From the NCBI GenBank assembly GCA_048938445.1, contig JBHLME010000142.1, positions 1-10,898 of the forward strand: a stretch of 10,898 nt of DNA, written 5' to 3'. Positions 1 to 10,898 of the stretch are shown here, piece by piece (within the stretch, counting starts at the first letter, position 1; each line of letters begins with the position of its first letter). The position numbers were made by a program, and so were the translations under genes. The notes under the pieces are model-generated. The model saw nothing but the letters and a program-made list of their open reading frames with translations. It was not told the DNA's origin and did not search any database. This DNA comes from Promethearchaeota archaeon. Lineage in GTDB: Archaea; Asgardarchaeota; Lokiarchaeia; Sigyniarchaeales; SOKP01.

Positions 1-1
1 T

Positions 2-82
2 AGCGTCTTTTATTTTTTAGCGTGGATTTTTGCGATTTTAGGAATCTTTAGTGCCTACTTGGGATATATCCAACCAAAATAA
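2..82 (+). CDS. 3' end of a membrane protein gene running in from the left edge (partial)
   Basis: Frame 2 reads SVFYFLAWIFAILGIFSAYLGYIQPK then TAA at 80-82. One hydrophobic helix, convergent with the 126..317 gene. Not in the ORF track because it is truncated. Confidence 0.65.
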   Translation, partial: SVFYFLAWIFAILGIFSAYLGYIQPK

Positions 83-125
83 GATGAATAATTTCTCCTA
101 TATACTTTTTAAAATTCAGAGGATA

Positions 126-317
126 TTATCTCTTTAAACTGGCACTAAACCGTCGTTTTTCTTCAATTGAGAGGATTTCATCATCCGCATAAAATTTAAA
201 ATCGCTTTTATTGAACTCCAAATTACAATTAGGACAATCAAAAGTATCATCATAATTAATGATATTATTGTTGCCACATCGAGGACAATGATATAAATCG
301 TCTTTTTTTGAAGTCAT
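126..317 (-). CDS. Small zinc-ribbon protein (CPxCG type), 63 aa
   Basis: CPRCG-x12-CPNC four-cysteine motif. A TATA-like TATATAAA lies about 25-33 nt upstream on the minus strand. Confidence 0.8.
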   Translation of the reverse strand: MTSKKDDLYHCPRCGNNNIINYDDTFDCPNCNLEFNKSDFKFYADDEILSIEEKRRFSASLKR

Positions 318-334
318 TTTGTCGCCAATATGAG

Positions 335-359
335 GAGGTATTTTTATATATTTTACCTC
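335..359 (-). promoter_or_regulatory. Putative TATA box of the zinc-ribbon gene, bracketed by a GAGGTA/TACCTC inverted repeat
   Basis: Minus strand reads GAGGTA-AAATATATAAAAA-TACCTC. The distance to ATG 317 fits a leaderless or short-leader archaeal promoter. Confidence 0.4.
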
Positions 360-490
360 AATAATTATTATATTTATTTTATATTTAAATATCCTTAATT
401 CTCTTATTCGATATATTTACTTTATTGATTGAGGTCTGAAAATATAAAAAATATTTTTAAAAATGAATTTCTATTTACTAAAATCATTTA

Positions 491-922
491 TTATGGTAAA
501 AAAGCTTCAATTTCTCGAATAATATCACCAATTAGAACTATCGTTTTCTTAATTTCATATCCTCTTTTTTGATAACTCTTTACCAAGGGCTTGATTTGTT
601 CATCGTCAACTCTCGAAAGTAGCAAAACTGCGCCTAAACACTTACCCGAAGAATTTTTTACTAATTCTGGAACATAGCTTCCATCCTTATTTTTATTCCA
701 TTCTCTTGAGTATCCTTCAATAAGTGCTGGTGACCATGGAACAGGGGTTCTGATTAGCTTAGTTAACATATCAGATTTCATGTATTTATCCCATATAAAA
801 ATTAGTCTATACTCTTCTATTTCTTTTGGACTTATCTCTTGTGAAGGAACATGTACTACTGAAGTTGCATATGGTTGCCAAAATCCAAACCAACACATTG
901 TCAATTCATTTTCTTTTGTCAT
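491..922 (-). CDS. Hypothetical protein with a degenerate gamma-glutamylcyclotransferase-like (GGCT/AIG2) fold
   Basis: Motif order LIFIWDKYM / PALIEGYSREW / PELVKNSSGKCLGAVLLL / SYQKRGYEIKKTIV parallels the GGCT-like pattern FxYGSLM / PAxLxGY / PxLV-GxxVxGxL / LDxxEGxxY. The SD AAGGAG favours the second ATG (922) over 928. Confidence 0.6.
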   Translation of the reverse strand: MTKENELTMCWFGFWQPYATSVVHVPSQEISPKEIEEYRLIFIWDKYMKSDMLTKLIRTPVPWSPALIEGYSREWNKNKDGSYVPELVKNSSGKCLGAVLLLSRVDDEQIKPLVKSYQKRGYEIKKTIVLIGDIIREIEAFLP

Positions 923-1011
923 TAACATTCTCCTTGAATTGTTAAATAAATTAAAATAGTATTACAAAAAATAGTTAAAAAAAAATTTAAAATTTCAGTT
1001 TAAAAATTATA

Positions 1012-1036
1012 AATAAAAAAAAAAATAAAAAGAAAA
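1012..1036 (-). terminator. Oligo-T terminator after the Fe-S gene
   Basis: Long A runs on the + strand (T tracts on -) just downstream of the stop at 1049. Confidence 0.55.
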
Positions 1037-1048
1037 TTTTACAAATTC

Positions 1049-3265
1049 TTAATAATCTAACTGTTCACCAAGAGCCATTCTAGCTAGATCGCTTAGGAAA
1101 TAAGATTTCATTCCTTTTGCACCAATTTTACGTTCAAGAGTATCCTTACACATTGGACAATTAAAAATACATATCTCCGCGCCATGTTCTACCATATCTT
1201 TAACATTTTTATTTTGAGTTGGTCTTACTAACTTGTTTTTACCTTTTAAAGGAAAGGATGCGGCACAACATAGGGCATTTTCTCGATCATACTCACGCTG
1301 AACTCTTTCTACTCCTATTAATTCACAAATTTTATCCACCCACTCATCAGTTTCAGGTACGTATCTATTCGAGCAATTTCTTTGATATGCAGCTTTTATA
1401 TTTAATTTAGATATTTCCGATTCATGGTCCTTTAAGTAATTATACACATATTCAAAGATATGAACTGGCTTAAATGGTTGCTCAATATTATTTCTTTGGC
1501 AATAGGATGTATATAAACCATAGCATTCATCATGCCAGCATATAACCTCAGTATCCTTTTTAACTCCAGTCTTTTTAAAATTATCTATTATGATTGGAAC
1601 TCTTTCTTTTATGATTGACGGCAATGCTAAGTGCTGATACATCAAATTGCAGAAAAAATCACGTCCACTTAAGTATTGTAAATTATCAAACATTGGCCCC
1701 ATCATTTCTTTTGAATTGCTCTTAAAGAATAAACATTTATTTAAAACGGGTTTAGATGGATCGATGTCTTTAATTCTAATCTCGTCATGCGGTTCATACA
1801 TTTTTATTGAATTTTGTATAACAGCAGGATTACAATCTAAAGTTTTATAACGCTCTTGCAATTCATTTATGAGATCAAATGGATGAGCTCCATATGGACA
1901 ATATTCATCACAACTAAAGCACCCTAAACATTCTGTCAGCACTCGAGAATCTTGATCTTCATTTATTAATTTATTAATTTCTACTCTTGCGGCTTCAGTA
2001 TTCTCAAATTCTATATATTGACAACGTGTTAAACAGTCAATATTTTCACAATTTACACAATTTGATTTGTTAAAAATCATTTTCACCTCTGCTTTTTCAA
2101 TTATTTCATAATCTAATTGATCTAATAATTCTATTAAATCTAATATTTCAAAATTCATGTTAAATTTCTTATTGGCATCGTATAAATTTGTCCTACAAAA
2201 GGGACATGTGGATACTACTATCGAAGCACCCGTCTGTTTCGCTTCATCTAATCGCTCTTTAGAAATTTCTACAGACCAATCAGGATATCCAATTTTTACA
2301 CCTCCTCCCGCACCACAACACCACGCATTTTCTTTATTTCTTTTCATCTCTATAAGAGAAACACCTGGTATCTGTTTCAATATCTCTCTTGGAGGTTCAT
2401 AAAAATTTGAATGTCTTCCAAGATGACATGGATCATGGTATGTAATTATTTTTATAAATTCTGACTTAAATTTAATTCTCTTATCTTTTAAAAATTGATT
2501 AATTATTTCAGTCACGTGGTATATTTCTAAATTATGCTCAACTCCTTTCTTATAAAAATCCTCTTTTAAAGTTCTATAACACCCTGCACAAGAGGTTATG
2601 ACTTTCGAAGCTCCTGCTTTAAATATCTCTTGAATATTATAATTCATAAAATCTTTAACTGGATTTAATTGTCCTGTTCTTAAAAGGGGACTCGTACAGC
2701 AGTGTTCATCAATTAATGTAAAATCAATACTTGACTTTTTCAAAAACGCTATTGTTGCATCTCTTAAATTTTTTTGTCTATAATTTGAAGTGCAACCAAT
2801 AAAGTATACCCATTCAGCTTCATCTGGAAGGTCATATTTCTCCTTTAAATTGTCATTATCAGAATTGACTTCTCCATAGGGATTAAAATAGTTTGGATTC
2901 ATTGTTCTTTTTAGCAAGTTAGAATGATTTTCAGGACAAAACCCATTCAAAACTGCTTCATTTCTTCCCATTTCTATGAAATCAACAAGAAAATGATTGA
3001 ATTTATCGAACCTACAATTTTCCATGCAATTTCCACATGTAGAACAGGAATAAATAACATTAGCAACCCCAGAATTCCATTGAAGCTCACCTTTAATCAA
3101 ACTATAAATTAACCACAATCTTCCTCCAGTGCTGTATGTTTCAAACCTATATTTTTTATAACTAGGACAATTAATTTCAGAAAAATCATAGGTATACTTA
3201 CAATAACCACATCGAAAACATCGATGTATAATATCCTTCCAGTCTGTAATGGAAATTTGTGTCAA
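1049..3265 (-). CDS. (Fe-S)-binding oxidoreductase made of two fused HdrD/GlcF-like units, each with a ferredoxin-like part and two CCG domains, 738 aa
   Basis: Unit 1: CFRCGYC..CP, CSTCGNCMENC, FIGC, EHCC, SCAGC, YHDPCHLGR, WCCGAGGG, TCPFC. Unit 2 from Met396: CVNC..CLTRC, CLGCFSCDEYCP, HDEC, QRNC, LCCAAS, NCPMC. TTG start preceded by GGAGGTGA inside the end of the upstream gene. Confidence 0.92.
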   Translation of the reverse strand: MTQISITDWKDIIHRCFRCGYCKYTYDFSEINCPSYKKYRFETYSTGGRLWLIYSLIKGELQWNSGVANVIYSCSTCGNCMENCRFDKFNHFLVDFIEMGRNEAVLNGFCPENHSNLLKRTMNPNYFNPYGEVNSDNDNLKEKYDLPDEAEWVYFIGCTSNYRQKNLRDATIAFLKKSSIDFTLIDEHCCTSPLLRTGQLNPVKDFMNYNIQEIFKAGASKVITSCAGCYRTLKEDFYKKGVEHNLEIYHVTEIINQFLKDKRIKFKSEFIKIITYHDPCHLGRHSNFYEPPREILKQIPGVSLIEMKRNKENAWCCGAGGGVKIGYPDWSVEISKERLDEAKQTGASIVVSTCPFCRTNLYDANKKFNMNFEILDLIELLDQLDYEIIEKAEVKMIFNKSNCVNCENIDCLTRCQYIEFENTEAARVEINKLINEDQDSRVLTECLGCFSCDEYCPYGAHPFDLINELQERYKTLDCNPAVIQNSIKMYEPHDEIRIKDIDPSKPVLNKCLFFKSNSKEMMGPMFDNLQYLSGRDFFCNLMYQHLALPSIIKERVPIIIDNFKKTGVKKDTEVICWHDECYGLYTSYCQRNNIEQPFKPVHIFEYVYNYLKDHESEISKLNIKAAYQRNCSNRYVPETDEWVDKICELIGVERVQREYDRENALCCAASFPLKGKNKLVRPTQNKNVKDMVEHGAEICIFNCPMCKDTLERKIGAKGMKSYFLSDLARMALGEQLDY
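2083..2089 (-). promoter_or_regulatory. Internal Shine-Dalgarno GAGGTGA before the in-frame ATG at 2080
   Basis: Minus strand GCAGAGGTGAAAATGATT, exactly at the boundary between the two Fe-S units. Confidence 0.6.
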
Positions 3266-3266
3266 T

Positions 3267-4637
3267 TCATGTCACCTCCCAATTTCCAGGATTCATAATA
3301 CCATTTGGATCTAAAGTATCTTTAATTGTTTTCAGGAGAGCTTTATAACTCGGTTTAATTTTTTCTAAGATTAATTTCTGTCCGTCTAATTCTACTTTCC
3401 ATGGTATTCCCCCCAATTCTAAGGCCAATTCATTCGTTTCATGGAGTGCCTTACGAGCATTTTCCATTTCTTTAGGATCTGCTCTGTTGAATGAATAGGA
3501 AAAAAACACGATTACAGTATGAGTTCCACTCATTAGTCTAGAACCAAGTGTTGGAATAATTCCATATTTTTTTGAAATTTCTGCACCTTTTAGATAACAT
3601 TCAGGCACATTTTCTAAGGGCATAAAAGCACCAACGTATTCAAAACCTCCTCCTTTACGATAATCGGCAGCAGCGGCAGCAAAAATGGGTTTCTCCATAT
3701 AAGCATTATGAAATTTTTCAGGTGCTTTCATAAATCTACATTTATTTTTACGATATATTTTTTTTAATATCTTAATCTGTCTCTGGATGTCATCTTCAGA
3801 ATCTCCCGTGATATAAGTCATAAGAAAGATGTAACCTTTCATCCATTCAGGTTTATCTTGCATTCCTATCAGAATATCTTCAGCCATATTAGTCTCTGTA
3901 ATTTTTAATAAAATATTAGGTATGTCGTTAGGATCCTTAAGTAATCCATTTACAATATCGCGAAATTTCGGTTTAGGATAAAGCTTAATTGAAAGTTTTG
4001 TAATAATTCCCATAGTTCCAAATGAACTTGTAAATAATCCAATAAAATCTGGGAGAGGCCCTCTTGAAAACCAATAATCAGAAAGCGCGCATGATCCTAA
4101 ATTACAAATTTCTCCGGTCGGTAAAATAAGTTCTAAACCATTAATCATTGATCCATGATCACCATGACGTTGAGATAGATATCCTGATCCATGAATTAAA
4201 ACATTACCCGCAATTGTAGCAGAAGGGGGTGCATCTGGAATGGGAGGTTCTAATTGAGGATGATTTTCATTTAAATATGACAACAATTGTCCTGTAGTAA
4301 CTCCTGCTTCCATCAACGCATATCGACTCGATTCATTTATTTCAATGATCTTATTCATTCTTTTCATATCGATAATTATACCCCCTTTTACTGGCACGAC
4401 TAATGCACTAAGTGTTAATCCCCCACCCATTGGAATTAAAGGTATCTTATGTTCATTAGCAAATTTAACTATTTGTTGAACTTCGCTTGTTGTTTCTGGA
4501 ATGACCACGAAATCCACTGGTCTTGGTAATGATGCGCCAGGATCCATTGAATATATATGCAAATCTTCTTCTTTATTAGATACAAATTCTTTCCCAACAA
4601 TTTCATTAAGCTTTTTAAAAATTTCATTATCATTCAT
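3267..4637 (-). CDS. FAD-binding oxidoreductase, VAO/PCMH superfamily (GlcD-like architecture), 456 aa
   Basis: PVDFVVIPETTSEVQ, PMGGGLTLS, IDMKRMNKI, EAGV, ATIAGN, GLELILPTG, GTMGIITK and C-terminal LDPNGIMNPG. Coupled to a CCG-domain Fe-S gene as in glcD/glcF-type pairs. Confidence 0.92.
   Translation of the reverse strand: MNDNEIFKKLNEIVGKEFVSNKEEDLHIYSMDPGASLPRPVDFVVIPETTSEVQQIVKFANEHKIPLIPMGGGLTLSALVVPVKGGIIIDMKRMNKIIEINESSRYALMEAGVTTGQLLSYLNENHPQLEPPIPDAPPSATIAGNVLIHGSGYLSQRHGDHGSMINGLELILPTGEICNLGSCALSDYWFSRGPLPDFIGLFTSSFGTMGIITKLSIKLYPKPKFRDIVNGLLKDPNDIPNILLKITETNMAEDILIGMQDKPEWMKGYIFLMTYITGDSEDDIQRQIKILKKIYRKNKCRFMKAPEKFHNAYMEKPIFAAAAADYRKGGGFEYVGAFMPLENVPECYLKGAEISKKYGIIPTLGSRLMSGTHTVIVFFSYSFNRADPKEMENARKALHETNELALELGGIPWKVELDGQKLILEKIKPSYKALLKTIKDTLDPNGIMNPGNWEVT
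3272..3279 (-). promoter_or_regulatory. Shine-Dalgarno GGAGGTGA for the TTG start at 3265
   Basis: Minus strand GGGAGGTGACATGAATTGACA. There is a 1-nt gap between the upstream TGA and the TTG, consistent with translational coupling. Confidence 0.75.
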
Positions 4638-4726
4638 TTTATAGTCATCTTAATGGTAAATTTGTTGATTTATATTGATTTTATAGATTTTATTTTTTGT
4701 TTCATATTTATGGCACATTCCTTTAT

Positions 4727-4928
4727 AATATTTCACATAAGTTTTTATTTTTTTTTAATAAAAACAATTATGAAAGAAAAAGTAGATTAATATCATTTTG
4801 TCAAATGATGTTATTTAGCGTGAAATATTTTTGTCGGATTTTGGTAATAATTACTTTAACTATCCACAAATCGTGAAAACATGAAAAATTAGAAAAAATT
4901 GTCTATTTATTTCATGTAGGTGAAATAT
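4727..4928. promoter_or_regulatory. Three copies of GTGAAATAT in the divergent promoter region (candidate operator)
   Basis: Copies at 4728-4736 (-), 4820-4828 (+) and 4920-4928 (+). Confidence 0.35.
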
Positions 4929-5008
4929 ATAGCGAAAAAACCTAAGATTTTTATATATCTAAAAGGATTAATAATTAATTTAAAGCAAAATTTATATATG
5001 GATGATTA

Positions 5009-5320
5009 ATGAGCTCTGGATCAATATATAAGACATTAGACGTAACAGTTAAAAAAGTTCTTGTCAATCTAAGATCGAATTGGGAAAAAGAGGATACAAT
5101 TAACCATTCAGATAGTAATCTTATTTTTAAGGAAAATTTGTATAATATAATCCAGCTAAATTCTCTCGAACCAAATAAGGAAGAATATTTTAGAATTATA
5201 AGAGAAATTAATTCTTTCTTATCAAATACTAAAAAATTAACCAATCAACAAAAATTGGATTATTGCAAAACTGAAAGATATTTTATGAAGCTATATCTTA
5301 AAGAATTTGATAATAGATAG
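5009..5320 (+). CDS. Hypothetical soluble helical protein, 103 aa
   Basis: ATG to TAG ORF with charged amphipathic composition, filling the space convergent with the Rab-like gene. No family recognised. Confidence 0.65.
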   Translation: MSSGSIYKTLDVTVKKVLVNLRSNWEKEDTINHSDSNLIFKENLYNIIQLNSLEPNKEEYFRIIREINSFLSNTKKLTNQQKLDYCKTERYFMKLYLKEFDNR

Positions 5321-5351
5321 TAAAAAAATGGTTTGATTTTAGAAAAAATTA

Positions 5352-5879
5352 TTAATGCATGACCATTTTTGAATTAACAATTTTTTGGGTCATTTCTGTT
5401 AATGCATCAATAAAGATTTCATCAGAATAGTCTGAAAGTTCTATGAAAATTCCTCCATTCTCTTCAGTATCTCTCTTGATATTAGTTAAATCCAAAGATT
5501 CATCAATTTTTCCCTTATCTACACCTATTAATACATAAGGTATTTTTGTAATTAGTTCTTCATGAATTTCTTTAATTTGATCCTTAACTGCGCGATAACA
5601 CTCAGCATCTGATAAATCGAATGCAATTACAGCTCCCATCGCGCCTCTGTATAATGATTTTCTAAAAAACTTGAACGTTTCCTTCTCACAGATGTCCCAA
5701 AAAGATAAAGTTGCAATCTCTCCATCAAATAATTCAATATTTTTAATAAATACATTGACTCCTAAAGTAATACGATAATTACTCTCGAATGTAATTCCCA
5801 TTAATTCTCCGTAAGTGCTTTTTTTTTCATTAAAACCCCTATAATTAATGAAAATAAGCTTAAACTTGAAAGATTGCAT
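5352..5879 (-). CDS. Rab-like small GTPase-fold protein with degenerate nucleotide-binding motifs (pseudo-GTPase), 175 aa
   Basis: FKFKLIFI, FESNYRITLGVNV, TLSFWD, LYRGAMGAVIAFDLS and IPYVLIG match the Rab scaffold. G1, G3, G4 and G5 are all substituted. SD-like AAGGTTGA precedes the ATG. Confidence 0.85.
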   Translation of the reverse strand: MQSFKFKLIFINYRGFNEKKSTYGELMGITFESNYRITLGVNVFIKNIELFDGEIATLSFWDICEKETFKFFRKSLYRGAMGAVIAFDLSDAECYRAVKDQIKEIHEELITKIPYVLIGVDKGKIDESLDLTNIKRDTEENGGIFIELSDYSDEIFIDALTEMTQKIVNSKMVMH

Positions 5880-5935
5880 TCAACCTTATCTATTTCATTA
5901 AACTTGTCTAATTAATTTATTTATAGTGCTCTTAC

Positions 5936-5943
5936 TATTTAAA
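5936..5943 (-). promoter_or_regulatory. Putative TATA box (TTTAAATA) of the Rab-like gene
   Basis: Canonical archaeal TATA octamer on the minus strand. It would give a leader of roughly 30-35 nt containing the 5884-5899 motif. An alternative TTATATAA lies at 5958-5965. Confidence 0.35.
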
Positions 5944-6086
5944 CTATATACTCATTTTTATATAACGAAATAAAAATTTTCAAAAAACATTTTCAATATA
6001 TTTTATATTATTTGTCAAAACTCCCAATCAATTATATAAATATTTTTGAAATTTATATACATCAATGATACAACCATTTTTCTGTA

Positions 6087-6104
6087 AAGAAATAAGTATA
6101 TATA
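6087..6104 (+). promoter_or_regulatory. Putative BRE and TATA for the intergenic RNA
   Basis: Purine-rich AAGAAATAAG followed by TATATATA (6097-6104). The predicted start (~6127-6131) coincides with the 5' arm of the first helix. Confidence 0.4.
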
Positions 6105-6127
6105 CATAACTTTGATTATTTTACTAA

Positions 6128-6305
6128 AAAGGATAAGGTTATAAAAATCTAAAAAATGGTTCCTGCCATCATCCTGGATTTTTGTCTTTTGGTTAGTGTA
6201 GAGATGCACTTTAAATTTTCCTTATCCTATTTCATTTTAGGACTTCGTTGAAGTCCTGATGGCAGGGACCTCACTTAATAAAACTCAAGTAGTAAAATAG
6301 ATAAG
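6128..6305 (+). ncRNA. Candidate structured, pseudoknotted ncRNA of unknown family (domain 1)
   Basis: Helices 6130-6138/6220-6228 (9 bp), 6141-6150/6176-6185 (10 bp, 2 GU), 6195-6200/6205-6210 (GAGA tetraloop), 6237-6246/6250-6259 (10 bp, 1 GU) and 6158-6171/6257-6270 (14 bp, 1 GU). All imperfect pairs are G-U on the + strand. Confidence 0.6.
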
Positions 6306-6317
6306 TAGAAAGAGATC

Positions 6318-6434
6318 GAGAAAAAATAAAGTCCAAATAATCTTTCTAAAAATTGGGAGAGATATAAATTTTTTTTATTGTTGGGTAAACATTCAGGGGG
6401 AATTGTTTTTAATATTTTTGACTTTATTTTCCTC
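6318..6434 (+). ncRNA. Second stem-loop domain (three-way junction), possibly part of the same RNA
   Basis: Perfect 11 bp helix 6323-6333/6420-6430, extended by GAG/CTC, enclosing hairpins 6340-6347/6356-6363 (2 GU) and 6387-6394/6400-6408 (one bulge). Confidence 0.4.
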
Positions 6435-6515
6435 ATTTAAACATTAAAATTCATTCATATTTAAACGTAACTTTAATTCAATTGGATCTTGGAGTTATAG
6501 AAAGATAATTGATTT

Positions 6516-6532
6516 TAAAATAAAAAAAAAAA
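6516..6532 (-). terminator. Oligo-T terminator after the Frag1/DRAM-like gene
   Basis: A11 run at 6522-6532 on + (T11 on -), 3 nt beyond the stop codon. Confidence 0.55.
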
Positions 6533-6535
6533 GAT

Positions 6536-7249
6536 TTATCTAAATTTCACTAAGAGAAAAATACCTGTTTCAATAAACCAAATTAACAACGCAATAACTG
6601 CAATCCACTCCCAAATCCGAAAATTGTAGGTAGTTGGACTTGTATCAGTGATCATAAATACAAAATCAAAATTACTTGATATAAGGAGCGGGATACCTTG
6701 TACGAGAAAGATTATAAACACTAATCCCGCACTCAAACCTATAAATGGTTGAAATTTTGGAATATCCTTGTTGAGTAGCATTATAAAACTAAAGTTTCCA
6801 ATCATTAAACCAACATTAATGAAAAATATGGTTGCAGATATCGCATGATACAATGGATAATCAGCCATATTAAAAACAGTAAGGAAAAAGCCTCCTAATA
6901 ATGCGAATAATCCATTAGTTAAAGGAAGAAGTAACCAATTTTTCTGTTTTTTATTTCCAGGTAGCATTTTTCTAATTAAATCTATTATAAGAGGAATCGA
7001 GCATAATAACGTTGAAAACATTCCCATCATGAAAATAATTTGAGAACCATTTCTTGCAGCTCCAATACTCGAAATCCAAATAGATCCAATGGTCACTGGT
7101 GCTTCAGTAAAATGATATAACATTGTTCCTACTGATAACATGTAAATTAATAATATTCCTCCTAATATCCCAAAATATCCCCCTTTATATTTTTTTAAAG
7201 GTTTATCTAATCTTTTTGTATTAATTAAATCTATCATTAGATCTAACAT
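6536..7249 (-). CDS. Six-TM membrane protein, Frag1/DRAM/Sfk1-like or DUF998-like
   Basis: Six hydrophobic helices with WISSIG after TM1, YHAISATIFF at TM4 and IWEW at TM6, matching the ISxxG / H-x3-A-x2-FF / EW signature. The start is likely ATG 7249 (AAGGTG upstream). The longer 7357 extension is low-complexity, promoter-like AT sequence. Confidence 0.75.
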   Translation of the reverse strand: MLDLMIDLINTKRLDKPLKKYKGGYFGILGGILLIYMLSVGTMLYHFTEAPVTIGSIWISSIGAARNGSQIIFMMGMFSTLLCSIPLIIDLIRKMLPGNKKQKNWLLLPLTNGLFALLGGFFLTVFNMADYPLYHAISATIFFINVGLMIGNFSFIMLLNKDIPKFQPFIGLSAGLVFIIFLVQGIPLLISSNFDFVFMITDTSPTTYNFRIWEWIAVIALLIWFIETGIFLLVKFR

Positions 7250-7481
7250 TTCTATAAATACACCTTGGTTTCTATTATTTAAAAAATATATTGATAAATA
7301 GTACTTATTTTGATTTATTTGAATATAAATGTTTAATATTAACTGCTGAATTATCATTCAATGTTTTGAGAAAGAAAAAAATCAAATCATTATTATAAAT
7401 ATTAAATAATTCATTTAATATGCAATTAAGGCATATATTACTTCATATAATTATCAATGTTGAAAATGAATATTTAAAATA

Positions 7482-7898
7482 ATGATAGAGATTGAAAATG
7501 TTTATAATTTAGTTTGTATCATTTTGGGACTCTTAGTTATTGGAGAAGCAACAGCTTTATTAATTGGAATGAATCTTGCAGGAACGGGTGGTAAAGAATG
7601 GTTATCTATAAAAAATTATATCATTCTTATTTTTGATATAATGACTGGTTTATTAATAATTCCATTAATTATGAATATTTTTGATAAAAACTCAACAATA
7701 TTCCTCGTAATTCTTTTAATTTCTATATTTATTTTACATCTTTACAGAGATATAGAGTATTTTATGCCTATTATAAATAAATTCTGTATCAATTTTCCAC
7801 TTTTTGTATTTAATAACATTAAACTCATCTTATCGCTATTTTGTATTGGTATTAACATTTATATTCTTATAACCGTTGCCAAAATCAATCTTTATTAA
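7482..7898 (+). CDS. Four-TM hypothetical membrane protein, 138 aa
   Basis: Four hydrophobic stretches carrying polar residues (GEA, FD, HLYRDIEY, CINFPLFVFNNIK). Confidence 0.75.
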   Translation: MIEIENVYNLVCIILGLLVIGEATALLIGMNLAGTGGKEWLSIKNYIILIFDIMTGLLIIPLIMNIFDKNSTIFLVILLISIFILHLYRDIEYFMPIINKFCINFPLFVFNNIKLILSLFCIGINIYILITVAKINLY

Positions 7899-7951
7899 AC
7901 TTGCTGATATAATGTATTTGATCGAGAAATAAATATTAGATTAATCCCTAA

Positions 7952-8233
7952 TTATTGATATTTTAACACAGGGAGCATTGAAATTTGCAATTTATATTTA
8001 GGAATATTAGTACTCAAACGTTTTAATTGATTTCTCTTGGCTAAATTACTTAATGCTCTTCCAATTCTGTCAATTTTAACATTTACACCATAGTTATCTT
8101 TTAAAACAGAATTAATTTTATATGAGGATAAAATAACTACGTCAGAAAGATTTTTTTCACATAAAAGTTCAATAGCTGTCTTCATTAATTTAATTAATTT
8201 TTCCTTTTCAATTGGTTCTGTGTTACTACTCAT
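7952..8233 (-). CDS. Small basic winged-helix-like protein, 93 aa
   Basis: Helix, short strand (VILS), helix (SYKINSVLK), recognition-type helix (IDRIGRALSNLAKRNQL) and beta hairpin (KRL..PKYKLQ). TTTATATA lies about 25-34 nt upstream. Confidence 0.7.
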   Translation of the reverse strand: MSSNTEPIEKEKLIKLMKTAIELLCEKNLSDVVILSSYKINSVLKDNYGVNVKIDRIGRALSNLAKRNQLKRLSTNIPKYKLQISMLPVLKYQ

Positions 8234-8293
8234 TACACAATTTTAAAATGATTATTATATATATAAATCTTTTATTTTATGTAATTAATATTA

Positions 8294-8327
8294 ATTTATA
8301 TCATTTTTTATCATTCATGATATAAAT
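8294..8327. promoter_or_regulatory. Perfect 11-bp inverted repeat ATTTATATCAT-N12-ATGATATAAAT overlapping the TATA box of the 839-aa gene
   Basis: Arms at 8294-8304 and 8317-8327. TATAAATA at 8321-8328 is 23-30 nt before ATG 8351. Confidence 0.5.
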
Positions 8328-8350
8328 AAGAATATAGAATTCGATTTGAA

Positions 8351-10870
8351 ATGTCTGAAAATGCTTCCAATTCAAAAAAATCGCGTAGTCAAAAAACCTC
8401 AGAAGAAGATGTTAGTCTAAAGGAAATAACCATTCCTGAATATAGACAAACGAGGGTTGATACTCTCAAGACCAAGATGAGTAGTAGAATTTCAAATCAG
8501 AAAAGAGTTTTGAGATTATACAGATCAAAAATAAATCAAAAAGTTAAATCGACATTAAATAAAATTAAGGATGTAATTTTTCCAAGGGATGTAGTATATA
8601 AAGATCAAGAACCTCCTAAATCTTTTGCTTTTAAGAAAGAATTTATTGGAATTTATGCATTTTTCATAATATATTCTTTAATATTGATATTTTATATTAA
8701 TATCCCTGATGAAACCTTTATCAGTATTTTTACCCTTGGGCGTCCTTATGAGTTTGGAACAACAATTCTTGCGTTTTTTCTTTTTTTGACATTTCTCCTT
8801 AGTATTAATAAAATCCGCTATTGGATCTTTGATAATGATAAATTGATTATTACCTACTTGAAACAAATAATAATATTTCCAATAGTATTTGTTATTTTGT
8901 TCATAATACTATCAACTTACATCCTTCCAGTATATAATATTACATCAATAATCCTCTTTTTATCAATGTTATGGCTTTTTCTTCTAAGTAGTAGATTTTA
9001 TTCGTATTCTCGTAGATTTTCAACTAATATTGAAGCTAAATTTATCACAAAATATTCAAAGTCTCGTTCTCTTGTTGCTTCATTAGGACCTATCTTTATA
9101 ATGGGATCTCTTGTCATGATTTCTTTATTTTATAGGACTTTTTTAGTTGTACTTGCTTTAGATATATTTAGTGTAACTGATCCTTTTGTTGCAATACAAG
9201 TATATTTCATTGAAATGCGGTTGATAATGCCTTTAATATATTTAAGTTTGATATTAACCTTCTTATTTATTATTTTTGAATTTATTTTTACTAGAAGAGT
9301 GGCGGAAACAAAAAGAGCAGGCAAATTCGATAATTTTACATTCTCCATGATTGTCTTTTTTATATTTTTTTTCCAATTAATGCAAGTGTCTCTATTTCTC
9401 TTTACACGTCCAGAAACTGTAGAAATCTTGAAGAAAGCATTTGGAACAACAACAGGAAGCACCATTTCTGCTTTTTTTTTGGTTGAATTCGTTATCACAA
9501 TGATCTTTCTTTTTAGAATATTGGTTAAAACCGGTAGAACTTTTGGATGGCGATTGTTATGGTTTAAAAAAGATGGTGTAGTCTTGTTAATTTTAACATG
9601 TGTATTTGCTCAAACTATTACTCAATATGCACGTTTATCACCAATAGAAAACTTTGATGTCAGGTTATTAGGATTGATAATAGATTTCAGCAAGTTTTTA
9701 ATCTCTATATTAATGATTATATTTTTGGGTTTTACTTTGGTTGTTTATTATCTTAAACCTCACGAGACTTCCGTGTTCATGAGAATGATGAAAGAGACGG
9801 TAAAAGAAGAAGAAAAAGAATCCGAACAAATTTATGGAATAATTAGAAACGAATATATTCGGAGAGGAGATGCCTTTAGCTTAGAGTCTATTGAAAGAGA
9901 AATGATAAAATCTACTAGATTACCAAAAGAAACTATTTATGAAATTATAGATCATTTAGGCGATAAACATTTTAATATTCATATCACCAAAAAAACTGAT
10001 GATACTGGGAAAATTGTCTCCCGAATTATTGATTTCGTTTCTATAACTGAAGTTTTTGAAAGAAAGGATCTAGCAAAAAAGAAGGCAAAAAAATACCTTT
10101 CAGAAAGATTATTTGATACCATGATAACAGAAAAGAAGCATATTAAATTAAGTGATGAAATTGATACTGAAAAAGCATCTGATTTATTCATATCATCTCT
10201 TTCTGCAGACTATAGCAAAAAAGTTAAGGAGAAAAAACAAGTTTCAATAAAGAAGAATAAAGCCCAACGGTTTCTCACGGCAAAACGCGATATATCAGAG
10301 GATATTAAACAAGAGATCATGGAAATTTTAAAAAAAGAATATCTATATCGTATTGAAAATAAAAAATTATTTCAAGACATTCATTATTCAATATCCGAGA
10401 TATCACCGGAAATACAGAAGAAGACAAAAATTACTATTGGGGAAATATATCCTCTTATAGAAGAATTATCAAAATTAGATAATGAAATTCGATTGATTGC
10501 AAATCCAGAGGATCAAAATGATAAGAAAATACAATTCTTTCCAATTTCCGATGATGCGATGTGTTTTGCTCTTACTAATTTTAGACCAGATGAGTATAAA
10601 GAAATCAGAGAGGAGATAAGGCAGAAATATATTCAAGATATAAAAGCAAGAAGAACATTAGCAATGCTAAAGAGCTTCAAAGAAGGAATCACAGAATCAA
10701 CTGACCAACAAAAGAATTGGCTTCAAATTTTAGATTATTTAATAAAAAATTATAATACATATAAAAATAATTATGTTAGTCTCCCAAGTAAATCAAAGCT
10801 TAATGATTTAATTTCAACTTTTCCACTAAATAAAAAAATAGATGTTTTTAATTTAGAAATAAAAAAATAA
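8351..10870 (+). CDS. Large polytopic membrane protein (~10 TM) with basic N-terminus and a C-terminal soluble region holding two winged-helix-like repeats, 839 aa
   Basis: About ten hydrophobic helices over aa ~98-468, then an internal repeat at aa ~492-565 and ~654-732. Confidence 0.85.
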   Translation: MSENASNSKKSRSQKTSEEDVSLKEITIPEYRQTRVDTLKTKMSSRISNQKRVLRLYRSKINQKVKSTLNKIKDVIFPRDVVYKDQEPPKSFAFKKEFIGIYAFFIIYSLILIFYINIPDETFISIFTLGRPYEFGTTILAFFLFLTFLLSINKIRYWIFDNDKLIITYLKQIIIFPIVFVILFIILSTYILPVYNITSIILFLSMLWLFLLSSRFYSYSRRFSTNIEAKFITKYSKSRSLVASLGPIFIMGSLVMISLFYRTFLVVLALDIFSVTDPFVAIQVYFIEMRLIMPLIYLSLILTFLFIIFEFIFTRRVAETKRAGKFDNFTFSMIVFFIFFFQLMQVSLFLFTRPETVEILKKAFGTTTGSTISAFFLVEFVITMIFLFRILVKTGRTFGWRLLWFKKDGVVLLILTCVFAQTITQYARLSPIENFDVRLLGLIIDFSKFLISILMIIFLGFTLVVYYLKPHETSVFMRMMKETVKEEEKESEQIYGIIRNEYIRRGDAFSLESIEREMIKSTRLPKETIYEIIDHLGDKHFNIHITKKTDDTGKIVSRIIDFVSITEVFERKDLAKKKAKKYLSERLFDTMITEKKHIKLSDEIDTEKASDLFISSLSADYSKKVKEKKQVSIKKNKAQRFLTAKRDISEDIKQEIMEILKKEYLYRIENKKLFQDIHYSISEISPEIQKKTKITIGEIYPLIEELSKLDNEIRLIANPEDQNDKKIQFFPISDDAMCFALTNFRPDEYKEIREEIRQKYIQDIKARRTLAMLKSFKEGITESTDQQKNWLQILDYLIKNYNTYKNNYVSLPSKSKLNDLISTFPLNKKIDVFNLEIKK

Positions 10871-10898
10871 TAAATTTTTATTCAATTACTTCCATTGG

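Follow-up and report, generated by a model that had tools for sequence, protein, structure and literature searches.

A Rab-like protein without guanine-nucleotide motifs: a putative pseudo-GTPase that coexists with its canonical relative in one Asgard archaeal genus

No other prokaryotes carry as many Ras-superfamily GTPases as Asgard archaea, and eukaryotic pseudo-GTPases are recognized scaffolds and assembly factors. Among the latter, CENP-M is a class-i pseudo-GTPase, and the pG1 and pG2 domains of p190RhoGAP reportedly belong to the same class. A class-i pseudo-GTPase has a GTPase fold, lacks G-motif residues, and neither binds nor hydrolyzes nucleotide, and the N-terminal domain of AAGAB is a eukaryotic member (PMC12490416). 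The archaeal Rab-like GTPases described in two papers (Surkont & Pereira-Leal 2016, PMC4915359; Tran et al. 2024, PMC10933270) are nucleotide-binding, unlike the protein predicted here. The words "degenerate" and "pseudogene" are absent from PMC4915359, as are "pseudo" and "degenerate" from PMC10933270, and no report of a pseudo-GTPase in Asgard or other archaea is among the literature matches listed.

We analyzed a 10,898-nucleotide stretch of DNA (the window) from a Promethearchaeota genome, G000, together with relatives of the same genus (G002, G003, G004, and G005). The expansion of Ras-superfamily GTPases expected of an Asgard archaeon is evident in G000, which has 94 Pfam Ras matches. 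A sequence-only reading of the window had proposed that the gene at 5352..5879 on the minus strand encodes a protein of Ras/Rab fold without guanine-nucleotide motifs, and both the coordinates and the proposal hold. The ORF begins with ATG and encodes 175 aa plus stop. Its product matches Pfam Ras (PF00071) at E 1.1e-15 with 58 bits (cut-off 21.6), over residues 30-167 only, so that the match begins past the P-loop. Among proteins of solved structure, HMMER ranks Rab1 chains closest to it (2wwx_A, E 4.4e-14). The AF2 model (mean pLDDT 87.5, pTM 0.85) and the Foldseek search that the earlier reading had recommended agree with this result: the top matches are all Rabs (TM 0.67-0.77, probability 1.00), and Rab1b aligns at TM 0.73-0.77. 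Strands in the model span residues 3-13, 42-49, 55-62, 82-88, 115-121, and 143-149, and helices span residues 22-26, 67-77, 92-108, 131-140, and 153-174. With both a G-domain fold and a significant profile match, the protein belongs to the Ras superfamily. Among solved proteins, Rab1/Ypt1 is its best match in sequence and fold alike, at an identity of ~28%.

The genome also contains a canonical GTPase, here called the parent, at G000:C5:7507-8031, with the motifs GAAAVGKT, G2 T, DIGGQ, NKAD, and SAK. The alignment given to AF2 consists mostly of canonical GTPases and biases the model of the pseudo-GTPase toward the canonical fold. In a control with the same alignment rows, the pLDDT of the parent is 95, 81, and 67 at residues 11-20, 21-30, and 31-40, respectively, versus 82, 63, and 54 in the pseudo-GTPase; helix a1 spans residues 18-26 in the parent versus only 22-26 in the pseudo-GTPase.

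Alignments to Rab1 (HMMER) and to the canonical paralog reveal what has become of each motif. The G1 motif GxxxxGK[ST], which is GDSGVGKS in Rab1 and GAAAVGKT in the parent, is replaced by NYRGFNEKKS(T), one residue longer (NYRGFNEKKST, residues 12-22, 5814..5846, minus strand, as are all motif coordinates below). At G3, the DxxG(Q) motif (DTAGQ in Rab1, DIGGQ in the parent) has become DICEK (residues 62-66, 5682..5696), with Gly replaced by Glu, the catalytic Gln by Lys, and the Asp kept. VDKG (residues 120-123, 5511..5522) stands where the G4 motif [NT]KxD reads NKCD in Rab1 and NKAD in the parent. The G1, G3, and G4 losses had been read in these same letters from the window alone; the loss of the G5 motif is equally clear, although LSD had been taken for the former SAK and the aligned triplet is SDY, one residue on (LSDY, residues 148-151, 5427..5438). 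The G2 Thr had been considered to persist. T38 does align with it, yet this position is Asn in all seven other sequences of the clade formed by the pseudo-GTPases (the pseudo-clade), which makes the Thr of the window copy an accident of one sequence rather than a conserved residue.

Such loss is exceptional within the genome. The NCBIfam small_GTP model TIGR00231 matches the parent with 87.3 bits, while the pseudo-GTPase matches none of the NCBIfam families at E<=0.01. Among 66 full-length G domains of G000 recovered with a one-profile search, 62 have GK[ST]; the pseudo-GTPase is among the four that do not, and it alone fits not a single one of the three patterns G1, DxxG, and G4, although one G-domain subfamily has SKxD as its G4, and the figure that we rely on is the G1 count. 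Motif loss in the pseudo-GTPase is thus beyond chance.

The maximum-likelihood tree nests the pseudo-clade (support 100/99) inside a canonical clade (100/99). Pseudo-GTPase and parent are alike in length, fold, N-terminal M.SFK.K strand, interswitch, and C-terminal helix, with 35% identity, and neither has a C-terminal Cys; all G motifs and the TIGR00231 match belong to the parent alone. The two genes coexist in all four genomes examined for both (G000, G002, G003, and G005); the parent copy of G004 ends at a contig boundary. Tree and alignments together indicate that the pseudo-GTPase is derived from a canonical Rab-like GTPase by duplication. Copies of the parent from different genomes of the genus share 91-99% identity versus 36-78% for the pseudo-GTPase copies of the same genomes, and between G000 and G002, dN is 0.287 for the pseudo-GTPase versus 0.015 for the parent (~19-fold).

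Despite this rapid divergence, the frame is intact, as first reported for the window copy. Orthologs are intact in four of the five other genomes of the genus (G002, G003, G004, and G005; 44-60% identity), and the full-length frame is open in five genomes and three metagenome proteins (P0002, P0003, and P0005). A search with the pseudo-GTPase as the query found no ortholog in 35 other relatives; the family is therefore young or evolving too fast to trace. The dN/dS comparison that had been suggested as a check yields 0.13-0.34 by NG86 in the 7 of 10 pseudo-clade pairs that give a value. These figures are rough because dS is saturated, with no NG86 dS in 3 of the 10 pairs and no YN00 value in 9 of 10. 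Related loci on the G002 and G004 contigs and on one 2.9-kb metagenome contig (60% identity) include none with unsaturated dS. Contigs from a second study comprise pieces identical to the window and one variant, a single contig of depth ~3 with ~200 bases covered, in which 10 of 14 changed codons within the core of residues 31-82 are silent. The replacements are F51Y, C64S, T68I, and V84L, and S64, I68, and L84 also occur in orthologs. Intact orthologs, low dN/dS, and mostly silent variation all argue that the gene is kept intact by purifying selection and is no decaying pseudogene.

We compared regional mean pairwise identity among 8 pseudo-clade and 5 canonical sequences. The most conserved stretch of the pseudo-clade is strand b1 (residues 3-12, 0.89). 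Switch I (0.74), b2 (0.78), b3 (0.76), and switch II (0.75) form, with the G3 remnant, a conserved core at residues 31-82 (5634..5789, minus strand), in which identity is 0.74-0.78 but falls to 0.56 in the b2-b3 turn. The earlier reading had regarded the effector face as retained. Its RabF-like segments do lie at the positions claimed when aligned to Rab1 (LGVNV/IGVDF, TLSFW/KLQIW, TFKFFR/RFRTIT, LYRGA/YYRGA, and IAFDLS/VVYDVT), with ~10 of 27 positions identical to Rab1 by manual count, under that reading's definitions of the RabF1-F5 motifs. The face is also strongly conserved within the pseudo-clade, but its identity to the parent is only 0.36 in switch II, 0.30 in b2, and 0.44 in switch I, with 0.72 in b3. 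Because switch II is so divergent from the parent though conserved at 0.75 inside the pseudo-clade, the switch face looks re-tuned and then frozen rather than merely retained.

A gene that stays intact under selection despite the loss of all G motifs most likely encodes a fixed protein-binding module and no molecular switch. We consider it probable that the protein is a class-i-type pseudo-GTPase that arose from a duplicated canonical GTPase and acts as a non-switching interaction module via its switch face. A strongly conserved Rab-like GTPase, whose parent copy is now at C5, would have been duplicated, and the duplicate would have shed G1 through G5 and evolved fast, yet been retained. Because it could not cycle, the product would most likely be a permanently "one-state" protein-binding module. 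Its binding surface would be the conserved face of switch I, the b2-b3 interswitch, and switch II, and the best candidate partners would be the products of two co-travelling genes, p103 and a Frag1/DRAM/Sfk1-like membrane protein; the latter could position the pseudo-GTPase at the membrane. 

Like AAGAB, p190RhoGAP pG1/pG2, and CENP-M, which are protein-protein interaction modules, the protein has a predicted G-domain fold in which residues of the G motifs are altered or gone, and we propose a similar role for it. Fold, motif loss, and a maintained gene fit class i, with non-binding predicted from its sequence. It differs from the eukaryotic members in having no detectable specific sequence kinship with them, in its independent archaeal Rab-like origin, and in being a stand-alone protein of 175 aa. 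AAGAB binds by the face opposite the nucleotide pocket (PMC12490416), whereas the conserved face of the pseudo-GTPase is the switch/interswitch side. The gene offers a clear natural example of a putative pseudo-GTPase whose genome still carries its canonical parent, and its conserved switch II block makes a convenient bait with which to look for the first binding partners of small GTPases from Asgard archaea. Its scope is narrow, as orthologs were found in one genus only and the function is a predicted one.

Alternatively, as the sequence-only reading had suggested, the protein could be a decoy or competitor that has kept the parental face and titrates whatever the canonical GTPase binds (a GEF, a GAP, longin/roadblock proteins, or effectors) independently of nucleotide. 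Its canonical origin, the presence of both genes in the same four genomes, the similarity of b3, and the switch II residues shared with the parent (F69, F71, R73, Y77, G79, and A80) are consistent with such competition. We nonetheless judge it unlikely: a face that is conserved inside the pseudo-clade and divergent from the parent in switch II, b2, and switch I better fits a new, separately fixed specificity. There is also no longin or roadblock gene among the Pfam matches of the 10 window ORFs scanned, and the neighbors of the parent, an MIT/TPR protein and an amino-acid kinase, have no duplicates at the pseudo-GTPase locus.

It is very unlikely that the protein is instead a noncanonical binder that holds nucleotide without hydrolysis or accepts ATP or another ligand. 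The fold is intact in the AF2 and Foldseek results, Asp62 of G3 and the preceding Trp61 are invariant in orthologs, the window copy has Lys-Lys-Ser-Thr at the former GK[ST], and the N-K of NKxD is left in some orthologs (NKGK). However, a ligand site should be conserved, and the former nucleotide loops rank among the least conserved regions of the pseudo-clade, with identities of 0.33 in the P-loop (residues 13-22), 0.51 in the G4 loop, and 0.36 in the G5 loop versus 1.00 for each in the canonical clade. The P-loop stretch reads YGDYNENNRS, HRGFDSTKRS, QRGFDGNTHS, QRGFVGNKHT, or IQGFDDVENS in orthologs, none of which keeps the phosphate-binding Lys (N, T, E, R, or H instead). G3 reads DICEK, DISEK, or DVCSK, so that the Asp stays while Gly and Gln are gone, and E65 and K66 are invariant in a 6-sequence alignment. 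The G4 position is NKGK, KKGK, NRGK, DNNE, or ENES, and the guanine-specifying Asp is missing from all eight pseudo-clade sequences; the position of the G2 Thr, as noted above, is Asn in all relatives. From the motif loss and the low conservation of these loops, we infer that the pseudo-GTPase neither binds nor hydrolyzes guanine nucleotide. The window copy alone, with its KKST and the invariant Asp62 and Trp, may have some weak or unusual nucleotide contact. 

That the gene is a decaying pseudogene, or that its true product is the 149-aa form from Met27 given in the protein database (P0001), is scarcely credible even with a dN so far above the parent's, given the open frames, the low dN/dS with mostly silent variant codons, the exceptional conservation of residues 3-12, the replacement of Met27 by Ile, Leu, or Phe in orthologs, and a conserved TATA-like element upstream.

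This element, ATAGTTTAAATAG, lies at 5935..5947 on the minus strand, 56 nt upstream of the pseudo-GTPase ATG. Its ATA.TTTAAATA portion is invariant in all five orthologous upstream regions, and the flanking DNA is poorly conserved. By the archaeal TATA consensus, we infer that it is a putative promoter of the gene. Downstream, a 31-bp spacer between convergent stops (5321..5351) has oligo-T tracts on both strands; archaeal transcription terminates at oligo-T, and the tracts are putative terminators. The sequence-only reading had placed an antisense RNA next to the gene and assigned it control of the protein's abundance. This idea finds no support, as searches of the window with Rfam (gathering threshold) and ARAGORN returned nothing, and the features seen around the gene are a convergent protein gene 31 bp off, the oligo-T tracts, and the gene's own TATA-like element.

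The convergent gene, p103 (5009..5320, plus strand), encodes 103 aa with an MSSG N terminus and a ...QKLDYC..ERYFMKLYL C terminus. It adjoins the pseudo-GTPase ortholog in all four loci (G002, G003, G005, and G004, where it is broken by frameshifts). No Pfam or NCBIfam family matches p103, and ESM Atlas returned no usable feature match and only structure matches below threshold, with a pLDDT of 0.52 for its own model. A complex prediction for the pseudo-GTPase with p103 scored 0.01 against a mark of 0.32, with an uncertain p103 fold, and counts neither for nor against a complex. We rejected a general link between p103 and GTPases, since the 4 kb around each of three other p103 paralog loci in G000 contain no GTPase-like ORF.

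On the other side lies the gene for the multi-pass, Frag1/DRAM/Sfk1-like membrane protein (6536..7249, minus strand, as delimited by ortholog alignment). Its ORF extends to 7357, and ortholog similarity begins near Met37 of this longer ORF. It adjoins the pseudo-GTPase ortholog in both loci with a contig long enough (G002 and G005). Against PF10277 (cut-off 30.3), the G005 ortholog scores 43.1 bits and the G002 ortholog 17.5 bits (E 0.003), while the window copy has no match at E<=10; a paralog on G000:C233 reaches 37.7 bits with PF10277, and the neighbor's own profile gives it 57.8 bits. Both p103 and the membrane protein are fast-evolving, yet synteny is kept wherever the contig extends; the outer flanks of the locus differ in G005. 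Neither neighbor shares an operon with the pseudo-GTPase, as the p103 gene converges on it and a gap of 195-656 bp separates it from the membrane gene upstream. We also rejected a segmental duplication that included the genes around the parent, since p103 and the membrane protein have no matches there. Pfam and NCBIfam assign no family to the 138-aa, 839-aa, and 145-aa proteins or to the window membrane copy.

The missing prenylation cysteine had also been pointed out from the window sequence. It is indeed absent (...KIVNSKMVMH), but this is nothing special, as archaeal Rab-like proteins generally lack it (PMC4915359; PMC10933270).

The canonical C5-type clade also includes other degenerate offshoots, namely, P0009, P0012, P0013, P0017, G015:C68 (L036), and domain 2 of a 542-aa protein at G000:C85:928-2553. 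Like the pseudo-GTPase, they have partly or wholly lost the G motifs. The extent of loss differs: L036 retains DIGGQ and GALGVGKK, and P0017 retains GPPDSEKS. So do the architectures, which include a Zn-ribbon fusion, an LRR/TPR fusion, and tandem domains. A distinctly unlikely but far-reaching reading is that a conserved Rab-like GTPase repeatedly gave rise to nucleotide-free pseudo-GTPases and that the window copy is a constitutive adaptor whose frozen switch face docks onto the co-inherited membrane protein and/or p103. If true, this would provide a prokaryotic precedent for membrane pseudo-GTPase scaffolds, with "dead-switch" regulators already evolving in archaeal relatives of eukaryotes. 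In the maximum-likelihood tree, the grouping of the offshoots with one another is weak (46-83 bootstrap), and P0009 is the sister of the pseudo-clade (100/98).

The ORF at 5352-5879 (minus strand) encodes a 175-aa protein from an ATG start, which we refer to as the pseudo-GTPase. It matches Pfam Ras (PF00071) with an E value of 1.1e-15 (58 bits; cut-off, 21.6) and Roc at 35 bits, and the PF00071 match spans only residues 30-167, so that it begins after the P-loop. A search against all solved chains returned 580 distinct sequences at E ≤ 10, headed by Rab1/Ypt1 (2wwx_A, E 4.4e-14). The Ras/Rab fold anticipated by the sequence-only reading is recovered by AlphaFold2, whose model (63-row alignment; mean pLDDT, 87.5; pTM, 0.85) has a complete G-domain topology. 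Foldseek matches of this model in the PDB were, among those listed, all Rabs except one KRAS entry, with Rab1b at a TM score of 0.73-0.77 and 28% identity. The NCBIfam small_GTP model does not match the pseudo-GTPase, but it matches a canonical Rab-like paralogue from the same genome (contig C5, 7507-8031; here called the parent) at 87.3 bits.

HMMER alignment to Rab1 and alignments to the parent bear out the loss of the guanine-nucleotide motifs. G1 is GDSGVGKS in Rab1, GAAAVGKT in the parent, and NYRGFNEKKS(T), one residue longer, in the pseudo-GTPase; G3 is DTAGQ, DIGGQ, and DICEK, respectively, and G4 is NKCD, NKAD, and VDKG. The loss of G5 also stands, although SDY rather than the originally assigned LSD, which was one residue out of register, aligns with SAK. 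The C-terminal cysteine is absent, as had been stated. The G2 Thr, described as persisting, is Asn in all seven relatives within the pseudo-clade (the pseudo-GTPase and its orthologues, eight sequences), and neither this residue nor the P-loop Lys or the G4 Asp is retained by any other member of the clade. When the ORFs of the window's own genome (G000) were all searched with a profile, 66 full-length G domains were recovered, with GxxxxGK[ST] in 61 and GK[ST] in 62; the four domains missing GK[ST] belong to three proteins, and the pseudo-GTPase is the sole domain that fits no pattern for G1, DxxG, or G4. It ranked 54th of 94 Ras matches in a Pfam-based search of this genome, at 57.5 bits, the first 51 scoring 91 to 184 bits.

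Five relatives of the pseudo-GTPase (58-73% identity, 169-176 aa) are present in a large protein database. Among 40 related genomes searched, orthologue-level matches, all with open frames, occur in four of the five other genomes of the genus (G002, 60% identity; G004, 58%; G003, 46%; G005, 44%), and none was found in the fifth, G001, which is 74% complete. The best matches in the 35 genomes outside the genus are at most 37% identical, and those inspected are canonical or other paralogues.

The pseudo-GTPase descends from a canonical GTPase. The parent, which carries MSSFKLKVLLTGAAAVGKT..., DIGGQ, NKAD, and SAK, is 35% identical to it. This canonical GTPase is exceptionally well conserved: its copies in all six genomes of the genus, of which that in G004 is truncated where its contig stops, share 91-99% identity, and dN between G000 and G002 is 0.015 for the parent and 0.287 for the pseudo-GTPase. 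We constructed a maximum-likelihood tree (IQ-TREE, LG+C20 PMSF) of 46 selected sequences, comprising 8 from the pseudo-clade, 7 other degenerate, 15 canonical, and 16 other own-genome paralogues, with the remaining paralogues omitted. The pseudo-clade forms a single clade (100/99) with the metagenomic protein P0009 as its sister (100/98), and both are nested within the canonical GTPase clade (100/99), outside which the paralogue on C150 falls; the bootstrap behind these values had not fully settled. A quick tree agrees.

Profile searching of 1.84 billion representative proteins retrieved 6 at E ≤ 1e-30, 342 at 1e-10, and 10,327 at 0.001. Three of the top six (P0003, P0007, and P0009) lie in or beside the pseudo-clade; the other three (P0008, P0010, and P0011) have multiple domains and retain canonical motifs. 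The lower-ranked P0012, P0013, and P0017 are additional degenerate offshoots of the canonical GTPase family; G015:C68 (L036) and, on contig C85 of G000, domain 2 of a 542-aa protein are others. Motif loss within this one family is partial or complete, in varied architectures: P0012 has an N-terminal Cys-rich ribbon, and P0013 has leucine-rich and TPR-like repeats as read from its sequence. The 542-aa protein (C85:928-2553, plus strand; L062) has two G-like domains flanking a helical middle region, both without GK[ST] and NKxD; the second clusters, like the window's pseudo-GTPase, with this canonical family, and the first sits on a very long branch of unsure placement. A further degenerate G domain in G000 (C30:5180-5965, plus strand) has a C-terminal Cys-rich ribbon and the P-loop GGESSLEKNS. 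A small-GTPase subfamily of this genome (e.g., C8:34784-35326, C129, C244, and C136) has DF[AG]GE for DxxGQ and SKxD for NKxD and keeps canonical P-loops. The canonical GTPase in G009 (C116:11641-12765; L044) has a tandem neighbor copy, indicating that duplication of the canonical gene recurs; this copy is also canonical (GAGAVGKT, DVGGQ, and NKLD). The parent itself is divergently oriented to an adjoining 1183-aa protein (C5:3648-7199, minus strand; L055) that contains TPR repeats and an MIT domain (48 bits), a type of domain that in eukaryotes binds ESCRT-III.

We compared regional conservation, as mean pairwise identity, between the eight pseudo-clade sequences and five canonical sequences of the same genus. 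The former nucleotide-contacting loops, invariant in the canonical proteins, are among the most variable parts of the pseudo-clade (P-loop, 0.33 versus 1.00; G4 loop, 0.51 versus 1.00; G5 loop, 0.36 versus 1.00), with only helix a4 lower (0.29); helix a1 stands at 0.48 versus 1.00. The part now held fixed is the switch/interswitch side: switch I (0.74 versus 0.94), strand b2 (0.78 versus 1.00), strand b3 (0.76 versus 1.00), and G3 with switch II (0.75 versus 1.00), while strand b1 stands at 0.89 versus 1.00. Identity between the pseudo-clade and the parent is 0.72 in b3 and only 0.36 in switch II, which indicates that this face was remodelled and then fixed. It is probable that the pseudo-GTPase is of the class-i type, which neither binds nor hydrolyses guanine nucleotide: a Rab-like scaffold that would have stopped binding nucleotide and would offer its partner a switch face fixed in one conformation. 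The earlier proposal, in which it acts as a decoy that engages partners of the parent, is unlikely; the remodelled switch II argues for a specificity of its own. Residual or unconventional nucleotide binding is more doubtful still because the site it would use ranks with the most variable parts of the protein. As a control for the model, we folded the parent with the same alignment rows; pLDDT over residues 11-20, 21-30, and 31-40 was 95, 81, and 67 for the parent and 82, 63, and 54 for the pseudo-GTPase, and modelled helix a1 spans nine and five residues, respectively. The lower pLDDT and shorter helix are consistent, as slight evidence, with a disturbed pocket in the pseudo-GTPase.

The database calls the window's own product as 149 aa, from Met27. 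However, residues 3-12, the N-terminal strand, are the best-conserved part of the pseudo-clade (0.89), and relatives have Ile, Leu, or Phe in place of Met27, which argues that the 175-aa form is the real product. NG86 dN/dS is 0.13-0.16 among the G000, G002, and G004 genes and 0.24-0.34 for G003 and G005, where four of six comparisons could be computed. These ratios are only rough, because dS is 1.6-2.6 or not computable (NG86 gave no value in 3 of 10 pairs, and YN00 did so for just 1 of 10). Even so, dN is plainly much smaller than dS. A less saturated comparison comes from sediment metagenome runs of a second study, in which contig pieces match the window exactly over the ORF and a single variant contig occurs (~90% identity over 5593-5795); being one low-depth contig, the variant is supporting evidence only. 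The 15 differences listed for it affect 14 codons, 10 of them with silent changes and 4 with replacements (F51Y, C64S, T68I, and V84L), and S64, I68, and L84 also occur in orthologues. Open frames, dN/dS, and the conserved N-terminal strand lead us to reject a pseudogene or a short form starting at Met27 as highly improbable.

Two neighboring genes accompany the pseudo-GTPase. Downstream and convergent lies a 103-aa protein, p103 (5009-5320, plus strand), whose stop is 31 bp from that of the pseudo-GTPase and for which no family was found. It adjoins the orthologue in G002, G003, G005, and also G004, where it (L052, 5424-5730) has stops and frameshifts beside poly-A runs that could reflect assembly error or real loss. 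The multi-copy family that includes its C-terminal half is restricted to the window's taxonomic family (20 of 24 genomes there, and 0 of 16 in the other three families); around the three other copies in G000, no GTPase-like ORF lies within 4 kb. On the strand of the pseudo-GTPase, the upstream neighbor is a multi-pass membrane protein (6536-7249, minus strand; ORF extending to 7357), adjacent in G002 and G005; the G003 and G004 contigs stop short of it, and G003 carries an orthologue on another contig. With Pfam Frag1/DRAM/Sfk1 (PF10277), a mainly eukaryotic family, the G005 orthologue exceeds the threshold (43.1 versus 30.3 bits), the G002 orthologue reaches 17.5 bits, the window copy gives no direct hit, and none of 14 control prokaryote genomes matches. 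One of several G000 paralogues links the Frag1/DRAM/Sfk1 and membrane-protein profiles, and the window's protein is probably related to that family. The outer flanks differ in G005 (JAB/MPN proteins and others), indicating that the three genes stay together while their neighborhood changes. Convergent orientation and gaps of 195-656 bp make them not an obvious operon. All three evolve fast, and in the genomes searched their high-scoring, full-length matches are confined to the genus. These conserved neighbors are the only concrete lead, a circumstantial one, to the partners of the pseudo-GTPase.

The Asgard small GTPases described in PMC10933270 and PMC4915359 are nucleotide-binding Rab-, Rag-, Arf-, and MglA-like proteins. 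Our literature search found no archaeal pseudo-GTPase described, and paper supplements (e.g., a tree of 74 MK-D1 GTPases) might list degenerate members. The window's protein is of independent origin from eukaryotic class-i pseudo-GTPases. It is a clean case, instructive about evolution, from a group that attracts strong interest, yet it is confined to a single genus and its function is putative.

A TATA-box-like element, ATA.TTTAAATA (5935-5947), lies 56 nt upstream of the pseudo-GTPase ATG and is invariant in all five orthologous loci, within AT-rich and otherwise divergent DNA. It likely acts as the gene's own archaeal TATA box, which we take it to be from the archaeal consensus. The spacer between the convergent stops (5321-5351) has oligo-T runs on both strands, which, as is usual for transcription termination in archaea, presumably terminate both transcripts; an RNA family search of the window detected none. 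Elsewhere in the window, an 839-aa protein (8351-10870, plus strand), with no Pfam or NCBIfam family found, is hydrophobic in its long, multi-pass N-terminal half and charged, with many Lys and Glu residues, in its C-terminal half. At 1049-4637 (minus strand), a 456-aa FAD-linked oxidase (FAD_binding_4 and FAD-oxidase_C) lies beside a 738-aa CCG/4Fe-4S dicluster fusion; the two share 76-80% identity with their counterparts in G002 and G004 and resemble a dehydrogenase of the lactate/glycolate type and its Fe-S partner.

Follow-up and report, generated by a model that had tools for sequence, protein, structure and literature searches.

The window analysed here, a 10,898-nt stretch of Promethearchaeota DNA, carries on its plus strand (6158–6275) the gene for a structured RNA that we regard, with moderate confidence, as one paralogue of an apparently undescribed family of small RNAs about 120 nt long, whose likeliest mode of action is in trans; the match of the window copy to the leader of the neighbouring Ras-like gene is probably incidental. 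The small-RNA family is apparently new, and the gated switch specific to that neighbour, proposed in an initial annotation of this DNA, is unsupported. The same annotation had also called a discrete plus-strand small RNA, and this is supported: the fold is more stable than expected (z = −3.2), and the MFE is lower on the plus strand (−44.3 kcal/mol) than on the minus strand (−32.2 kcal/mol).

Covariance models R1 and R2 match the 118-nt gene over its full length with 124.7 and 112.2 bits, respectively. The two ends are joined by a closing helix of 11–13 bp, P1, whose 5′ strand (6158–6170) pairs with its 3′ strand (6258–6270) at a pair probability of 1.00. Inside P1 lies an invariant, U-rich block of 19 nt, CUGGAUUUUUGUCUUUUGG (6174–6192), presented as a loop on a 3-bp helix, followed by the hairpin P3 (6195–6210; 6195–6200 pairing with 6205–6210 in the MFE fold) with a GAGA loop. 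A GNRA-type capped hairpin is found in many copies of the RNA. A pyrimidine-rich segment that is unpaired in the consensus fold, here called the seed (6211–6238), then leads to P4, a hairpin of variable sequence (6239–6257; 6239–6246 with 6250–6257 in the MFE fold).

The helices are maintained by compensatory change. Across 34 sequences, P1 shows two-sided changes at all 11 modelled pairs, with 97.8% of cells paired; P3 shows them at all six pairs (97% of cells paired) and P4 at six of seven modelled pairs, while the 3 bp closing the U-rich loop display only wobble-compatible variation. Over the alignment, two-sided changes occur at 23 of 31 pairs, three helices covary strongly, 94.5% of the 1027 cells are paired compared with 84.6% in shuffles, and the covariation score is 0.376 compared with 0.04–0.07 for slid partners. 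The U-rich block is the same in the alignment rows printed except for one row with U for C and one row that lacks a G, and exact copies of it occur in no fewer than 117 public genome stretches, with Promethearchaeota MAGs accounting for nearly all. Many G-U cells of the alignment become mismatches if read on the other strand, and the closing helix is followed by at least three T in 29 of 34 loci, the window copy having no such T-run.

No Rfam 15 family reached its gathering threshold anywhere in the window, and a search of 5850–6560 with E values up to 10 returned at best 21.5 bits (E = 2.6), against thresholds of 39–80 bits. Neither tRNA nor tmRNA was detected in the window, and a full-text literature search found no description of the RNA. 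Apart from rRNA, tRNA and the universal RNP RNAs, very few non-coding RNAs of Asgard archaea have, to our knowledge, been described. The RNA resembles 5S rRNA in its length of about 120 nt, its end-joining helix and its internal arms, and differs from it in fold and sequence. We rejected 5S rRNA as an identity, as there is no RF00001 match at the locus. That model finds nothing in the whole source genome (G000; 29.6% GC), where a genuine, divergent 5S-like gene lies elsewhere (G000:C208:26676-26766), and 5S-like sub-threshold matches are present in 7 of 24 family genomes.

In one large Promethearchaeota family (f1), 119 of 126 sampled genomes (about 94%) carry the RNA, against 1 of 24 genomes from six other families; a smaller genome set gives 23 of 24 in f1 versus 1 of 16 in f2–f4. 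Retention in so large a share of the sampled genomes means that the RNA must have an important role in this family. Its features are strong covariation, a 19-nt loop that does not vary and an anti-Shine-Dalgarno-like stretch that is exposed. Genomes hold 1–18 copies, which are 75–82% identical within a genome. At 12 of the 34 loci, drawn from 9 genera, the RNA shares the same neighbours: genes for a 124-aa membrane protein, a 153-aa protein without Pfam match and a Tes-like radical SAM protein. These conserved neighbours (membrane protein, 153-aa protein, lipid synthase) offer no RNA-related clue.

The source genome contains six strong copies, that is, the window copy and five paralogues. In the window the RNA gene is divergent to the Ras-like gene, 279 nt away and without overlap, and no plus-strand ORF of at least 50 aa begins downstream of it before 7482. 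The Ras-like gene (5352–5879, minus strand; ATG read from the CAT at 5877–5879) encodes a 175-aa Ras-family protein that matches Pfam Ras (1.1e-15) from profile position 23 and has degenerate nucleotide-binding motifs. At the syntenic loci of two congeners (G002:C89 and G004:C114), the genes on both sides, including the Ras-like one, are kept, and the RNA and the complementary leader are missing; the window locus is about 300 bases longer than theirs. The flanks of the window copy show no paralogy, repeat or shared sequence with those of the other copies. Judged by these comparisons, the window copy is a lineage-specific and somewhat atypical paralogue, which G000 has at this locus and the two congeners lack. 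Ras-family genes adjoin two of the six copies in this genome, and no recurrent Ras cluster was seen among the flanks of the 34 RNA loci.

The plus-strand transcript, with its start and end, is predicted. All 20 sequencing runs listed for 5700–6500 come from DNA, of sediment or soil metagenomes. A probable promoter occupies 6127–6157, where sister copies carry A-rich, TATA-like elements of the ATAAAATAGG type at about −36 to −10; the general TATA consensus of the genome is TTTAAATA(G). Transcription would start at the conserved G at 6158, some 26 nt downstream of the TATA-like element, and would end at the T-run after the closing helix. Upstream of the RNA, conservation among the paralogues is limited to the TATA-like element. 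One observation runs against our reading: the regions upstream of these RNA genes pair better with the seed of the same locus (mean −10.2 kcal/mol) than controls do (−6.8 and −6.35 kcal/mol), and 33% of the 33 loci fall within the best 5%. We tentatively attribute this raised complementarity to the TATA element.

As the mode of action we propose a trans-acting riboregulator, the likeliest single possibility in our view even if somewhat short of an even chance, in which the exposed C/U-rich segment would pair with purine-rich ribosome-binding regions of mRNAs and the invariant U-rich loop would serve as a module for protein binding or tertiary structure. The choice of 6220–6236, in the initial annotation, as a segment that could pair with a ribosome-binding region is supported: the segment is conserved, pyrimidine-rich and predicted to be single-stranded, with a probability of being unpaired of 0.77–0.79 in the folding ensemble. 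In most family members the seed reads GCCCUCCU(UAUCC/CCCCC)UAUUU, and most copies contain CCUCC, the anti-Shine-Dalgarno core. In one family member the 16S rRNA terminates at its 3′ side in GGAUCACCUCC, and the conserved CCCUCCU of the seed contains the CCUCC of this tail; in the window copy, 4 nt of the seed and the CCUCC core have been lost. In the source genome, AAGGAGG occurs at −20 to −3 of 37 ORF starts (3.3 expected), whereas GGAGG at −20 to −3 is limited to 94 of the 4179 crude ORF starts, so that Shine-Dalgarno-led targets would be a minority. A search of G000 for extended targets (16-mer, up to two mismatches) returned, besides the RNA genes, a single site, which lies within an ORF. 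Across 41 family genomes, with the RNA genes set aside, complements of the CCCCC-type seed were, judged by eye, about as frequent as a reversed-pattern control. The covariance model, the conserved syntenic copy and the candidate modules provide a handle on post-transcriptional control in this Promethearchaeota family.

The nearest known counterparts are RsaE/RoxS, LhrC1-5 and the streptococcal csRNAs, bacterial sibling sRNAs whose C/U-rich seeds occlude ribosome-binding sites. The RNA shares with them diverged paralogues, compact stem–loops, an exposed anti-Shine-Dalgarno pyrimidine stretch and a gene that is predicted to stand alone and to end in a T-run. It differs in showing no sequence or structure homology to them (no Rfam match), in its archaeal host with low Shine-Dalgarno use, in the helix that closes its 5′ and 3′ ends around an invariant 19-nt U-rich loop, and in having targets by prediction only.

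An unlikely competitor to trans-acting regulation is an RNP scaffold that does not pair with mRNAs, its U-rich loop and C/U-rich segment binding protein, for example an Sm/Lsm ring. In 12 genera the same nineteen nucleotides stay invariant as the helices diverge, which suggests a conserved recognition partner. The genome holds no complementary nucleic-acid partner for the U-rich block, and a guide RNA using the block to pair over a long stretch was accordingly rejected; allowing up to three mismatches, the block has 31 matches, which comprise the six RNA genes, one degenerate copy and otherwise unrelated sites. The presence of the RNA in nearly all genomes, with one copy syntenic, is also housekeeping-like. 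Within the block, AUUUUUG matches the core of the Sm-site consensus. This consensus is given for eukaryotic snRNAs in PMC5587771 as AAUUUUUGG, and the invariant GAUUUUUGU in the loop between P1 and P3 agrees with 7 of its 9 positions. The likeness to Sm-class RNAs is a U-rich AUUUUUG between helices, as a putative site, in a host phylum whose genomes encode 3–5 LSM-domain proteins, and the differences are the incomplete agreement with the consensus and the placement of the stretch in a loop closed by 3 bp. The U-rich sites bound by archaeal SmAP/Lsm rings enter the comparison as well, as does the U7-type variant.

The neighbourhood of the syntenic copy, with its membrane protein, its 153-aa protein without Pfam match and its lipid synthase, speaks against such a scaffold. 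So does the Lsm complement: G000 has five LSM-domain matches, and among the families compared no LSM protein follows the distribution of the RNA. A family-specific Sm protein was considered and rejected: a weak fourth LSM class at first appeared to be confined to f1, but a search with the Lsm + Lsm_C protein found it in 12 of 13 f2 genomes and in every further family that the class comprises, so that this seemingly family-specific protein turned out to be class-wide.

The match that gave rise to the switch proposal is real. The strings reported in the initial annotation are all exact, both in letters and in position: CCTTATCTATTTCATT at 5884–5899 recurs, with one extra C, as CCTTATCCTATTTCATT at 6220–6236. 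The complementary leader segment (5884–5899, minus strand) lies −5 to −20 from the Ras-like ATG, with 16 of 17 positions paired and one bulge. We computed duplexes between the single-stranded segment of the RNA and positions −46 to +3 of 4194 ORFs (minimum length 100 aa). As a duplex partner of the seed the Ras-like leader is 24th (−17.7 kcal/mol), or 9th (−20.6 kcal/mol) when the window of comparison is shifted by a few bases, so that 8–23 other leaders pair equally well or better. Compared with chance, the match gives a mixed picture. As a duplex it falls in the top 0.2–0.6% of leaders. Under a flank-repeat null, in which a 118-nt segment is searched for same-strand repeats in the ±500 nt on either side, 373 out of 2985 random genome segments (12.5%) do at least as well. 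The match between seed and leader is thus good but not unique, and its apparent significance hangs on a test picked after the fact. With up to one edit, the 17-mer has five sites in the genome, namely itself, one paralogue, a degenerate copy on contig C57, the leader and one other; the degenerate copy carries the exact 17-mer of the window.

We judge the 16-of-17 match to be quite probably incidental, and the Ras-like mRNA is at most one of many possible targets. It is distinctly unlikely that the window paralogue pairs with the Ras-like mRNA in vivo as one target, without gating and through a recent, species-specific link. Besides the duplex rank, what speaks for such pairing and against an incidental match is that positions −5 to −20 fall within the predicted 5′ UTR, and that the seeds differ among the paralogues, as expected of target-specialised sibling RNAs. 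The leader would be about 34 nt long, going by the usual archaeal spacing from TATA to start. The TATA box of the Ras-like gene, TTTAAATA on the minus strand (5936–5943), is 57–64 nt upstream of the ATG; G000, G002 and G004 share the surrounding block ctatttaaactat without a difference, and TTTAAATA is enriched upstream of ORF starts in G000. Conservation argues the other way. The seed is a family-wide motif found in all paralogues and in other genera, none of the 13 neighbour leaders of the other five paralogues is complementary (best rank 804 of 4194), and orthologous loci, which the annotation had named as a check on complementarity, keep the gene in G002 and G004 without the RNA and without the complementary leader. 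In addition, the C at 6234, which pairs with the G of the leader, is common to copies C57 and C68, so it is no adaptation to the Ras-like leader.

A further conjecture is an Asgard-specific RNP RNA, in which an Sm/Lsm ring would hold the Sm-site-like loop GAUUUUUGUCUUUUGG and present the anti-Shine-Dalgarno-like segment to mRNAs. Such an Hfq-like or snRNA-like chaperoned guide system, situated among the nearest prokaryotic kin of eukaryotes, would have diversified paralogue guides, the window copy possibly being tuned to the Ras-like mRNA; we consider this conjecture improbable. The RNA family also offers a way to test if Sm/Lsm-assisted RNA pairing exists in this Promethearchaeota family.

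The full switch proposed at the outset, in which an antisense RNA dedicated to the Ras-like gene blocks its ribosome-binding region with 6220–6236 and is locked in cis by 6130–6138 or 6295–6305, is very improbable. It draws on the same leader match and rank and on the single-stranded seed, and on paper the seed forms a duplex of −15.4 kcal/mol with 6130–6138 and of −9.6 kcal/mol with 6295–6305. A dedicated regulator is contradicted by the points of conservation given above and by the flank-repeat null. Gating lacks support as well: both mimics lie outside the conserved RNA and seed pairing is missing from the ensemble, where the expected number of base pairs with the seed is 0.25–0.44 for 6130–6138 and 0.00 for 6295–6305. 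The first mimic (AGGATAAGG, 6130–6138; the overlapping string GATAAGGTT is at 6132–6140) sits at −28 to −20 of the conserved first G, the TATA position in sister copies. The second (AAATAGATAAG, 6295–6305, plus strand) is intergenic, 25 nt past the closing helix, and aligns with the RNA-less loci of G002 and G004. We take the target mimics to be a piece of the probable promoter and a piece of intergenic DNA, and no switch parts. Compared with cis-encoded or neighbour-directed antisense RNAs, the RNA gene is alike in being divergent and 279 nt from a gene with a pairable leader, and unlike them in that it does not overlap its target and that the adjacency is neither conserved nor seen for other paralogues. 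Near a multicopy RNA, a short complementary stretch says little in favour of a local switch before the paralogues and the orthologous loci have been compared.

We give hardly any credence to a MITE-like, non-autonomous mobile DNA element with the closing helix as terminal inverted repeats. Like MITEs, the sequence is small and multicopy (1–18 copies per genome) with inverted-repeat ends, it is present or absent at the window locus (about 300 extra bases relative to two congeners), and in several cases the match is no more than 300 nt from the start of its contig. Unlike MITEs, it has arms that covary with wobbles on one strand only, old and diverged copies (75–82% identical), one of them syntenic across 9 genera, and flanks without repeat, common sequence or evident target-site duplication; no transposase was found among the flanking ORFs examined. 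Just as little credence is due to the two further readings of the initial annotation, a long minus-strand Ras-like leader with anti-Shine-Dalgarno and decoy Shine-Dalgarno elements, which is contradicted by the strand-specific G-U wobbles and structure, the plus-strand T-runs, the TATA box conserved in three genomes and orthologues without the whole 300-nt stretch, and four DNA sites with a GATAAG core, which do cluster in 5885–6305 (421 nt; about 0.27 expected by arithmetic from the window mean) but are not enriched in the window (11 sites versus 7.0 ± 2.6 expected, a count reached by 17 of 200 shuffles) and not conserved, other genera having CCCCC, or GGGGG-type sequence in place of the core, where the genus of the window has UUAUCC.

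A small protein as the product of the locus could draw on a conserved ATG ahead of the helix and on a minus-strand ORF of 64 aa (6015–6209) that overlaps the RNA. We rejected it: by our reading of the alignment, paralogues differ by a 1-nt indel that falls after P1 and ahead of the invariant block and shifts the frame of the block, and their stops differ; the helices covary as RNA. A link to viruses was rejected too: the 19-mer of the U-rich block is carried by four IMG/VR contigs, one of which alone has an RNA-like match (37 bits).

The window carries a conserved, structured RNA gene of 118 nt at 6158-6275 (+), with an exposed pyrimidine-rich segment (the seed, 6211-6238) and an invariant U-rich loop, and the gene is present in many copies. 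The surrounding plus strand (6120-6310) adopts a closed multi-helix fold of -48.3 kcal/mol (z = -3.2 versus shuffles). Rfam 15 returned no match at gathering thresholds across the window and no family at E up to 10 within 5850-6560, and ARAGORN found no tRNA or tmRNA. Using BLAST and a covariance model, we located five further copies in the same genome (G000; 4.63 Mb, 29.6% GC), on contigs C8, C176, C208, C68 and C200. These paralogues are 75-82% identical and share only an A-rich upstream region beyond the RNA body. A degenerate short copy (C57, 10975-11070, +), missed by the covariance models, lacks the P3 hairpin and carries the invariant block with two mismatches, directly followed by a seed identical to the 17-mer of the window. 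Three observations indicate that the plus strand is the functional one: frequent G-U cells in an alignment of 34 sequences favor RNA structure on that strand, its minimum free energy is lower (-44.3 versus -32.2 kcal/mol), and in 29 of 34 loci the closing helix is followed by a run of three or more T residues.

A first covariance model (R1), built from the six G000 paralogues, matched 23 of 24 genomes within the taxonomic family of G000, one of 11 genomes from a second family, and none of five from two others. Its successor (R2), derived from 34 sequences of 12 genera, matched 119 of 126 family genomes, with 1-18 copies each, versus one of 24 genomes in six other families of the class; that sole outside match lies on a 1.8-kb contig within a 1150-contig bin. 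Among the 86 R1 matches listed, at least eight lie less than 300 nt from a contig start (G015:C65:9-132, G015:C80:1-119 and G011:C25:11-165 among them), a pattern suggesting that assemblies break at near-identical copies and that the copy numbers are too low. In the 34-sequence alignment, which was fitted to the covariance model and is thus biased toward structure, standard pairs account for 94.5% of 1027 cells, versus 84.6% when shuffled and 36-45% with slid partners. Both sides change in 23 of 31 pairs (closing helix 11/11, P3 6/6, P4 6/7), and RNAalifold recovers the same helices from a plain MAFFT alignment of the six paralogues.

The block CUGGAUUUUUGUCUUUUGG hardly varies across the family alignment; public genomes contain this exact 19-mer in at least 117 stretches, of which nearly all carry the label Promethearchaeota or uncultured archaeon. 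A conserved segment located between P3 and P4 is unpaired in the consensus fold. It reads GAUUUcGCCCUCCU, followed by UUAUCC (in the genus of the window) or CCCCC (in most others) and finally by UAUUU. In 12 of 34 loci, representing nine genera, the RNA gene is a syntenic copy flanked by genes for a 124-aa membrane protein and a Tes-like radical SAM protein; the window copy is a different one. Full-text searches, judged mostly from abstracts, found no description of such an RNA. It represents a new family of a well-known type, the small structured RNA, in a lineage where these are almost unexplored.

We infer that the RNA is transcribed as its own unit and would act in trans, its exposed segment targeting ribosome-binding regions rich in purines. 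In one family member, the 16S rRNA 3′ tail (GGAUCACCUCC) has CCUCC as its core. In favor of the trans-acting reading, AAGGAGG occurs 37 times at -20 to -3 of ORF starts versus 3.3 expected, an 11-fold enrichment. Limiting it, GGAGG is found at only 94 of 4179 starts, and no extended complementary target exists. The invariant loop includes AUUUUUG; this is the core of the Sm-site consensus, quoted as AAUUUUUGG in the discussion of PMC5587771; this likeness of sequence is only a lead. An LSM-domain protein that seemed confined to this taxonomic family is in fact class-wide: this 142-aa Lsm + Lsm_C protein (G000:C28:34537-34965, +; Pfam Lsm_C 8.2e-13, LSM 2.5e-05) is kept in 134 of 151 genomes across the class.

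The initial annotation instead proposed an antisense switch, in which segment 6220-6236 would pair with the leader (5884-5899) of the adjacent Ras-like gene, locked in cis by two mimics of that target. The strings it quoted are all exact and lie at the positions it gave. The segment is not specific to the Ras-like gene, being a motif of the RNA family that recurs as an exact 17-mer in the C57 copy. The orthologous loci of two congeners (G002:C89 and G004:C114) retain the Ras-like gene with its TATA block, as well as the gene on the opposite flank, but their intergenic region is ~300 nt shorter and without the RNA; their Ras-like leaders also lack the complementary sequence. Among the outcomes that the initial annotation named as refuting the switch were orthologues that keep the RNA and lose the complementarity; the two loci show the mirror image of this, with the gene retained and both RNA and complementarity absent. 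Other paralogues give no sign of neighbor-directed pairing either, the best of 13 neighboring ORF leaders ranking 804th of 4194 against the seed of its own paralogue. As a same-strand repeat within 500 nt, the match is equalled by 12.5% of random 118-nt segments. As an RNA duplex, however, the leader ranks 24th or 9th of 4194, according to how the seed window is set. The complementary site also lies within a predicted Ras-like 5′ UTR of ~34 nt, placed by a conserved TTTAAATA at 5936-5943. Because of this duplex rank and the position of the site, we retain a small chance that the Ras-like mRNA is a real target, and consider it improbable.

The first of the two mimics, 6130-6138, sits at -28 to -20 of the conserved first G, where sister copies have TATA-like ATAAAATAGG-type elements (the general TATA consensus of G000 is TTTAAATA(G)), and the second, 6295-6305, falls in DNA alignable to relatives that lack the RNA. 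Partition-function folding of four transcript versions left the seed 77-79% unpaired; its expected pairs with the mimics number 0.25-0.44 and 0.00, respectively. At 33 loci, the 70-nt stretch upstream of the RNA shows stronger predicted pairing with the RNA's own single-stranded segment (-10.2 kcal/mol) than do shuffled upstream sequence (-6.8), own downstream sequence (-7.2) and AT-rich genome windows (-6.35), and 33% of RNA loci fall in the best 5% of the last. The upstream partner lies mostly at the TATA position, -36 to -10 of the RNA genes (6122-6148 in the window, and 32 other loci). The probable cause of this self-complementarity is that the 3′ part of the segment, rich in U and A (CCUAUUUUAUUU), complements a TATA-like box; the two sequences are related, and a function may exist.

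The Ras-like ORF itself (5352-5879, minus-strand ATG at 5879; 175 aa) matches Pfam Ras at 1.1e-15, from profile position 23 only, and its start and N-terminus are conserved in both congeners. Its translation, read by eye, has degenerate nucleotide-binding motifs, with no GxxxxGK[ST] P-loop, WDICEKE at the DxxG place and GVDKGK at the NKxD place, and is likely that of a pseudo-GTPase. Ras-family genes adjoin two of six RNA copies: on C68 (5480-7080, -) a paralogue precedes a 474-aa Ras-family GTPase gene on the same strand at a distance of 57 nt, and complementarity to that leader is absent.

Other identities of the RNA were rejected. It is not 5S rRNA, since archaea of this family have a separate, divergent 5S-like gene; nor a MITE, since its arms covary, its copies are old and one of them is syntenic; nor a small protein, since paralogues do not preserve the reading frame (alignment read by eye); nor a viral element, since three of four ‘viral’ contigs with the 19-mer lack the RNA. 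A divergent member (37 bits with R2) lies at the end of L156, an IMG/VR contig of 224,826 bases filed as viral (42-139, -). Judged by RF00001 scores, this archaeal family has a strongly divergent 5S rRNA, with no match in G000 and sub-threshold matches (26-33 bits) in seven of 24 family genomes, versus 53-69 bits in nine of 11 genomes of a sister family. The weak matches carry 5S-like signatures, and one has a G000 homologue (C208:26676-26766). Elsewhere in the window, ORFs at 8351-10870 (+), 6536-7357 (-) and 7482-7898 (+), of 839, 273 and 138 aa, lack any Pfam match at E up to 0.01. A gene pair at 1049-4637 (-) encodes a 738-aa CCG/4Fe-4S (HdrD-like) protein and a 456-aa FAD-linked oxidase, the latter 59-80% identical across many Promethearchaeota MAGs.

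Follow-up and report, generated by a model that had tools for sequence, protein, structure and literature searches.

What, if anything, is encoded in the intergenic region 5880-6535 of this Promethearchaeota contig, which lies between two minus-strand genes (table 1)? We addressed this question in a window of 10,898 nucleotides, the whole stretch of DNA analysed here, taking as our starting point an earlier interpretation made without database searches (the sequence-only reading), which had proposed a pseudoknotted plus-strand RNA with its own promoter, belonging to a previously undescribed class of Asgard noncoding RNA. Our results support its inference of a new plus-strand RNA class, given that the element matches no Rfam family, has covarying homologues, and folds with a strong z-score.

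The intergenic element and its predicted fold

Within the intergenic region, positions 6140-6290 form a GC island (0.32-0.40, against 0.12-0.25 in most flanking 60-nt windows), in a genome of 29.6% GC (4.63 Mb in 256 contigs). The plus strand of 6125-6275 (151 nt) reaches a minimum free energy of -45.5 kcal/mol and a z-score of -4.00, with none of 200 shuffles as good, against -2.59 for the minus strand, where 5 of 200 shuffles did as well; the span 6130-6278 (149 nt) yields a z-score of -4.89. All five helices of the sequence-only reading can be written in the window, and the five non-Watson-Crick positions that it counted are indeed five G-U pairs. Its 14-bp helix is real, yet occupies a different place from the one envisaged: rather than an add-on to the other helices, it is the closing stem of the minimum-energy fold (P1), enclosing the hairpins P2 and P3. 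The fold drawn earlier, in which P0 and Px pair instead, comes to -41.6 kcal/mol against -45.5 kcal/mol for the P1 fold. When the arms of P0 are left free, P1 gives -42.6 kcal/mol, to which a P0 duplex would add -11.9 kcal/mol before any pseudoknot penalty. These three states are close in energy; P0 and P1 of the window are predicted to form either a pseudoknot or a two-state switch. In the P0/Px fold the P1 5′ arm sits unsequestered in a loop, so that formation of P1 is not prevented.

Table 1. Features of the intergenic region and of the predicted RNA (positions in the window).
Feature	Positions	Strand	Basis or remark
Ras-like protein gene	5352-5879	-	borders intergenic region 5880-6535
273-aa protein gene, without Pfam family	6536-7357	-	borders intergenic region 5880-6535
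BRE/TATA-like box (AAGAAATAAG TATATATAC), may drive the RNA	6087-6107	+	inferred from sequence
P0 5′ arm (AGGAUAAGG), probable 5′ end of the RNA	6130-6138	+	9 Watson-Crick pairs with 6220-6228
Px 5′ arm	6141-6150	+	10 pairs with 6176-6185 in the window, 2 of them G-U
P1 5′ arm, closing stem; conserved core 6158-6168	6158-6171	+	fold and covariation
J1/2, invariant U-rich strand (CCUGGAUUUUUGUCUUUUGGUUAGUG), runs into P2	6173-6198	+	paralogs and relatives
P2 hairpin, 6 bp, GAGA loop	6195-6210	+	6195-6200/6205-6210, 1 G-U
J2/3, pyrimidine-rich strand	6211-6238	+	6220-6228 = P0 3′ arm
P3 hairpin, 8 bp, GUU loop	6239-6257	+	6239-6246/6250-6257; 6237-6259 adds U-A and U-G
P1 3′ arm	6257-6270	+	pairs with 6158-6171: 14 bp, 1 G-U
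3′ tail, place of the family's pyrimidine/oligo-U run	6271-6278	+	window reads UCACUUAA

With regard to the ends of the transcript, the BRE/TATA-like box of the window has its 3′ end about 23 nt before 6130, and in some ten relatives a comparable A-rich or TATA-like box precedes the P0 5′ arm by 22-25 nt; in an automated scan the spacing between box and P0 was broadly distributed, the rule holding in some relatives only. The 14-mer GATAAAAATTTAAA, which occurs before several relatives and was used as a promoter anchor, also shows a broad spacing to P0. It is generic in this genome (103 matches at ≤1 mismatch against about 53 expected), and lies upstream of only 4 of the 39 tRNA genes at ≤3 mismatches. 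A scan for bacterial-type promoters and terminators, a type irrelevant to archaea, returned nothing above shuffles. Judged from a TATA-like box in a genome of 30% GC, a start at 6130 is plausible. On the 3′ side P1 is immediately followed in most relatives by [A/U]CC(C)UUUU. The window copy has UCACUUAA at this place, and its 3′ end may thus be situated further along the strand; downstream of it a T-run occurs at about 6371-6379. The 20 sequencing runs listed as holding the stretch are all DNA metagenomes, none of them RNA.

Paralogs, covariation, and the leader helix

The window copy is one of six in its own genome, the five others sharing 75-81% identity with it. The paralogs have in common the 26-nt block CCUGGAUUUUUGUCUUUUGGUUAGUG of J1/2, the pyrimidine-rich strand, and a pyrimidine or U run after P1. 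The J1/2 block is identical in four of the six copies and shows two or three changes in the other two, and the 35 sequences found by covariance model do not differ at all over its inner 17 nt; this latter count is the fair figure for the invariance of the strand, as that seen in the 117 loci fetched with a 19-mer of the core is circular. J2/3 reads GAUUUCGCCCUCCUC or UUAUCCUAUUUUAUUU in most members. The window copy is a somewhat diverged paralog, which has a 4-nt gap in J2/3, is without the CGCCCUCC block, and departs from the family after P1 as well; one subfamily replaces the CGCCCUCC block entirely.

The helices P1, P2 and P3 of the family are backed by covariation among these sequences. 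The paralogs already differ in all three by compensatory and G-U changes, and in the 35 model-found sequences, whose alignment is fitted to the structure of the model and thus favours it, 21 of 24 modelled pairs change on both sides (P1 9/11, P2 6/6, P3 6/7). Standard pairs fill 94.5% of the cells, against 25.6-42.0% when partners are slid, a level that none of 500 shuffles reached, and over the 11 conserved pairs of P1 98.4% of cells are paired. RNAalifold, applied to an independent MAFFT alignment of the paralogs, agrees with the slid-partner control. P1 and P2 together contain 33 G-U cells against 9 non-standard ones on the plus strand; since G-U cells are A-C mismatches on the other strand, this fits a plus-strand RNA, as did the difference in z-score, and the strand assignment of the sequence-only reading is upheld. 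Its hairpin at 6237-6259 corresponds to P3, and is borne out by the changes in that helix. The GNRA-capped hairpin at 6195-6210 (P2) covaries throughout, but the GNRA loop itself is conserved in close relatives only, with longer loops in other genera. P3 is the most variable helix, and is absent from one genus (L040-L043).

The helix P0, which would cross P1, is supported less directly than P1, P2 and P3. At 9-40 nt ahead of P1, many relatives have a stretch whose complement is found in the 3′ half of the same copy's J2/3, with the consensus AAAUAAAAUAGGG pairing with CCCUAUUUUAUUU. MAFFT failed to align the leaders, and P0 was tested alignment-free and on a hand-picked set. Within the 55 nt preceding the unit, 27% of 112 loci reach a contiguous helix score of at least 22, compared with 1-6% for six equally long control flanks, and among 111 sequences the mean score of each leader with its own J2/3 was 18.16, against 16.25 ± 0.30 when permuted (maximum 17.3; 0/5000 as high), or 18.46 against 16.09-17.14 in an earlier version of this cognate test, all of these being figures that relatedness among the sequences inflates. 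Both P0 motifs are present in 20 of the 111 sequences, where an A in J2/3 is met by a U in the leader in 12 of 14 cases and a G by a C in 5 of 6, the sixth being G-U; P0 shows A-U to G-C exchanges between relatives. In a variant P0 UAAUAUAGGG pairs with CCCUAUAUUA, and a divergent subfamily (e.g. L056, L085, L147) keeps the complementarity with different letters (GGCAGAAAUUUUC and GAAAAUUUUUGCC). In the 18 sequences picked for P0, 92% of cells are paired, a circular figure given the picking by hand, and both partners have changed in only 3 of 13 pairs. The register of P0 in the window is offset by 5 nt. The outer helix proposed by the sequence-only reading thereby gains support that is specific to position and to cognate partners, and a strict contiguous-helix criterion detects it in between roughly a quarter and 40% of members. 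The hairpin 6141-6150/6176-6185 (Px), also part of that reading, has its ten pairs in the window but no comparative support: in relatives the A-rich linker is slightly enriched in complements of the invariant strand, and the enrichment at -55..-1 (40%) is matched at -110..-56 (45%). This last signal arises from the A-rich promoter-like box, and the complementarity was therefore rejected as evidence that Px is a conserved helix.

Distribution of the family and comparison with known classes

How widely is this RNA distributed? A covariance model built from the six own-genome copies (R1) recovered in that genome the six and one weak seventh, and detected the RNA in 34 of 36 genomes of the same GTDB family; in a phylum-wide sample it was found in 25 of 25 genomes of the family, with a weak match in 1 of 125 others. 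A broader model (R2) extended this to 123 of 131 sampled genomes of the family, with 1-18 copies each, and to diverged copies in 4 of 14 genomes of a sister family (genera g20, g23, and g24), where J1/2 reads GAAUUUUAUUUUGUCUUUUUGGAU. R2 gave no match in five genomes from two further families of the same order, in which its copies number roughly 400 altogether; elsewhere in the phylum it gave two weak matches in 121 genomes. The exact 19-mer of the core, sought in 185,579 species genomes, retrieved at least 117 stretches, almost all of which carry the complete RNA; nearly all of the 80 with titles are Promethearchaeota or Promethearchaeia MAGs. A few of these 80 bear other Asgard or bacterial labels, which we took as given.

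None of the 4227 models of Rfam 15 matched the window at its gathering threshold, and a search of 5880-6540 at E ≤ 10 yielded only four chance-level matches (16-22 bits, against thresholds of 39-80); ARAGORN found neither tRNA nor tmRNA in the window. A C/D box sRNA carries a C box (RUGAUGA) near its 5′ end and a D box (CUGA) near its 3′ end, forming a K-turn. This class was rejected, there being no 5′ C box, and the CUGAUGG of the window (6256-6262) reading UUGUUGG, UCUGUGG or UUGGUAG in paralogs. In H/ACA sRNAs an ACA (ANA) triplet lies directly 3′ of a lower stem with a pseudouridylation pocket; here the triplets after P1 are ACC, UCC, AUC, UCA, CCC and others, with no conserved ANA, and this class was rejected as well. 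An RNase P RNA (C161, 120.5 bits, above cut-off) and an SRP-like RNA (C135, 67 bits) are present elsewhere in the same genome, so the family is not a diverged form of either. Neither our literature searches nor look-ups of terms in two 2026 preprints about intergenic elements turned up an account of a comparable RNA, although in both cases supplements might list it; the Asgard noncoding RNAs in the part of the literature that these searches covered were rRNA expansion segments, selenocysteine (SECIS) elements, and Argonaute guides. We thus rate the family as a new RNA class, fitting no Rfam family and none of the classes tested, the newness being claimed for the class alone. It shares with the orphan Rfam motifs its discovery from sequence and covariation alone, its conserved junctions, and an unassigned function, ligand and partner; it differs in matching no Rfam model and in being limited to one Lokiarchaeial lineage.

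Possible functions and their genomic context

What might such an RNA do? On balance, and with modest conviction, we take 6130-6275 (+) to be one copy of a gene for a small structured RNA, about 120-150 nt in length, that is specific to the lineage, is transcribed independently, and acts in trans or as part of a ribonucleoprotein. In this model the GC-rich P1 encloses the single-stranded J1/2, P2, J2/3 and P3; the 5′ leader would pair with the 3′ half of J2/3 as P0, and as P0 crosses P1 the result would be either a two-state switch or an H-type pseudoknot. The genes are transmitted vertically as a set of several paralogs, and the RNA would serve in trans as a ribonucleoprotein component or a regulatory RNA, its scaffold (P1, P2, P3 and P0) presenting two constant single strands. 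The first of these, the invariant U-rich strand, could be the docking site of a constant partner. The consensus Sm site is a single-stranded purine-A-U(4-6)-G-purine between helices, and G-A-U5-G-U stands between P1 and P2 in 35 of 35 sequences, its last position being U, not purine; as the A-U5-G resembles an Sm site, an Sm-like (SmAP/LSm) protein is the first candidate for that partner. The second is C-rich in most members, where it includes the anti-Shine-Dalgarno pentamer CCUCC, and may pair with purine-rich, Shine-Dalgarno-like RNA, with P0 masking or unmasking part of the strand. The assembly itself lacks a 16S rRNA 3′ end that could be compared.

A precedent for this second role is offered by sRNAs with C-rich, anti-Shine-Dalgarno seeds, such as those of the bacterial RsaE type and certain Methanosarcina sRNAs. 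The family resembles them in the unpaired CCUCC strand that most members hold on a stable scaffold, in its free-standing genes, and in paralogs with the same constant strands, yet its structure is much more extensive and its conservation much higher than is typical of sRNAs. Moreover, the window copy and one subfamily are without the CGCCCUCC block, so a pairing role based on CCUCC would not be universal. A scan of the own genome for 11-mer complements of J1/2 and J2/3 brought out no target, its matches being the six RNA genes, a sense fragment on C57, and a few matches of 13-14 nt.

The main rival to a trans-acting RNA is a self-cleaving ribozyme with the strand order of the HDV type, which would generate its own 5′ end by cutting at the 5′ edge of P0, however far away the promoter; we consider it unlikely. 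HDV-like ribozymes fold as a nested double pseudoknot in the order P1-P2-P3-P1′-P4-P2′, and compared with this fold our RNA has the same strand order (P0a-P1a-P2 hairpin-P0b-P3 hairpin-P1b), a likeness of topology only, together with a size of the same order. Its crossing helices P0 and P1 are both supported, its junction strands are invariant, its many copies are dispersed with no neighbouring gene common to them, as copies of HDV-like ribozymes are dispersed, and processing would explain the variable distance of the promoter-like boxes to P0. The details, on the other hand, speak against it. HDV-like ribozymes have a 3-bp P3 with an L3 of 7-8 nt, a P1.1, a G-U at the cleavage site, and a catalytic C in J4/2. 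The equivalent of P3 here is a 6-bp hairpin whose loop has four nucleotides or more, P0 begins with A-U pairs and not with a conserved G-U, no C is conserved along the strand joining P3 to P1 (UUG/UCG/CUGA), and long invariant single strands of 22-26 nt and about 20 nt are inserted where those ribozymes have almost none. No ribozyme family of Rfam, HDV-type ones included, matched even at E ≤ 10, and in many members P0 is not evident.

A cis-acting leader, either riboswitch or attenuator, in which the P0/Px and P1 folds would be alternative states controlling the downstream gene, is more doubtful still, and a riboswitch looks the least likely of the functional classes listed by the sequence-only reading. 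The closeness in energy of the two folds in the window would suit such a leader, and P1 with the U-run behind it resembles a terminator. Counting synteny over 142 distinct loci, we also found a radical SAM gene (PF04055 with PF23545; 38/142 loci) on the same strand, 200-600 nt downstream, at the syntenic locus that occurs most often. Upstream, a divergent membrane-protein gene of about 130 aa is common to 41 of the 142 loci, and a further gene of about 160 aa to 34. The own genome has its syntenic copy in the region C208:58650-58900. (The upstream 124-aa gene of the syntenic copy was considered as an RNA-binding protein and rejected, being a membrane protein without a Pfam family; the two proteins flanking the window copy have no orthologues among the fetched loci.) The genes found downstream (among them radical SAM, Ras-like, CN hydrolase, FdhD and TFIIB) have, however, no relation to one another beyond the main syntenic group; between 50 and more than 600 nt separate a copy from its next gene, and the nearest downstream ORF is convergent in four of the six own-genome copies, the window copy included, and in 8 of 35 loci overall. 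The alternative fold, in turn, merely places the P1 5′ arm in a loop, where P1 is free to form. Downstream genes that are unrelated and often convergent argue for action in trans, and against a riboswitch.

A narrower version of the trans-acting reading, and something of a long shot in our analysis, would make the RNA the scaffold of an Asgard-specific Sm/LSm-type ribonucleoprotein, with A-U5-G loading the ring, as happens in eukaryotic snRNAs, and the pseudoknot presenting a second invariant strand for pairing. Like Sm-class snRNAs and the RNAs bound by archaeal SmAP/LSm proteins, the RNA is small, stable-looking and multi-copy, with an apparent promoter of its own, a 3′ U-run, and an A-U5-G tract in an invariant U-rich strand between helices. 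It differs from Sm-class snRNAs in the U, instead of a purine, after the tract, and in its lack of similarity to any Rfam snRNA model; furthermore, all archaea to our knowledge have SmAP proteins, whereas the RNA is confined to one family.

Very improbable, and largely refuted, is a DNA-level repeat, i.e. a MITE or another kind of non-autonomous mobile element with inverted repeats that only look like helices, an alternative that the sequence-only reading had itself named. The six copies are dispersed in their own genome, relatives have up to 18, and P1 resembles a pair of 14-bp inverted repeats; yet similarity stops at the edge of the unit, with neither terminal repeats nor target-site duplications, and the compensatory and G-U changes of the arms make sense on the plus strand only. 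In addition, loci are syntenic across genera, with other groups of nine and eight of the 142 loci having their own fixed neighbours, no transposase or recombinase is found among the recurrent neighbours of these loci, and among four viral contigs with the core 19-mer there was one match only, and that partial. The presence of several paralog groups in fixed neighbourhoods indicates that each paralog is inherited vertically, and conserved synteny combined with absent target duplications argues for excluding a MITE. Least credible of all is a small hydrophobic peptide from the ATG at 6156, an ATG that stands directly before P1 in all six own-genome copies and opens hydrophobic ORFs of 14-33 codons in both reading frames, but is kept in only 21 of 35 relatives (AAG or TTG in 14), while a 1-nt indel in the P1 5′ arm shifts the frame of the 26-nt block between paralogs with its nucleotides identical, one paralog stops after 14 codons, and the substitutions in the arm covary with the 3′ arm instead of being synonymous.

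Overall, a structured RNA of this kind is of interest in several respects. Its covariance model is ready for annotating genomes of this lineage, and the RNA itself is a short, easily synthesised target for tests of self-cleavage, of binding by Sm-like proteins, and of ligand binding. Asgard archaea are the closest known relatives of eukaryotes; were the Sm/LSm scaffold true, it would amount to a prokaryotic snRNA-like particle in those archaeal relatives. Taken together, occurrence in 123 of 131 genomes, an identical strand of 17 nt, three covarying helices, a crossing fourth helix, and syntenic copies make up the conservation profile of a core cellular component.

The own genome and the neighbouring gene

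The possible remains of further RNA copies in G000, the genome of the window, are two: a weak seventh match, lying 1.7 kb from another RNA copy on the same contig, and a short fragment on a different contig (table); both may be decayed copies of the RNA. Among the other RNAs of this genome an SRP RNA candidate was recovered, below the Rfam cut-off, and no 16S rRNA is assembled anywhere in the assembly. The A-rich, TATA-like 14-mer GATAAAAATTTAAA occurs 103 times across the whole genome at up to one mismatch, against about 53 occurrences expected from base composition; it appears to be a general-purpose promoter box in this lineage.

The title of the sequence-only reading implied that the Ras-like gene next to the RNA encodes a pseudo-GTPase, and the product indeed probably is one, judging from its motifs: its Pfam Ras match (E 1.1e-15) begins only at profile position 23, its N-terminus carries KLIFINYRGFNEKKSTYG at the place expected for the P-loop, and its DxxG and NKxD motifs appear degenerate.

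Features of the RNA family and its surroundings
Feature	Location	Strand or orientation	Details
Ras-like neighbour gene of the RNA	window 5352-5879	-	175 aa, Pfam Ras match
Weak seventh RNA copy (L015)	G000 C200:847-965		covariance-model match, 24.4 bits, E 0.03
RNA fragment (L008)	G000 C57:10988-11027	sense	~40 nt
SRP RNA candidate	G000 C135:7602-7859		67 bits, Rfam cut-off 96.5
Partial RNA match on viral-collection contig L164	32-127	-	34.6 bits; covers model positions 22-113 and lacks P1

Taxonomic reach of the core sequence

Among the listed matches to the core 19-mer, the exact stretch of the U-rich strand J1/2 used to fetch loci, the full RNA is found on a small number of records titled Hermod-, Hod-, Odin- or Thorarchaeota; in GTDB-based samples, however, it is almost confined to one family of the window's order, and the agreement between these two views of its distribution is not obvious. 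The matches listed also include three contigs (L122, L094, and L065) from MAGs titled Patescibacteria, Saccharibacteria, and Clostridia. L122 has two RNA-model matches, at 54.1 and 34.7 bits, and appears to be of archaeal origin, placed in a bacterial MAG during binning; L094 has one weak match (25.2 bits), and a model search of the L065 contig returned none. Four contigs from viral collections carry the core 19-mer; one holds a partial RNA (table) and the other three have no RNA-model match.

Structural variants of the RNA

In some members, J2/3, the pyrimidine-rich strand between hairpins P2 and P3, holds inserted hairpins. The insertion sits 3' of P2 in three loci (L036, L138, and L140), the first of which repeats it directly in the leader; in L132 and L142 about 30 nt are inserted within the CCUCC block itself. 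Hairpin P3 seems dispensable, since it is wholly absent from the 115-nt members of one genus (L040-L043) and also from L175, a weak 97-nt match from a different taxonomic family (29.9 bits).
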